This document shows positions 1 through 64,000 of a stretch of DNA of 64,000 nt, piece by piece (positions within the stretch are counted from its first letter, which is position 1; every line of letters begins with the position of its first letter). The position numbers and the translations under genes are program-made. This stretch comes from an uncultured Planctomycetota bacterium (GTDB lineage: Bacteria > Planctomycetota > Planctomycetia > Isosphaerales > Isosphaeraceae): positions 448,001 to 512,000 of the forward strand of contig CAVTTN010000002.1 of the NCBI GenBank assembly GCA_963737655.1, written 5' to 3'. Under the pieces are notes generated by a model. The model ran no database searches and had not been told where the DNA came from. It worked only from the letters and a program-made list of their open reading frames with translations.

Positions 1-260
1 ATGGCGTGGACCGTCGGCGCCAGGGTGGAGTGGCCGGCCGCCTTGACGATCTCGGCCACGGCCTTCGGATCGGCCGTCCACACCGAGCAATTCCCCTGGC
101 GGGCGACGGTCGAGAGCTTCGCGTGGGCGGGCCCTCGCCAGTCCAGGCCCTTCATCTCGAGGAGGCGGATCTGGAAGTCCAGGGCGCCGGAATTCGGCCC
201 GGTCGCCGGCGCATCGGCCCCGAGGGCAACCAGGGCGAGCAGACCCGTGGCGATCATCAT
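1..260 (-). CDS. Secreted hypothetical protein, N-terminal part only (runs off window start)
   Basis: Manual translation MMIATGLLALVALGADAPATGPNSGALDFQIRLLEMKGLDWRG...; signal-peptide-like N-terminus, GGAGGAGG SD at 269-276, sigma70-like promoter upstream; absent from ORF track because it has no stop in the window. Confidence 0.7.
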   Translation of the reverse strand, partial: MMIATGLLALVALGADAPATGPNSGALDFQIRLLEMKGLDWRGPAHAKLSTVARQGNCSVWTADPKAVAEIVKAAGHSTLAPTVHA

Positions 261-308
261 CAAATCAACCTCCTCCGTCCATGAAAGGCACACCGCCAAG
301 CGGGCGGG

Positions 309-337
309 ATCATACGGACGATCCCCCGGGGCGTCAA
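309..337 (-). promoter_or_regulatory. sigma70-type promoter TTGACG-N17-TATGAT
   Basis: Near-consensus -35/-10 with 17-bp spacer, upstream of the minus-strand CDS at 260. Confidence 0.6.
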
Positions 338-423
338 CGCCGACCCCTCGGCCGACGAGGCGCCGATCTTGAGTCGAACTGGCCGGGTTCTTCCCGCCGC
401 GTCCCCTCGTGTACAAACCTTCC

Positions 424-452
424 TTGACGCCATCCCACCCCGATGCGAGAAT
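424..452 (+). promoter_or_regulatory. Putative sigma70 promoter TTGACG-N17-GAGAAT for the nuclease/ATPase operon
   Basis: -35 TTGACG, 17-bp spacer, weaker -10; divergent from the promoter at 309-337. Confidence 0.4.
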
Positions 453-490
453 CGGCCTGGATCCGGGCCGAAATCCCTTCGGGAGGGCCG

Positions 491-1648
491 ATGCCGCCCC
501 GTCCTCTTCGCTTCGTTCAGACCGGAGACTGGCACCTTGGCCAATCGTACGGGGCGATCCCCGACCCGTCGCTGGCCGATCGGCTGCGAGAGGCGAGGCT
601 CTCGGCCGTGGCTCGCGTCCTGGCCGAGGCGAGGCGCCTGGGCGCGGCGTTCGTCCTGGCGGCCGGCGACCAGTTCGACACGATCTCGCCCGATCCCCGA
701 TGGGTCTCCGGGATGTTCGACGCCGTGGCCTCGGCCCCCGAGGTCGTCGTCCACATGATCCCCGGCAATCACGACCCGCTGATGCCGGGCTCGGTCTACG
801 CTCGCGCCGAGTTCCGCCGGGCGCCCGCGAATCTGGTCCTGCATCGCGAGCCGGTCCCGGTCGCTCTGGAGGCGTTCGGCGCGACCCTCTTCCCGTGCCC
901 CTGCTTCGATCGCGCCGGGCCGGACCCGACGAGGTGGATTCCCCCGCGAGCCGAGTCCGACGGCCTGCGGATCGGCCTGGCCCACGGCTCCCTGCCGAAC
1001 TTCGGCGACGCCGACAACCGGAATTATCCGATCCCGGACGACGCCCCGAGCCGTCACGACCTCGATTACCTCGCCCTGGGCGACTGGCACACCGCCAACC
1101 CCGACCCCCGCGACTGGCCCGACGAGCGGATGTACTACGCCGGGGCGCCCGAGGTCGGCGGCTGGGACGAGACCGGCGCCGGCTCGGCCCTGCTGGTCGA
1201 GCTGGCCGACGCGGCGAGGCCGAGGGTCGTGCCTCTGGCCGTGGGCGAGTTCTCGTGGCTCGAAGTCCGCAAGGAGCTTCACGGCGAGGACGACGTGGCG
1301 GCGTTGACGGCCGATCTGGCGAGGATCGCCGGCCCCCGGTCGCTGGCGAGGGTCCGGGCCTCCGGCGCGTTGACCGCCGAGCTTCGAGGGCGGCTGGACG
1401 GCCTCCTGGAGGCGCTCCGACCCCAGTTCGCGGCCCTGGTGGCGAAGCTGGACGACCTGCGATTGGCCGTCGAGGACGACGCACCGACGGTCTCCGACCC
1501 GTTGATCCGCTCGGTCTTCGAGCGCCTCGCCCGGCTTTCCGCCGACCCTCTCGACGGCCTGCCCGCCTCGCTGCCGACGAGCGTCCCCGCGCCGGACCGC
1601 GACTCGATCGGCCGGGCCCGCGCCCTGTTCCGCGACCTCTTGCCCTGA
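491..1648 (+). CDS. Mre11/SbcD-like (YhaO-type) calcineurin-like DNA repair exonuclease
   Basis: Motifs GDWHLG, AGDQFD, PGNHD, AHG, LGDWH; GGAGG SD before ATG 491; adjacent SMC-like ATPase. Confidence 0.88.
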   Translation: MPPRPLRFVQTGDWHLGQSYGAIPDPSLADRLREARLSAVARVLAEARRLGAAFVLAAGDQFDTISPDPRWVSGMFDAVASAPEVVVHMIPGNHDPLMPGSVYARAEFRRAPANLVLHREPVPVALEAFGATLFPCPCFDRAGPDPTRWIPPRAESDGLRIGLAHGSLPNFGDADNRNYPIPDDAPSRHDLDYLALGDWHTANPDPRDWPDERMYYAGAPEVGGWDETGAGSALLVELADAARPRVVPLAVGEFSWLEVRKELHGEDDVAALTADLARIAGPRSLARVRASGALTAELRGRLDGLLEALRPQFAALVAKLDDLRLAVEDDAPTVSDPLIRSVFERLARLSADPLDGLPASLPTSVPAPDRDSIGRARALFRDLLP

Positions 1649-1658
1649 GGGGACGTCG

Positions 1659-4600
1659 ATGCACCTCCGGCGGATCGGCCTGGAGCAATGGGCCTGCCAC
1701 GAGTCCCTGGATGTCGAGTTCGGCGAGGGCGTGAACGTCTGCGTCGGCCCCAACGGCGCGGGCAAGTCCACGCTCTACCGGGCGATCCTCACGGCGCTCA
1801 CCGTCCGTCACAACTCGAAAGATCAATCGGTGATCGCCGGCGTCCACCCCTGGGGCACGGAGGGGGCCAGCCCTTCGGCGACCCTGGAGATCTCGCGGAT
1901 CGACGGCGATTGGACGCTCTCAAAAACGTACTTTCACAAGAAATCGTGCTCGCTCGAACACAAAACCCTCGGCGTGTTCCGCAACGCGGCCGGGGAGGAC
2001 CGGCTCCAGGAGTGGATCACGTCCGACGGCGCCTCGGGCCGGCTCTTGCTGTCGATGTGGAGCGCCCAGGATGACCCGACGGCCCTGGGCGATGGCGCCG
2101 GAGGGCGGGCCCGCCAGGCGAACGCGACGATCCTCGACGCGGTCTTCGATCGGATCGGCCGCCCTCAGGCGTCGGATTTGTTCGCCCGGGTCAAGCAGGA
2201 CGTGATCCGGAAATACTCCGAATCCTTCACGCCGAAGAACGCCGCGATCGTCCGCAATTCGCCGCTCGACCGCGCCCGGACCGAGCTTCAGAATGCTCGC
2301 GAGGCCCTGGCGGCCATCGAGGCCGAGCGGCGCGACCTCGAAGATAAGATCGCCGAGTTCCTCCGCCTGGAACGGCAGCTCGCCGAGGAGGGCCTCGCCC
2401 GGGACGACCTCCGCCGCCGCAAGGAGGAGCGCGAGCTCGCCGCGAAATCGCATGAAAAGGCGATGATCGTCTGGAGGGAGGCCGCCCGACGCGCCGAGGC
2501 CCTGAAGGCGACCAGAGACCGCCTCCGGACCGATCGCGACCGCCTGGACGCCGCCGAGAGGCGGCTCGCCGAGGCCGAGGCGGCATGGAAAACGCTCCAG
2601 GAGCGCGAGCCGGAGGTCGAGGGGGCCGCCGCCTCCGCTCGGCTCAAGCTGGAGGCCCTCGACGCGACGAAACGCCGCGCCGATGACGTTTTCGAGGCGA
2701 TGGATCGCCCGTTGAAGAACCTCCGGGAACTCAATGACCAGGCCGAACGGATCGACGCGGCCGAGCAGACTTTCCAGGCCCAGCGAGCCGCCGCGAAGGT
2801 CGCCAGGGAGTTGAGGGATCGGCGGCTCGCCGATTGGGAAGATGCGAAGTCGCGGAGGCTCCAGGCCGAATCCCGGGCCGAATCGTCGCGGAGGGCCGAG
2901 CTCCGGGCCCTCCGGGAGGCCGCCCAATCGCGATGGGCGCTCGCCGACGCCGCCCTCCGCGACGCCGAGGCTCGATCGCGGGCCGTCCGCCGGAAAGCCC
3001 TGCGAGACATCATCGAGAACGTCCGCCGGCTCGAAGCGAAAAAGGACGCCATCGCCCCGCCCGACGGCCCCGTCCCCTCGAGAGACGAACTCGAGGCCAT
3101 CCGCCGCGACGAGGCCGAGATCCGCGTCCTCGAAGCGGAGATCGCCACGGACTCGCTGACGGTCCAGTTCGACGCCGAGGGTCCGATCTCGGTCCTCGTC
3201 GCGATCGACGGCGGCGACGAGGTTCAACGAGCCGTCGAGCCGGGCGGCCCTTGCATCGAACGGGGCGCCGCCCGCCTCCTCTTGACGATTCCCGGAGTGG
3301 GCCGGATCGCGATCGGACGAACGGCGAACGAGCCGGCCGAACGGCTCCTCCGCAAGGACGAGGCGGCCCGGGCGCTCGCCGATCGGTTCGAGCGATGGAA
3401 CGCGCCGTCGTCGGCCGCCCTGATCGCCAGGAAGGACCGCGAAGAATCGAGGGCGGCGCTGGCCCTGGAAATCCGGGCCAGCCTGGGCGACGGGACCCTT
3501 GCCGAGATCGAGGCCGAGGCGGCCGAAATCGACTCCTGGTTCGCCTCCGAGGGGATTCGGCCGCCGGACCCCGGGCCGGGCTCCTCTCGAATCGAGCGGG
3601 CCGCCCTGAAAAAAGCGGCCGACGAGGCCCTCCGCGATCGCGATCTGGCCGTCTCGCGATGCGAAGGGGACCCCGAGGAAGGCCCGGCGGCGACGATCCC
3701 CCGGGACGAGGCGGATCGGATCGCCGCCGAGGCCCTGAGGGCGGAAAAGAGGGCCGAAGCGCTCCGGGACGAGGCCGAACGGGCGTGGGTCCGCGCCGAG
3801 GCGGAGGCCGAGAGCGCCTCGAAGGCCCGGCTCGACGCTCAGATCGAGCTCGACCACCTCTCGGGAGGCGATCCTCACGAGCATTCCGCTCGCCTCCGTT
3901 CCGAGCTCGAAGGCTTCCGGGCGGAGCTCGTCGCCCTGGGCTTCGAGATGGCCTCGGCCGACCGCAACGCCGCGGTCCGGATCCGCAAGAAGATCGCCGA
4001 CCGCCTGGCCCTCGAAAGGCGCGAATCCGTCGAGGCCGAGACGGCCCTGGGCGAGCTTCGAGGCGCCCTGGCCCGCGAGGAGACGGCGGTCCGGGAGCGT
4101 CGGCTCGCCCTCGATCGGCTCCGGGCCGAGACCGGCGACCTCGGCGACCCCGAGGCGCGGGCCTCGGCCGTGGAGGAGGCCGAGTCGGCGTTCCAGTACG
4201 CCGAGGCCGCGGCGAGACTCCGATTCGAGGAGCTCCCGCCCGACCCGTCGGCCCTCGACGATGACCTCGCCGCCCTCTTCGAGTCGAGCCGGCGCGCCTG
4301 CCATGACCTGGAAAAGACGCTCTACGGACTTGGCCAGGTGCTCGAAGAACTCGGAGGCCGAGGGATCGGCTCGAAAGAAGCAGAAGCCCGCGAACGGCTG
4401 GCGAGGGCCGAGGATCAGGAGAAGGCGCTCGCCCGGGACGCCACCGCCTGGGCCCTGCTCTCGCACCTGCTCGAAACGGCCGAGGCCGAACAGGCCCGAG
4501 GGGTGGCGCAGAGGCTTCGATCCCTGACCGATTCGCTGGTCGGCCGGCTCACCGACCGGCAGGTCGCCGAGGTCCTCCCCGACGAGCAGACCCTCTGGCC

Positions 4601-4958
4601 CAGCCGGGCGAGGTCGGCCTCCTCCGGGCCCCTGGCGGAGCTCGAACGCTTCTCCCGAGGGACCCGCGAGCAGGTCGCGCTCGCCTATCGCCTCCAGGTC
4701 GGCCTGCTGCTCGCCCAGGAAGCCCGGCACATGCTCCTCCTGGATGACCCGCTCGCCCACACCGACGCCGACCGCCATCGCGAGGCCCTCGCCGTCCTCG
4801 CCGAGATCGGCCGGGACGTGCAGCTGATCCTCTTCACCTGCCACCGCGACCGCTACGCCCCTCTCTGGGAGCGAGGCGACGCCCGGTGCATCGATCTGGG
4901 GGGACCCGGCGTCCCGGGGAAACCGGCGTCCGATCCATTCTTGGCGGCGAATGATTGA
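1659..4958 (+). CDS. SMC/Rad50/SbcC-like (YhaN-type) coiled-coil ABC-type ATPase
   Basis: N-terminal Walker A GPNGAGKST, long coiled coil, C-terminal signature FSRGTREQ, Walker B LLLDD, FTCH. Confidence 0.88.
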   Translation: MHLRRIGLEQWACHESLDVEFGEGVNVCVGPNGAGKSTLYRAILTALTVRHNSKDQSVIAGVHPWGTEGASPSATLEISRIDGDWTLSKTYFHKKSCSLEHKTLGVFRNAAGEDRLQEWITSDGASGRLLLSMWSAQDDPTALGDGAGGRARQANATILDAVFDRIGRPQASDLFARVKQDVIRKYSESFTPKNAAIVRNSPLDRARTELQNAREALAAIEAERRDLEDKIAEFLRLERQLAEEGLARDDLRRRKEERELAAKSHEKAMIVWREAARRAEALKATRDRLRTDRDRLDAAERRLAEAEAAWKTLQEREPEVEGAAASARLKLEALDATKRRADDVFEAMDRPLKNLRELNDQAERIDAAEQTFQAQRAAAKVARELRDRRLADWEDAKSRRLQAESRAESSRRAELRALREAAQSRWALADAALRDAEARSRAVRRKALRDIIENVRRLEAKKDAIAPPDGPVPSRDELEAIRRDEAEIRVLEAEIATDSLTVQFDAEGPISVLVAIDGGDEVQRAVEPGGPCIERGAARLLLTIPGVGRIAIGRTANEPAERLLRKDEAARALADRFERWNAPSSAALIARKDREESRAALALEIRASLGDGTLAEIEAEAAEIDSWFASEGIRPPDPGPGSSRIERAALKKAADEALRDRDLAVSRCEGDPEEGPAATIPRDEADRIAAEALRAEKRAEALRDEAERAWVRAEAEAESASKARLDAQIELDHLSGGDPHEHSARLRSELEGFRAELVALGFEMASADRNAAVRIRKKIADRLALERRESVEAETALGELRGALAREETAVRERRLALDRLRAETGDLGDPEARASAVEEAESAFQYAEAAARLRFEELPPDPSALDDDLAALFESSRRACHDLEKTLYGLGQVLEELGGRGIGSKEAEARERLARAEDQEKALARDATAWALLSHLLETAEAEQARGVAQRLRSLTDSLVGRLTDRQVAEVLPDEQTLWPSRARSASSGPLAELERFSRGTREQVALAYRLQVGLLLAQEARHMLLLDDPLAHTDADRHREALAVLAEIGRDVQLILFTCHRDRYAPLWERGDARCIDLGGPGVPGKPASDPFLAAND

Positions 4959-5066
4959 TCGGACACTCGTTTCTCCCACCTCGGGCCGACTGGCATCGCG
5001 GCCGGCCGAGGCCCTACAATGCGAGTCTCCTGGAACCCCGATCCGCCCCAGACCGGAGACGACGCC

Positions 5067-5390
5067 ATGCCCTCGCCCGACGCCCTGTACGAAGAGGCCG
5101 TGACCCTCCGCGAGGCCGGACATCGGCCCGAGGCGATCGCGAAGCTGGAGGAGGCCGTGACGGCCGACCCGTCGTTCACGATCGGCCACGGGATGCTCGC
5201 CAAGCTGTATGCGGACGTCGCCGAGACCGAGAAGGCGATCCTCCACGCCCGGAAGGTCGTGGAGCTGGAGCCCGACGACACCTTCAGCTACACGGCGCTG
5301 TCGGTGATCTACCAGCGATGCGGCAAGATCCCGGAGGCCGAGGAGGCCAAGGCGAAGGCGTATTACAAGCAGCACGGGATGGACGGATGA
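5067..5390 (+). CDS. Small TPR protein
   Basis: TPR-like helices (AIAKLEEAVTADP; HARKVVELEPDDTFSYTALSVIY); GGAG SD. Confidence 0.8.
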   Translation: MPSPDALYEEAVTLREAGHRPEAIAKLEEAVTADPSFTIGHGMLAKLYADVAETEKAILHARKVVELEPDDTFSYTALSVIYQRCGKIPEAEEAKAKAYYKQHGMDG

Positions 5391-5499
5391 GAATCCGTCG
5401 CGAGGGCGGGCGTCCGGTGGATTCATGCGTCCGGAGAGGGTATCCTGGAGGCGCCGGGCAAGGCATCGGCCCGGCCTCGCCACTCCCGGAGCCCTCGCC

Positions 5500-6627
5500 A
5501 TGACCCGCGCCTTCCGAATGCTCGCAGCGACGACGCTGGCCCTCCTCCTCTCCGCGGCGACCGCCCCGGCCCAGTACGCCTACCCGGCCGGCTATGGCGG
5601 CTACGGCTGGGGCGGCTGGGGGGGCGGACACACGGCTCAGGGGGACATCGCCCGAGGGATGGGCGCCTTCGCCGCCGGGGCCGGCGTGTACAACGCCAAC
5701 ACCGCCGCCGCCCGCAACATGAACGCCCAGACCGCCCTGATGTGGAACCAGTACTGGTACGAGGCCCAGCAGGAATCCAACCGCAAGTACATCGCCAAGA
5801 TGGCCGCCGAGAAGGCCGAGAACCTCCAGGCCCGCAAGGACATCTACAATCGCCTCCGCGACAATCCCAACGCCGTGGACATCAACCGCGGCGACGCCCT
5901 GAACGTGATCCTCGACGAACTGAACAACCCCAAGGTCTACGTCCGGGGCCTGAAGTCCGCCTCGATCAAGTTCCCCGGCGACCTGATCCGCCAGATCCCC
6001 TTCAACTACGCCTCGGGCGCCGTGACCGCCACCGTCCACAGCCTGACCACCAAGGGATCGGCCCCGGCGATCCTCAAGACCGAGCCGTACCGCCCCGACA
6101 TGGAGAAGCTCCGGGCCATCGGCGCCAAGATCCGCGAGCAGGACGAGAAGGGCGGCAAGATCGATTCCGACACCCTGGAGCAGGCCCGGACCGTCCTCGC
6201 GGCGCTGAGGACCAAGGTCGAGGCGAACCTCGCCCCAGGCACCCGCGAGCGCAACGACGCGGAGCGGTTCATCAAGGCGTGCATCGGCCTGTCGAAGATG
6301 CTGGAGACCCCGGCCATCAACGTCCTGCTCTCGGGCGTCGAGAACCACCCCGAGACGACCGTCGGCGACTTGCTGGCCTTCATGAAGGCGTTCAACCTCC
6401 GCTTCGGCGTCGCCGACCAGCCCGCGCAGCGGGCCGCCTACAACGAGCTCTACCCGCTCCTGGCCAAGCTCAGCGACGAGGCGTTCCCCGACCAGAAGCC
6501 GATCGGCCCCGTCGACGAGCAGGCGCTGGACCCGAGCCGCACCACCGACTTCTTCAACGGGATGGAGATGAAGGAAGTCGCCAAGAAGACCACCCCTCCG
6601 CCGCCCCCTCCGGCCGGCCGCCCGTGA
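5500..6627 (+). CDS. Secreted hypothetical protein with Gly/Tyr/Trp-rich N-terminus and Pro-rich tail
   Basis: Signal peptide ending APA-Q, YGGYGWGGWGGG segment, strong GC3 codon bias. Confidence 0.8.
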   Translation: MTRAFRMLAATTLALLLSAATAPAQYAYPAGYGGYGWGGWGGGHTAQGDIARGMGAFAAGAGVYNANTAAARNMNAQTALMWNQYWYEAQQESNRKYIAKMAAEKAENLQARKDIYNRLRDNPNAVDINRGDALNVILDELNNPKVYVRGLKSASIKFPGDLIRQIPFNYASGAVTATVHSLTTKGSAPAILKTEPYRPDMEKLRAIGAKIREQDEKGGKIDSDTLEQARTVLAALRTKVEANLAPGTRERNDAERFIKACIGLSKMLETPAINVLLSGVENHPETTVGDLLAFMKAFNLRFGVADQPAQRAAYNELYPLLAKLSDEAFPDQKPIGPVDEQALDPSRTTDFFNGMEMKEVAKKTTPPPPPPAGRP

Positions 6628-6728
6628 TCGACGGATCGGCCGGTTTCCCCGAAGGGGCCGCGCCCAGTCGGCTCGGCCCCTCTCGCCGCCTCTCGAATTG
6701 ACCCGCCACCGACGCCCCGGAGCCGTCC

Positions 6729-8431
6729 ATGACCCGGCCCTTCCTCGCGATCGCCGCCCTGGCCCTCCTCGCCTCGCCGGCCCCGGCCGACGGCCCGAGG
6801 CCCGGCGAGGACCTCCTCCGCCTCTATGAGCACTTCCACACCCACCCCGAGCTCTCGTTCAAGGAAGTGAACACGGCGAAGACCGTGGCCGACGAGCTCA
6901 AGGCGGCCGGGGCCGAGGTCACACCGGGCGTGGGCAAGCTCGGCGTGGTCGGCGTGATGAAGAACGGCCCGGGGCCGACCGTCCTCGTCCGCTCGGACCT
7001 CGACGCCCTCCCCGTGACCGAGGCGACCGGCCTCCCCTACGCCAGCAAGGCCACGACGAAGGACGACGAGGGGAACACCGTCGGCGTGATGCACGCCTGC
7101 GGCCACGACGTCCACATGACCTGCCTCGTCGGCACCGCCCGATGGCTCTCGGCCCACAAGGACGGGTGGTCGGGCACCGTCATCTTCATCGGCCAGCCCG
7201 CCGAGGAGAAGGTCGGGGCGCGAAGGAAATGCTCGCCGACGGCCTCTACACGAGGTTCCCGAAGCCCGATTTCGCCCTGGCGCTGCACGTCGCCCACGAC
7301 CTGGAGGCCGGCAAGCTCGCCTATTGCTCCGGCCCGGCGATGGCGAGCTCGACCTCGGTGGACGTGATCGTCCGGGGGAAGGGGGGGCACGGGGCGATGC
7401 CCCACAACACCGTCGATCCGATCGTCCTCGCCTCGTTCCTCGTCCTGGACCTCCAGACGATCGTCAGCCGGGAGATCAAGCCGATCGACCCGGCGGTGGT
7501 GACCGTCGGCTCGATCCACGGCGGGACCAAGCACAACATCATCCCGTCCGACGTCCACCTCCAGCTCACCTTGCGGGCCTTCAAGGACGAGGTCCGCGAC
7601 CAGCTCATCGAAGGGATCAAGAGACGAGCCAACGGCCTGGCCGCCGCCCATCGGGCCCCGGCGATGACCGTCGAGATCAGCGACGGCACCCCGCCGACGA
7701 TCAACACGCCGTCCCTGGTGCAGAAGGTCGTCCCGTTCCTGAAAGGGGCGGTCGGGGCGGCGAACGTCGAGGAAGTCGAGCCGACGATGGGCGCGGAGGA
7801 CTTCGGCCTCTTCGGCCAGGGAGGAGTCCCGACCTTCATGTTCCGCCTCGGCACGATCCCGCCCGAGAAGGTCGCCGAGGCCCGGGCGAAGGACGAGACG
7901 CTCCCCTCCCTGCACTCCTCCTTCTATTTCCCCGACCCCAAGCCCAGCATCGAGACGGGCGTCCGGGCGATGACGGCGGCCGTCGTCGGGTTGCTTCCGC
8001 CTCCGGGGAAGGCGAGCGATCGCCGCGCCCCGATCGACGATCTCCGGCCAACCGACCTCTTGACCTCGACCGGGACCCGGACCTTCTTCAACACCCGGAT
8101 GTCGATCAGCCTGGTGGAAAACCGGGGCAAGATCGAATGCCGAATCCGCCGTTACCGCCCGGCCGGGATGGAAGGATACGTGGAAGCGGGGCCGATTCGG
8201 CCCCTCTTCGATGCCGATTCCCGCTGGTTCGTCTATCCCCAGGCCGACGACCAGGTGTGGACCTTCGACGGTCGCGACCATCTCATCTCGACCGTCTTCG
8301 GCCGGGATCACCCGGATAACGTCATGTGGAATCAGGTCGGGCCCGACGATCCGGACAATGGCCGGACGTTGCCCGAGAAGTTCAAGAATCGGCTCCCGAA
8401 GGAATTTGTGGAGAGCTTTCAAAAAAAGTAA
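6729..8431 (+). CDS. Secreted M20/M25/M40 amidohydrolase, split by a 1-nt deletion at ~7215-7218, with ~140-aa C-terminal extension
   Basis: HPELSF, RSDLDALP, MHACGHD, QPAEE in ORF 6729; GGHGAMPH, GAEDF, LHS in ORF 7142; adding one G gives AEEKVGGAKEML. Confidence 0.85.
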
Positions 8432-8458
8432 CCGCCGTCATCGCCATGATCGTTGACC

Positions 8459-8487
8459 CTCGTTCCCCGACGGAGCGGGGGAACGAG
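8459..8487. repeat. Intergenic hairpin CTCGTTCCCC/GGGGAACGAG (REP-like or terminator)
   Basis: 10-bp perfect inverted repeat just after the amidohydrolase stop. Confidence 0.5.
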
Positions 8488-8529
8488 CTGGGTTTCGATC
8501 GCTCGTCAGGCGGCGGGGGAGGCAGTCAG

Positions 8530-9021
8530 ATGATCTCCGGCGAATTGCAGCCTCTGCCCTGGAACCGTAGGGTCATCAATGACATCCTCTTTGCGGCCTT
8601 CCTGCTCCCGTGGCTCCTCATGGGCGGAGGTTCGACACTGGTCGGAGCGCTGGCCGTCGGCCCTCGACGAGGCGACGACCTCTTCTCGGGGTTGCGGATC
8701 TGCTTGCCGGCCGGGCTTGCGCTCCTCGCCGGCGTCGGCTGGATGGCCTACTCTCATTTCTGGTCCGTGCCCCGTCGCACCGTCCAGGCATTTGAGTTCG
8801 CGAACGGCATCCTCAGCCTTCAGACCCCGCGCGGTTCGGCTTCCGTTTCGGCAAAGGACCTCCTGAGCCTGTCGGAGCAACGCGGCGTGCGAGGCCACGG
8901 CCTCTTGGGCTGGTGGCTCCGGTTCCATCGACATCATCCGGTCTATCTGCCTCGCGCGATCGACCGCGGGGCCGAGTTGGTCGAACGGCTGCGGGCTCCG
9001 GGTTCGGGGCAGTACGCCTAA
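8530..9021 (+). CDS. Hypothetical membrane protein (2 TM plus soluble domain)
   Basis: GGAGG SD before ATG 8530; two hydrophobic segments. Confidence 0.6.
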   Translation: MISGELQPLPWNRRVINDILFAAFLLPWLLMGGGSTLVGALAVGPRRGDDLFSGLRICLPAGLALLAGVGWMAYSHFWSVPRRTVQAFEFANGILSLQTPRGSASVSAKDLLSLSEQRGVRGHGLLGWWLRFHRHHPVYLPRAIDRGAELVERLRAPGSGQYA

Positions 9022-9168
9022 CCTGGCTCTGCGGCGGACCCCGCACCGCCGCGGCGCTTTCTGCGACGATCCGAGGTCGATCGGGAAGGCTGGTCCGCTG
9101 AACCTGGTCGGTGACTGCCCGAATCGTGATCCAGAATCCGCGTCGCTCCCTCGTTCCCGGGCCGAACC

Positions 9169-10281
9169 ATGCGCATCCCCTACGAGATCGAACGGCCCGA
9201 AGACCTCCTGAGCCCGTCGCTCCTCGTGTTCCGCGACACCGTCCGCGAGAACATCGAGACGATGATCGGCCTGGCCGGCTCGGCCGATCGGCTGCGGCCC
9301 CATGCGAAGACCCACAAGATGCCGGCGATGATCCGGCTCCTCGAATCGTTCGGGATCGGCAAACATAAGTGCGCCACGATCGCCGAGGCGGAGATGATCG
9401 CCGAGGCCGGCGGTCGCGACGTGCTGATCGCCTATCCGCTCGTCGGGCCGAACACGGAGCGGCTCGCGGCGCTCGTCGACCGCTTCCCCGACACGACCTT
9501 TCGGACGGCCGTGGACGACTTCGACTCGGCTCGCGCACTCTCCCGGGCGATGACAACCGGCGAGCGCCCTCTGCTCCCCGTGCTCGTCGATCTGGACGTC
9601 GGGATGGGCCGGACGGGCATCGACCCGTCGCTCGCGTTCGACCTCTATCGCCGGATTCACGAGCTGCCGGGCCTGGTCGCCGACGGCCTCCAGGCGTATG
9701 ACGGCCACCTCCGCGACGCCGACCCCGAGGCGCGTCGCCTGGCGGCCGAACCCGGCCTCGCCGCGGTGCGGAACCTCCGAACACGGCTGGAATCCGAGGG
9801 CTTGCCCGTGCCGAGGGTCGTCCTCGGAGGGACGCCGACGTTCCCGATCCACGCCCGCCAGAGAGACCCCGGGTTCGAGGCGTCTCCGGGCACCTGCGTC
9901 TTCCACGACGCCGGTTACGCCGAGAAGTTCCCCGACCTGCCGTTCCGGCCGGCCGCCGTGCTGCTGACCCGGGTCATCAGCCGCCCGAGGCCGGGCCGCC
10001 TCTGCCTCGACCTCGGCCACAAGGCCGTCGCCGCCGACCCGGCCGGGGCTCGGCTGAGACTTCCGTACCTGCCCGAAGCGACCCTGGGCCCTCAGAGCGA
10101 GGAACACCTGGTGGTCGAGACCGCCAGGTCCGGCGACTTCCCGCCCGGGACGCCCCTGGTGGCCATCCCCACCCACATCTGCCCCACCGTCGCCCTCCAC
10201 CGATGGGCCTATGTGATCGAACATGGCCGGGTCGTCGATCGCTGGGAAGTCGGCGCCCGGGACCGTGTCCTCTCGTTGTGA
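9169..10281 (+). CDS. D-TA family PLP-dependent enzyme (D-threonine aldolase / D-serine dehydratase-like, fold type III)
   Basis: LRPHAKTHK PLP-lysine motif, GMGRTG, YDGH, GGTPT, SEEH, PTHICPT. Confidence 0.9.
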   Translation: MRIPYEIERPEDLLSPSLLVFRDTVRENIETMIGLAGSADRLRPHAKTHKMPAMIRLLESFGIGKHKCATIAEAEMIAEAGGRDVLIAYPLVGPNTERLAALVDRFPDTTFRTAVDDFDSARALSRAMTTGERPLLPVLVDLDVGMGRTGIDPSLAFDLYRRIHELPGLVADGLQAYDGHLRDADPEARRLAAEPGLAAVRNLRTRLESEGLPVPRVVLGGTPTFPIHARQRDPGFEASPGTCVFHDAGYAEKFPDLPFRPAAVLLTRVISRPRPGRLCLDLGHKAVAADPAGARLRLPYLPEATLGPQSEEHLVVETARSGDFPPGTPLVAIPTHICPTVALHRWAYVIEHGRVVDRWEVGARDRVLSL

Positions 10282-10329
10282 ATCGGGGACGGAGCGCCTG
10301 ATCGCTCGGAAAGCTATGGGAAACGCTGA

Positions 10330-10566
10330 AGATTAACCGCCAAGACGCCAAGATCGCCAAGGGCAGAGGAGAGGGAGAGGAGGAGAGGAGGAGAGGAGGA
10401 GTCAGAGAAACAGAGGATCGAAACGCAGATGACGCAGATTTGAAGAATAATGCTTTTTCAGATCTGCGTCATCTGCGTTTCGAACTCTCCTCTTCTCCTC
10501 TTCTCCTCTTCTCCTCTTCTCCCTCTCCTCTGCCCTTGGCGATCTTGGCGTCTTGGCGGTTAATCT
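10330..10566. repeat. 237-bp nested palindrome between convergent genes (REP/MITE-like)
   Basis: 49-bp perfect outer arms AGATTAACCGCCAAGACGCCAAGATCGCCAAGGG...; GA-rich/CT-rich tandem spacers; 22-bp perfect inner arms at 10418-10439 and 10462-10483. Confidence 0.9.
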
Positions 10567-10577
10567 CCCCGCCTCAA

Positions 10578-11105
10578 TCAACGGGCAGGGCGGTCCAGGG
10601 CGGAGGCGAGGGCCTCGGGGTCCTGGCTGCCGATCAGGACCCGGGAGCCGTCGGACAGGACGAGGCGGACGGCGCGATCCCCTCGCGCGGTGAGGATGCG
10701 CTCGCCGTCCTTCGTGGTGCGGACGCCCCAGAAGCCGTGGTCGCGGATCGGCCGGTAGCGGACGATCTCGACCGAGCGGACGGCGTCCAGGGGGAAGGCG
10801 CGGCGGTAGGTCGGGACGATCCCGAACCAGACCCGGCACTCGACCGGGTTGACCTCGGTGGTCATCCTCAGGACGCCGAAGACCAGCATGGGAGGCAGGA
10901 TCAGGCCCACGGCCAGGCTCAGGGGCACGGTCGCCCCGAGGGCACCCGGGGCGGCGGCCGGCTTCGCGCCGGGATCGGCGTGCGACTTCGCCCAGCCGAA
11001 CCAGGCGATCGCCACCATCAGCGCGAGGAGGACGTACAGCCACCAGGCGAAGTATTGCTCCTCGCGGTAGATGGCCGACGGGGGCCGGAGCGTCGCCACG
11101 GACAC
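10578..11105 (-). CDS. Membrane protein, 2 TM plus PH-like domain (DUF6141/bPH-like)
   Basis: YREEQYF...TM...TM...YRPIRDHGFWGVR...LIGSQDPEAL pattern. Confidence 0.7.
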   Translation of the reverse strand: MSVATLRPPSAIYREEQYFAWWLYVLLALMVAIAWFGWAKSHADPGAKPAAAPGALGATVPLSLAVGLILPPMLVFGVLRMTTEVNPVECRVWFGIVPTYRRAFPLDAVRSVEIVRYRPIRDHGFWGVRTTKDGERILTARGDRAVRLVLSDGSRVLIGSQDPEALASALDRPAR

Positions 11106-11108
11106 GGT

Positions 11109-11963
11109 TCAGCCCCCTCCCCACGATGCGGACTTCGAGGCCGTCGCGGTCAGGAGCCTCTCCATCGAGCGAAAGCCCGCGTCGGCGACGGCGAAGGCGT
11201 CGATCTGCCAGAGCTGCGGGTTGAGCAGCTCCAGGGACACGAATCCGTCGTAACCAGACCGCCCGATCGCCTCGACGATCGGCCCGAGCCGAAAGTCCCC
11301 CTCGCCGGGGAAGATCCGGTCGGAGTCGCCGGCCAGCTCGCGAGGCGTCCCGCTGAGGTCGCTCGCCTGGACCCACGCCAGGGTGTCGGGGGAGAGGTAT
11401 TCGAGGTCCTCGAACTTGCTCGGCCCGGTGTAATAATGGAAGAAGTCCAGGCAGACCCCGACGCCCGCCGGGTCGGCCCCGCTCTGGGCGATCAGGGCGA
11501 GCGTGGTATCCAGGCTCGCGCAGAATCTCGCCGTCTTCTGGAATTCCAGGGCCAGGCGCACGCCCTGGGCCTTCGCCAGCTCGCTCGCCTCGGCCAGGGA
11601 CTCCGCGGCCCGGGCGAAGTCGTCATCCGAAGGGTCCGAGACGAAATCGGCCACGACCACGAGCGTCCCGACGCCGAGTTCGTTCAACAGGCCCAATCGC
11701 CGACGGAAGAGCCCCCAGTGTTCCTCGCGAGCCAGCCCTCGCGAGAGCAAGAGCCCGCCCTGAGACGCCGCGGCGACCGCTTCCAGGTCGTTCTCCGAGA
11801 GCAGGGCCCGCGCCTCCTCGACCGAGTGCCGCTCCAGGTATGTTTCGAGCTTCGTCAGCCAGAGCTCGACGGCCAGCCACCCGGCGCGTGCGAGGGCCGG
11901 CAAATCGGCCTCGAACGGGGTGCCCAGGATCGTGGCCTGGCTGATGCAGGGCCTCATCGGCAT
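11109..11963 (-). CDS. Sugar phosphate isomerase/epimerase (xylose isomerase-like TIM barrel)
   Basis: LALEF, CLDFFH, RIFPGEG, GYDGFVSLE motifs. Confidence 0.85.
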   Translation of the reverse strand: MPMRPCISQATILGTPFEADLPALARAGWLAVELWLTKLETYLERHSVEEARALLSENDLEAVAAASQGGLLLSRGLAREEHWGLFRRRLGLLNELGVGTLVVVADFVSDPSDDDFARAAESLAEASELAKAQGVRLALEFQKTARFCASLDTTLALIAQSGADPAGVGVCLDFFHYYTGPSKFEDLEYLSPDTLAWVQASDLSGTPRELAGDSDRIFPGEGDFRLGPIVEAIGRSGYDGFVSLELLNPQLWQIDAFAVADAGFRSMERLLTATASKSASWGGG

Positions 11964-12033
11964 GAGCGTCGGGCGGGCCTCGGCCTGCCGCCTCATCGGG
12001 GGTCGGCAGGCCGGGGCCTGCCCTTCGAGAGCG

Positions 12034-13355
12034 TCATCCCACCAGGTCGCGGATCGCCTGGACCACCCCTTCGGCCGGGACTCGCCACTGCCGGCCGTCG
12101 TCGCGGTCGCGGAAGGTGACGGTTCCGTCCTGCGCCGTCTGGCCGTCCACGGTGATGCCGAACGGCGTCCCGGCCTCGTCCTGGCGACGGTAGCGGCGGC
12201 CGATGGCGCCCTTTTCGTCGTAAAACACGTTGAAGTGCTTGCGCAAATCTTTGTAAATCGCCTCGGCCTTCTCGGGCATGCCGTCCTTCTTCACGAGGGG
12301 GAAGACCGCGGCCTTGATCGGGGCGAGCCGGGGGTGGAATTTCATCACGACCCGGGATTCGCCGCCCATCTCGTCCTCGGTGTACGCCTCGCACAGGAAC
12401 GCGAGCGTCCCGCGGTCGGCCCCGGCCGAGGGCTCGATCACGTGGGGGAGGAATCGCTCCTTCTTCTCCTCGTCGAAGTACGAGAGGTCCTTGCCGCTGA
12501 ACTTCTGGTGCTGCGAGAGGTCGTAATCGCCGCGATGGGCGATCCCTTCCAGCTCGCTCACGCCGAACGGGAACTCGTATTCGATGTCGGCCGTGGCGGT
12601 CGAGTAGAACGCAAGTTCATCCGGGTCGTGGTCGCGAAGCCGGAGCTTCTCCGACTTCAGCCCGTGGCGGACGTACCACTCGAACCGTTCCTTCCGCCAG
12701 TACGCATACCAGTCCTTCGCCTCCTCGGGGCGGCAGAAGAACTCGATCTCCATCTGCTCGAACTCCCGGGAGCGGAACGTGAAATTCCGGGCGCGATCTC
12801 GTTGCGGAAGCTCTTCCCGACCTGAGCGATCCCGAACGGCACCTTCACCCGGCCGGTGTCCACCACGTTCTTGAAGTTCGCAAAGATACCCTGGGCCGTC
12901 TCGGGACGGAGGTAGGCGACCGACGACGCCTCTTCGAGCGCGCCCACGTGCGTCTTGAACATCAAATTGAACGCGCGGGCGGCGGTCAACTGGCACTTCT
13001 CGAACTCGCCCGGGTGCTTCGAGGGCTTGAGAGGGCAGGCGGAGGTGGCGATGTGATCCTCTCGGAAGCGGCCCTTGCAGCCCTCGGTCTTGCAATCGAC
13101 CATCGGGTCGCTGAACCCGCCGACGTGCCCGCTCGCCTCCCAGACCTTGGGATTCATGATGATCGAGCAGTCGATGCCGACCATGTCCTCGCGAGAGCGG
13201 ACGTTGTCGTGCCACCAGGCGTCCTTGATGTTCCTCTTGAGCTCGACGCCGAGCGGCCCGTAGTCCCAGAAGCCGTTGATCCCGCCATAAATCTCGCTCG
13301 ACGGGAAGATGAAACCGCGACGCTTGCAGAGCGAGACCAGCTTGTCCATGTCCAT
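12034..13355 (-). CDS. glyS: Glycine--tRNA ligase (alpha2 type), split by a 1-nt deletion at ~12790
   Basis: [39 protein letters not shown] / [29 protein letters not shown]; adding one C gives NEIAPRNF. Confidence 0.95.
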
Positions 13356-13366
13356 CGGAAGATCCT

Positions 13367-13387
13367 GTTGGGTGCATGCGATGCACC
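13367..13387 (+). repeat. GTAG-type REP-like palindrome GT(T)GGGTGCA-N5-TGCACC, copy 1
   Basis: Matches copies at 16264 and 29733. Confidence 0.6.
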
Positions 13388-13404
13388 GATCGATGCTCCG
13401 GTCG

Positions 13405-14160
13405 TCATCCCGCCCGAACGATCCCGCCCCGTCCGCGATCGAGCTCCGCCACCAATGGGAACCGATCGATCTTCGCCACGTCGAGGAGGTCGGCGGCCAG
13501 GCCGATCTCGCGGACCCTCCGCCCGCCTCGACCCTGACCGAGCAGCTCGGCCAGCGATCCCCCCTCGTCGTCCAGCCGGGTCCGGGCGTCGAGCCACGCC
13601 CAGAGGGCGATCAGCGCCGAGTCGTTGGCCGGGACCCTCGCCGATTTCACCCCGGCCACGATCGCCCCGGCCATCAGCGAATCCTCGAAGCTCACGAGGC
13701 CATCGGTCCCGGCGCAGACGACGTGGAGCGGCCGGGGGTCGTTCACCACGCTCGCCACGGTCGCCGAAAGGTTCGCAAATGATGCGATTCGGACGGTTTC
13801 GGCCGTTTCGCTCGCCAGGATCGCTTTCGTCCCGTTGGTCGTGGTGATGACCACGACCTTGCCGCCGCACGACTCGGGATTATAGGACGACGGCGAGTTG
13901 CCGAAGTCGAATCCGGGGATCGGCAGGCCCTGGCGCTCGCCTCCGAGGACCGCGCGATCGCGGCCGATCTCGTTCGCAACTCTTAGGGCCTCTTCGACTT
14001 CCAAGCAAGGCACGATCCGCTCGCAGCCGGCGGCGAGGGCGGCGATCATGGCCGAGGTGGCGCGGAGGACGTCCAGGACCACGGCCACTCCGCCGGTCAG
14101 GGCGCCGGGCGGGATCAGGCTCGGCAGGAGGTGGACGGTCACGGGGGGTCGATCGCTCAT
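13405..14160 (-). CDS. comB: 2-phosphosulfolactate phosphatase family protein
   Basis: [33 protein letters not shown] motifs. Confidence 0.9.
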
Positions 14161-14366
14161 CCATCGGTCCGGAGCGGTCGCAGAGGGGGCCAGTTCGAGC
14201 CGGATTATCGCACACGGGGACGGGCCGGGGAAGTCCGCCGGGCTGTTCGTCTTCCCCGGGGCGCCCGATTGGGTTAAGTTGCCGGTCCGACCGGGCCGAA
14301 GAATCCGGGGTAAGGCGGCCGATTCGACGACGGGACCGAGGGCCTCGACCTCACCGAGGTGCTAGA

Positions 14367-15151
14367 ATGCGCGAGTCGAAGGGACGCTCGCTTCCGCTCA
14401 GCGGTCCCCGGCGGTTCATCTCCGATTTGGTCCACTTCGCCAAGAAGGTGCCGAGCGTCCCGGTGGCCCGGACCATCGACGTCTCCCGCCTGATCGGCCC
14501 GAGGCGAAGCCACCCCGACCGCCCCTCGTGGGCCGTCCTGTTCATGAAGGCGTATGGCCTGGTCGCCGCCGCGAACCCGCCGTTGCGGCGCGCCCTGCTG
14601 ACCTTCCCCCATGCCCGGCTGTACGAGCATCCGGCGACGGTCTGCGCGCTGGCCCTGGAACGCGAATACCTCGGCGAGGAGAGCATTTTTGTCGGGCTCT
14701 TCCGCGCCCGGAGTGCCAGAGCCTCTCGGAGCTGGACCGGGCGATCTCGTCGTACAAGAAGGATCCCCTGGAGGAGATCGGCTTCTTCCGCCAGGCCCTC
14801 CGCGTGAGCTCGGCCCCGGCGCCGATCCGTCGGTTCTTGTGGTGGAGCACCCTGGCGGTGTCGGGCCCGAAGCGGGCGAAGCGGTTCGGGACGTTCGGCC
14901 TCTCGACCTATGGCTCGCTCGGGGCCGAGAGCCTCCACCCGATCTCTCCGCTGACCACCACGCTGACCTACGGACCCATCGACGACAACGGCCGGGTCTG
15001 CGTGAAGCTGATCTACGATCACCGGGTCCTCGACGGCGCCTTCATCGCCCGGAGGCTCGCCGAGATCGAGGACACCCTGAACGGCGCCATCCTCGACGAG
15101 CTCCAGGCCGGCGCGCCCGCCTCGCTCAAGCTCGTCCCGCCGGCCGCCTGA
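14367..15151 (+). CDS. Stand-alone 2-oxoacid dehydrogenase E2/CAT-like acyltransferase catalytic domain, split by a 1-nt deletion at ~14708
   Basis: GTFGLS and YDHRVLDG motifs; adding one C joins GLFRA-PECQSL. Confidence 0.7.
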
Positions 15152-15162
15152 GAACAGACGGG

Positions 15163-15200
15163 TCCGCCGAGGAATTCCCCGTCAGGAATTCCTCGGCGGA
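15163..15200. terminator. 16-bp perfect hairpin between convergent genes (bidirectional terminator-like)
   Basis: TCCGCCGAGGAATTCC-ccgtca-GGAATTCCTCGGCGGA. Confidence 0.65.
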
Positions 15201-15215
15201 TCGACGATTCTCCGA

Positions 15216-16067
15216 TCAGATCGGCTCGGCCGCTTCCTGGTCGGTGGTGATGCGGACTTCCATCCGGCTCATCAGCTTCTTGAGCTGCTCCTCCTTCTGG
15301 TCGATCCACAGGACGTTGTCCAGGACGATGGCCTTGCGCTCGTTCTGGACGTGGAGGATCAGCCGGCCGGACCGCAACAGGGCGTATTCGAGGATGTCCG
15401 GGATCTCCTTGGCGAAGGTCAGGTTGGTGGTCGGGAACCGCTCCAGGTCGCTGAACGGGCCGTGGTTGTGGAGGATCTCGTTCGGGAGGATCTCGTAGTA
15501 GTCGAGGTAGCGAGACACCCAGATGATCCCGAAGTTGATCAGGATCGCCGTGGCGATCAGCGCGTAGAACGCCGAGTTCGCCACGGCGAACACCCGTTCC
15601 AGGAGGTTCACGACCGAGGGGATCAGGTCGAACCAAACGTTCAGCCACAACAGGAAGAACGTGAGCGCCGCGGCGAGCAGGACGATGGCGATCACCGTGA
15701 ATCTCGGGAAGTCGATCGCCATCACGAGCATGTTGAAGAAGAACACGACCACGAACAGCATCCCAAAGACGTTCTGGGGACTGCTGAAGCGGCGGACCGT
15801 CGGCGCCGGGACGGTGTTGCCCTTCGCGTCGACGACGGTGGCCGGCGCCTTCGGCGCCCCGGCTTCCTCGGCCTTGACCTGCGCCTGGCGCGCCTCGCGC
15901 TTCGGGTCGGTCGTCCGGTCGCCGATGACCGACATCCCCACGGCGCAGATCACCGCGACGGCGAAGGTGGGCCAGATGAAGATGATCTTCGGATAGGTGA
16001 AGATCTTCATGCCCTTATGTTGCATCTGCATCGGCGGGGCGGACGACTTGTTGGCTTCGGTGGACAT
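15216..16067 (-). CDS. Hypothetical multi-pass membrane protein with C-terminal PH-like domain
   Basis: About 4 hydrophobic segments; strong codon bias; start MSTEANK. Confidence 0.75.
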   Translation of the reverse strand: MSTEANKSSAPPMQMQHKGMKIFTYPKIIFIWPTFAVAVICAVGMSVIGDRTTDPKREARQAQVKAEEAGAPKAPATVVDAKGNTVPAPTVRRFSSPQNVFGMLFVVVFFFNMLVMAIDFPRFTVIAIVLLAAALTFFLLWLNVWFDLIPSVVNLLERVFAVANSAFYALIATAILINFGIIWVSRYLDYYEILPNEILHNHGPFSDLERFPTTNLTFAKEIPDILEYALLRSGRLILHVQNERKAIVLDNVLWIDQKEEQLKKLMSRMEVRITTDQEAAEPI

Positions 16068-16263
16068 GGGAGCGAATCTCCGGGATCGGCCCTGAATCGA
16101 GCGAACCGAGGCCCCACCCAGCGAGGCCCATCGGGCGAAGAGGCGTATCGTAACGCCCGTAACCCCTTGGGTAAAGGACCACGAACGCGCCGGAACGCCC
16201 GGCCCGGACAGTCCTTCGCCGCCCGAGCCGGAAAATTCCGATTGACGGGGAACTCGACCACCT

Positions 16264-16284
16264 GTAGGGTGCAAGAAATGCACC
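16264..16284 (+). repeat. GTAG-type REP-like palindrome GTAGGGTGCAAGAAATGCACC, copy 2
   Basis: One mismatch from the reverse complement of 29733-29753. Confidence 0.65.
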
Positions 16285-16353
16285 GGCCTGCCGACCTTCG
16301 ATGCGAAGGGCGAGACGGCGTGTCGGCGTGTGTCCGAGGAAGGAGTCCGGCCC

Positions 16354-18652
16354 ATGCGAATCCGCCCGATCGCCCGGGGAATCTCGATCCTCGCGCTCGC
16401 CCTGTCGGCCGGTTCGGCCTCTCCGGCGGGCGCCGACGGCCCGAAGGCCGGGACCGAGGCCCGCCGACTGCTGGAACAGGTCGTGAAGGCGTACCGAGAC
16501 TCCCCGGGATTCACGGAGACGGGGACGGTCCGCGTCGAGCAGGACGGGCCCTTCACCGCCGATTCCCCGTCGTTCCGCCCCAGTTCTTATGAAGAATCGT
16601 ACTCGCTGAGCCTCTCCCGCCCGAATCTGGTGGACCTCCAGTTGGGCGATCTCCGCCTGATGTCGGACGGCAAGGTCCTGTGGGTCGTGAATCCGAAGTT
16701 CCAATGCTATTTCGCCGGCAAGGCGCCCGCCAAGATCGACCTGGACTTCCTGAGCCAGGAACCCTGGTCGGAGGTCTTCCTCGCGGAACCCTCGAACGCG
16801 GAACTCCACCTCCTGCTCGCCCTGACCTTCTCCGACCAGCCCCTCGAACGCCTCTTCCCGCCCGAGGATTGGCTCGAGGAGGTGCCCGCGGAGGCCGTCC
16901 TCGACGGCAAGCGCGTCCTCGTCCTGCGGTTCCATCGGCGATCCGGGAAGTCCGCACACCTCCCGGGTTCGGGGCTGCTCGTGCTCTCGATCGACCCGGA
17001 TTCGAAACGGATTGCGCAAATCGAGCTCATCCGGCCGCCCTCGCTCGACGCGAATTTCCTCTGTCCCTGGCTCGAGCGCCCGAGCCGCTGACGAGACCCC
17101 GTTCGTTTCGATCCCGCTCGACGCGTTCGTGTTCCTCCCAGGCCCGGTCGATCCCAATCGCGTGGCGCCTCCGATGCCGCCGGCCGGGCCCGATGAGGAA
17201 TTCCTCCGCCCGCCGCCGGGCGGCCCCGATGGCGACGAGCCTCCGATGCCGACGCCCATGATCCCGAGGACGATCTCCACCTCGTGGACATCCCGCGACT
17301 TCCGCCCGGACCGGCCGGCGCCCGACACCTTCGCCCTCGCCGACCGCAAGACCTTCCGGCGACGCAACCGGGCCGAGGACGTCGTCCAGACGATCACCTT
17401 CGAGGCCCTCCAGGGCATCCAGGTCTTCTCGCCCGAAGCACAGATCGCCGCCTGCAACGAGCAAGTGGAGCAGAATCCGCGCGATCCCGCCCCGCTCGTC
17501 AATCGGGCCGGGACGTGGATCAGGCTCGACCAGTTCGACGCGGCCCTCGCCGACATCGATCGCGCCCTGGCGCTCGGGGCGACTCCTGAGGCCCTCCTCC
17601 TCAGGGCGCAGGTATGGACCCGCAGGAACGAGCATGCGAAGGCCCTTGCGGACTACGATGAGGCGATCAAGCTCGACCCGAAATCGTCCGAGGCCCTGGT
17701 GAAGCGGTCCGAGGCGCTGAGTCTCCTGAGGGACTGGAGGCGGGCCTCGGCCGACCTGGATGAGGCCATCCGGATCGGCCCGGAGTCCGCGTCCCTCTTC
17801 GCCCAGAGGGGAACGTGCCGATTCGAGCAGAAGCGATACGACGAGGCCATCGCCGACTACACCCGGGCCCTCGCGATCGACGGAGACACCGCGTATTTGT
17901 TCTACAATCGCGGCCTCGCCGCCCTCCACAAGGAGGACAACATCGGTGCGATCCAGGATTTCGACCGTTGCCTCGACACCGACCCTCTCGAAGACCATGC
18001 CTTCGCGGAGCGTGCCCAAGCGAAGAAAGCGATGGGACGGCTCGATGAGGCGCTCGCCGACTCCGCTCGGGCCGTCGAGCTCAAGCCGGATGACCCGATC
18101 AATCACAAGATCCTCGGCTATGTCCTCGCCGAGAGGGGAGACCACGAGAAGGCCATCCAGGAGTTCTCGACGGCCATCCGGCTCGACCCGACGGACTCCT
18201 CGGCGTTCCTGAACCGGGCCGCCTCCCACGACCATCAGGCTCAGTTCGACGCGGCCTTGGCCGACCTGGACGGGGCCATCCGCCTCGATCCCTCGGCCCA
18301 CGCCCTGGGCCAGAGGGGCGACCTCCTCACCAGGCTCAAGGAAGATGAGAAAGCCATCCCCGACCTCGAAGCGGCCATCCGGAAAAACCCAAAGGACGCT
18401 TTCTCCCTCGCCAGCAAGGGCAAGATCTTCTGCCGGGCGGGCAAGTGCGACGAGGCGATCATTCAATTCTCGGCCGCGCTCCAACTCAACCCGAACCTCC
18501 ACGGAACCCGGTTCAATCGAGGATGCTGCTACGCCGGAGCCGGCGAGATCGACAAGGCCCTCCTCGACTTCGAAACAGTCGCCAGCGAGACGGACGACGA
18601 TTCGCTCCGCCAGCGGGCCGAGGATGAGATCCGCAAGCTCCAGGACCAATGA
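16354..18652 (+). CDS. Secreted LolA/DUF2092-like domain plus multi-TPR protein, probably one gene split at ~17080
   Basis: Signal peptide; LLEQVVKAY...SRPNLV...SDGKVLW...LSIDPDSK in the first ORF; the likely fold-ending W...PAPDTFAL and ~11 TPRs lie in the second frame. Confidence 0.65.
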
Positions 18653-18662
18653 TTCATGTCGT

Positions 18663-18700
18663 CGGGTGGCATGCTTACGAATACATAAGCATGCCACCCG
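18663..18700. repeat. 15-bp perfect inverted repeat CGGGTGGCATGCTTA/TAAGCATGCCACCCG (REP-like or terminator)
   Basis: Directly after the stop at 18652; AT-rich loop. Confidence 0.7.
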
Positions 18701-18739
18701 GAGACTAGCCCTTCGCGGAAGCGGACGCTCGCCCCGTGC

Positions 18740-18768
18740 TTGACACCTCCCGATCCCCGCCGTACCGT
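18740..18768 (+). promoter_or_regulatory. sigma70-type promoter TTGACA-N17-TACCGT
   Basis: Perfect -35 and 17-bp spacer, ~50 bp upstream of the AAA ATPase. Confidence 0.5.
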
Positions 18769-18815
18769 GAATCCGTTCGCCCCGGCCCGTTGATCGATCG
18801 ATTGAGGACCCCGCC

Positions 18816-20192
18816 GTGATGGGCGATCGTGCCATCGAGGCCCTTCGCGAGGCGTTGCTCGTCTCGCCCGAGAACTTGCCCTTGCGCCGTCACCTGGCCG
18901 AGAGCTTGCTCGGGGTCGGTCGGCCCGACCTGGCCGAGGCGGAGTTCCGCGAGGCGATCTCCCGGGCGCCCGAGGATCTCGACCTCAAGAGCGGGCTGGC
19001 CCTGGCGTTCGCCCAGCAGGGCAAGGCGACCCTGGCCCTGGTGATCCTGGAAGACCTGGCGAAGAATCCGGACGCCCCGGGCCGCGCCCTCGTCGCCTTC
19101 GCCCGATTGCTGTTCGGCGCCGGGGACGTCCGCGAGGCCGTCAAGCAGTACCATCGAGGGATCGAGGCCGACCCCTCCGCCTCCGATCGCGAGCTGGCCG
19201 ACCGCCTGGGGATTCGATCCGAGGTCTCGTCCATCGAGGACCACGGCGAGTTCGACGACACCGAGGACGACGTGGTGGAAGGCCGGGTCCGCGCCTCGTG
19301 GGAGGGCCCCGACCCCGGCTCGGCCCTGGAGATCGAGCGGCCGGCGATCCGGTTCGAGGACGTCGGCGGGATGGAGTCGCTGAAGGAGGAGATCCGCCTC
19401 AAGATCATCCTGCCGATGGAGCATCCCGAGCTTTACAAGGCCTACGGCAAGACGGCCGGCGGCGGCGTCCTGCTCTACGGGCCTCCCGGGTGCGGCAAGA
19501 CGCACCTGGCCCGCGCCACCGCCGGGGAGATCCGCTCGGGGTTCCTCTCCGTCGGCCTGAATGACGTCCTGGAGATGTGGATCGGCAACAGCGAGAGGAA
19601 CCTCCACGCCCTGTTCGAGCAGGCCCGCGACCACTCGCCGTGCGTCCTGTTCTTCGACGAGGTGGACGCGCTGGCCGCCAGCCGTTCCGACCTCAAGGCC
19701 AGCGGAGGCCGGCAACTCATCAACCAGTTCCTCTCCGAGCTCGACGGGATCGAGTCGAGGAATGAAGGCGTGCTGATTCTGGCCGCCACGAACGCGCCCT
19801 GGCACCTCGACCCCGCGTTCCGCCGCCCCGGGCGGTTCGACCGCATCCTGTTCGTCCCGCCACCGGACCAGGCCGCCCGCGCCTCGATTTTGAGGCTCCT
19901 GTGCCGGGGGAAGCCGGTCAAGGACGTCGATTTCGACCACCTGGCGAAGAAGACGGACAAGCTCTCGGGCGCGGACCTCAAGGCGGTGGTCGATCAGGCC
20001 GTCGAGAACAAGCTCCGCGAGGCCCTGAAGCTCGGCTCGATCAGCCCGTTGACCACGAAAGACCTGCTGGCGACGGCCTCGACGGTGAAGCCCTCGACCC
20101 GCGAATGGTTCGCGACGGCCCGCAATTACGCCCTCTATTCGAACCAGGGGGGCATCTATGACGACATCCTGGCGTACCTGAAAATCGGATGA
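18816..20192 (+). CDS. TPR plus AAA+ ATPase (CDC48/Vps4-like classical clade)
   Basis: N-terminal TPRs; FEDVGG, GPPGCGKT, MWIG pore loop, FFDEVD, ATNAPWHLDPAFRRPGRFD SRH. Confidence 0.92.
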   Translation: MMGDRAIEALREALLVSPENLPLRRHLAESLLGVGRPDLAEAEFREAISRAPEDLDLKSGLALAFAQQGKATLALVILEDLAKNPDAPGRALVAFARLLFGAGDVREAVKQYHRGIEADPSASDRELADRLGIRSEVSSIEDHGEFDDTEDDVVEGRVRASWEGPDPGSALEIERPAIRFEDVGGMESLKEEIRLKIILPMEHPELYKAYGKTAGGGVLLYGPPGCGKTHLARATAGEIRSGFLSVGLNDVLEMWIGNSERNLHALFEQARDHSPCVLFFDEVDALAASRSDLKASGGRQLINQFLSELDGIESRNEGVLILAATNAPWHLDPAFRRPGRFDRILFVPPPDQAARASILRLLCRGKPVKDVDFDHLAKKTDKLSGADLKAVVDQAVENKLREALKLGSISPLTTKDLLATASTVKPSTREWFATARNYALYSNQGGIYDDILAYLKIG

Positions 20193-21466
20193 GCACCGCG
20201 TTTGAGAGAGGGATCGTCCTGTTCCGCCAGGGCCGGCCCGACCTGGCCGAGCGCGAGTTCCGGCAGGCCCTGTCCGAAGGGCCCGACGACGCGTTCCCCC
20301 ACGCCTTCCTCGCCCTCTGCCTGGCCGAAAAAAGCCGGAACCCCGAGGCGCTGGCCGAGGCCGACGAGGCCATGCGGCTCGCCCCCGACGAGGCGTTCTG
20401 CCACTCGGTCCGGGGCCGCATCCTGTTCGACCTGGGGAGGCTCGACGAGGCCGAGGCCGCCGCGAAGGAGGCCGCCGCACTGGACCCGGCCGACGCCGAG
20501 CACCGCGTCCTCCTCGGGCAGGTCGCGATCGGCCGCCGCCGATGGCCCGACGCCCTGGAAAACGCCGACGCCGCGCTCGCGCTCGACGCCCAGAGCCTCT
20601 CGGCCCGGAACCTCCGGGCCATCGCGCTGACCCAGATGGGCCGCAAGAGCGAGGCCGAGGCGACCCTGGGCGAGGCCCTCGCCGACGACCCCGAGGATCC
20701 GGTCACCCAGGCCAACCAGGGCTGGGTCTGCCTCCACCAGAACGACCCGAAACGCGCCCTGGAACACTTCCGCGAGGCCCTCCGCCTCGACCCCAACCTC
20801 GACTGGGCCCGCGCCGGGATCGTCGAGGCCCTGAAGGCGAAACACCTGCTCTACCGCCTGATGCTCCAGTTCTTCCTCTGGATCGGCCGGCAAGGGCGGG
20901 TGGCCCAGATCGGGCTCGTCCTGGCGATCGTGTTCGGCCGGAGTCTGCTCGCCTGGGTGGACGAGGTCGCGCCCGGGTATTCCTGGCTCGTTCGCCCCCT
21001 GATGATCCTCTCGTTCGCGTTCCTGATCCTGACCTGGATCGCCAGCCCGGTCTTCAACCTCCTCCTGAGGTTCAACCGCTTCGGACGGATGGCCCTCTCC
21101 AAGGAGCAACGGACCGAATCGACCTGGATCGGCGGATGCTTCCTGATCGCCCTGGCGGGGCTGATCGGCTACCTGGCCACCGCCTCTCAGGTCAGCTTCC
21201 TGGTGATGACGGCGTTCGGCCTCCTCCTGTTCCCCCTCGCCGTGACGTTCCGTGCCCCCGCCGGCCCGACTCGCCTCCTCCTGGCCGCCGGGACGGCCGT
21301 CCTCTTCCTGATGGACGTGCCGATCCTCGCCTGGAGCATCCTCGGCCCGAGCAGCCCGTTCGGCGGCCTCCACCAGGCCCACACGCTGTTCTACAACTCG
21401 ATCCTCGGCTGCGCCGGCTCCACCTGGATTTCCCTGGTCCTCAGCCAGAGAGCACGAGGCGGTTAG
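20189..21466 (+). CDS. TPR protein with C-terminal multi-pass membrane domain
   Basis: About 6 TPRs then about 6 TM segments; ATGA overlap with the AAA gene. Confidence 0.85.
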   Translation: MSTAFERGIVLFRQGRPDLAEREFRQALSEGPDDAFPHAFLALCLAEKSRNPEALAEADEAMRLAPDEAFCHSVRGRILFDLGRLDEAEAAAKEAAALDPADAEHRVLLGQVAIGRRRWPDALENADAALALDAQSLSARNLRAIALTQMGRKSEAEATLGEALADDPEDPVTQANQGWVCLHQNDPKRALEHFREALRLDPNLDWARAGIVEALKAKHLLYRLMLQFFLWIGRQGRVAQIGLVLAIVFGRSLLAWVDEVAPGYSWLVRPLMILSFAFLILTWIASPVFNLLLRFNRFGRMALSKEQRTESTWIGGCFLIALAGLIGYLATASQVSFLVMTAFGLLLFPLAVTFRAPAGPTRLLLAAGTAVLFLMDVPILAWSILGPSSPFGGLHQAHTLFYNSILGCAGSTWISLVLSQRARGG

Positions 21467-21517
21467 GCGGCGAAGCCTCGCGTCGCGATCGGTGGAGGCT
21501 CGCCAAGGGCACTCGTC

Positions 21518-21985
21518 ATGTCACGAGACACGGCCCACGAGTCCGGCACTCTCCGCTTCGACGGCCGCCTCATCACCTATGAGTCCCGTCACCTCGGCTC
21601 ATTTTCTCTCCCGATGGCCGACGTCGCCGTGATCGGCGAATACACGACCCAGGACGGCCCCTTTTTCGACGACTGGTTCCTCGTTTTCGTCCGTCGGGAC
21701 GGCGAATGGTTCGAGGCGTCGATGTACGGCGAAGGCCCGGAGGAGGTCCGCGACGGCCTCTCGAAGTCGCTCCGGGCCGAGATCCACCTGGGCCTCGCCG
21801 CCTCCACGGACTTCGCCAGTCGAGTCCTCTGGCCCCCGGGCCTCCTGGGCCAACCACTCTTCGAGTTCGTCAAGCCCTCGGGTTCCCGCTTCCTCGAACG
21901 CATGAGGCTCGTGATCTTGCCCGCCGTCCGCCGGCAGCTCTCGCCCGAGGTGCTTGCGGCGCTCGGAGGCGACGAGTGTCCTTGA
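21518..21985 (+). CDS. Hypothetical protein
   Basis: Natural composition (IGEYTTQDGPFFDDWFLVFV); fills the gap downstream of the operon. Confidence 0.7.
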   Translation: MSRDTAHESGTLRFDGRLITYESRHLGSFSLPMADVAVIGEYTTQDGPFFDDWFLVFVRRDGEWFEASMYGEGPEEVRDGLSKSLRAEIHLGLAASTDFASRVLWPPGLLGQPLFEFVKPSGSRFLERMRLVILPAVRRQLSPEVLAALGGDECP

Positions 21986-22035
21986 CCGGACTCCGCATCG
22001 GGCCGGCGACCCACGGTGTTCCACCGGTCTCCGCC

Positions 22036-23397
22036 TCATCCCAGCGACCACCCCTTGCGATACTCGCGGTGGAGGAACCGATCGGCATCGGGGGCATTCG
22101 GCACGCGGAGGCCGGCGGCGTCCCACTCGATCTTCTTGCCGAGCCGATAGGCCACGTTCCCGAGATGGTTCGCCTCGGTCAAACGGCCGGAATACTCGAA
22201 ATGGCAGGTCGTCGGCTCGCCCGTCTTGCACGCGCGGACCCACTCCTCGTGGTGGCCGATCGACGGAGGAATCGTGACCGGCGGTCTCGGGAAATCGCGA
22301 AACTCGTTCTCGGGCAACAGGATGTGACGGCCGTAATCGGCCAGGATCTTGCCCTTCGGACCGATGAACAGGGCACCGCTGTCCCACTTGGGGATGGCTC
22401 CCGAACTCCACGCCGCCGGCTTGTCTTCCCCCTGATACCACGTGAGCTTCACCGGCGGCAAATCGCCCCTCGGCCCGTACTCGTAGACGACGTGCATCGA
22501 CGCCGGGGCGATCTCGGGATGGGGAGGAGGGCCGAACGCCTCGACGGTCCTCGGGGCGTCGAGCTTCAGGGCCCAGAACGGCAGGTCGATCCAGTGGCTC
22601 CCGAGGTCGCTCATGGTCCCGTTGCCGAAGTCCCACCAGCGATACCACTTCGGACCGGGAAAGTAGACCTCGTGGAACGGCCTCTCGGGGGCCGGGCCGA
22701 GCCAGAGGTCCCAGTCCAGACCCCGGGGCACGGGCGATGACCCCGCCGGCCTCTCCTCGACCGTGACGATGTCGCCGTTCCGCCTCGCGGCCTCGGGCGA
22801 TTGACGGCCCCAGGCCCGGCCCACCCAGACGTGGGCCTCCGAGACCGGCCCGATCGCCCCGGATTGCACCAGCTCGACCACTCGCCGATAGTTGTCCGAG
22901 GCGTGAATCTGGGTCCCCATCTGGGTCGCGACCTTCGCCCTCGCCGCGGCCTCTCGAATCGTCCGGGCCTCGGAGACCGAGTGGGTCAGGGGCTTTTCGC
23001 AATACACATGTTTGCCGAGCTGGAGTGCCGGCAGCGTGGCGAAGGCGTGGGTATGCTCGGTCGTGCTCACGATCACCGCGTCGAACTCGTTCGCGTGGTC
23101 GAAAACCCGGCGGAAATCCCGTGTCCGCCTGGCTTTGGGATGAGACTTCGCGGCGTTTTCGACGGCCGAGTCGTACACGTCGCAAAGCGCCACGATCGTT
23201 TCCGAGGAGACGCTCTGGAGGTTCGAACCGCCCCGACCGCCCACCCCGATGCACGCGATGTTCAGCTTGTCGTTGAGGTTCCTCGCCCGGAGGAAGGCCG
23301 GGGCGCCGAACAGGGCCACCCCGGAGGCCGCGACCGCCCGGCCGAACGACCGACGGCTCGGCGCGGACCCGTTCGACGAAGGAGAGAGTGCGTCCAC
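22036..23397 (-). CDS. Tat-exported Gfo/Idh/MocA oxidoreductase
   Basis: SRRSF Tat motif, [32 protein letters not shown] start with GGAGG SD. Confidence 0.9.
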
Positions 23398-23513
23398 GGC
23401 GAGCCTCCGGGTCGGGAAAAGGGGGATTCGCCCCAGGATGGACCGCCGGCCGAGGGGTTGCAAGCCCCTGGTTCCTGGTAAACTGAGCGACGATCTCGAC
23501 GAGGGGGACCATC

Positions 23514-24491
23514 ATGAACGAGGCGTGGCGATGGTGGATCGTGCCCTGGCTCTGGATCGCCGGATCGTCCGCCATCGCCGAGGATCGCGAGCCTCCGATC
23601 GTCGCCGAGAGGAAGGCGCTGGCGTTCCTGGCGACGGAGGTCCCCCGGTGGTCGGTCGAGAATCGCTGCTTCTCCTGCCATAATAACGGAGACGCGGCGA
23701 AGGCCCTGATCCTCGACCCCAAATCTCCGCCCGAGAGCCTGGCCGCGACGCTCGATTTCCTCACCCGGCCCGACCGCTGGGAAAAGAACGGGACCGACGC
23801 CGCATTCAGCGATAAGTCCCTGGCACGGCTCCAGTTCGCGTCGGCACTGAACACCGCGGTGAAGGCCGGGCGGGTCGCCGATCGATCGCTCTTGCTCGGC
23901 CCGGCCGAGGCTCTCGCCCGCGACCAGGCCGAGGACGGCTCATGGCGGATCGACGACGCCGCGCCGGTCGGCTCGCCCGCGACTTATGGCCCACCGATCG
24001 CCTCGGCCGTCGCGCTGGACGTCCTCCGCGCCTCCGACCCGAAGCGGTTCGCCCGGAACATCGCAAGGGCCGAGGACTGGCTCCGAAAACGCCCGATCGC
24101 GAACGTTCATGACGCCTCGGCGGTCCTCTTGGCACTCCCCGAACTGTCACCCGCTGATCGCCGTATCCGCTTGCAGTCATTTGAGTTGCTGCAAGGCGCC
24201 CAGAACGGCGACGGCGGCTGGGGGCCGTTTCGCCGATCGTCTCCCGAGGCCTTCGACACGGCCCTGGCCCTGCTCGCCCTGTCTCGCTGGGCCAATCGGG
24301 CCGAGGCCGGGCCAATTCTCGAACGGGGACGCCTCTGGCTGGCCCGGTCGCAGGCCCCCGACGGCGGCTGGCCCGCCACGACCCGGCCACCCGGCGGCGA
24401 CAGTTATGCCGAGAGGATCTCCACGACCGGATGGGCGACTCAAGCCCTTCAGAAAACCCGGGTTAAGGACGAGGCCGGACCGTCACGCTGA
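23514..24491 (+). CDS. Secreted prenyltransferase/squalene-oxidase (QW) repeat protein with a CxxCH motif
   Basis: QAEDGSW, QNGDGGW, QAPDGGW repeats; CFSCH; signal peptide. Confidence 0.75.
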   Translation: MNEAWRWWIVPWLWIAGSSAIAEDREPPIVAERKALAFLATEVPRWSVENRCFSCHNNGDAAKALILDPKSPPESLAATLDFLTRPDRWEKNGTDAAFSDKSLARLQFASALNTAVKAGRVADRSLLLGPAEALARDQAEDGSWRIDDAAPVGSPATYGPPIASAVALDVLRASDPKRFARNIARAEDWLRKRPIANVHDASAVLLALPELSPADRRIRLQSFELLQGAQNGDGGWGPFRRSSPEAFDTALALLALSRWANRAEAGPILERGRLWLARSQAPDGGWPATTRPPGGDSYAERISTTGWATQALQKTRVKDEAGPSR

Positions 24492-25590
24492 TCGTCGGGG
24501 CCTTCGGCTCCGGCCCGGCCGGGCGGAGCGCATCGACCTCGAACGGCCGGCTCACGCTGTTGCCGGCCAGGTCTTCCAGGTCCGGGTTCACCGCGATTTG
24601 ATACTCGCCCGCGGTCCACGGTCCATCGGGCCGGAAGCTCCACCGCGTCGATCCGGGATCGACATTGGTCTTGCCCGCGACCTGGCGGCCCTGGCCGTCC
24701 CGAACGGTCAGCGAACGGTCGAACAGGGCGCGGTCGAGCGGTTCGGGCGACCGGACCGTGAGCGGATCGCTCGTCCCGCTCTCGGGAGCGACAACCGTCC
24801 ACGTCCTCGGGTCGGGCTGAACGTCGTCGGGGGCGCCGACGCGGAAGTCCTTGCGAAACAACGACTTCAAGGGCCGCCCATCGGCGTCCGGCCACTCGCG
24901 ATCGATCGTCAAGGAGTACGATTTTCCCTCTTCGAGGATCGGCCCGTCCTCTTCACGAGGTCGAAGCCCCCGCTTGATCCGGCCCGGGTCCAGGAGCAGG
25001 GTCAAACGAGTCCCCGAGGGGTCCCAAAGCTCCTCGCCAATCTCCAGGAAAGGCGATTCGACGACCTTCCCGCCCTTCCCGACCAGCCGGACTCGCCGGT
25101 AGACCTCGCCCCGGGACATGGGCGCCGAGAAGAGGAGGTAGAACTTGAGCAGGTTCTCGGGCACGACTTCCGAAACGGGATCGACCCGGACGACCTCGGT
25201 CGATGCCCCTTTCACCGCCTCGTTTCGGGCGAATTCGAGGATGGTTTCCTTCGCCGAGATCGGACGAGGCAGCCGGTCCGGCCGGAACCGGGCGCGGTGG
25301 AGCAGGCCCGGATCGATCGGGAACCGGGGTTGGAACCGAACGGACGATCCCGCCACCCGATACCGGCCAGGGATCGGGGGACCATCCGTGCGATCCTTCC
25401 CAACCACGGTCACGGTAAAGAGATCGGTCCATCGAGACCGATCCCACGTCGCGAGTTCCGACAGGTTCGCCGCGTCGATCCCCTCGACGCTCACGCTCGG
25501 GGGATCGGCGTCGGCCAGGAAGCGGAGAGTCGGGCCCTCCCCGCCGAGCGGCAAACCGGCGAGGAGAGCAAGGGCCGCGAGGAAAGTCAC
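24463..25590 (-). CDS. Secreted hypothetical protein with Ig-like (SbsA/Big-like) domains
   Basis: Signal peptide; PENLLKFYLLFSAPM, LDPGRIKRGL, LEDLAGN; GTGA overlap with the upstream gene. Confidence 0.7.
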   Translation of the reverse strand: MTFLAALALLAGLPLGGEGPTLRFLADADPPSVSVEGIDAANLSELATWDRSRWTDLFTVTVVGKDRTDGPPIPGRYRVAGSSVRFQPRFPIDPGLLHRARFRPDRLPRPISAKETILEFARNEAVKGASTEVVRVDPVSEVVPENLLKFYLLFSAPMSRGEVYRRVRLVGKGGKVVESPFLEIGEELWDPSGTRLTLLLDPGRIKRGLRPREEDGPILEEGKSYSLTIDREWPDADGRPLKSLFRKDFRVGAPDDVQPDPRTWTVVAPESGTSDPLTVRSPEPLDRALFDRSLTVRDGQGRQVAGKTNVDPGSTRWSFRPDGPWTAGEYQIAVNPDLEDLAGNSVSRPFEVDALRPAGPEPKAPTISVTVRPRP

Positions 25591-26660
25591 GGAAGCTCGA
25601 TGGTTTCGAGGTTCTGGGCACCTTCGGGGGTCTGGATCAGGATGACCGCATGGGTCGCGTCCAGCTTGTCGAGCTGCATCACGCCCTTCAGGCCGGTGAT
25701 GGTCTCATAGCTGATCCCCTGGGTGTCCTTGACCGGCTTCACGATGCCCTCGGCCTCGCCGACGCCGCCGGTCGGGATCTTCATGACGCCCCGGCTGCTG
25801 TTGGCCAGCAGGAGGTAATCCTTGCCGCCCTTCTCATAGGTGATCATGTCGAGAGGGCGGTTCCGGTTGCCCAGCTCGGCCACGGTCGTGCCCTTGAGGT
25901 GGGAGCCGGCCTTGAGCTCGGAAAGGGGGATCTTCACCAGGGGCGTGCAGGTGTACGCGGCCAGGAGGTACGGCTCGCCCTTGATCTTGTAGGAGGTGAA
26001 GGTACGAACCGGCGACTTCGTCTCAAATCGGCCGTGGGCCCCGTGATAGATCTCGACGCTCGTGCCCGAGGCCGACTCCGAAAACGGGAAGGGGATCGCC
26101 AGCAACCGGGAGGAGAACTCCTCGTTCGACAGCCCGGCGACATAGACCCGGCCATCGATGAACGCCAGGTCGGTGATGACCTCGGAGGCCGGGCTGCGGG
26201 GGTTGGCGGCCGGCGCGTTCGGCAGGGTCGCCCGGGCGAACGGCACGTCTTCGAGGGAGACCAGGGCGAGCGACCCGTCCTTGCCGACCGAGATCAAGGC
26301 CGGGGCGGCGTCCGGTCCCTTGCCCCGGGCGATCGAGAGGTAAACCCTTCCCGAGGCGGGATTGACCGCCACATCATTGATGACGACCTTGTCGGCGGTA
26401 GTCCCGAGCAGGGCGGCGGCCTTCTCGGCGACGTTCTCGACCTTCACCGGGGCGGCCTCGCCCTTGCGGTCGCCGGTCTCGACGGCGATGATCGCCGCAC
26501 CCTTCGTGTCGGCCAGGAGGAGGAGGCCATCGGGACCGAAGGCGATGGGGCCCGAGGACTTCCATTCGGGCGTGCCCTTGGCCAGGTCGGCCGATCGGGC
26601 CGAGGGGCCGCCGATCGCCAGGGCGGCAATGGCCAGCGGGACGAGCCGTGAGAGTCTCAT
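25587..26660 (-). CDS. Secreted hypothetical beta-propeller-like protein
   Basis: Signal peptide ARSA; AFGPDG, GLSNEEFSS, YHGAHGRFET, AYTCTPLV; GGAGG SD. Confidence 0.75.
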   Translation of the reverse strand: MRLSRLVPLAIAALAIGGPSARSADLAKGTPEWKSSGPIAFGPDGLLLLADTKGAAIIAVETGDRKGEAAPVKVENVAEKAAALLGTTADKVVINDVAVNPASGRVYLSIARGKGPDAAPALISVGKDGSLALVSLEDVPFARATLPNAPAANPRSPASEVITDLAFIDGRVYVAGLSNEEFSSRLLAIPFPFSESASGTSVEIYHGAHGRFETKSPVRTFTSYKIKGEPYLLAAYTCTPLVKIPLSELKAGSHLKGTTVAELGNRNRPLDMITYEKGGKDYLLLANSSRGVMKIPTGGVGEAEGIVKPVKDTQGISYETITGLKGVMQLDKLDATHAVILIQTPEGAQNLETIELP

Positions 26661-26851
26661 CGTCGATGCCTCCAGGAGCGAAATCAGGGCGGGCGAAGCG
26701 AGGGGAGTCGCCGGTATCGGCGTCATTATCCGGCCGATTGGCCCGGTTGCAACGAGATTCCGGGACAATCCGCGACCCTCTGCCCGTCGGGGCGCCCGTC
26801 TGGGACACTGGCCCCGCCGTTCCCCCTCGCCGCGCCCCGCCGGAGACGACG

Positions 26852-28867
26852 ATGAATCCCGCTCTCGCCCTCGTCCTGCTCGTCGCGACCGCCCCGCGCG
26901 ACGTCCCGGTCATGGAAGTCACCACCGACGTTCGCCTTGATCCCACAAGGACTTACGGCCGGATCGTGATCAAGGCCAGCGGCATCACCCTCGACGGCGC
27001 CGGGGCCCGGATCCTCGGGGCCGTCGGCGGCGACCCGAAGACGTTCCGGGGGATCGGGATCGAGGCCCGCGGCGTCTCCGGCGTGACCCTCAAGAACGTC
27101 TCGGTCCGGGGTTGGGAGACCGGACTCCTCGTGGTCGATGGCGAGGGCTGGACCGTCGAAGGCTGCGACTTCTCCGACAACTTCCACGACCCGGAGTTCG
27201 GGTGGGGCGAGAACGGCCGACGAGGCGGGATCGTCCTGGATCGCGTCCGCCATTCCAAAATCCTGAAAAACAAGGCCAATCACGTCTGGGATGGCTGCGC
27301 CCTGGTCGATTCGGACGAGAACCGCCTCGACGGCAACGACTTCTCCCATACATCGAACACGGGCATGAAGCTCTGGAAGTCCTCAAAAAACACGGTGATT
27401 GGCAATAACCTCAGCTATGGTTTGAGGATACGCCCCGGCGAGGTCCACGCCCGGGATTCCGCCTGCCTCCTGATCGAGACCGGTTCCGACAACAACCGTT
27501 TCGAAAAGAACGACTGCACCCACGGCGGAGACGGCGTGTTCGTGCGAGTCCTGAACGGCTGGGTGAGCGTCGGCAATGTTTTTGACGGCAATGACGCCTC
27601 GTTCGCCAATAATAATGCCTTCGAAGCCTGGTCCCCTCGCAACGTCTATCGGCATAACAAGGCCAATCATTCGAGTTACGGCTTCTGGCTCGGGGCCTCG
27701 GATGGGACGGTCCTGATCGCCAACGAGGCCAGTCACAACGGCGAGGCGTCGGGCTTCCACAACTCGCCCCACCTTCCCGGCAACGGTCACGCGGGGATCG
27801 TGTTCATGTTCGGCCCGTCGAGCCACACTCTCGTGAAGGGCAACACCTGTCAGGGCAACAACGGCGCGGGTATCGCCTTGATTGGCGATCAGGGCAGCCA
27901 GGGGGAGAAGTGGAAAGCGTTCCACGGGATCATCGAGGACAACACGCTCACCGGCAACCGCTGGGGAATTTACGCCCGGTTCGCGGACTGGATCGACGTG
28001 TCGGGCAACCAGTTCGCGGACAATTCGGAGGCGGCGTTTTCGAGGGACGACTCGGTCACGAACGTGTTCGAGCACGACGGGCCCGCGGTCGCCTCGCCGA
28101 CGGCGGAACTCACAGCTCCGTCACGGGTTCGGACCGGCGAACCCGCGACCCTCGACGCGACGAGGAGCCGGACCTCCTCGGGCCATCCGCCGAAGGTCCG
28201 CTGGGATCTGGGAGACGGCACCATCCTCGCCGGGTCGGCCCCTCTGCTGGTCCGTCACGAGTTCCGGGAGCCGGGATTGAAGCGAGTCGGGCTGACCATC
28301 CGCGACGGGCGGGCCTCGTCGCTGGCCTGGAGAGACGTTTACGTGGTCGAGGATCGTCCCGAGATCGCCACCGACGGCCCCTCGACCGACTGGACCTGGG
28401 ACGACCCTCGCTCCTCGGTCGTCTTCTCCGAAGACCCGGCGCAAGCCCTCGCGGGCCGTTCTGCAATTCGTGGTGAAGTCAAGGCTTATGGCGGCGGGCG
28501 GACGACGTTCGTGGCCAGTGTGGGGAGTCCGGCCCGATCGCTGACCGGGAAGAAGAGCCTGGCGTTCTGGGTCCGGTCGAGGAACCCGAACCTCCCCGGC
28601 TGGCAGGGGCCGAACCCGGTCGTGACCCTCCGAGGCCCGAATCGGGCGTCGCGAATTCTGACCCCCGCGAGGGACTGGCTCGCCCAGCCGACCGAGAACG
28701 AGGCCCGCGAAGGTTGGACCCTCGTGACCGTCCCCCTGGAGGGCGGCGACGGCTGGGACGTGAAGGGCCCGAGGCCCACCTCCCTGGAGGCGATCGGGAT
28801 CGGACTCGATTCGTGGGGGATGGACCCGTGGACCGTCTGGATTGACGGAATGATTTTGAAGGATTAG
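26852..28867 (+). CDS. Secreted right-handed parallel beta-helix protein with PKD domain
   Basis: Asn-ladder repeats (N..SHN...G), WDLGDG PKD motif, C-terminal beta-sandwich. Confidence 0.8.
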   Translation: MNPALALVLLVATAPRDVPVMEVTTDVRLDPTRTYGRIVIKASGITLDGAGARILGAVGGDPKTFRGIGIEARGVSGVTLKNVSVRGWETGLLVVDGEGWTVEGCDFSDNFHDPEFGWGENGRRGGIVLDRVRHSKILKNKANHVWDGCALVDSDENRLDGNDFSHTSNTGMKLWKSSKNTVIGNNLSYGLRIRPGEVHARDSACLLIETGSDNNRFEKNDCTHGGDGVFVRVLNGWVSVGNVFDGNDASFANNNAFEAWSPRNVYRHNKANHSSYGFWLGASDGTVLIANEASHNGEASGFHNSPHLPGNGHAGIVFMFGPSSHTLVKGNTCQGNNGAGIALIGDQGSQGEKWKAFHGIIEDNTLTGNRWGIYARFADWIDVSGNQFADNSEAAFSRDDSVTNVFEHDGPAVASPTAELTAPSRVRTGEPATLDATRSRTSSGHPPKVRWDLGDGTILAGSAPLLVRHEFREPGLKRVGLTIRDGRASSLAWRDVYVVEDRPEIATDGPSTDWTWDDPRSSVVFSEDPAQALAGRSAIRGEVKAYGGGRTTFVASVGSPARSLTGKKSLAFWVRSRNPNLPGWQGPNPVVTLRGPNRASRILTPARDWLAQPTENEAREGWTLVTVPLEGGDGWDVKGPRPTSLEAIGIGLDSWGMDPWTVWIDGMILKD

Positions 28868-28874
28868 GGTTCCG

Positions 28875-29674
28875 TCACCAGTGCATGACGTACCCGCCGT
28901 CCACGTTGATCGTCTGCCCGGTCACGTTGCCGGCCCGTTCCGAGGCCAGGAAAACGGCCATCGCGGCGAGGTCATCGGGCGTCTGCCACCGTCCTAGGGG
29001 CACGAGTGCCCGGATCTTCTCGGCGGCCCAGTCCTCATAAGAAGGCCGACCCTCCGTCGGCTGGCGGGCCGCCCAGGACTCGAACACCGCCCGGTTCAGG
29101 GCCGTCTTGACCATCCCGGGACAGAGCGTGTTGACCCGAACTCCATAGGGGGCCAGGTCTTTCGCCGCGCACTGTGCAAAATTGATCAGGCCAGCCTTGG
29201 ACGCGCTATAGGGAGGGTCGGTCTGGGAGCCGATCTGGCCGGCGACCGAGGCGAGGAACAGGATCGAGCCCGAGCGTCTTTCGGCCATGTTTGGCGCGAA
29301 GGCATGGGCGACGGTCGCAGCCCCCACGAGGTTGACGCGGAGGACGCGGTCCCAGTCGTCCGGGTCGAGCCTCCAGAACGGGAAACCCAGCTTCCCCGAG
29401 CCGATCCCGGCGGCGAAAACCAGGTGGTCGCACCGGCCGAGATCCTGGCGGATCGTCGCCTCAACCGCTTTCATCGCAGGGAAATCGGTCGCGTCGGCGA
29501 CGAACCCGTGAAACGCGTGGCCGAGCCCGGCGGCGGTGTCGAGGGTGTCGGAGTCGCGATCGACGATCGCCGCGATCGCCCCCTCGGCGGCGAACGCCGA
29601 GGCGATCGCCTGGCCGATCCCTCGGCCCCGCCCACGATCGCCGCAACCTGGCCTTCCAGTTGAAGATCCATCAT
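28875..29674 (-). CDS. SDR family NAD(P)-dependent oxidoreductase, split by a 1-nt deletion at ~29620
   Basis: GGAEG(I)G Rossmann motif restored by one G; YSASK; VNTLCPG; TGQTINVDGG. Confidence 0.88.
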
Positions 29675-29732
29675 GGAGTACCCGTTGGCTCCAGGCGATG
29701 CACCCGCTTCGGAGGAATTACGGATCGAAGAT

Positions 29733-29753
29733 GGTGCATTTCATGCACCCTAC
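29733..29753 (-). repeat. GTAG-type REP-like palindrome GTAGGGTGCATGAAATGCACC, copy 3
   Basis: Overlaps the TAG stop of the upstream CDS. Confidence 0.65.
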
Positions 29754-32059
29754 TTCAGGATGATCCGAACCGACGAGGCGAGTCGCGGGTCGCCTCGCTC
29801 GTCGAGCCCCTTACAGAACGTTTCGAGATCGGGCCTGGGCGTGAAGGTTTGCGCCTGGCCGCCCTCAATCTCGACCTTCACCGGCTTCGAAAGGTCCAGG
29901 AGCGACGGGTCGAGCCAGAGGGCGATCTGATCCTGTCCCTGGGCCTTGACGGCGACCGTATTTCCTTCGCGGACTTCCACTTCCAGCCGTCCTCCGTCCT
30001 TCGGTCCGGGGGCTTCGAGCCAGTAGAAGTGCTTCAGAACGTCGTCGGACTGGACCCAGACGACCCGCTTCGGCCACGGATCGCGAGGCCCCGCCTGGAT
30101 CATCTCGGCGACCTTGTCGCGATCCGGGACCGAGTGACCCACCCCGGGCTTCCACTCGAATCCGCCCGGATAGCCGCCATATTTGGCTTTCCATTCCTCC
30201 AGGCGCCTGGCGAACGCCTGGCAGCGGTCGGCCCGGCCGTAGGCGGTGTCTTTTTCGCCGACCATGTACGTAAACCGAACGTCCCGCAGGTTCTCGCCCT
30301 GGGTCTCGCCGTCGGTCGGGGCGGAGGCCGAGGCGTGGATCGCGGCGAAGCGGTCCGGGATCTTGGTGCCGATCACGAACGCGCCATAGCCGCCGTGGGA
30401 CGCCCCGAGGATGCAGACCTCGTCGGGGTTCACATCGCCAAACAAGACGAATTGACGGATCAAACGCTCGATCATCGGGCCGATGGCATCGTCGTAGAAC
30501 CCGTTCCACGCGTCGTTGGGTGCCCGGAGTGCCAGATAAACGTAGCCGCCGGCCTCGGGATGGTCCTTGTAGTAGTGTTCAAACATCCCCTTCCACTGGG
30601 AATCGTTCATCGCCTTCGGGCCGTTGCCTCCGCCATGCATGGCAATCACCAGGGCCCATCCGGCCTTTGGCTTCTCGCCGACGTGCCTCCAGAGATAAGG
30701 GCTTTCGCGGTCGGCCGTCTTCACGCGCTTTTCTTCGTACTCTTTTCGCAAGGTTTCGTGCTCGGGAGACGCCTTGTAAGCGAGCCAGGCGGCGTCCCGG
30801 GCCTTGTCGTCGAAGGGGATCTCGGCGAGGAGCTTGCGGGCGACCTCTTTCTTGGCCGCATCGGTGCCGAACCGATCGGCCAGGAGGGTGGCGAGATCGG
30901 CCTTTCCGGCGTCGGCCGCATTGAGGTCGAGCCGGACGACGGTATCCCCTTCGACGGTGGCCGCCCGGCAGGCGTCTCGGCCGTCGAGGCGGGCGACGAC
31001 CAGGTACGATTCGCCTTTTTTCGCCGGTCCCGAGAGGTGGAGGTTGATATCGGCCGATTCCCCCAAACTCTTGCCCGACAGGATTTTCTGGCCGGTCGAA
31101 CGGTCGAGCGCCGAGACCTCGGCCTCGACGCGACGGCCTCCCTGTCGGACCTCGACCATCAACCTGGGGCCTTCGGGGGGCTTCGAGGAGCCTCCCGTGT
31201 AATGGTCGGTCACGTTCTCGGCGTTGATCTCGGAGGTCGGGGCCCAGACCAGGGGAAAATGGCCGCCGGTCTTGCGGTAAGTCACGGCCCAGACGGCGTT
31301 TCGGGGTTGGTCCTTGAGGGCCTTCGCCGCGTCCCCGCCGAACCAGGCGTGATCGAGTCCGTTGGGGTCGGGCTCGGCCGCCCCGACGTAGTGCCAACGG
31401 CCGCCGTCCCAGATTTCGACCCAGGTATGGTTGCCGCCCCGTCCGGGCCACGAATGGATGCCGGCCAGCCGGCTCGGCACGCCGACCGCCCGAGCGGCCT
31501 CCACCAGCATGATCGAGAGGCCCGTGCAGGTGGCCATCCCCTGAGCGATCGTCTCCTTCGAATTCTGGTCGGTCCGCAGCCGGCGGGTGTTGTAGCCGAC
31601 CTTGTATTCCTTGAAGAGGGCCGCATTGAGCTTGAGCGCGGCCTCGCCGGGGGTCTTGCAATCCTTCACCAGGGGCAGATAGCGATCGTGGAACTCGCGG
31701 CGCATCGGGTCGCGAGGCTCGGTCACGCTGGCGTGGGGGAGGACGGCGTCGAGGAAAACGTCCTCCGGAAGTCCCGGCCCCCACGGCACTTCGGATCGGG
31801 CCTGATAAGCGAGCGCCACGTTCTCGGCGAGGGCCTTCGGCGGCAGGCGATCGAGGTCTCGCCGGGGGAGGTCGGCGAGGAGATAGAGTGCGCCGGGTCG
31901 ATGCTCGGGCGGGATCGTGCCGAGCATCTCGATCCACGAGGCGCGTTTCTCGGGCGACCGATCGAGCGATGCCCGGACGCTTTCCGCCCAGTTGGGCAAT
32001 TCCGCGGGCGAGTCCACGGCCATCGAGGCCGCCACGAACGACAGGACGAGCGCGATCAT
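29750..32059 (-). CDS. Secreted transglutaminase-like domain plus C-terminal alpha/beta-hydrolase fusion
   Basis: ATCTGLSIML and GNHTWVEIWD (Cys/His); MHGGG, GASHGG nucleophile elbow, GEKD, GVGH. Confidence 0.8.
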   Translation of the reverse strand: MIALVLSFVAASMAVDSPAELPNWAESVRASLDRSPEKRASWIEMLGTIPPEHRPGALYLLADLPRRDLDRLPPKALAENVALAYQARSEVPWGPGLPEDVFLDAVLPHASVTEPRDPMRREFHDRYLPLVKDCKTPGEAALKLNAALFKEYKVGYNTRRLRTDQNSKETIAQGMATCTGLSIMLVEAARAVGVPSRLAGIHSWPGRGGNHTWVEIWDGGRWHYVGAAEPDPNGLDHAWFGGDAAKALKDQPRNAVWAVTYRKTGGHFPLVWAPTSEINAENVTDHYTGGSSKPPEGPRLMVEVRQGGRRVEAEVSALDRSTGQKILSGKSLGESADINLHLSGPAKKGESYLVVARLDGRDACRAATVEGDTVVRLDLNAADAGKADLATLLADRFGTDAAKKEVARKLLAEIPFDDKARDAAWLAYKASPEHETLRKEYEEKRVKTADRESPYLWRHVGEKPKAGWALVIAMHGGGNGPKAMNDSQWKGMFEHYYKDHPEAGGYVYLALRAPNDAWNGFYDDAIGPMIERLIRQFVLFGDVNPDEVCILGASHGGYGAFVIGTKIPDRFAAIHASASAPTDGETQGENLRDVRFTYMVGEKDTAYGRADRCQAFARRLEEWKAKYGGYPGGFEWKPGVGHSVPDRDKVAEMIQAGPRDPWPKRVVWVQSDDVLKHFYWLEAPGPKDGGRLEVEVREGNTVAVKAQGQDQIALWLDPSLLDLSKPVKVEIEGGQAQTFTPRPDLETFCKGLDERGDPRLASSVRIILK

Positions 32060-32204
32060 CCGAACCTCCGAGGGATTCTCCGGGCTGATCGGCCCATGAT
32101 CGCCTCGGATCGCGCTCAACGGAAGACGCTTCCGGCGGAAAGGGCCGGGGATCGATCGGCGGAGGACGCCAACCCTCGTCAATCGAGTTCGCGCACGCCG
32201 AGGG

Positions 32205-33383
32205 TCAGAAGCTCATGAAGGGGACGGGCAGGAGGAAGGCGTGTTGCTCGAAGAGGCTGGCGGCGCCTCCCCAGGAGGTGTACTGGGCGAGGAAGACGAT
32301 CAACACATACAGGGCCGTGGCGGGGAGGATGGCGACCCTCCCGAGGAGGCCGAGCGTCCAGTGGCGGGGGCGTTCCCGGCGGGCCGATCGGGCGTAGGCC
32401 CACCCCACGAGCAGGCGGGCCGGCGCGAGGAAGCCGATGAAGATCAGGCCCGGGAGCCAGGCCGAATCGCGGGGGATCGCCTCGATCTTGAGCAGATAGA
32501 GCGGGATTGCGGCCAGGAGGAGGGCCATCAGGGCGAAGGCGAACGCCCACGGGGCGCGTCGGAAGCGGTCGCGGACCGCGCCCAGGCCGAGGAACGCCCG
32601 GGCCCGGCCCTCGACGGCGTAGCGCACCTGCAAGAACGGCAGGCTCGCCGCCACGAACCCGAGGCTCAGAGCACCCAGGAACCCGAGGAGCGGAAATCGG
32701 CCGCCCGAGGCGATCAGCCCGGCGGGGCCGATCAGCCAGGCGAGCGTGCCGAGGAACCCGACCAGGCCGATGCGGAAGTAGTAGAGCGGACGGAGCCCCG
32801 AGGCGAACGCCCAGAGTCCGTCGCGGGCCTCGGCATAAAGGCCCCCTCGGCGAATCCGCCCGACCAGCCAGAACGGGGTCGTCAAGGGCCAGAGGAAGGA
32901 CCGCAGACGCCCGCCCCGCAAGCACGCGGCGGCGATGTGGAGGCCCGAGAGGATCAGGACCAGGCCCAGGGCGACCCGCCAGCCCCGGGGGCCAACGCCG
33001 CCCGGGTCGATGATCTCCGCCGATCTCGCCAGCCCCTCGATCAGCGCCGCGGGCAGGAGCGAGACCCAGACCCCGAGCACCACGCCGCCCACTCGGGCCG
33101 CCTTGCGGACCCCGATCAGCCCGTCGCGAATCCGGCCGGATCTCGCCACCCTGGCCGACGATTCGAGCAGGTATCCCATGCACAGGAACTGGGCGATCGG
33201 CAACGTCGCCAGGACCGACAGCCCCGAGACCAGGGTGACCAGGCCGAAGATCCATTCGGCCCCCGAGCCGATCAGCCGGGCCGTCCCCGAGGCGATCCGC
33301 CACGGGGCCGGTCGCCTCCTCGGCCGAGGCGCACGAGTCTCCGCGTACGCCTCCAGACTCTCGATCACGATGACGTCGTCCAT
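32205..33383 (-). CDS. Multi-pass membrane protein (DUF4013-like)
   Basis: About 8 TM segments; divergent from the DUF1549/1553 gene. Confidence 0.7.
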   Translation of the reverse strand: MDDVIVIESLEAYAETRAPRPRRRPAPWRIASGTARLIGSGAEWIFGLVTLVSGLSVLATLPIAQFLCMGYLLESSARVARSGRIRDGLIGVRKAARVGGVVLGVWVSLLPAALIEGLARSAEIIDPGGVGPRGWRVALGLVLILSGLHIAAACLRGGRLRSFLWPLTTPFWLVGRIRRGGLYAEARDGLWAFASGLRPLYYFRIGLVGFLGTLAWLIGPAGLIASGGRFPLLGFLGALSLGFVAASLPFLQVRYAVEGRARAFLGLGAVRDRFRRAPWAFAFALMALLLAAIPLYLLKIEAIPRDSAWLPGLIFIGFLAPARLLVGWAYARSARRERPRHWTLGLLGRVAILPATALYVLIVFLAQYTSWGGAASLFEQHAFLLPVPFMSF

Positions 33384-33602
33384 GCCCCGAATTACAGCCG
33401 ATCCGCGCGCCGTGTTTCAAGAATTCGCCGACGCGAATCGCGAAGGCAGGTCACGCAAAGATCAAAATTCGACCATGATTGAGTTTGTGAAGGATGCGGT
33501 CCGCAGTTCTCGCTCTTGCGGGTCGCCTCATCGGGTCGTCGCCCGGAATTCGTGAAACGAGATCGGGGCGGGGGCGGTATCCTCGGGGGAAAGGAGGCCG
33601 GA

Positions 33603-35210
33603 ATGGGCGTTCGCGATTTGTTGTTCGTCGGCGTGGTGGTGGGCGGGAGCGTCGCCCTGGGCGCGGGCCTCTGGAGGGCGAAGGGGGGCGGCCGGGGCGG
33701 CGCGGAAATCCCGGTTTCGCCTCGCGAGGACTTCAAGACGGCCGTGGCCGAGGTCGATTCGGCGATCCGTCGGGGCTGTGCCGAGAAGGGCCTGAAGCCC
33801 GCCCCTCGGGCGTCGGACCTGGCCGTGCTTCGGCGGATGAGCCTGGCGCTGACCGGCTCGATCCCGTCCCTGGAGGAGGTCCGCCGGTTCGAGTCGATCG
33901 CCCCGGAGGGCCGGGTCGATTCGTGGCTCGAAATCCTCCTGAAAGACCGACGGACGGCCGACAGCCTGGCCGAGCGGTTCGCCCGAGCGTTCGTGGGGAC
34001 GGAGGACGGCCCGTTCATCCTGTTCCGCCGCCGCCGATTCGCCTCGTGGCTGGGGGACGCCTTCCACCAGAACCGGCCGTATGACGCGATCGTCCGCGAG
34101 ATGATCGCCGGCGAAGGGGTCTGGACCGACCACCCGGCCACGAATTTCGTGTCGGTCACGTTCAGCCAGGAAACCAAGCTGCCCGACCCCGAGAGGCTGG
34201 CGGCCCGGACGTCGCGCGCATTCCTGGGCGTCCGGCTCGATTGCGCCCAGTGCCACGACCACCCGTTCCAGCCCTGGACGCAGGCCGATTTCCGAGGGCT
34301 CGCGGCGTACTTCGGCACCGTCCAGGCGACCCTTCGCGGCATCCACGGCGGCGAGAACTTCTATCGGCCCGCCGACCGCAAGACCAAGGCGCCGGTGGAG
34401 GTCGCGGCCCGAGTCCCGTTCCATCCGGAGCTGGTGCCGGACTCGGGCGATCCCCGGACGAGGCTCGCCCGGTGGGTGACCGACCCCGGGAACCCGAATT
34501 TCGCCCGGGCCACGGCCAACCGCGTCTGGGCCCTGATGCTCGGCCGCCCGCTGGTCGATCCGGTGGACGACCTGCCCGCCTCGGGCGACGTGCCGGAGGC
34601 GCTGGACCTGCTCGCGAAGGACTTCTCGGCCCACGGCCATGACCTCCGCCGCCTGATCCGCCTGATCGCCTCGACCGAGGCGTTCCGCCGCGATAGCGCC
34701 GACGAGTCGAGCGAGCCTTCGGAGGAATCCGAGGCCGCGTGGGCCGTCTTCCCCATGACCCGGCTGAGGCCCGATCAGGTGGCCGCCTCCCTCTTCCAGA
34801 GCGGGACCGTGGCCACGATCGACTCCCGGTCCTTCTGGCTGGCCCGGCTGGCGGTGTTCACGGGTCAAAATGATTTCGTGAGACGTTATGGAGACACCGG
34901 CGAGGACGAATTCGACGGCGGCTCCGGCACGATCCCCCAGCGCCTCCTCCTGATGAACGGCCAGCTCGTCGGCGAGAAGATCAAGGACGAGCTGTTCAAC
35001 GCCTCCAGCCTGATCGCCGGCCTCTCGCCCGACGACTCGAAGGCGATCGACGCGGCGTACCTGACCGTGTTGACCCGTCGTCCCTCGCCCGAGGAGCTCG
35101 CGTATTTCGCCGCGAGGGTCGCCGGGACGAAGGGGAAGGAGCGGAAGGACCGGCTCACCGACCTGTTCTGGACGCTCATCAACTCATCCGAGTTCTCGTG
35201 GAATCATTGA
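33603..35210 (+). CDS. DUF1549/DUF1553 (PSD1) domain protein
   Basis: LRRMSLALTGSIPS, FLGVRLDCAQCHDHPF, ANRVW..MLGRPLV.PVDD, WTLINSSEF. Confidence 0.9.
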   Translation: MGVRDLLFVGVVVGGSVALGAGLWRAKGGGRGGAEIPVSPREDFKTAVAEVDSAIRRGCAEKGLKPAPRASDLAVLRRMSLALTGSIPSLEEVRRFESIAPEGRVDSWLEILLKDRRTADSLAERFARAFVGTEDGPFILFRRRRFASWLGDAFHQNRPYDAIVREMIAGEGVWTDHPATNFVSVTFSQETKLPDPERLAARTSRAFLGVRLDCAQCHDHPFQPWTQADFRGLAAYFGTVQATLRGIHGGENFYRPADRKTKAPVEVAARVPFHPELVPDSGDPRTRLARWVTDPGNPNFARATANRVWALMLGRPLVDPVDDLPASGDVPEALDLLAKDFSAHGHDLRRLIRLIASTEAFRRDSADESSEPSEESEAAWAVFPMTRLRPDQVAASLFQSGTVATIDSRSFWLARLAVFTGQNDFVRRYGDTGEDEFDGGSGTIPQRLLLMNGQLVGEKIKDELFNASSLIAGLSPDDSKAIDAAYLTVLTRRPSPEELAYFAARVAGTKGKERKDRLTDLFWTLINSSEFSWNH

Positions 35211-35248
35211 CCCCGACCCCGACCCCGGCCAGTCCTTCCGAGGTTCCC

Positions 35249-36490
35249 ATGCTCGATCGTCGCGGATTCCTCTCTCTGGCCGGGTTGAGCTGGCTGACGC
35301 CCGTCGGCATGGCCCTGGCGGCCCGGGCCGAGGCGACCCGGGCCCCGGCGAAGTCGGTCATCTTCCTCTGGCTCGACGGCGGACCCAGCCAGCTCGAGAC
35401 GTTCGACCCCCATCCCGACAGGCCGATCTCGGGCGAGACCAAGGCCATCAAGACGGCCGCGAAGGGCGTCGCGATCGCCTCCAGCTACGGGAGGCTGGCC
35501 GAGGAGATGGGGTCCGTGGCCCTGGTGCGCTCGATCGTCAGCAAGGAGGGGGACCACGAGCGAGGGACGTACCTGATGAAGACCGGGTATCGGCCCGATC
35601 CCACGGTCGTTCATCCCTCGATCGGCGCGATCTGCTGCCACGAATTGCCGGTGGGGACGACGGAGGTCCCCCGTCACATCTCGATCCTGACCGGCCGGTG
35701 GCCGAGCCGGGGCGGGTTCCTCGGCGGCGAGTTCGACGCCTTCCAGATCGACGACCCCAAGGGCCATCTGCCCGACGTTTCCTCGCTCGCCGACACCTCG
35801 CGAGACGCGCAAAGAATCCGCGACCTCGACGTGGTGGAGCGGGCGTTCGCCCGGGGCCGACGAGGCCGGGTCGAGGCGACCCTCCATCGCGAGACGATCG
35901 GCCGGGCCCGCACGATGATGGCCTCCGACCAGCTCAAGGCGTTCGACGTGACCCGAGAATCGGCGAGCGTGAGGGCCGAGTACGGCGACACCGCGTTCGG
36001 CCGGGGATGCCTGGCCGCGAGGAGGCTGATCGAGGTGGGCGTCCGATGCGTGGAGGTCACGCTCGGCGGCTGGGACGCTCACGTGAACAACCACGAGACC
36101 CACGCCAACCTCGCCAAAACCCTCGACCCCGCCTTCTCCGCCCTGTTGCGCGACCTGAAACGTCGCGGCCTGCTCGAACACACCGTGGTGATGTGCGGAG
36201 GCGAGTTCGGCCGGACGCCCAAGGTGAACGTCGCGGGAGGTCGCGACCACTGGACGAACGGATTCAGCATGGCCCTGGCCGGCGGAGGGATTCGAGGCGG
36301 CTTCGCCCTCGGGACCACCGACCCCGAAGGCAGCCTCGCCCCGCCAGGTCGGCCGGTGGGCGTCGAGGACGTCCACGCCTCGGTGCTCACCGCCCTCGGC
36401 CTCGACCCCGCCCGAGAAAACATCGCACCCATCACCACCCGGCCGATCAAGCTCAGCACGGGGCGGGCGATCCCGGAGTTGCTGGGCTGA
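35249..36490 (+). CDS. DUF1501 domain protein (Tat signal)
   Basis: DRRGFL, FLWLDGGPSQLETFDP, GWDAH, GEFGRTP, GRDHW. Confidence 0.92.
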   Translation: MLDRRGFLSLAGLSWLTPVGMALAARAEATRAPAKSVIFLWLDGGPSQLETFDPHPDRPISGETKAIKTAAKGVAIASSYGRLAEEMGSVALVRSIVSKEGDHERGTYLMKTGYRPDPTVVHPSIGAICCHELPVGTTEVPRHISILTGRWPSRGGFLGGEFDAFQIDDPKGHLPDVSSLADTSRDAQRIRDLDVVERAFARGRRGRVEATLHRETIGRARTMMASDQLKAFDVTRESASVRAEYGDTAFGRGCLAARRLIEVGVRCVEVTLGGWDAHVNNHETHANLAKTLDPAFSALLRDLKRRGLLEHTVVMCGGEFGRTPKVNVAGGRDHWTNGFSMALAGGGIRGGFALGTTDPEGSLAPPGRPVGVEDVHASVLTALGLDPARENIAPITTRPIKLSTGRAIPELLG

Positions 36491-36497
36491 TCGGCCC

Positions 36498-37628
36498 TCA
36501 TGGATCGACGATCACCACGTCCACGCCCTCGGTCTGGCGCAACAGGCATTCGAGGATCGAGCCGCCGAGCCATCGGCGGGCCCGGGGCTGGCGGGTCTTG
36601 CCCATCACGATCACCTTGATGTCGTATTCGCGAGCGAACGCGGCGATCGTGCTCGCGACGTCCCGGCCCCGGAAGGTCATGGGGATTCCCCCGAGCTTCT
36701 GGGCGAGTTCGAGGTTCTCGGCGATCACCCGTTGCGTGGCGGCCTCGACTCGCGTGAGGTCCTCGGCGGGGGTCTGGATGTAGACCGCGTACCACGGGGC
36801 ATTCAGGCGGTCGGCCAGCCTCGCCGCCTTGCGGAGCAGGGCCGGGGCGTTCGGGCTTCGGCTGGAGAGGCCGACCATCACGCGGTCCGTGGCGGAGGCC
36901 GGCGCCTTGTCCGCCTCGGCCCTTCGCCCTCGACGGTCGATCAGGTGGGCCACTTCCATCAGGGCGAGCTCGCGGAGCCTCGTCAGGTTCGGCGGCGTGA
37001 AGAAATTCTCCATCGCCCGATTCGCGCGGTCGGGCGGATAGACCTTGCCGGCCTTCATCCGATCCAGGAGGTCCTCGACCGAGACGTCGATGTTCACGAT
37101 TTGATCCGCCTCGCCGAGGACGCCGTCGGGCAATCGCTCCTTCACCTTGACGCCCGTGACGCGCTCGACCTGGTCGTACAGGCTCTCCAGATGCTGGATG
37201 TTCACCGTGGTGATCACGTGAATTCCCGCCCGGAGCAGGGCCTCGACGTCCTGAAACCGCTTCGCGTGACGGCTGCCGGGGGCGTTGGTGTGGGCCAGCT
37301 CGTCCACCAGGCAGACCGTCGGCCTCCTCGCGAGGATTGCGTCGAGGTCCATCTCCTTGAGCGTCACGCCGCGATATTCGATCTCCCGGGGCGGGATGAC
37401 CTCCAGGTCGGCGACCTGCTCGGCGGTGTCGGCGCGGCCGTGGGTCTCGACGATCCCGATCGCCACGTCCACGGCCTGGGCCTTCAGCCGTTGCCCCTCG
37501 CGGAGCATGGCGAACGTCTTGCCGACGCCGGCCGAGGAGCCGAGGTAGACCTTGAGCCGGCCCCGTTCCTGGCGGCGGATCAGGTTCAGGAACTGCTCGG
37601 GAGACGGGCGGGCGGGTTCGACGGCCAT
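36498..37628 (-). CDS. kdpD: Truncated KdpD: KdpD N-terminal domain plus Usp domain, no TM or kinase domain
   Basis: RGRLKVYLGSSAGVGKTFAML, ETHGR, VDELAHTN, NIQHLESL, LRELAL, then Usp domain; 376 aa only. Confidence 0.92.
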   Translation of the reverse strand: MAVEPARPSPEQFLNLIRRQERGRLKVYLGSSAGVGKTFAMLREGQRLKAQAVDVAIGIVETHGRADTAEQVADLEVIPPREIEYRGVTLKEMDLDAILARRPTVCLVDELAHTNAPGSRHAKRFQDVEALLRAGIHVITTVNIQHLESLYDQVERVTGVKVKERLPDGVLGEADQIVNIDVSVEDLLDRMKAGKVYPPDRANRAMENFFTPPNLTRLRELALMEVAHLIDRRGRRAEADKAPASATDRVMVGLSSRSPNAPALLRKAARLADRLNAPWYAVYIQTPAEDLTRVEAATQRVIAENLELAQKLGGIPMTFRGRDVASTIAAFAREYDIKVIVMGKTRQPRARRWLGGSILECLLRQTEGVDVVIVDP

Positions 37629-37710
37629 GACGGGGACGACGCCTCGGGGGGCCTCGGGGCGGACGCGAAGCCCTCGGCGACCGCGAAGGCCGTCGAGGGG
37701 CGAGGTTCGA

Positions 37711-37923
37711 TCAGTCGAAGTGGATCTCGGCGTAGCACTGGGACTTCACGAAGGCGTCGAGGTCGTAGTACTCCTCGACGCATGTGTCGGTCAGGGCCAC
37801 CACCCGCCCGTCGGCCCTCGTGAAGAGGACGAGCCAGCCGTCCAGGGCGCGGAACGGGTCGTGGTTCTCGATGGCCTCGCCTCCCAGGACGAAGGCGATG
37901 GCCGAGGCATCCCTCTCGCTCAC
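37711..37923 (-). CDS. 70-aa acidic hypothetical protein inside the kdp operon
   Basis: GGAGGA SD before GTG; natural composition; lies between kdpC and kdpD. Confidence 0.6.
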   Translation of the reverse strand: MSERDASAIAFVLGGEAIENHDPFRALDGWLVLFTRADGRVVALTDTCVEEYYDLDAFVKSQCYAEIHFD

Positions 37924-37941
37924 GGCTGGGTCCTCCGTAGA

Positions 37942-39428
37942 TCATTTCCGAGGGGTCCGGGCGCGATAGTACCCAAGCCAGTCCTTGCCCGTCTCGCGGG
38001 TCAGTTCGGAGAGGGCGGCGTCGATCTCGGCGGGAGTTGGCGTACCGGCCTTCTCGAGCGCAACACCCTTCAGGACGAGGGCCTCGGCCTCGCCCTTCCA
38101 GTCGTTGGTGGCCAGGCCGTGGGCGATCGCCGCGAAGTACCAGGCTCGGGCATCGTCCGGACCGGCGGAGGCGGCCGAGCGGAACTCGGACGCCGCCGCC
38201 GCGAACCGCTTCTCGCGGAAGGCGATCAGGCCGGCGGAGAGGCGTTCCGGAGACCTCAAGGCCGGGACGATCTTCGCCTTCAGGGCCTCGACTTGCTTTT
38301 CCGGGCGGGCCAGGGCCGCGTCGGGCCGGGGCGCCTCGCGGATCGTCTTGAATTCGGCCTGGAGGGCCCGGAACTCACGGCCGAGGCCCGCGACCCGGCC
38401 GTCGATCTCGCCGACCTTCGCCTCCGCGGGCCCCTCGGCCTCGGCCATCCGGCCGACCCGGACCTTGAGGTCCTTCAGGTCGTCGGCCATCTTGTCGAGG
38501 GACGCCCCCTCGACCCGCTCGCGGAGCCTCTCGACCCTCCTCGACAGCTCGTCCACGACCGACGGAGCCGGCGGGGCGGCCGCCGGGGTGCTCTCGGTCT
38601 TCGCCTCGGGCGCCACGGACCGTTCGGCGGGCGGCGGCGCGGGAGCGTTCGGGGCCGTCTCGACCGAGGCGACGGTCTCCGGCATGTCCTGGTCGAGGTC
38701 CAGGTTCAAGCGGAGGACGTTAACCCTCGCCGGGGCGCCGAGGATCGCGCCGAGGTGTTCACGTGCTCGTCGATCAGCTTCATCACGCGATCGACGGCCA
38801 CCTTCCTCGCCGCCGCGACCCTCGGGGCCTGGTAGCGGGCCGCCTCGGGGCTGATGTCGGGGTCGAGCCCGGCGCCGGAGGCCGTCACGAGATCGACCGG
38901 GACCAGGTCCTCGGCCTTCTTGCCCAGCTCCGAGGCGCGGGCGAGGGCCTCGGCCCTGGCGGAGGAGGCCCCGGCTTCGAGCCCGGCGATGGCCGCGGTG
39001 TCGGCCTCGGTGGGCCGCTTGATCTCCGCCTTGGCCTTGAGATCGGCCTGCGCCGCGTCGAGCTTGTCGAGGCCGGCCTTGAGCGCGGCGTCGCCGGTCC
39101 GGGCCAGGACCTGGCGGGCCGAGTCCAGGGCGATCCGGTCGTGCAGGGCCGGGTTCGTCGTGCCGAGGTTCGAGCCGCTCGCGGCGTCCGCCGCGTAGCC
39201 GGTCGCCCCGGCCGCCGACGGCCTCGGCCAGAAGTATTTCTCCGACGCGAACGGCTGGGCGATCAGCTCCGAGCCGACCACCCGGCCCGATCGCTCGATC
39301 AGGCTCCCGTTCGCCTGCCTCGGGAACAGTGAATGGCCCAGCCCGTAGACGGCCGCCGGGTACGCGACGGCGCAGACGACGAACGTCACGAGGCAAGCGA
39401 GCAAGGCGTTGACTGTCTCGCGGATCAT
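37942..39428 (-). CDS. kdpC: K+-transporting ATPase subunit C with internal helical insertion and ~250-aa C-terminal coiled-coil/TPR extension; 1-nt deletion at ~38750
   Basis: YPAAV..FPRQANGSL, GSELIAQPF..YFWPRPSA, SGSNLG, VTASGAGLDPDISP; after adding one G: GAPARVNVLRLNLDLD, then no stop until 37942. Confidence 0.85.
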
Positions 39429-39547
39429 GGGGTTCCCGGTCCTTCCCCTCGGATCGAGGGGGCCTTGTGTTCTTCGTTCGAATCCCGGCCGGAGCGGGGA
39501 CACGCGCCTCGCGGCCGAGGAGCCAGTCCCCACTCCGTCGGGGATTC

Positions 39548-41682
39548 TTACTTGATGCCGGCCAGGTTCATCAGGGGGTCGATGGCGATGTCGATGAGCT
39601 TGATCCCGACGAACGGAGCGATCACCCCGCCGAGGCCGTACCACAGGAGGTTCCGCCTCAGCAGGGCGCCCGCGCCGACGGGCCGATACTTCACGCCCTT
39701 CAGGGCGATCGGGATCAGCAGGGGGATCACGATCGCGTTGAAGATCACGGCCGAGAGGATCGCCGAATAGGCGCCCCCCTGCGTGGCCAGGCCCATCACG
39801 TCCAGGGCGCTGAGGCCCGGCAGCGTGACGATGAACAGCGCCGGGATCACGGCGAAGTACTTCGCCAGGTCGTTGGCGATCGAGAACGTGGTCAGCGCGC
39901 CGCGGGTCATCAGCAATTGCTTGCCGATCTCGACGACCTCGATGAGCTTGGTCGGGTCGCTGTCGAGATCGACCATGTTGCCGGCCTCCTTGGCGGCCTG
40001 GGTGCCGGAGTTCATCGCCACGCCGATGTCGGCCTGGGCCAGGGCGGGGGCGTCGTTGGTGCCGTCGCCCATCATCGCCACGAGCTTGCCGCCCTCCTGC
40101 TCCTTGCGGATGTAGGCGAGCTTGGCCTCGGGGGTGGCCTGGGCGATGAAGTCATCCACGCCCGCCTCCTTGGCGATCGCCTCGGCGGTCAACGGGTTGT
40201 CGCCGGTGACCATCACCACCCGCAACCCCATCTGGCGGAGTCGGGCGAAGCGGTCGCGGATGCCCGGCTTGAGGATGTCCTCCAGGCAGATCACGCCGAC
40301 GATCCGGTCGTCCTCGGCCACGGCCAGGGGCGTGGCACCGCCCGAGGCGATGGCATCGACGGCCTGCTGATAGCCGTCGGGGATCGACCCACCTTGATCC
40401 TGAACATATTTCGCCACGGTGTTCGGAGCGCCCTTGCGGAGCCTCGGGCCGTCGGGCAGGTCCACGCCGCTCATCCGGGTCTGGGCGGTGAAGTCGATGA
40501 ATCGCGAGCCCGAAGGCGCCTCGGCCTCCAGGCTCGACTGGAGCCGGGCGAGGTCGAGGATGCTCTTGCCCTCGGGCGTGGAGTCGGCCATCGAGGCCAG
40601 CCCGGCCGTCCTCGCCAGGTCGCGGGGCGAGGCCCCGCCCAGCGGCACGAACCGGGTGGCCCGGCGATTGCCGATGGTGATCGTCCCGGTCTTGTCCAGC
40701 AGGAGCGTGTCGATGTCGCCGGCCACCTCGACCGCCTTGCCGCTCTTGGCGATCAGGTTCGCCGCCAGCGCCCGGTCCATCCCGGCGATCCCGATCGCCG
40801 CCAGGAGGGCCCCGATCGTCGTCGGGATCAGGCAGACGAGCAGGGCGATCAGGGTCGGGATGTCCAGGGTGAGGTCGAAGTACCGGGCCATGGGGTAGAG
40901 CGTGGCCGTCACGATCAGGAAGATCATCGAGAACGCCGCGAGCACGATCGTCAGGGCGATCTCGTTGGGCGTCTTCTGTCGCGACGCCCCCTCGACCAGC
41001 GCGATCATCTTGTCGAGGAAGCTCTGGCCCGGCTCGGCCGTCACCCGGACGACGATCCGGTCGGACAGGACGCGCGTCCCTCCCGTGACGCCGGAGTGGT
41101 CGCCGCCGGCCTCGCGGATCACCGGGCGCTCTCCCCGGTGATCGCGCTTTCATCCACCGAGGCGACCCCGTCCACGACCTCGCCGTCGGTCGGGATGACC
41201 TGCCCGGCCTCGATCGCCACGAGGTCTCCGGAGCGGAGCCTCGTCGAGGAGACGACCTCGCCGACCGGCGAATGGAGGTCGCGGAGGCGATAGGCGGGCG
41301 TGTCGGCACGAGTGGCGCGGAGGCTGTCGGCCTGGGCCTTGCCCCGGGCCTCGGCCAGCGCCTCGGCGAAGTTGGCGAACAGCACGGTGAGCAGGAGGAG
41401 CAACGTGAGCACGCCCTGATACACGATCAGGCCCGCCGCCGCCCCCCTCACGATCGACTCCACCGTGACGATCGCCGTCAGGACGGTGCCGACCTCGACG
41501 AGGAACATGACCGGGTTGCGGGCCATGACCCTCGGGTCGAGCATGCGGAACGACTGGGCGACGGCCATCTTCACGAGGGCCGGTTCGAACAGGCGGAGCT
41601 TGCGGGTCGCCCGCCTCTGGATCTTGGACGCCTGGGCGTCGGCGTCCCGATCGGGCGCGCCGACCTCGGTGGCGAGGCTCAT
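39548..41682 (-). CDS. kdpB: K+-transporting P-type ATPase subunit B, split by a 1-nt deletion at ~41125
   Basis: [22 protein letters not shown](APV), [39 protein letters not shown]. Confidence 0.97.
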
Positions 41683-41863
41683 CGGGTTCTATCCTTCGCG
41701 GAGTTCGTGGTTCGGGATCGGCAACTGTCCGGATCGTCGCGACCGAGCGAGTCCGAGGCCTGGGGATCTGGTCCTTTCGAGCTTCGTGGGGCAGGCATCG
41801 GCCTGCCGGGCCAGGCCCGGGGACGATGGGACCAGGCCCACCCTCCCCGGATCGAAGACCCCT

Positions 41864-43611
41864 CTAGGGCTTGGCGCCGGCGGTCAGGCCGTCGGCGATC
41901 GGCCCGAGCACGAGCGCCGGCATGAACGACAGGGCCCCGACCATCAGGACCGTCCCCAGGAGCATCCCGGCGAAGGTCAGGTCGTCGGTCTTGAGCGTCC
42001 CGGTCGTCTGCGGCACCCTCTTCTTCGCCGAGAGGAAGCCGGCGACGGCCAGGGGTAGGATCAGGGCCGGGAACCGGCCCAGGAGCAGGACGACCCCCGT
42101 GGCGATGTTCCAGGCCGGGTTGTTGTCCGCCAGGCCCTCGAAGCCCGACCCGTTGTTCGCCGAGGCCGAGGTGAACTCGTAGAGGATCTCGCTGAAGCCG
42201 TGGGACCCGGGGTTGTTCACGGCCTTCGCCCCCCAGGGCGTCGCGGCGAACAGGGCGGCCCCGCAGCAAATGAGCAGGGGGTGCAGGAGGATGGCGACCA
42301 TCGCCAGCTTCACCTCCTTCGCCTCCACCTTCTTGCCGAGGTACTCGGGCGTCCGCCCCACCATCAGGCCGGCGATGAACACGGCCACGATGACATACAT
42401 CAGCATGTTCTCGAAACCGGCGCCGATCCCGCTGAAGACGACGTTGAGCATCATCATCGTCATCGGCACGGCCCCGGCGATCGGGTTGAGGCTGTCGTGC
42501 ATGCTGTTGACCGAGCCGTTGGAGGTCGCGGTGGTCATCGCGGCCCACGTCGCCGAGGCGACGGGCCCGAAGCGGACCTCCTTGCCCTCCATGTTCGGCC
42601 CCCGGGCCACGGGCAGGCCGTCGGTCGCCGCGCTCGGCCTGGCCTCGGCCAGGATCGCCACCACCGCCCCGCCGACCAGCAGCGCCAGCATCACGCCGAA
42701 GAGCACCATCGCGTGCCTCATCCGCCGGAGCATCAGCCCGGCCATCACGATCGACGACATCGGCACCAGGACGATCGAGGCGATCGACAGCATGTTCGTC
42801 CAGGGCGAGGGGTTCTCGAACGGGTGGGCGGAGTTCGGCCCGAAGAACCCGCCGCCGTTGGTCCCGGTCTGCTTGATCGCCACCAGGGCCGCCACCGGGC
42901 CCCGGGCGATCGTTTGCGTCTCGAACTTCGTCGCCGCGCCGTCCACGGTCGTCGCCGTCGCGGCCTTCTCGAAGGTCATCGGCGTGCCCAGCCCGACCAT
43001 CGCCACGGCCAGGACGAGGCTATACGGGATCAGCCCGAAGACGATCCCGCGCATCAAATCGACGTAGAAATCCCCGAGGTGCTTGTCCCCTCGGAGCCCC
43101 CGCAGGGTCGCGAGCATCACGCAGAGGCCCGACGCCGGGGTGACGAACATCAGCCAGACGATGCAGGCCAGCTGGCTGAAGTACGAGAGGTTCTGCTCGC
43201 CCGAGTAGTGCTGCAAGTTCGTGTTGGTGACGAACGAGCAGACCGTGTTGAAGATCACCGCCGTGTCGGCGCCGTCGTGCTGGACGCCATCCACGTCCTT
43301 GTATCCCAGGGCGGCCAGCGACCCCTTGCCGTCGGGGTTGAGCAGCGGGATCTTGTCCTGGAAGTACAGCAAGGCGAAGGTGATCGCGAACAGGGCGAAG
43401 TTGAAGGCCAGGAGGGCGACGGCGTAGCGCCTCCAGCCCATCTCCTCCGGCTTGCGTCGGCCGACGAGCCGGGCCAGGAACCGCGGGATGGCGTCGAGCC
43501 CGCGCCCTCTCGGCCCTCGGGCACGTCGAGCGACTTCCAGAGGACCCAACCGAGCGGGAACGACGCCGCGATCGGCAGCGAGAAGGCCCAGAACGGATGG
43601 AGCCAGGACAT
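41864..43611 (-). CDS. kdpA: K+-transporting ATPase subunit A, split by a 1-nt deletion at ~43505
   Basis: SFVTNTNLQHYSGE, GTNGGGFFGPNSAHPFENP, MEGKEVRFG, SNGSVN, GRTPEYLGKK, NNGSGF; true start MSWLHPFW at 43611. Confidence 0.95.
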
Positions 43612-43801
43612 CGAGGATTCCACCGAAATCACTCCGAGGAGAGAGAAGGGAGGCGACGATCGGGAAATCGGGCCCCGCCCGGCCGGGGGCGGCCCGCGAA
43701 ACACCCTCGACCCGGGGGTCGAGGATGCCGCCCGGCCCCTTTCTCGGCCGGACATTTCACCGCGGGCCGCCCCCGCCCGGCCGGGGCCCGAGACGGGCGG
43801 T

Positions 43802-43930
43802 TCAGAACCGCTCGGGGCGGATCATGGCGACGGTCAGGTAGACCAGCGCCAGGACGGTCAGCGCGGCCGAGAGCCAGAGGACGAACGGGCTGCCCCCGTG
43901 GGCAGCGGCGGAGGCGATCAACGGATTCAT
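43802..43930 (-). CDS. kdpF: K+-transporting ATPase subunit F (42 aa)
   Basis: MNPLIASAAAHGGSPFVLWLSAALTVLALVYLTVAMIRPERF*; YL..A.IRPERF hallmark; below the ORF-track size cutoff. Confidence 0.9.
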   Translation of the reverse strand: MNPLIASAAAHGGSPFVLWLSAALTVLALVYLTVAMIRPERF

Positions 43931-43951
43931 CGTCGAGGACGCTCCGAGGGG

Positions 43952-44140
43952 TCAAAGTCGCTCGCACGCGGCGACCAGGGCGAAGAAGAGGGCGAACATC
44001 ACCGCCCCGAGGGCGAACGTCATCAGGGTCATCTTGAGGCTCCGTCGCAAGTGGGCCCGGCGCTCGGCTTCCGTGAATTCGAGGCGAGAGGCCGGCAGGG
44101 ACCACGCCATCCCGGGTTCCCATCTCCTCGTCCGGTTCAT
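43952..44140 (-). CDS. Small single-TM kdp-associated peptide ending FALFFALVAACERL
   Basis: Hydrophobic C-terminus; ATG overlaps the stop of the upstream regulator (alternative start 44110). Confidence 0.6.
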   Translation of the reverse strand: MNRTRRWEPGMAWSLPASRLEFTEAERRAHLRRSLKMTLMTFALGAVMFALFFALVAACERL

Positions 44141-44862
44141 GAGTTCACTCCCTGGTCCAGAGGAATATCGCTGTGCCCGAACGTGAATCGTTCGTAATAC
44201 CGCTTCATGTTGTTCCGTGCCGGGGCATGGCGGGGATCGGCCTTCAGGGCCGCCCGGTATTCCCGGTACGAGGCGTCGTGCTCGCCCCGGAGCTCGTGGA
44301 GGACCCCCTTGAGGTTGTGCGCCTCGGCCGACGCCGGATTCAGCGCCAGGGCCTCGCGGAGGAAGATGTCCGCGTCGTCGAACCGCCTCCGGGTCAGCGA
44401 CCACTTGGCCCGCGAAAGCTCCTCGGCGAACTTCGATTCCACCGTGACCGGACCGATCGGCATCGGAGGGACGGGCTTGGCCTTCGAGGGCCCCCGGCGG
44501 TCCAGGACGTCCTGGACCGCCGAGCGGAGCGCGATCGGCCCGATCGGCTTGGAGAGGAAGTCGATCGCCCCGAGCTTCATCGCCTTCACCGCGTCGGGCA
44601 CGGTGCCGTGGGCCGTCACGATGATCACCGGGACGTCGTCGCCGCGGTCGCGGAGCGCGGCCAGGACGTCCATCCCGTCCATCCCGGGCATCCTCAGGTC
44701 GAGCAGGACGAGGTCGAACGGGTCGCTCGCCAGCCACAACAGCGCCGAAGGCCCGTCCTCGGCCGCCATCACCTCGAACCCCGACGACTCCAGGGCCGTC
44801 TTGAACACGAGGCGGACGTTCGGCTCATCGTCGACGATCAGGAGTTTTTTGGGAGTGTTCAT
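44137..44862 (-). CDS. Response regulator: REC plus TPR, no DNA-binding domain
   Basis: LIVDDE, LLDLRMPGMDG, TAHG, KP; C-terminal TPRs (AEAHNLKGVLHE...YRAALKADP). Confidence 0.9.
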   Translation of the reverse strand: MNTPKKLLIVDDEPNVRLVFKTALESSGFEVMAAEDGPSALLWLASDPFDLVLLDLRMPGMDGMDVLAALRDRGDDVPVIIVTAHGTVPDAVKAMKLGAIDFLSKPIGPIALRSAVQDVLDRRGPSKAKPVPPMPIGPVTVESKFAEELSRAKWSLTRRRFDDADIFLREALALNPASAEAHNLKGVLHELRGEHDASYREYRAALKADPRHAPARNNMKRYYERFTFGHSDIPLDQGVNS

Positions 44863-44865
44863 TCG

Positions 44866-46704
44866 TCAATCCTCCGAGGCCATGTCCGCGACGGGCAGGG
44901 TGAAGGTGAACGCGGCCCCTCGTCCGGGTCCGCTCGCCACGTCGATCGTCCCGCCGTGGGCCAGGACGATCTCGCGGGCGATCGCCAGCCCGAGCCCGGC
45001 CCCTCGCGGCGCCTTCGAGCCCGGGACGCGATAAAACCGCTCGAAAACTCGCGAAAGGTACTCTTCGGCGATCCCCTCGCCGGTGTCGGCCACGGTCACC
45101 ATGACGAATCGGCCAAGGAGCTTCGCATCGATGCGGACCGACCCGCCCCGATCGGTGTGATCCAGCGCGTTGCCGATGAGGTTATCGAAGACATGGGCCA
45201 CTCGGTCGGGATCGACCAGGACCGCGGGCAAGCCCGGTGCGACATCCGCCGTCAGATCGATCCCGCGATCCCTCGCCCGGCTGATCTGCCGCTCGACGGC
45301 CGCCGAGACCGCCTCCGAAGGGGGGATCGGGCGGAGGTCCAGGCGGACGCGACCCTGCTCGATCCGGGTGAGGTCCAGCAGGTCATTGACCATCGCCAGG
45401 AGCCGATCCGAGTCCTGCCGGGCCGCCATCAACAGCTCGGTCTGCTTGGCCGAGAGCGGCCCGACGACCTCCTCCAGCAGCAGGTGAACGGCCATCTGAA
45501 TGCTCGTCAACGGCGTCTTGAGTTCGTGGCTGACGGTGGAGACCATGTCGCTCTTGAGCTGGTCGAGCATGCGGAACCGCGTGACGTCGGACATCACCAC
45601 GGCGGCTCCCAGGAGCCCGCCCTCGGCGTCGCGGATGCCCAGGACGCGGGGCAGGAGGAAGCGTTCCTGGCCGTCGTCGCGGAGGGCGATGGCATGGTCG
45701 AAGCTCGTGGGCAAGAAGTCCGGATCGCCGCGAAGGACGGCCGCCAGGGGCGCCTTGAGGGTCGGCGGGGCCGACCACGGCACGCTCGAACCCTCGACGG
45801 GCACCGCCCCCAGGAGCCTCCGGGCCGCCGGGTTCGCCCGCTCGACGGCCGCCAGCGGATCGACGACGACCACGGGGTCGGGGAACGAGTCGATCGTGGC
45901 CTGGGCCGTCTTCTGGGCCCGGACCAGACGGGCGGTCCCGCTCTGGCGGAACTCGCGGATCGTCCGGGCCATCGAGTTGAACGCCGAGGCGAGCTCGCCG
46001 AGCTCGTCGCGAGAGACGACCGGCACGACCTGCTCCATGTCCCCCCGCGCCATCATCCGGGCCCCGTGGGTCACCGCGACGATCGGCCCGAGGATCGACC
46101 GGCTCAGCAACGCCGCGACGGCCGTCGCCACCAGGGCCGAGCCGATCATCGCGACGATCATGCCCCGCATCGAGCCCGAGGCCGCCGCGCGGGCCTGTCG
46201 GTCCATGGCCTCCATGTTCCCCTGGTTCAGCAATCGGACGTCGTCCGCCCGGTCCTTGATCCGGTTGAACGTCGGCAGGATCTCCGCGAAATAGAGGGCC
46301 GTCCGCTCCTCGGCCGGCGCCTCGAAGAACCGCTCGGAGAGCCGGAAATAGCGGTCCCGGAGGGTCGTGAGGTCGGCGACGAGTTCGTCTTCGCGAGGAT
46401 GGATCGTGATATTCTGGCGCTCTCGCTCGAAATTCTCCTCGAAGCGGGGGCGGTTCTCGGCGAACTGCTCGCGACCCCGCGACCCCTGGCCGCCGATGGC
46501 GAACAGCAACGCCGAATCCATGCGCTCCAGGGCGTCTTTCATCTCCTGGGCGGCCAGGACGCTGCGATAATTCTCCTTCAAGATGACCTCGATGTTCCCG
46601 CCCAGACGCGAGAACATGAACACGGCCCAAAGCCCCAGGCCGACCAGGATGGCCAGCAACGGGGCAACGCCAATCAGGAACCGGACCCGCAACGTCTTGA
46701 TCAT
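44866..46704 (-). CDS. Sensor histidine kinase (TM-4HB-TM-HAMP-PAS-HisKA-HATPase; KinB-like architecture)
   Basis: ENYRS sensor start, DELGELASAFNSM HAMP, SHELKTPLTS H-box, NLIGNA, DTGEG, GAGLGL. Confidence 0.92.
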   Translation of the reverse strand: MIKTLRVRFLIGVAPLLAILVGLGLWAVFMFSRLGGNIEVILKENYRSVLAAQEMKDALERMDSALLFAIGGQGSRGREQFAENRPRFEENFERERQNITIHPREDELVADLTTLRDRYFRLSERFFEAPAEERTALYFAEILPTFNRIKDRADDVRLLNQGNMEAMDRQARAAASGSMRGMIVAMIGSALVATAVAALLSRSILGPIVAVTHGARMMARGDMEQVVPVVSRDELGELASAFNSMARTIREFRQSGTARLVRAQKTAQATIDSFPDPVVVVDPLAAVERANPAARRLLGAVPVEGSSVPWSAPPTLKAPLAAVLRGDPDFLPTSFDHAIALRDDGQERFLLPRVLGIRDAEGGLLGAAVVMSDVTRFRMLDQLKSDMVSTVSHELKTPLTSIQMAVHLLLEEVVGPLSAKQTELLMAARQDSDRLLAMVNDLLDLTRIEQGRVRLDLRPIPPSEAVSAAVERQISRARDRGIDLTADVAPGLPAVLVDPDRVAHVFDNLIGNALDHTDRGGSVRIDAKLLGRFVMVTVADTGEGIAEEYLSRVFERFYRVPGSKAPRGAGLGLAIAREIVLAHGGTIDVASGPGRGAAFTFTLPVADMASED

Positions 46705-46737
46705 CGGACCCTCATCGGGGACGTGGATCCCGGGGAA

Positions 46738-46754
46738 TGCATCGGCCGTGCCAA
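46738..46754 (-). promoter_or_regulatory. sigma54 (-24/-12) promoter TTGGCACGGCCGATGCA
   Basis: Matches TGGCACG-N4-TTGCW with one mismatch and exact GG-N10-GC spacing; 34 bp upstream of the kinase ATG, next to a sigma54 activator gene. Confidence 0.8.
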
Positions 46755-46841
46755 CAGGCCCTGATGATACGCAAGTGGCGTCTGCGAATCGACTTCGGAA
46801 GGCCCGCCAGACGCGAGCCGGTCCCGCTCGCCCCGTGCCGA

Positions 46842-46879
46842 CCCGTGCGGAACGCGGCGGCGCCCGTGCGATTTGCACG
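46842..46879. promoter_or_regulatory. Candidate enhancer (UAS) for the sigma54 activator
   Basis: Palindrome CGTGC-GATTT-GCACG at 46865-46879, plus direct repeat CCCGTGCG at 46842 and 46863 (21-bp spacing), ~90-125 bp upstream of the promoter. Confidence 0.5.
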
Positions 46880-46933
46880 ATCGGCGCAGGGGACCGCCGC
46901 CGTCGAGGTCCGAGGCCGGGCCGCCCGTCCGCC

Positions 46934-48274
46934 TCAGAGGCCGTAGCCTTTTCGCTTGCGGTAGAGCGTGCTCGGGTCGATCCCCAGCGTCTTCGCCGCC
47001 GCTTCCAGGCTCGGCGAGGCGGCGAGGACCCGGCGGATGTGCTCCATCTCGAGCCGATCGAGCGGGATCGGCCCGCCCACCTCCACGGCCGAACCCGCTC
47101 GGTCCGGCGGCCCCGAAGCGATCCGCTCGGGGAGGTCCGCCAGGCCGATCTCGTCGCCGAGGGCGAGGATCACCGCGCGCTCGACGGCGTTGCGGAGCTC
47201 GCGGAGGTTGCCCGGCCAGGGGTGCCGCCTCATCGCGGCCCTCGCCTCGGCCGAGAAGCCCGAGAGCTTCCGCCCGGTCTGCCCGGCGAAGAACCGGAGG
47301 TAGCCGTCGGCCAGGGCGTCGAGGTCGGTCCGACTCCTCAACGGCGGCAACGTCAGCTCGACGACATTCAAACGATAGAGCAAATCCTCACGAAACGCCC
47401 CCGAGGCCACCGCAAGTTCCAGGTCGCGATTCGTGGCCGCCACCAGGCGGACGTCGGCACTCCTGGTCCTCGTCTCGCCGACTCGCTCGTAGCGCCTTTC
47501 CTGGAGGAAGCGGAGCAGCTTGGGCTGAAGGGGCGCGGGCAGGTCGCCGATCTCGTCCAGGAACAGGGTCCCGCCCTCGGCCGCGGCCACCTTGCCGGGC
47601 GAGTCGCGAATCGCGCCGGTGAACGCGCCCTTGACGTGGCCGAAGAGGTCGCTCTCCAGCAAGTCGGGGCTGAGGCTCGGGCAACTGACCGTGACCATCG
47701 GCCCCGACGCCCTCCGGCCCCAGGCGTGGAGGGCGCGGGCCAGGACCCCCTTGCCCGTGCCGTTCTCGCCACGAATTAACACGGCGGCATCCGTCGGCGC
47801 AACGCGGCGAGCCGTCGCAAACACGGCGGCGACCCCCGGGTCTCGGCCCTCGAAATCGGCCTCGGGGACCTCGCTCCGGACGCGGTCCTCCAGGGCCGCG
47901 ACCCGCCCGGATAGCCCCCGGGCGCGCTCGACCCGCTCCAGGACGCCGCGCACCTGGGCCGGCGTGAACGGCTTGGCGAGGAAATCGAACGCCCCTCGAC
48001 GCATCGCCTCCACGGCCGCATCGATCGACGCGTGGGCGGTGATCACGATCACCATCGCTCGCGGGAGGATCTCGCGGAGCGGTCCCAGCAGGTCCAGGCC
48101 CGACTCGGCGCCGAGCCTCAGGTCGACGAACGCGACGTCGAACCCGCGCCGATCGGCCTCGCGCAACGCCTCGGCCGCGTTCGCCGCGCCGAAAGGCTCG
48201 TGGCCCGCCGCTTCGAGGGCCACGCCGAGCGTCTTGCGGATGTTCGGCTCGTCGTCGACGATCAGGATGCGCAT
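46934..48274 (-). CDS. sigma54-dependent response regulator (REC-AAA+-Fis HTH; NtrC/AlgB-like)
   Basis: [62 protein letters not shown]. Confidence 0.95.
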
Positions 48275-48290
48275 CGAAATCTCGATCCGA

Positions 48291-48722
48291 TCAATCCCGA
48301 GGGGGGAAGACGTCCGGGGCGATCTGGTATCCCTCGGCGATCGCGTTGGTCGAGTTGAAGAGGCCGACGATCGCCAGGACCTCCCCCAGCGCCTCGACGT
48401 CCAGCCCGAGCTTGCGGACGGCCGCCGAGTGCGAACTCACACAGTAGGAGCAACCGTTCGTGGCCGAGACCGCCAGCGCGATGATCTCGCGAGTGAGCGG
48501 GTCGAGGCGGCCGGCCCGGCCTTCGCTCTCGGGATGCATCAGCGATTTCAGGCGGGTCCAGACCATCTCCAGGTGCGCCGGGTTCGTGGCCAGGACCCGC
48601 CAGAATCTCGGCACGAAGTCCAGATGCTTGGTCGCCTTGATGTCGGCGAACACGGCGGCGACGAGGCCCGTCGCTTCGGATTCCTCGACCGGACGGACCG
48701 TCGCCTCGGGTCGTTCGTCCAT
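48291..48722 (-). CDS. Carboxymuconolactone decarboxylase / AhpD-like protein
   Basis: [21 protein letters not shown] motif. Confidence 0.88.
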
Positions 48723-48732
48723 CGTTCGTCCC

Positions 48733-49702
48733 TCAATTCGACTGGGGATGGGGCGACGCGATCGGCCCTTCGGGGCCGTGGACGGCGTTGGACCAGAGGA
48801 GCTGGATCGGCACCGTCCCCGAGCCGTCGGCCAGGGGGACTTCCACCATCACCTTCGACAGGCCGTCGAACCCGGCGAGGCTCATCGGCGTGTCGCCGAT
48901 CTCCTCGGAGGGCCGCTCGTTGGTGACCCACGCGACGGCGCCGGCCTCGACGTCGGCGTCGGTCCTCGCCTCGTTCAATTCGTGATAGAACGTCGCGACG
49001 ATATTCTTCCACGACTGATCGAACGCGACGATCCCGTTGTTGCCCTCGGAATAGGCGCCGATGGCGTAATAGACGGTGTCGCCGTTGGACATCGCGACCG
49101 ACCCGTGGAAGCCGCCGAGCCCTTCGAGCGAGCTCACGGCCCTCTCGAACTCGCCGGATTCATCGCCCGAGCCGTCGTCGATCGTCAGGACCGACCCCTT
49201 GGGGAGCATGAAGTCGAAGACCGTCGAGCCGAAGTCGAACCCCGAGAGCTTGCCGGCGTCGTGGAGCGAGGTGAGCAGAGCCTCGGCGTCGGTCTGCGAG
49301 AACGAGTCCGGCGGGGTGCCGTCCAGGACCGTCGAGGGCCGGAACGTGCTGGTGATCGCCGCGGCGCCTCGGAAATACTGGATCAGAACGTTATTCAAAT
49401 GAGCATCGGACATCGCGGCCGACAGGCCCTTGTCGATCGAGGCGATGTCCGAGGCGTCCCACGCCGCCTGGCCGCCGATGTAGAAATTGGTGAAGACGAG
49501 ATCGGGGATGATCTTGCCGCCGTGATCGTGCAGGTCCAGCTCCGGGTGGGCCTTGAACCCGGAGGCGATCGCCGTGGAGCGGACGGGCTTGCGCGACGCC
49601 GCCGGCGGCGAAATCGCGGCAGAGCCGCTCCGCCTCCGAGCCCGGGGCCACGTTCACCTTCATCGAGGCCCCGATCCACCGAGTCCGCTTCTTCATCGCC
49701 AT
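48733..49702 (-). CDS. Hypothetical protein resembling Phi-1/EXORDIUM-like family; split by an indel at ~49600
   Basis: [40 protein letters not shown]; coding frame stays open well upstream of 49413. Confidence 0.6.
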
Positions 49703-49819
49703 TCCCCCGAATCAAGACGGGCCGAGACCCTCCGGCCCCGATCGTCCATCCTCCCGGAAATGGTCGCGGATTGCGAGCGCACAGAGCGCGAAATCGGCCG
49801 AGGATGGGAGGGACGGCCG

Positions 49820-49846
49820 CCCTCTCCCTCGTCTCGGGGGAGAGGG
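49820..49846. repeat. Intergenic hairpin CCCTCTCCC/GGGAGAGGG (REP-like)
   Basis: 9-bp inverted repeat downstream of the TlpA gene. Confidence 0.4.
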
Positions 49847-49878
49847 TCCGGACTCCGCCCTCGCCCGGCGTCACACGC

Positions 49879-50851
49879 CTACTTGATCAAACGCTCAAGC
49901 GTCTTGCCCAGGTTCGGGCCGCGGAGCTCCAGGCGGATGACCTTCCCCTCGGGATCGACGAGGAACGTGGCGGGGATCGTGTTCACCCCGAAGGCGTCCA
50001 CCACGTCCGCGCCGCTCGTGGCGTTGTGGATTTGCTTCCACGGCATCCTGTGCGTCTTGAGGAAATCGGCCAGCGGCGCCGAGGTCTCGTCCAGGCTGAT
50101 CGACACGACGTCGAACCCCTTGTCGCGGTACTTCTCGTAGGCGGCCTGGACGTTCGGCAGCTCGGCGACGCACGGGGCGCACCAGGTGGCCCAGAAATCC
50201 ACGAGCACGTATTTCCCCTTGAGGTCGCCCAGGCGGAACGGCTTGCCGGAGAGGTCTTTCAGGAGGGGGAAGGGGGCGGGCTGGCCGATCATGTCCAGGC
50301 GGTTCAGGTCGTCCCGGACCTTCGCCCGCAGCTTCGGGCTCTCGGTGAAGCGTTCGAGGAGCCCCTCGTACACCTCGCGGGCCACGCCGTACTCTCCGGC
50401 GGCCGAGGCGGCGGTGGCCAGGCTGTCGGCGAAGTTCGCGGCGAACTCCTCCTGGTCCTCCTGGCCCAGCCCCTTCATCAGCTGCTTGTACGCCAGGCAG
50501 GCCTCGTCGAACTTGCCATCCTCGGCGCGGGCCATCGTCGCGACGATCTGCGCGAGAGGCCGGACGGTCCCGTCGGGCTTCTCCTGGAGGTACTTCTTCG
50601 CCGTGGGCTCGGTCTCCAGGAACCAGTCGTGCTCGATCGCCTTTTCAAACAAGGTCATGAACTGCGCGATCCACGTCCGGCGCCTTCGGGTTCTTCTCGG
50701 CGTAGGCGGCCAGGTCGCGCATCAACTGGCGATCGTGGGCGTCGAGCAGCTCGGCGACGCTCCGGATCGGCGGGGCCGTCGGCGGTTGGGCCCGAGCGGC
50801 GATCGGGGCGAGGAGGGCGAGGACGAGGGCGAAGGCGAGGGGCCTCGGCAT
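49879..50851 (-). CDS. Secreted TlpA/ResA-like thioredoxin with N-terminal helical/TPR domain; indel at ~50663
   Basis: Signal peptide ARA-Q; VLVDFWATWCAPC, IPATFLVDPEG. Confidence 0.88.
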
Positions 50852-51044
50852 GATCGGCGGTCCTTCGGGACGTTCGGCGTCGAGCAAGGCGGGCCGGGAG
50901 TCCGTCCGAGGCCCGCCGGTTCCATGATGATCGGTCCACGCCTTCACGGCAAGGCGCGGAGGGCCCGCCCCCGGATCGGCTGTTCGAGCAGGAGGGGACT
51001 CCCGAGCCTCGCGAGCGGAGCGGCGCCGGCCCCGGGATTCGCCG

Positions 51045-51725
51045 TCACGAGCAGGATTCCTCGGCGATCGCCAGGGGCCGCAGCGACGACGACCAGGCCC
51101 GCGCCGGGGCCTTCGGGTCGGGCCTCGGGGCGTAGGCGTTGCGCCCGAGCAGGGCCGTCGGGATCGTCATCGCGAGGACCCAGAGGTCCAGGCCCAGGCC
51201 CGCGCCGTCGAGGTAGATCAGGTCCCACTCGACCCGGTCGGCCCAGGGGATCGCGTTCCGCCCCATGACCTGCGAGAGCCCGGTGATCCCCGGCCTCGCG
51301 ATCAGGCGGCGCGCCTGCCTCGGGTCGCACAGGGCGTTTTCCCAGGCCAGGAGCGGGCGAGGCCCGACCAGGCTCATCTCCCCCCGGAGGACGTTGACCA
51401 GCTGGGGCAGCTCGTCCAGGCCCGTCCGGCGGAGGACCTGGCCGATCGGGGTGATCCTCGGGTCGTCCGCCGAGACCTCGGGGTGCGAGGGCGACTCGGG
51501 CAGGACCGCGGTCATCGTGCGGAACTTGTAGACCCGGAACGGGCGGCCCCGGCGCCCGCTCCTCTCCTGAGAGAACAGGGCCGGGCCCGGCGTCGTGAGG
51601 CGGATCGCCAGCGCCACGGCGATCATCAGGGGCGAGAGGAGCACGAGCCCGGCCGAGGCCCCGACCACGTCGAGGGCCCTCTTCAGGGCCGGGGCCCACG
51701 GCGGGGCGTCCGAAGTGAGGCCCAT
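51045..51725 (-). CDS. Priming sugar transferase (Bac_transf, undecaprenyl-phosphate phosphoglycosyltransferase)
   Basis: KRALD, YKFRTM, DPRIT, LDELPQLVNVLRGEMSLVGPRP, PGITGLSQV. Confidence 0.92.
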   Translation of the reverse strand: MGLTSDAPPWAPALKRALDVVGASAGLVLLSPLMIAVALAIRLTTPGPALFSQERSGRRGRPFRVYKFRTMTAVLPESPSHPEVSADDPRITPIGQVLRRTGLDELPQLVNVLRGEMSLVGPRPLLAWENALCDPRQARRLIARPGITGLSQVMGRNAIPWADRVEWDLIYLDGAGLGLDLWVLAMTIPTALLGRNAYAPRPDPKAPARAWSSSLRPLAIAEESCS

Positions 51726-51793
51726 TCAGGTCGTCTCCGGGGACGATCGAACGTCGCGGGAAGGGAGCGGAGAGGCGTGGACTCGGGGGCCTC

Positions 51794-53197
51794 TCATCGG
51801 GCGCGGCGGAACCGGGGGGCGGCCATCAGGCCGGCGACTCGCGGCGCCCGGGGCCTGGGCAACGACGGCACCGGCACCACTCCGGCCTCGCCCAGGAGGC
51901 GCCCGAGCATCCAGCTCCACCGGGAGCAGCACGCCTCGCGCTCGAAGTCCCGGAGGAACGTCGATCGGCCCCTCTCGCCCATCGCCGAGGCCGCGTCGCC
52001 GTCGGCGGCGAGGGTCTCCAGCGCCTCGACCAGGGCCGAGGTCTCGCCCAGGCGGACGGTCAGCCCGCACCCGCTCTCGCGGATCGTGTCGGCCGTCTCG
52101 CAGTGCTCCGGCCCCACGAACACCGCCGGCCGAGCCGCCGCCATCGCCCCGTAGAGCTTGCACGGCACCACCACTCCGGTCATCTCGCGACGCATGGAGA
52201 TCAGGTGGACGTCGGCCAGCGAGATCGAGGCGTGCAGCTCCTCGCGAGGGAAGTAGTCGAGCAGGAGGACGTTGTCCAGCCCCTCCGCTTCCTTGGCGGC
52301 GACGACCTGCTTCTTCCTCGGGCCGTCGCCGACGAAGAGGAACACGATGTCGTCGCGATGCCGGAGCCTCCGGGCCGCTTCGAGGAACTCGTCGAAGGCG
52401 TGAGCCAGGCCGAGGTTCCCGGAGTACATCGCCACGAACTTGTCGGCCAGTCCGAGCTTCTGGCGGAGCGGATGCCCGTCGCGGGGCATCGGGTAGATCT
52501 CCTCGCGGCGGCTCCAGACATGGATCGTCTCGATCCGGTTCGGCCGGACCTTCTTCGCCTCGATCCGGTCGGCCATGTACGGGCCGAGCACCACCACGCG
52601 GTCGGCCGCGCGGTACACGGCGTCGGAGAGCCACGCCAGAGCGGCGACCACGGGGTTGCGGCGGCCCAGGAGCCCCAGCTCGATCCCGGCGTCGGGATGC
52701 AGGTCCATGCTCCAGAAGACGTGGAGGGTCCGCTTCAAGCGGGCCAGGACCACGCCGATCAGGCCGATGATCGGCGGGGTGGTCAGCGTGACCGTCACGT
52801 CGCATCGGGGCATCGCCACGGCGGCGATCAGGGCCTGGGCGTAGAAGCTCAGGTAATCGACCATCCGCCGGGCGAACGACCGCCGGCCCAGGGACGTCGA
52901 TCCCACCCGGTGGATCCGGACGCCGTTGTGGACCTCGTGCGACGGCACCGAGGACCTCTTGCCCTGGTAGCCGCCCTTGCTGCACAGCACGTGGCACTCA
53001 TACCCCCGATCGGCCAGGCTCTCGGCCAGGTCGGTCAGGTGCTGCGCCGTGCTCGCGCGGTCGGGCCAGTAATACTGGTTGATGAACAGGAGCTTGGTCG
53101 GGCCCGTCGGGGTGGCCGGGCCGGCTTCGGCCCGGCTCAGGCCGCGATCGGTCCGGACCTTCCGCGACCGGTCCAGGAGACGCTTCCCTGCGCCCAT
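51794..53197 (-). CDS. Glycosyltransferase family 4 (WcaI/WbuB-like)
   Basis: INQYYWPD, MYSGNLGLAH, VGDG, VPCKLYGAMAAARP. Confidence 0.9.
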   Translation of the reverse strand: MGAGKRLLDRSRKVRTDRGLSRAEAGPATPTGPTKLLFINQYYWPDRASTAQHLTDLAESLADRGYECHVLCSKGGYQGKRSSVPSHEVHNGVRIHRVGSTSLGRRSFARRMVDYLSFYAQALIAAVAMPRCDVTVTLTTPPIIGLIGVVLARLKRTLHVFWSMDLHPDAGIELGLLGRRNPVVAALAWLSDAVYRAADRVVVLGPYMADRIEAKKVRPNRIETIHVWSRREEIYPMPRDGHPLRQKLGLADKFVAMYSGNLGLAHAFDEFLEAARRLRHRDDIVFLFVGDGPRKKQVVAAKEAEGLDNVLLLDYFPREELHASISLADVHLISMRREMTGVVVPCKLYGAMAAARPAVFVGPEHCETADTIRESGCGLTVRLGETSALVEALETLAADGDAASAMGERGRSTFLRDFEREACCSRWSWMLGRLLGEAGVVPVPSLPRPRAPRVAGLMAAPRFRRAR

Positions 53198-53319
53198 TCT
53201 CGGGGTCCTCCCGGGGAGAGGCGGGTTCCATCCCGCCGATCTGGAATCGGATCAATCGGTTCGCTTCGCTTCCGTTCGGACGGACGCACGAGGGCCGGAT
53301 CGGCCGGCCCCCCGCCTGC

Positions 53320-54282
53320 TCACCACTTCGTGTCGGCCATCGCCTTGTTGGCGCGATACCACGCCACCGTCTTCGCCAGCCCCTCGCGGAGGGTCGTCGG
53401 CGGGCTCCAGCCGTCGAGGACCTGCTTCATCCTCGTCACGTCCAGCACCTTCAACGCGGCGCCGTCGGGCTTGTCCGTCAGCCAGGTCATCTTGCCCTGG
53501 TACTGGGTCACGGCGTTCATCGTCTCGGCCAGCTCGCGGATCGACGTGCCGATGCCGGTGCCGAGGTTCAGGGGGGTGGAGCAATCGTCATACGTCTCGG
53601 CGGCGAGGACGATCGCATCGGCGCAGTCCTCGACGTAGATGAACTCGCGGACGGCCTTGCCCGTGCCCCAGACCTCCACGGTCGGGCTCTTCTTCATCTC
53701 GGCCTCGACGAACTTCCTCACGAGGGCGGCGACGACGTGGGAGCGCTCGGGGTTGTAGCTGTCGCCGGGGCCGTAGAGGTTCGTCAGGATCAGGTGGATC
53801 GAGTCCAGGCCGTACTGCTTCTTGTACGCCTGCGCCTGGACGGCCATCATCTTCTTGGTCAGGCCGTAGTTGACGACCGAGGCATGGCACGGCCCGGCCC
53901 AGAGGTCGGACTCCTTCAGGTGGCCTTCCAGGTAGCCGGGGTAGCTGCACGCCGTCCCGATCGCCACGAACTTCTTCACGTTGGCCAGCCGCGCGGCCTC
54001 CATGATGTTCGCGCCCATGACGAGGTTCGAGTAATAGAGCGTGGCCGGCTGAGTCTGGTTGATCCCGATCCCGCCGTAATACGCGGCGGCATGGAACAGG
54101 TGGTCGCAGGGATGCTCCAGGACGCACCTCAGGCAGGCGTCCAGGGACGTGAGGTTGTAATCGCGCTGGCGGGGGACGAACACCTTCGCGCCCAGGGATT
54201 CCAGGCGCTTGACCAGGTGCTGGCCGAGGAACCCGGCCCCTCCGGTGACGGTCACTCGCTTGTCGGACCAGAAGCTCTTCAC
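53320..54282 (-). CDS. GDP-L-fucose synthase-like NAD(P)-dependent epimerase/reductase
   Basis: TGGAGFLG, GTACSYP, YGLTK, NLYGPGD, SHVVAAL, WGTG...REF; GTG start with GGAGGTGA SD. Confidence 0.88.
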   Translation of the reverse strand: MKSFWSDKRVTVTGGAGFLGQHLVKRLESLGAKVFVPRQRDYNLTSLDACLRCVLEHPCDHLFHAAAYYGGIGINQTQPATLYYSNLVMGANIMEAARLANVKKFVAIGTACSYPGYLEGHLKESDLWAGPCHASVVNYGLTKKMMAVQAQAYKKQYGLDSIHLILTNLYGPGDSYNPERSHVVAALVRKFVEAEMKKSPTVEVWGTGKAVREFIYVEDCADAIVLAAETYDDCSTPLNLGTGIGTSIRELAETMNAVTQYQGKMTWLTDKPDGAALKVLDVTRMKQVLDGWSPPTTLREGLAKTVAWYRANKAMADTKW

Positions 54283-54356
54283 AGAATCACCTCCCTGTTC
54301 GTGGCGGATGGTCTCGGGGGAGAGAGGGATCGATCGTCGGTGAGACGGTCCGGCGG

Positions 54357-54968
54357 TCAACGGCGACGTCGGGAGAGCCAGCCCACTCCGATCAGGCAAA
54401 GGCATGTGGCGGAGGCCGGCTCGGGGACGGACTGGAACGAACGGACCTCGCCCAAGAATTCCAGGGACGACTGGCCATTCAGGGTCCCCTGCGAGAGCGC
54501 GAACGAGTTCACGGCGGCGAAGTCGTTCGGGTCCAGAGACGTGGGCGGCCCGCTCGGCGGGAAGACCGAGGCCGGGTCGCCACTCACCTGGAGTGTCAGC
54601 GAGGCCGAGAGCAGGTTGACGGGGTTGCTCTGACTGATCGTCAGGTAAGGGTCGAGGGGGCTTGTGGGGACCTTCAGATCGATCGGGCCGGTCGAGAAGA
54701 AGAGGGTCCGACCCTGGAACTCGGCCGTGATCGAACCGGCGCCGAGCTGGTAATCGCGGACTCCGTTCGCCTCGGTGCTCGCGATCACCTGAGTCGGGTC
54801 GAAGGAGACGGTCCCCGAAAATGGCGTCCCGGGGGCCCAGGACGACGGATGGGCGGAGGTCCCCAACTGGCCCCCGAACGTGAAGCTCAGGACGTCGCCG
54901 CGGGCGGCCCCATCGGCGAGGAACAGGCCGAGCCACGCGACGGCGGCGACAGCGAACTTCCGGGCCAA
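54357..54968 (-). CDS. PEP-CTERM sorting-domain protein
   Basis: Signal peptide ending ARG; C-terminal VPEPAS-TM-RRRR*; TTG start after AGGAAAGGA. Confidence 0.85.
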   Translation of the reverse strand: MARKFAVAAVAWLGLFLADGAARGDVLSFTFGGQLGTSAHPSSWAPGTPFSGTVSFDPTQVIASTEANGVRDYQLGAGSITAEFQGRTLFFSTGPIDLKVPTSPLDPYLTISQSNPVNLLSASLTLQVSGDPASVFPPSGPPTSLDPNDFAAVNSFALSQGTLNGQSSLEFLGEVRSFQSVPEPASATCLCLIGVGWLSRRRR

Positions 54969-55030
54969 CTTGTTAGTCCTTTCCTGGTTGGGTGGTATGC
55001 TGACGTCTGCGCGAGCCTGCCCGCGGTCGC

Positions 55031-55107
55031 CGGGTGTCACTGGTGGTCTGCGGCTGATGCGTTGGATTCCGCCCGAGGCACTGGTCGCGGACGACGAGTG
55101 GCACCCG
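55031..55107. repeat. Degenerate REP-like inverted pair CGGGTGTCACT...AGTGGCACCCG
   Basis: Terminal inverted repeat with internal CACTGGT repeats. Confidence 0.45.
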
Positions 55108-55170
55108 ACGCCAAGGAAGAGGAGAGAATCAAGGACACCAAGAACCGGATTCCTCGTCCGCTCTTCTCTT

Positions 55171-55203
55171 CCCTTGGCGAACTTGGCGTCTTGGCGGTTA
55201 ATC
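55171..55203 (-). repeat. Second copy of the CCAAG-GACG arm of the 10330 palindrome
   Basis: CCCTTGGCGAACTTGGCGTCTTGGCGGTTAATC differs from 10533-10565 by 1 nt. Confidence 0.85.
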
Positions 55204-55210
55204 CCATCCC

Positions 55211-56140
55211 TCACACGTTCGCGAACGGGTTCTGGAACTCGATCAGCTTCGCCGCGCGGACCAGCTCGGCGATCCCTCGGTCGAGGTCGATCGTCGTCTC
55301 GAAGCCCTTCTCGCGGATCTTCTGGTAGGAGACCTCGTAGTTGCGCTGGTCGGCGTCCGTGCCGACCTCCGCGAAGTGCAGGTAGAAGTCGACGTGCTTG
55401 AGGATCTGCCTCGCCACGTCCTCCTTCGTGAAGTTCATCGACTCGTGGCCGACGTTGTACACGTCGTCCTTCACCGTGTCCCAGCGATCCAGGGCGAACA
55501 TGATCGAGCGGGCCATGTCGCGGACGTGAACAAACGTTCGCTTGAAGCCGCCCTCATACACGATCAGGTTGCGGTTCTTCACGGCCTGATACGTGAAGTC
55601 GTTGGGCATGAGGTCCAGGCGCATCCGGTTGGAGACGCCGAAGGCGGTGGCGTAGCGATACGCGACGCTGTTGCCGGCCTCCAGGACCATCTCCTCGGCC
55701 TTGGCCTTGGTCTCGCCGTAGAGGGTGATCGGGGCCGTCGGGGTGTTCTCGTTGCAGATGTAGTCGGGCACCGAGCCGTAGATGGAACCGGTCGAGGCGA
55801 AAATGACCTTCTGGTCCTTCTTGCGGTGCTTCAGGAGGGTGCGGGTGCCGTCCACGTTGGTGGCCTGGGCGACCTGCGGCTCCTTCTTGCACGCGGGATA
55901 GCCGACGATCGCCGCGAGGTGGACGACGGCGTCCATCCCGTCCAGGGCCTTGGCCATCCCGGCGTCGTCGGTGACGTCGCCCTTCATCAGCTCGAAGAAG
56001 CGGTTCTCGCAGCACGGCAGGAGGCCGTGGCCGCCGAACTTCAGCGAGTCATACACGCGGACCCGGTGCCCCTGCTCCAGGAGCATGGGGACGAGGGTCG
56101 ATCCAACGTAGCCGGCTCCGCCGGTGACGAGAATGCGCAT
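55211..56140 (-). CDS. NAD-dependent epimerase/dehydratase (extended SDR)
   Basis: ILVTGGAGYVG, HLAAIVG, YGETK, RMRLDL, DQRNY. Confidence 0.9.
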   Translation of the reverse strand: MRILVTGGAGYVGSTLVPMLLEQGHRVRVYDSLKFGGHGLLPCCENRFFELMKGDVTDDAGMAKALDGMDAVVHLAAIVGYPACKKEPQVAQATNVDGTRTLLKHRKKDQKVIFASTGSIYGSVPDYICNENTPTAPITLYGETKAKAEEMVLEAGNSVAYRYATAFGVSNRMRLDLMPNDFTYQAVKNRNLIVYEGGFKRTFVHVRDMARSIMFALDRWDTVKDDVYNVGHESMNFTKEDVARQILKHVDFYLHFAEVGTDADQRNYEVSYQKIREKGFETTIDLDRGIAELVRAAKLIEFQNPFANV

Positions 56141-56359
56141 GATGCGGCCCATCCGTGGTGGCTCGTGAGACGCGCCTGGACGTCGTGTCGAGTCGGGTTG
56201 TGGTGTGAAGTCGAGCGATCCGGCAAGGCAAGGCAAGATGGGACGGGCGATTCGATCGATCGCAGGCCAGGCCCCCGTCCGTGCGGCCTTGACTCCCGGT
56301 CAGGAAAGGCTCGGCGGGCCGTCGGTCGCCTCCAACTCCCGGCCCCGTCGAGTGGCGAG

Positions 56360-56388
56360 AGTATGGCCCCGGCCGCCCGGGGTGTCAA
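56360..56388 (-). promoter_or_regulatory. sigma70-type promoter TTGACA-N17-CATACT for the EPS/nucleotide-sugar genes
   Basis: Perfect -35, 17-bp spacer, plausible -10. Confidence 0.55.
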
Positions 56389-56390
56389 CT

Positions 56391-59237
56391 TCAGTTTTTC
56401 CCCGAAATCGGTCCGGAAACCAGCGCCCGAAAGTCCTCGCGAGACCGCAACGGGGCAAGCTGGGGCATCCGGGCCAGGACTCGCCGATCGGCGCCCAGGC
56501 GGACGGCCTCCGCCAGCGCCTCCACGGCCTCCTTGCCCACCGCGTCGCCGTCGATCCCCGCGGCGCCGTCCTTCGGGCCGGGCGAGACGAGGGCCTGGGC
56601 CAGCTCCACCCCGAGGAATACCGCGGCGTCGGCCCGGCCGGGGAACAGCGAGCGGCGCCTCCGGCTCAGCGGGAGGCTCTCGGCGACCCGGCCGTCTCGG
56701 CGGAGGAGGGTCGCGAGGCTGGCCAGGTGGTTCGCCAGGAACCGCCGGGGGGTGGCGGCCGAGGGCTCCTTCTTCAGCGCGTCGTCCTCGACCACGATCG
56801 CCTCGCGATACCTCGCCTCGGCCTGGGCGGTCTGGCCCAGCCCGTCGAAGACCATCGCCAGATTGTGGATCGCCCCGCCCAGGCCGCTGGCCGCCCGGGG
56901 GTTGTCGGGCTGGTCGCGGCGCAGCCTCGCCCGGATCTCCACGCACTTCGCCATCGGCTCCCGGGCCCGGTCGGGCCGGTCCAGCCCGAGGAAATGCATG
57001 CCGATATTGTCATAACTGCGAGCGAGATACTCGGCCAGGTCGGCCGACTCGGGCTCCTCCGCCAGGAGGGCCTCGCGGAGGTCTCGCCCGCGTTCCAGGA
57101 ACGGCAGGGCCTTCGCCGGTCGGCCCGTATGGCCGAGGAACAGGCCCAGCTCGTTGCAGATCCTCGCCAGGTCGGACCGCTCCTCGACGCCCGAGGGCGT
57201 CGCCTGGACCCGGGCCTCGTGGGCCTGAAGCGCCGCGGTGTAGAGCGCCTCGGCGTCGGCGGCGCGGCCCTCGTCCGAGGCGATGTCGCCCAGGCGGTGC
57301 TGGACGTCGCCGAACTGGCCGAGGAGGCCGAGGCTCTCCGGATGCTTCGCGGTGGCGTCCTTGAGGAAGTCCCGGAGCCGGACCAGCTCGTCCCGACACT
57401 CGGCGAGCCGGCCGACGTCGCCGAACGTCTTGGCCACGTTCGACATCGAGATCGCCCGGTCGGTGAGCCCCTGCACGTCCCCGGGAGATCCCGCGAGGTA
57501 GGCTTGAGCGACTTCGGCCGACCTCCGATAGTATTCGCGGGCCAGGTCCGTGGGGCCGGGCTTCCCGGGGCCGTCGGAGAATAGCCGGCGAGCATTCCCG
57601 GCGTTATTCAGGGCCTTCCCGTGCCACAGCCTCAGGAACGGCCGCTCGGGATGCTCGCGGGCGAGCGTCTCGTACAGGCCCGCCGCCCTCTCGAAGCTCG
57701 CCAGGGCCAGCCGGTTCTCGCCCAGGTCGTTCTGGATGTTCCCCACGTTCAGGTAGGAGTTCGCCACCTCGTACCGCAGCTCCGGGTCCTCGGCGTGCTG
57801 CGCGAGGAACTTCTCGTGATACTTCAGGGCGTCGCCCAGGAGCTCGCGTCGGAGGCCCTGGAGCCCGGGACGCTTCAGGCGGGGGCTCTGGCTGACCCTC
57901 GTGAGGTAGTCCTCGACGGCCTTCCTCGCCTGCTGGTAGTTCTCGTCGGCACGCCTCGCCTCGGCCTTCGCCGCCTCTTTCGCCCGGATCGCCAGCGTCT
58001 TCTGCGCCTCGGCCCGCCGCCACTCCAGGACGATCCCGCCCACCCCGGCCGCCGCCGTGGCGATCAGCAAGACGACGAGCGCCGCGATCGCCGGCCGCCG
58101 CTTCGCCCACTTCGCCAGCCTCTCCGGCGAGGAGATCGGCCGGGCTAAAATCGGCTCGCCGGCCGACCACCGCTCCAGCTCCTCGGCCAGCGCCTCGGCC
58201 GACCCGTACCGCCTGGCCGGGTCTTTTTCCAGGCATTTCAGGCAGATCGTCTCCAGGTCGCGATCGACCTTCGGGTTCCTCTTCCTCGGCGATTCCGGCT
58301 CCTTCTCCAGGACGAGCAGCAAGATATCCATCGAGCTCGCCGCGCGGAACGGGGCCTCTCCGGTGATCGTGGCATACAGGACGGCCCCCAGCCCGTAGAC
58401 GTCGCTCGCCGTGGTGACCTTCCCCCGGCTGCCGCTGGCCTGCTCCGGGGGCATGTAGCCGGGCGTCCCCAGGACGGCCCCGGTGACCGTCATCCCCCGG
58501 TCGCCCCCGCCCTTGCCCTCGGACTCCACCCGCTTCGCCAGGCCGAAATCCGTGACATGGGGCTGTCTCTGCTCGTCCAAGAGGATGTTGGCCGGCTTCA
58601 GGTCGCGATGGAGGATGCCCCTCTGATGCGCGTAATGGACGGCCCTCGCCACGATCGCCACCAGGCGGGCCGCCTCGGGCAGGTCGTCCGGCAGCCGATG
58701 GACCTCCCCGGCCAGGCTCCCCCCGCCGACCAGCTTCATGCTGAAGAAGTGCTGGCCGTCGAGCTCGCCGACCTCGTAGATCGGCACGATGTTCGGATGG
58801 TCCAGGCCGGCCGCCGCCTCCGCCTCCAGCAGGAATCGCTCGACGTCCGCCGGACCGGCCAGAGACCCCGACAGGATCATCTTGAGCGCCACGTCCCGCC
58901 CCAGGGACACCTGCCGGGCCCGGAACACCACGCCCATCCCGCCCCGGGCCAGCTCCTGGCGGAGCTCATAATCGCCGAACCCATGCCGGGAGGACGAGAC
59001 CGCTCCCCCCTCCCCGGCGGCGGTCGGCTCCGACCCGAGGGCCCCTCCGGACGGGAGCAGCGTCGCCGCCTCCGCCATGTCCTCCCCGGGGCGAGGGCCG
59101 AAGGTCGAGGCCGGCGGGATCGTCGCCGCCTCCGAAAGCCCCACGTCCCACGCGGTCCCGCACCTCGGGCACGCCCCGATCGTCTCGGCAGCCTGCAATT
59201 TCGCCCCGCACGACCGGCACTCGATCGCCCCCAGCAT
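56391..59237 (-). CDS. Ser/Thr protein kinase with N-terminal Zn ribbon, single TM and C-terminal TPRs
   Basis: CRSC..CPRC; ARGGMGVV, VALK, HRDLKPANI, DFGLAK, GTPGYMPPEQ; TM IAALVVLLIATAAAGVGGIVL; TPR-like repeats. Confidence 0.93.
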   Translation of the reverse strand: MLGAIECRSCGAKLQAAETIGACPRCGTAWDVGLSEAATIPPASTFGPRPGEDMAEAATLLPSGGALGSEPTAAGEGGAVSSSRHGFGDYELRQELARGGMGVVFRARQVSLGRDVALKMILSGSLAGPADVERFLLEAEAAAGLDHPNIVPIYEVGELDGQHFFSMKLVGGGSLAGEVHRLPDDLPEAARLVAIVARAVHYAHQRGILHRDLKPANILLDEQRQPHVTDFGLAKRVESEGKGGGDRGMTVTGAVLGTPGYMPPEQASGSRGKVTTASDVYGLGAVLYATITGEAPFRAASSMDILLLVLEKEPESPRKRNPKVDRDLETICLKCLEKDPARRYGSAEALAEELERWSAGEPILARPISSPERLAKWAKRRPAIAALVVLLIATAAAGVGGIVLEWRRAEAQKTLAIRAKEAAKAEARRADENYQQARKAVEDYLTRVSQSPRLKRPGLQGLRRELLGDALKYHEKFLAQHAEDPELRYEVANSYLNVGNIQNDLGENRLALASFERAAGLYETLAREHPERPFLRLWHGKALNNAGNARRLFSDGPGKPGPTDLAREYYRRSAEVAQAYLAGSPGDVQGLTDRAISMSNVAKTFGDVGRLAECRDELVRLRDFLKDATAKHPESLGLLGQFGDVQHRLGDIASDEGRAADAEALYTAALQAHEARVQATPSGVEERSDLARICNELGLFLGHTGRPAKALPFLERGRDLREALLAEEPESADLAEYLARSYDNIGMHFLGLDRPDRAREPMAKCVEIRARLRRDQPDNPRAASGLGGAIHNLAMVFDGLGQTAQAEARYREAIVVEDDALKKEPSAATPRRFLANHLASLATLLRRDGRVAESLPLSRRRRSLFPGRADAAVFLGVELAQALVSPGPKDGAAGIDGDAVGKEAVEALAEAVRLGADRRVLARMPQLAPLRSREDFRALVSGPISGKN

Positions 59238-59435
59238 GACGCAAACCCCTCTCAGGCCGGTCCGCCGCCCTTCTCCCCTCCAAGGATTGTCGCATCCCCG
59301 GATCAACAGGCCCACACAATTCGCCGATCCCGGAGGATCGCCCAGGGCCGTTTCGTTTTCGAGCCTGCCAAAGCCGTAACTTTCGTGGCTGGTGCGGGTT
59401 CCGAAACCGGAAGTACGTGTTTAGCGGGTGAGAAG

Positions 59436-59523
59436 GCGGTTTTTGTAGGGCCCGCGATTGCGGACCTCTTCGATTACGCTTCGTCGCCAGGAGGTCCGCA
59501 ATCGCGGACCCTACAAAAACCGC
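59436..59523. repeat. REPIN-like inverted doublet of a GTAG-REP (GTAGGG(C/T)CCGCGATTGCGGACC)
   Basis: 33-bp arms at 59436-59468 and 59491-59523 with one mismatch; each arm is itself a hairpin preceded by GTAG. Confidence 0.8.
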
Positions 59524-59701
59524 GATTGGAGGCGCCAAACACGGACAGCCGGAACCCGTGCCACCCAAAATGCTTCCGGCCGACAGCTCTCGGGGAAGGA
59601 ACCGACCCTCCCAACCCCGGAAGCTCGGTTGAATCCCCAGGGCGTTTCCGAGTAAGATGGCCCCCTTTCGATCCGTCTCGAAACGATGGGGAGCGTTGGA
59701 C

Positions 59702-59953
59702 ATGGGCATGCGTCGGATGGGTAGCACGATCCGGGCCCGGCAGAAGTTGAAGTCGATGAAGCGCAACGCGCCGAGGAAGGTGAAGGAACGGGCCCGACGC
59801 GACGCCCGGATGCTCACCGCCCTCCAGGCCGCCAGCCTCCCCTACACCCCCTGGGTCATGAGCTGGCTGAGCACCCAGCTCGACAAGAAGTCCACCGCCA
59901 TCACCCAGGACGACGTCCAGGGCCTCCTCGCCGCCCATTCCGCCGTCGCCTGA
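59702..59953 (+). CDS. Small basic hypothetical protein (83 aa)
   Basis: GGGGAG SD; Lys/Arg-rich N-half; strong GC3 bias. Confidence 0.7.
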   Translation: MGMRRMGSTIRARQKLKSMKRNAPRKVKERARRDARMLTALQAASLPYTPWVMSWLSTQLDKKSTAITQDDVQGLLAAHSAVA

Positions 59954-60510
59954 GGATTGGGCAGCCTGGAAAGGCCGGGGGATCCGCGACGACCTTGACT
60001 TTGGGCAAGGTCATCGCCGGATGTGTTCGCGCATGCACATCGGACGTCGCCAGGAGGTCAGCAAGTCCCCCTCGCACCGAACTTGACAACACATTTCGTC
60101 GCAAATGCGCGAAAAGGGCGGAAATTCCCGGCATTTCCCCCGCGCAACGCCGAGTGCGCACAGAATTTCCGACATATTTTCCGCCCAGAATTCCTCGGTC
60201 GCAAAACCTTGTATCCACACAAGATCCGGCTCGACCCGTTTCGAGTCGTCCTCCCCGGAATGCGCCCCAAACCTGCACACTTCCGGGGCTTGGCAATCCA
60301 TTCACGTTGGTTTAATCGATCGCAAGTTTGCGCGTAGAACTGACCATCCTGAGACCGGGCGTCCTCGGATTTCGTGCTCGGCCCGGGGCGGCGTCACGAT
60401 GATTCCCGGACGAGGCTCGGGCCTCGATCGCCCTTAACCGATCGCCCGTCTTCTGATACCGTTCGCCCGACCGGCCCCGGACTCGGGGATCGGCCCCGGA
60501 GGCCCGTGCC

Positions 60511-61515
60511 ATGTCGCGAGGGGAGCATCCCGACGCCCCGACGATCAGCGTCGTCGTCCCCCTGTTCAATGAGCGGGAGACGATCGCCGAACTCCATCGC
60601 CGGATCGCCGAAGTCCTGGACGAGCTGGATGTTCCGGCCGAAATCGTGCTCGTGGACGACGGCTCCAGCGACGCCACACCCCATCTTCTGGACACCCTCG
60701 CCGACGCGGACCCCCGGGTCCGCCCCGTCCACCTGACCCGCAATTTCGGCCATCAGGCCGCCGTCTCGGCCGGGATCGACCTGGCCCGGGGGGAGGCGGT
60801 GATCGTCCTCGACGGCGACTTGCAGGACCCTCCCGAACTCATCCCCGACCTCCTCCGGCTCTGGAAGGAGGGGAACGACGTCGTGTTCGCCGTCCGCCGA
60901 CGGCGCCGGGGGTCGTTCCTCAAACTCCTGGCCTACAAGATCTTCTATCGAATCCTCGGGGCCGTCTCCGACCTCCCCATCCCGCTCGATTCGGGCGATT
61001 TCGGCCTGATGGATCGCCGGGTCGTGGACGCCCTGAAGCGCCTCCCCGAACGGGTCCGGTTCGTCCGGGGATTGCGGGCCTTCGTCGGCTTCCGTCAAGT
61101 TGGGCTCGAATACGATCGGCCAGACCGCCTGGCGGGCGAACCCAAATATACCGTTTCCAAACTTTTCGCATTGGCCGCCGACGGCCTCGTGAGCTTCAGC
61201 GCCCGCCCGTTGCGGCTGGTCACGGCGCTGGGCCTCGCCTCCGCGGCCGTCGCCCTGGGCCTGACCGCCTGGGTCCTGGCCGACGCCCTGGCCACCCGGA
61301 CCGCCCCCCGAGGCTGGGCCAGCACCCTGGTCGTCGTCCTCTTCATGGGATCGGTCCAGCTCCTGAGCCTCGGGATCATCGGCGAATACATCCGCCTGAT
61401 CTTCCTCGAAGCCAAGGGACGCCCGACGTATCTCATTCGTGAGCCAGAACTTGAGGACGAACGAGAGGTCGTCCCGTCCCTCTCCGAAGGGCGGCGGCGA
61501 GGGCGGCCCTCATGA
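60511..61515 (+). CDS. GT2 polyprenol-phosphate glycosyltransferase (GtrB/DPM1-like)
   Basis: VVVPLFNE, VDDGSSD, RNFGHQAA, DGDLQDPPE, GDFGL, two C-terminal TMs, IGEYI..RPTY. Confidence 0.92.
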   Translation: MSRGEHPDAPTISVVVPLFNERETIAELHRRIAEVLDELDVPAEIVLVDDGSSDATPHLLDTLADADPRVRPVHLTRNFGHQAAVSAGIDLARGEAVIVLDGDLQDPPELIPDLLRLWKEGNDVVFAVRRRRRGSFLKLLAYKIFYRILGAVSDLPIPLDSGDFGLMDRRVVDALKRLPERVRFVRGLRAFVGFRQVGLEYDRPDRLAGEPKYTVSKLFALAADGLVSFSARPLRLVTALGLASAAVALGLTAWVLADALATRTAPRGWASTLVVVLFMGSVQLLSLGIIGEYIRLIFLEAKGRPTYLIREPELEDEREVVPSLSEGRRRGRPS

Positions 61516-62426
61516 TCGAGCGATGGAGCTCCGGCGATCCCACCGATCATATGGACGAGGCGATCCTCACCCGGCTCGCCCCTCGGATCGAGCGTCACCC
61601 CTGGTGGAAGGCCCGCGCCCGCCTGACCGTGGCCCTCCTGGACCGCCTGATCGGCCGAGATCGCCCAGACACCCGCGTTCTCGACGCCGGATGCGGCTGG
61701 GGCGTCACCCTCAAGGCCCTCGAACGTGCCGGCTACTTCGCCGCCGGGCTCGATGTCTCGCGGAAGGCCCTGGAACGGCTCGACCGGCCCGGCCGAACCC
61801 TGATCGAGGCCGACCTGACGAAGCCGTTCCCCTCGATTCAACCCCTTTATGACGCGGTCCTTGCGCTCGACGTGATCGAGCACCTCGACGACGACCGGGC
61901 GGCCGTCGAATCCCTCTCGCGGCTGGTCCGGCCGGGAGGCGTCCTGATCCTCAGCGTCCCGGCGTTGCCCGACCTCTTCACCGAATTCGACCGGGTCCAG
62001 GGCCACCGGCGCCGGTATCTCCCCGAAACCCTTCGGGATGCCATCCCCGGCGGTCTCCTGAACGTCGAACAGGTGTTCTGGTGGGGTTCGTGGCTCGTCG
62101 ATCGGCTCCGACGCTCCCGAAAACGTCCCCGATCTCGCCCCGGCGACTCAGCTGACGCAATTTACGGTCGTTACCTGAATCTCCCACCCGCACCACTCCG
62201 CCCCCTCCTCGATCTCGCATTCCATCTGGAGAAACGATCGGCCCTCCGAGGGGCGTTGAAGACCGGCACGTCCCTCTTCGCCGTGGCCCGAAGGCCGATT
62301 CTGGGGCCCTCCGGCGGCGGGGCTTTCTATCGGCCGTCCCCCTCGTCCGGGACCGCTCGCGAGGGAACCACGGCCCAGGCCGAAACCTTCCGGCCCTCCG
62401 CATCTCGTGCGGTGACCGAGACATAG
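61512..62426 (+). CDS. Class I SAM-dependent methyltransferase
   Basis: HPWWKAR, VLDAGCGWG, LDVIEHL, SVPA..D...GHRRRY; ATGA-coupled to GT2. Confidence 0.85.
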   Translation: MIERWSSGDPTDHMDEAILTRLAPRIERHPWWKARARLTVALLDRLIGRDRPDTRVLDAGCGWGVTLKALERAGYFAAGLDVSRKALERLDRPGRTLIEADLTKPFPSIQPLYDAVLALDVIEHLDDDRAAVESLSRLVRPGGVLILSVPALPDLFTEFDRVQGHRRRYLPETLRDAIPGGLLNVEQVFWWGSWLVDRLRRSRKRPRSRPGDSADAIYGRYLNLPPAPLRPLLDLAFHLEKRSALRGALKTGTSLFAVARRPILGPSGGGAFYRPSPSSGTAREGTTAQAETFRPSASRAVTET

Positions 62427-64000
62427 AGCGCCCCGGACTCGGCCGAAGGCCGATCCAGGCGGAGCGGCGGAGCGGCGAGGAAGCGACGGCCCCGGATCGG
62501 CGTCTCTCCCCAGAGCGCCCTCAAACTCGACGCATCCAGCCCGCCTCCTAGCGCCTCGACCCGATCCGGCCCCGGTCGGAGCGGTCCCCAGCGGATCGCC
62601 ACGGGTTCCAGGTCCCGACCGTCCCTCTCGCGGAACCCCAGGTGCAATTCCGACCCCACTCTCCGGGCCTCCAGGTCAAGACGGGGGATCTGGGAAGACA
62701 GGGGAATGGCCGTGACCTGGAGATGAGCCGCCGCGGTCGTCTCGACCTCCACCGAGACCGCCCCGGTCGCCGACCCCTCGACGATCAGGTATCGAGTCGT
62801 CGTCCCCTCTGCAACCCAGCAAAGGCTCGGCTCGCCGGGCTCGACCCTCGTGAATCGAGGGCCGCCGCGATCCTCGGCGCCCCCTCCCACGCTCTCCCTC
62901 GCCAAGGCGGCCGTCCAGCCCCGGTACAGGTCGGCGAAGGAACGGCCGGTGGCCTTCTCCAGATTCTCCATCCCACGCAAATTCGAGCGGACCAGCGAGC
63001 GGAGCAGGTCGGGGCCCACCTCCCCGGCGCACCAGCGGAGGAACAGGTAGGTGCTGCCCCGATGGCCGTGGCTCCGAATCAATTCGGGCGAGTCGTAATC
63101 GTTCACCAGGAGACGATAGCGTTCGGGTTCGGAAAGAAACGACGCGACCCGATGCTCCAGGTTCGTCCGCGAGAAACCGTGGAGGTCTTCCGAAAGGTGG
63201 GCCTCGGCCTCGTCCAGCCAGCCCTCCTCGTCGCCCGAATGGCCCTCGATGACCTTCCGGCAATACGTGGCCGCATGGGTGTATTCGTGGGCGATCACGG
63301 TCCGCAAATGAGGTCCGGCGCCCAATTTCGCGTTCAAGAACATCACGTCGGCGTGGTTTGAGAGCGGAACCGGTAGGTTTTGGTCGAAATCCGCGCCCCG
63401 GACAAACCCGTCCACCGAGAGCCGGCCATCGGCCAGGCGATCGAGCCAGCCGGTCAGGAGGACGGCGAACCGGCCGTCGCCATCGACGTCCCGGGCCCGG
63501 CCGAACTCCACCTCTGCCAGGGGGATCACGGCCCGATCGAAGGTGGCCAGCACATCCTGGACAACCCTCTCCTCCACTCTTCGCTCATCATCCACGTCCA
63601 CATAAACGGCCACGGTTTGCCCAGTCCCCCGCAACCGCCCGCGGACCGTCCGATAATTGCTGGGACTGGCGGGATCGCCCTCCCGAACCGGCAAGGAAAA
63701 CGCCCGAAATGGCGAAAGATGAGGCGTTTCGGGAATCCTGGAAAATTGGGAAAACGCGGGAAGGAGGCAAGGGGGCCGTCGCGGTCCATCGAAGGCCAAT
63801 CGCGGGGCCTCGGGGTGGTCGGACGCCCGGACGGTGACGCGGACGGGGAAGGGGCCGGGTTTGCGGGTCAGGCAAGAAACGACGAGCAACGTCCGCTCGT
63901 TCCGAGACCGGCCCGGGGCCGAGAACCGGGCCCGGCCGCCCTCCACGGCGATCGGCACGGGGCGATCGTGGGCCCAGCCCGGTCCCGGGTCGTCCGCCCG
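62327..64000 (-). CDS. Zn metallopeptidase (M30/hyicolysin-like); 5' end likely beyond the window
   Basis: DVDGDG, TVIAHEYTH (HExxH), GWLDEAEAH third ligand, YLFLRW. Confidence 0.75.
   Translation of the reverse strand, partial: RADDPGPGWAHDRPVPIAVEGGRARFSAPGRSRNERTLLVVSCLTRKPGPFPVRVTVRASDHPEAPRLAFDGPRRPPCLLPAFSQFSRIPETPHLSPFRAFSLPVREGDPASPSNYRTVRGRLRGTGQTVAVYVDVDDERRVEERVVQDVLATFDRAVIPLAEVEFGRARDVDGDGRFAVLLTGWLDRLADGRLSVDGFVRGADFDQNLPVPLSNHADVMFLNAKLGAGPHLRTVIAHEYTHAATYCRKVIEGHSGDEEGWLDEAEAHLSEDLHGFSRTNLEHRVASFLSEPERYRLLVNDYDSPELIRSHGHRGSTYLFLRWCAGEVGPDLLRSLVRSNLRGMENLEKATGRSFADLYRGWTAALARESVGGGAEDRGGPRFTRVEPGEPSLCWVAEGTTTRYLIVEGSATGAVSVEVETTAAAHLQVTAIPLSSQIPRLDLEARRVGSELHLGFRERDGRDLEPVAIRWGPLRPGPDRVEALGGGLDASSLRALWGETPIRGRRFLAAPPLRLDRPSAESGALYVSVTARDAEGRKVSAWAVVPSRAVPDEGDGR

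Follow-up and report, generated by a model that had tools for sequence, protein, structure and literature searches.

The kdpFABC potassium-pump genes of an uncultured, KdpE-lacking planctomycete of the family Isosphaeraceae appear to be activated at a sigma54 promoter by an activator of the AlgB clade and a separate sensor kinase, and the pump to be shut off post-translationally by a short KdpD, a reading to which we give a probability of roughly two in three. The window analyzed here is a stretch of 64,000 nucleotides, in which we confirmed the following gene order, with all named parts on the minus strand:

46934..48274, minus strand: AlgB-clade sigma54 activator, 446 aa, REC-AAA+-HTH with intact GAFTGA (domains, tree)
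46865..46879, no strand assigned: predicted enhancer CGTGCA-AAT-CGCACG, TGCA-N3-TGCA with one mismatch, 126 bp ahead of the -24 box
46739..46753, minus strand: predicted sigma54 -24/-12 promoter TGGCAC-N5-ATGC (motif)
44866..46704, minus strand: sensor histidine kinase, 612 aa, with TM, four-helix outer domain, TM, HAMP, PAS, HisKA (H393) and HATPase
44137..44862, minus strand: REC-TPR protein, 241 aa (domains)
43952..44032, minus strand: 26-aa membrane peptide before kdpF (comparison of kdp loci)
43802..43930, minus strand: kdpF
41864..43611, minus strand: kdpA, one-base frameshift near 43496
39548..41682, minus strand: kdpB, encoding TGES (equivalent of E161/S162) and DKTGT, frameshift of one base near 41126
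37942..39428, minus strand: kdpC, lengthened by an internal insert and, at the C-terminus, by a coiled/TPR-like extension, frameshift of one base near 38752
37711..37923, minus strand: 70-codon ORF, GC3 0.93
36498..37628, minus strand: short KdpD (KdpD domain and Usp), 376 aa

This is the block, from activator and promoter through kinase, REC-TPR protein, peptide and kdpFABC to the small ORF and KdpD-Usp, that a sequence-only reading had described, and it is real. The activator gene lies 16 bp behind a gene of the carboxymuconolactone-decarboxylase family.

The same reading had noted that kdpE is missing, and this holds genome-wide: in the source genome, which is 87.7% complete, no OmpR-type KdpE was found, the best OmpR-type protein scoring 124 bits where the cut-off is 325 and the best matches having 39% and 37% identity to a KdpE. 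A search of this genome for a full kdpD/kdpE pair elsewhere returned one KdpD, the short one; there is likewise one KdpA and one rpoN. Four DUF4118 matches were considered as a KdpD membrane half and rejected. Among the planctomycete relatives compared, KdpE is found at 0/25 short-KdpD loci as against 7/7 full-length-KdpD loci: short KdpD and KdpE are mutually exclusive in this set. Activator and kinase recur at short-KdpD loci across phyla, being present at 13 of 14 in Bacteroidota (the 14th has a partial activator match), at 6/6 in Verrucomicrobiota and at 4/5 in the phylum of genome G063, and the core design is common to several phyla. The conserved neighborhood expected from the sequence-only reading is less complete among planctomycetes, where 11 of the 25 short-KdpD loci lack an activator or a kinase in the stretch examined; some of these end at contig edges, and L085, L089, L090, L091 and L093 lack one away from any contig edge.

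Ahead of the kinase gene, enhancer and promoter form a conserved module. A weaker second copy of the enhancer, recognized by eye, lies 21 bp beyond the first, at 46844-46858. Of 33 colinear related loci, 24 have TGCA-N3-TGCA together with a -24/-12 site ahead of the operon, compared with 0.1 expected from shuffles; kin loci in this count are not independent, and some of the loci counted are those from which the motif was initially derived. L142 was dropped from this count (no kinase start), the Bacteroidia loci were left out because the activators of that class branch as a clade of their own and the TGCA site is largely missing from these loci, and G001, G207 and G210 were not among the loci compared. 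The module was found at 0/27 canonical KdpD/KdpE loci, and on contig C2, which makes up 99.7% of the assembly, it occurs once only, at the kdp locus. In five divergent loci, the gap between activator and kinase contains no promoter, and four of these five have a -24/-12 site that is preceded by repeats and points toward kdp. In agreement with the earlier proposal, this conserved module argues for sigma54 control of kdp by an activator and a kinase that replace KdpD/KdpE.

The activator cannot be named by the motif alone, since a similar palindrome is used by Desulfovibrio vulgaris DVU3305. Its suggested kinship with AlgB was upheld by a tree with few outgroups, in which it groups with Pseudomonas AlgB with 99/99 support, in a clade of 32 rows that includes four AlgB rows; the tree was built without DVU3334, L040 and broken activator frames (e.g., L132 and L150). 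The relation between the kdp activators and AlgB may be one of nesting or of sister groups (p-AU 0.30). The enhancer also has the core of the site at which AlgB was assayed by EMSA (PMC12780092). The activator gene ends at 46934, upstream of the promoter at 46753, and lies outside the transcript that it would control. The circuit had been called autoregulated, which therefore does not apply to the activator, and the only routes left for feedback would be the kinase, the REC-TPR protein and KdpD.

Behind the pump genes, the short KdpD is a likely off-switch that would phosphorylate KdpB as a serine kinase, judging by its residues and by analogy. KdpB-S162 was described in 2024 as the target of the KdpD serine kinase (Silberberg et al., PMC11018627), in work where a protein consisting only of KdpD and Usp phosphorylates KdpB without a partner kinase and is stimulated by c-di-AMP. 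Walker A (G36-K37-T38), Walker B (D109-E110) and R190 are invariant in 40/40 short KdpDs; in the adenine pair W39/R190, position 39 is F here and Y in the consensus. TGES is present in 53/53 KdpB matches scored at short-KdpD loci, and in the KdpB of the window. The Usp segment, SRS-X20-WYAVY, fully fits the E. coli-type motif RXXXR-X8-WXAVY and partially fits the c-di-AMP motif SXS-X20-FTAXY, of which the first S and the Y are kept. The protein matches NCBIfam NF038185 (KdpD-like non-kinase potassium sensor) over its whole length with 373.5 bits, under the cut-off of 550. No riboswitch was found near kdp (35000-50000), and a c-di-AMP riboswitch and two DacZ-type DAC genes are present elsewhere in the genome. 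We regard c-di-AMP as a candidate trigger of KdpD-Usp, at about even odds.

The sequence-only reading had taken KdpD-Usp for the sensor of the kinase, and Rajeev et al. likewise read the D. vulgaris locus as three-component sensing (PMC3333781). KdpD-Usp would then bind the kinase and relay a cytoplasmic cue (ATP, c-di-AMP or K+), whether as its principal task or in addition to its action on KdpB. Gene order lends this some substance: in divergent loci, kdpD belongs to the activator-kinase group and not to the pump genes, the three-gene unit facing away from kdpABC in L011, L013, L014, L017 and L092 and standing without adjacent kdpABC in L137, L148 and L149, and in eight Bacteroidota loci kdpD directly precedes the kinase. 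ATP binding by the E. coli KdpD domain is, moreover, tied to its phosphatase activity (PMC11018627). In the window, however, kdpD follows kdpC at a distance of 7 kb from the kinase, the latter owns a conserved outer domain as well as a PAS domain, and the KdpD/Usp-only protein mentioned above acts on KdpB with no partner. We thus find such a relay rather unlikely, and the sensor assignment is probably wrong or incomplete; with the catalytic residues kept, phosphorylation of the KdpB serine is the best-supported role of the short KdpD.

The kinase had been termed KinB-like, which is borne out by its architecture and fails for its outer sensor domain: KinB_sensor (PF16767) matches the Pseudomonas protein at L167 and neither the window kinase nor five other kdp-linked kinases, and the hhalign probability between this outer domain and that of KinB is 0.3%. 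The four-helix domain was seen in a predicted structure model; it has no sequence match among solved structures, and the whole-protein model has matches in the PDB to general kinases only. Six of its polar residues (N45, S48, N98, T100, E105 and N160) are conserved across lineages, kept in the kdp-linked kinases of several of them and largely lost in KinB, and constitute a candidate new K+ sensor. A K+-sensing role of KinB itself was weakened, most of the conserved residues being absent from its outer domain. Named homologs of the window kinase come from Paludisphaera, Aquisphaera and Singulisphaera. Our comparison suggests that the KinB labels of these proteins in databases reflect descent and not function.

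No K+ site can be read from the kinase sequence, and the protein might report envelope, osmotic or acid stress in place of K+, or act chiefly as a phosphatase, with the regulator activated by a different kinase. KinB and BphP set such a precedent for AlgB, KinB dephosphorylating AlgB in P. aeruginosa (PMC12780092), and the kdp genes of D. vulgaris are bound by three regulators. This alternative nevertheless looks doubtful, given that the six residues are retained in kinases linked to kdp and largely gone from KinB, which has no kdp neighbors. In at least 95% of 110 homologs, the REC-TPR protein conserves D11, D12, D55, T83, K105 and, at the C-terminus, the tail RYYERFTFG, and this conserved protein occurs alongside the system in Isosphaeraceae and in some Verrucomicrobiota; judged from sequence, a phosphate branch from the kinase to it is plausible.

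Each of kdpA, kdpB and kdpC is short by one base compared with 4/4 aligned relatives, probably because of long-read errors. If the pump genes were instead recent pseudogenes in this strain, intact regulators would control a dead pump. The deletions do concentrate in these three genes and spare activator, kinase, REC-TPR and kdpD, and their number exceeds the background (4/37 other genes of the genome; about 0.5 expected in kdpABC by hand calculation, compared with 3 observed). In-frame stops are absent, however, the main pieces of KdpA and KdpB are still 82-90% identical to relatives, two of the deletions fall inside short runs of C or G and the third lies next to such a run, one-base defects also occur in those four other genes and in many related assemblies, and no TrkH or Kup gene was found in the 87.7% complete genome; we consider decay of the pump very unlikely. 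The extended kdpC is a single open frame of 501 aa in the relative L006. The membrane peptide, which probably starts at 44032, stands ahead of kdpF in many kdp loci, canonical KdpD/KdpE ones included. The 70-codon ORF has no family, no atlas match and no counterpart in the related loci compared, and is probably a passenger.

For sigma54 activation combined with KdpD-mediated shut-off, we propose the following sequence of events. Low outside K+ or a linked stress would, through the four-helix outer domain, bring the sensor protein into its kinase state, which is the least certain step. The kinase would then phosphorylate the activator, and probably also the REC-TPR protein, as a phosphate sink or scaffold. 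By analogy with AlgB and DVU3334, the activator would bind the observed TGCA-N3-TGCA sites about 126 bp upstream and open the -24/-12 promoter, downstream of which the genes for the kinase, REC-TPR protein, two small membrane peptides, KdpABC and KdpD-Usp lie in the observed order, so that feedback would pass via the kinase and not the activator. When K+ returns, KdpD-Usp, whose residues are in place and whose activity is extrapolated from E. coli and D. geothermalis, would phosphorylate the TGES serine of KdpB and stop the pump. On these steps, the two jobs of E. coli KdpD would be split between two unrelated proteins.

The wiring had been put forward as possibly undescribed, but its core is not new, DVU3334-DVU3336 of D. 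vulgaris having been published (PMC3333781). In the literature searched, which covers few subscription journals, we found no paper that links AlgB to kdp or reports the system in planctomycetes, and no report of the grouping of the activator with AlgB plus the match to its tested site, of the six conserved polar residues in a non-KinB outer domain, or of a conserved REC-TPR protein accompanying the system in Isosphaeraceae and some of the Verrucomicrobiota. A bolder possibility is that the AlgB clade is at root a regulator of K+ homeostasis with an undescribed K+-binding kinase sensor, repurposed in Pseudomonas, and with REC-TPR as a second output; we offer this only tentatively and think it more apt to fail than to hold. 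If true, kdp would be driven from one conserved operator in Planctomycetota, Verrucomicrobiota, Myxococcota, deltaproteobacterial lineages and part of Bacteroidota; the four-helix sensor would bind K+ using the six residues; Pseudomonas would have retained both activator and operator, altered the sensor and redirected the circuit towards alginate and light; and REC-TPR would tie the kinase to the pump or KdpD.

The closest known system is that of D. vulgaris Hildenborough (DVU3339.1-DVU3334; Rajeev et al. 2011, PMC3333781; Kazakov et al. 2015, PMC4641369), which shares kdpFABC, a KdpD-plus-Usp-only gene, a separate sensory-box (PAS) kinase and a GAFTGA sigma54 regulator. There, DVU3334 binds a 17-bp palindrome upstream of kdpF, with a sigma54 site at -44 (PMC3333781); the palindrome lies ~100-130 bp before -24/-12, the same spacing as here, and its half-sites differ in few bases (GTTACA-N3-TGTAAC compared with TGCA-N3-TGCA). 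In contrast to our locus, the regulator gene is inside the kdp operon, and no REC-TPR protein is named among DVU3334-DVU3339.1 in the accessible parts of these accounts. The published site had two matches in 301 genomes, and the one examined had no kdp genes. As far as the accessible text of Rajeev et al. goes, orthologs were given for two other species only (PMC3333781), and our data widen the design beyond these three sulfate reducers.

The short KdpD resembles the D. geothermalis type in consisting of KdpD and Usp only, with Walker A/B and R190, behind the pump, in a genome with TGES in KdpB and diadenylate cyclase genes (PMC11018627). Silberberg et al. give separate two-component systems for three species and leave transcription open for others, and the accessible part of their paper mentions neither sigma54 nor planctomycetes; for several phyla, this locus family offers a testable answer with a named operator, promoter and kinase. 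Pseudomonas AlgB/KinB shares an activator that is 50-51% identical, in the same clade and with a nearly identical HTH end, the TGCA-N3-TGCA site and the kinase domain order (PMC12780092, PMC6932827), AlgB binding requiring two TGCANNNTGCA repeats (PMC12780092); unlike here, algB-kinB has no adjacent kdp genes in four Pseudomonas loci. KinB took no firm position among the kinases compared. Compared with E. coli KdpD/KdpE, the membrane, GAF and transmitter half of KdpD and the OmpR-type KdpE are both absent, and a sigma54 promoter is found instead.

The minus-strand gene order proposed by the sequence-only reading is real, with all listed parts found in sequence as follows.

48274-46934, minus strand: REC-AAA-HTH activator of sigma54 type, with GAFTGA
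46704-44866, minus strand: HAMP-PAS sensor histidine kinase
44862-44137, minus strand: REC-TPR protein
probable start 44032, minus strand: small membrane peptide, after REC-TPR and ahead of kdpF
after the membrane peptide, minus strand: kdpF, kdpA, kdpB and kdpC (with a long extension), in that order
after kdpC, minus strand: ORF of 70 codons
last gene of the block, minus strand: KdpD+Usp protein of 376 aa (short KdpD)

The GC content of the block is close to that of the rest of the window, and the closest relatives of KdpD carry Isosphaeraceae or Planctomycetota titles. Canonical KdpD/KdpE loci, too, have the membrane peptide ahead of kdpF. The 70-codon ORF lacks conservation across the related loci compared. 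KdpD, KdpA and rpoN each occur once in the genome (7.63 Mb, 87.7% complete), and a genome-wide search gave no KdpE match above its cut-off, in agreement with the claimed lack of KdpE. Four DUF4118 matches, considered as the missing half of KdpD, were rejected, all being in other proteins. A carboxymuconolactone-decarboxylase-family gene (48291-48722), not seen at this position in relatives, lies 16 bp ahead of the activator gene and is probably a source of read-through into it in the window.

Alignment with four relatives revealed a one-base deletion in each of kdpA, kdpB and kdpC. Frame changes occur in 4 of 37 testable genes elsewhere in the genome, a count blind to shifts near gene ends such as that of kdpA, and this background predicts about 0.5 shifts across kdpABC (hand calculation). 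Real decay of the three genes is nevertheless improbable, and we read the shifts as long-read errors, because the genes lack in-frame stops, their identities to relatives remain high and a search of the 87.7% complete genome gave neither TrkH nor Kup. The extended KdpC is a single 501-aa frame in the relative L006, which shows the extension to be real, though of patchy occurrence. A thioredoxin-like gene (49879-50947) also appears split over two frames, probably by another one-base error.

The arrangement is conserved. In the search around this genome, 32/61 genomes held KdpD, and the planctomycete set comprised 32 loci from 30 of 31 relatives: 25 with short KdpD, none with KdpE, and seven with full-length KdpD, all with KdpE. 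Activator and kinase lie within the stretch in 14 of the 25 short loci, 12 of these 14 with REC-TPR, the remaining 11 being rearranged or truncated where their contigs end; there is no activator near KdpD in L085, L089, L090, L091 and L093 despite continuing sequence. The neighbourhood survey found the same association of kdp with short KdpD, activator and kinase in Bacteroidota (KdpD in 19/71 genomes; 18 loci compared, four full-length with KdpE and 14 short, 13 of them with both regulators and one with a partial activator match), in Verrucomicrobiota (9/61 genomes; eight loci compared; 6/6 short loci, two with REC-TPR) and in the phylum of the deltaproteobacterial genome G063 (5/61 genomes; 4/5 short loci). 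In an acidobacteriotal locus (L059:52-4637), this kinase family stands ahead of kdpABC, accompanied by a KdpD of full type and, close by, an OmpR-type regulator, and in three Terracidiphilus loci (L031, L032, L155) short KdpD is paired with a different kinase, without the four-helix outer domain.

A TGCA-N3-TGCA palindrome, often doubled with copies 21-32 bp apart, lies 45-150 bp ahead of a -24/-12 site in 24/33 colinear loci, versus 0.1 expected from shuffles, and in 0/27 KdpD/KdpE loci. Part of these loci served to spot the motif in the first place, and related loci are not independent, so outside checks weigh more. A stricter search of the main contig, C2, returned the module once only, at 46879-46739 of the window. 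Where kdp and the regulators are divergently arranged (five loci), no promoter was found between activator and kinase genes, and in four of the five kdp is faced by a promoter that has repeats upstream of it. The activator gene, which stops short of the promoter, is thus outside the transcript, so that the circuit would not be autoregulated as regards the activator. In several of the Bacteroidia loci L124-L131, a TATCATTTTGATA-like palindrome, different from the TGCA site, precedes a -24/-12-like site after the activator gene.

The AlgB-type kinship of the activator held up. Pseudomonas AlgB, recognised via the KinB_sensor domain of its neighbour, is 50-51% identical to it (410-417 bits; other activators of this genome, at most 311 bits). 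A tree of 48 rows joins four AlgB rows with 28 kdp-linked activators in one clade (99/99) and places seven Bacteroidia kdp activators in a separate one; with few outgroups, it did not distinguish a nested from a sister position of AlgB (p-AU 0.30). AlgB requires for binding a pair of TGCANNNTGCA repeats spaced 20 bp apart (PMC12780092), whose core recurs in the kdp enhancer. L124-L131 combine an activator of another clade with the same kinase family.

The link is weaker on the kinase side: KinB is a long branch of unsettled position in the kinase tree, and its outer domain does not match that of the window kinase, for which "KinB-like" is in this respect a misnomer. Across 31 kdp-linked outer domains, N45, S48, N98, T100, E105 and N160 show no variation. 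They are also visible in Bacteroidia kinases, while KinB keeps only the first motif; these residues may bind K+.

REC-TPR conserves all phosphorylation residues and its C-terminal tail across 110 homologs. Its receiver ranks second in similarity to the activator's among 30 receiver matches in the genome, and the two have a DDEPN-R start in common. The protein is present in Isosphaeraceae and in part of the Verrucomicrobiota loci, with two copies at L084, L086, L088 and L100, and is missing from divergent and Bacteroidota loci; this patchiness makes it accessory, and our guess is a phosphate sink or scaffold.

Silberberg et al. 2024 (PMC11018627) show serine kinase activity of the KdpD domain towards KdpB S162; a KdpD/Usp-only protein phosphorylates KdpB, stimulated by c-di-AMP, and the paper leaves kdp transcription open where no kinase is identified. 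All 40 short KdpDs compared keep the catalytic residues unchanged, and the window KdpB has TGES, as do 53/53 KdpB matches scored. The sequence-only reading had soluble KdpD-Usp modulating the kinase. Such coupling would fit the eight loci where kdpD is grouped with the activator and kinase genes, and the eight Bacteroidota loci that have kdpD directly ahead of the kinase; given the retained serine-kinase residues, however, the sensor model should yield to a split of labour, in which an AlgB-clade two-component system would act beside short KdpD as putative KdpB serine kinase. Whether c-di-AMP would trigger short KdpD is uncertain: the genome carries two DAC genes of DacZ type, and the Usp segment has retained the S and Y on which c-di-AMP binding depends in S. 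aureus, but the E. coli-type motif fits this segment as well. Short KdpD carries a PTS EIIA domain at its C-terminus, as a fusion, in the activator-kinase-kdp loci L132-L137 and L143 (e.g. L132:5299-7029; Pfam check in L132, KdpDs of 558-568 aa in the others). Elsewhere in the genome, a c-di-AMP riboswitch (84 bits; G000:C2:1648749-1648888) precedes an unrelated membrane-plus-Usp gene, the first of two tandem related membrane genes (G000:C2:1648449-1643000, L173; Usp domain C-terminal), which gave no permease family or PDB match. This layout recalls that of YdaO/KimA.

In the literature searched, we did not find the breadth of the system, the AlgB kinship with shared operator, the candidate sensor residues or REC-TPR. 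The core of the system, which had been thought possibly undescribed, is already published for D. vulgaris. According to Rajeev et al. 2011 (PMC3333781), the sigma54 regulator DVU3334 regulates its own kdpFABC operon from CGTTACATTTTGTAACG, located at -149, and a sigma54 site lies at -44. DVU3336 (K+ sensor and UspA) and DVU3335 are the two parts of a 'split' kinase, and two further species yielded orthologs. DVU3334 regulation is also listed by Kazakov et al. (PMC4641369). On these accounts, the D. vulgaris system and the window locus have in common a sigma54 regulator, a separate kinase, a K+ sensor/Usp-type KdpD and kdpFABC.
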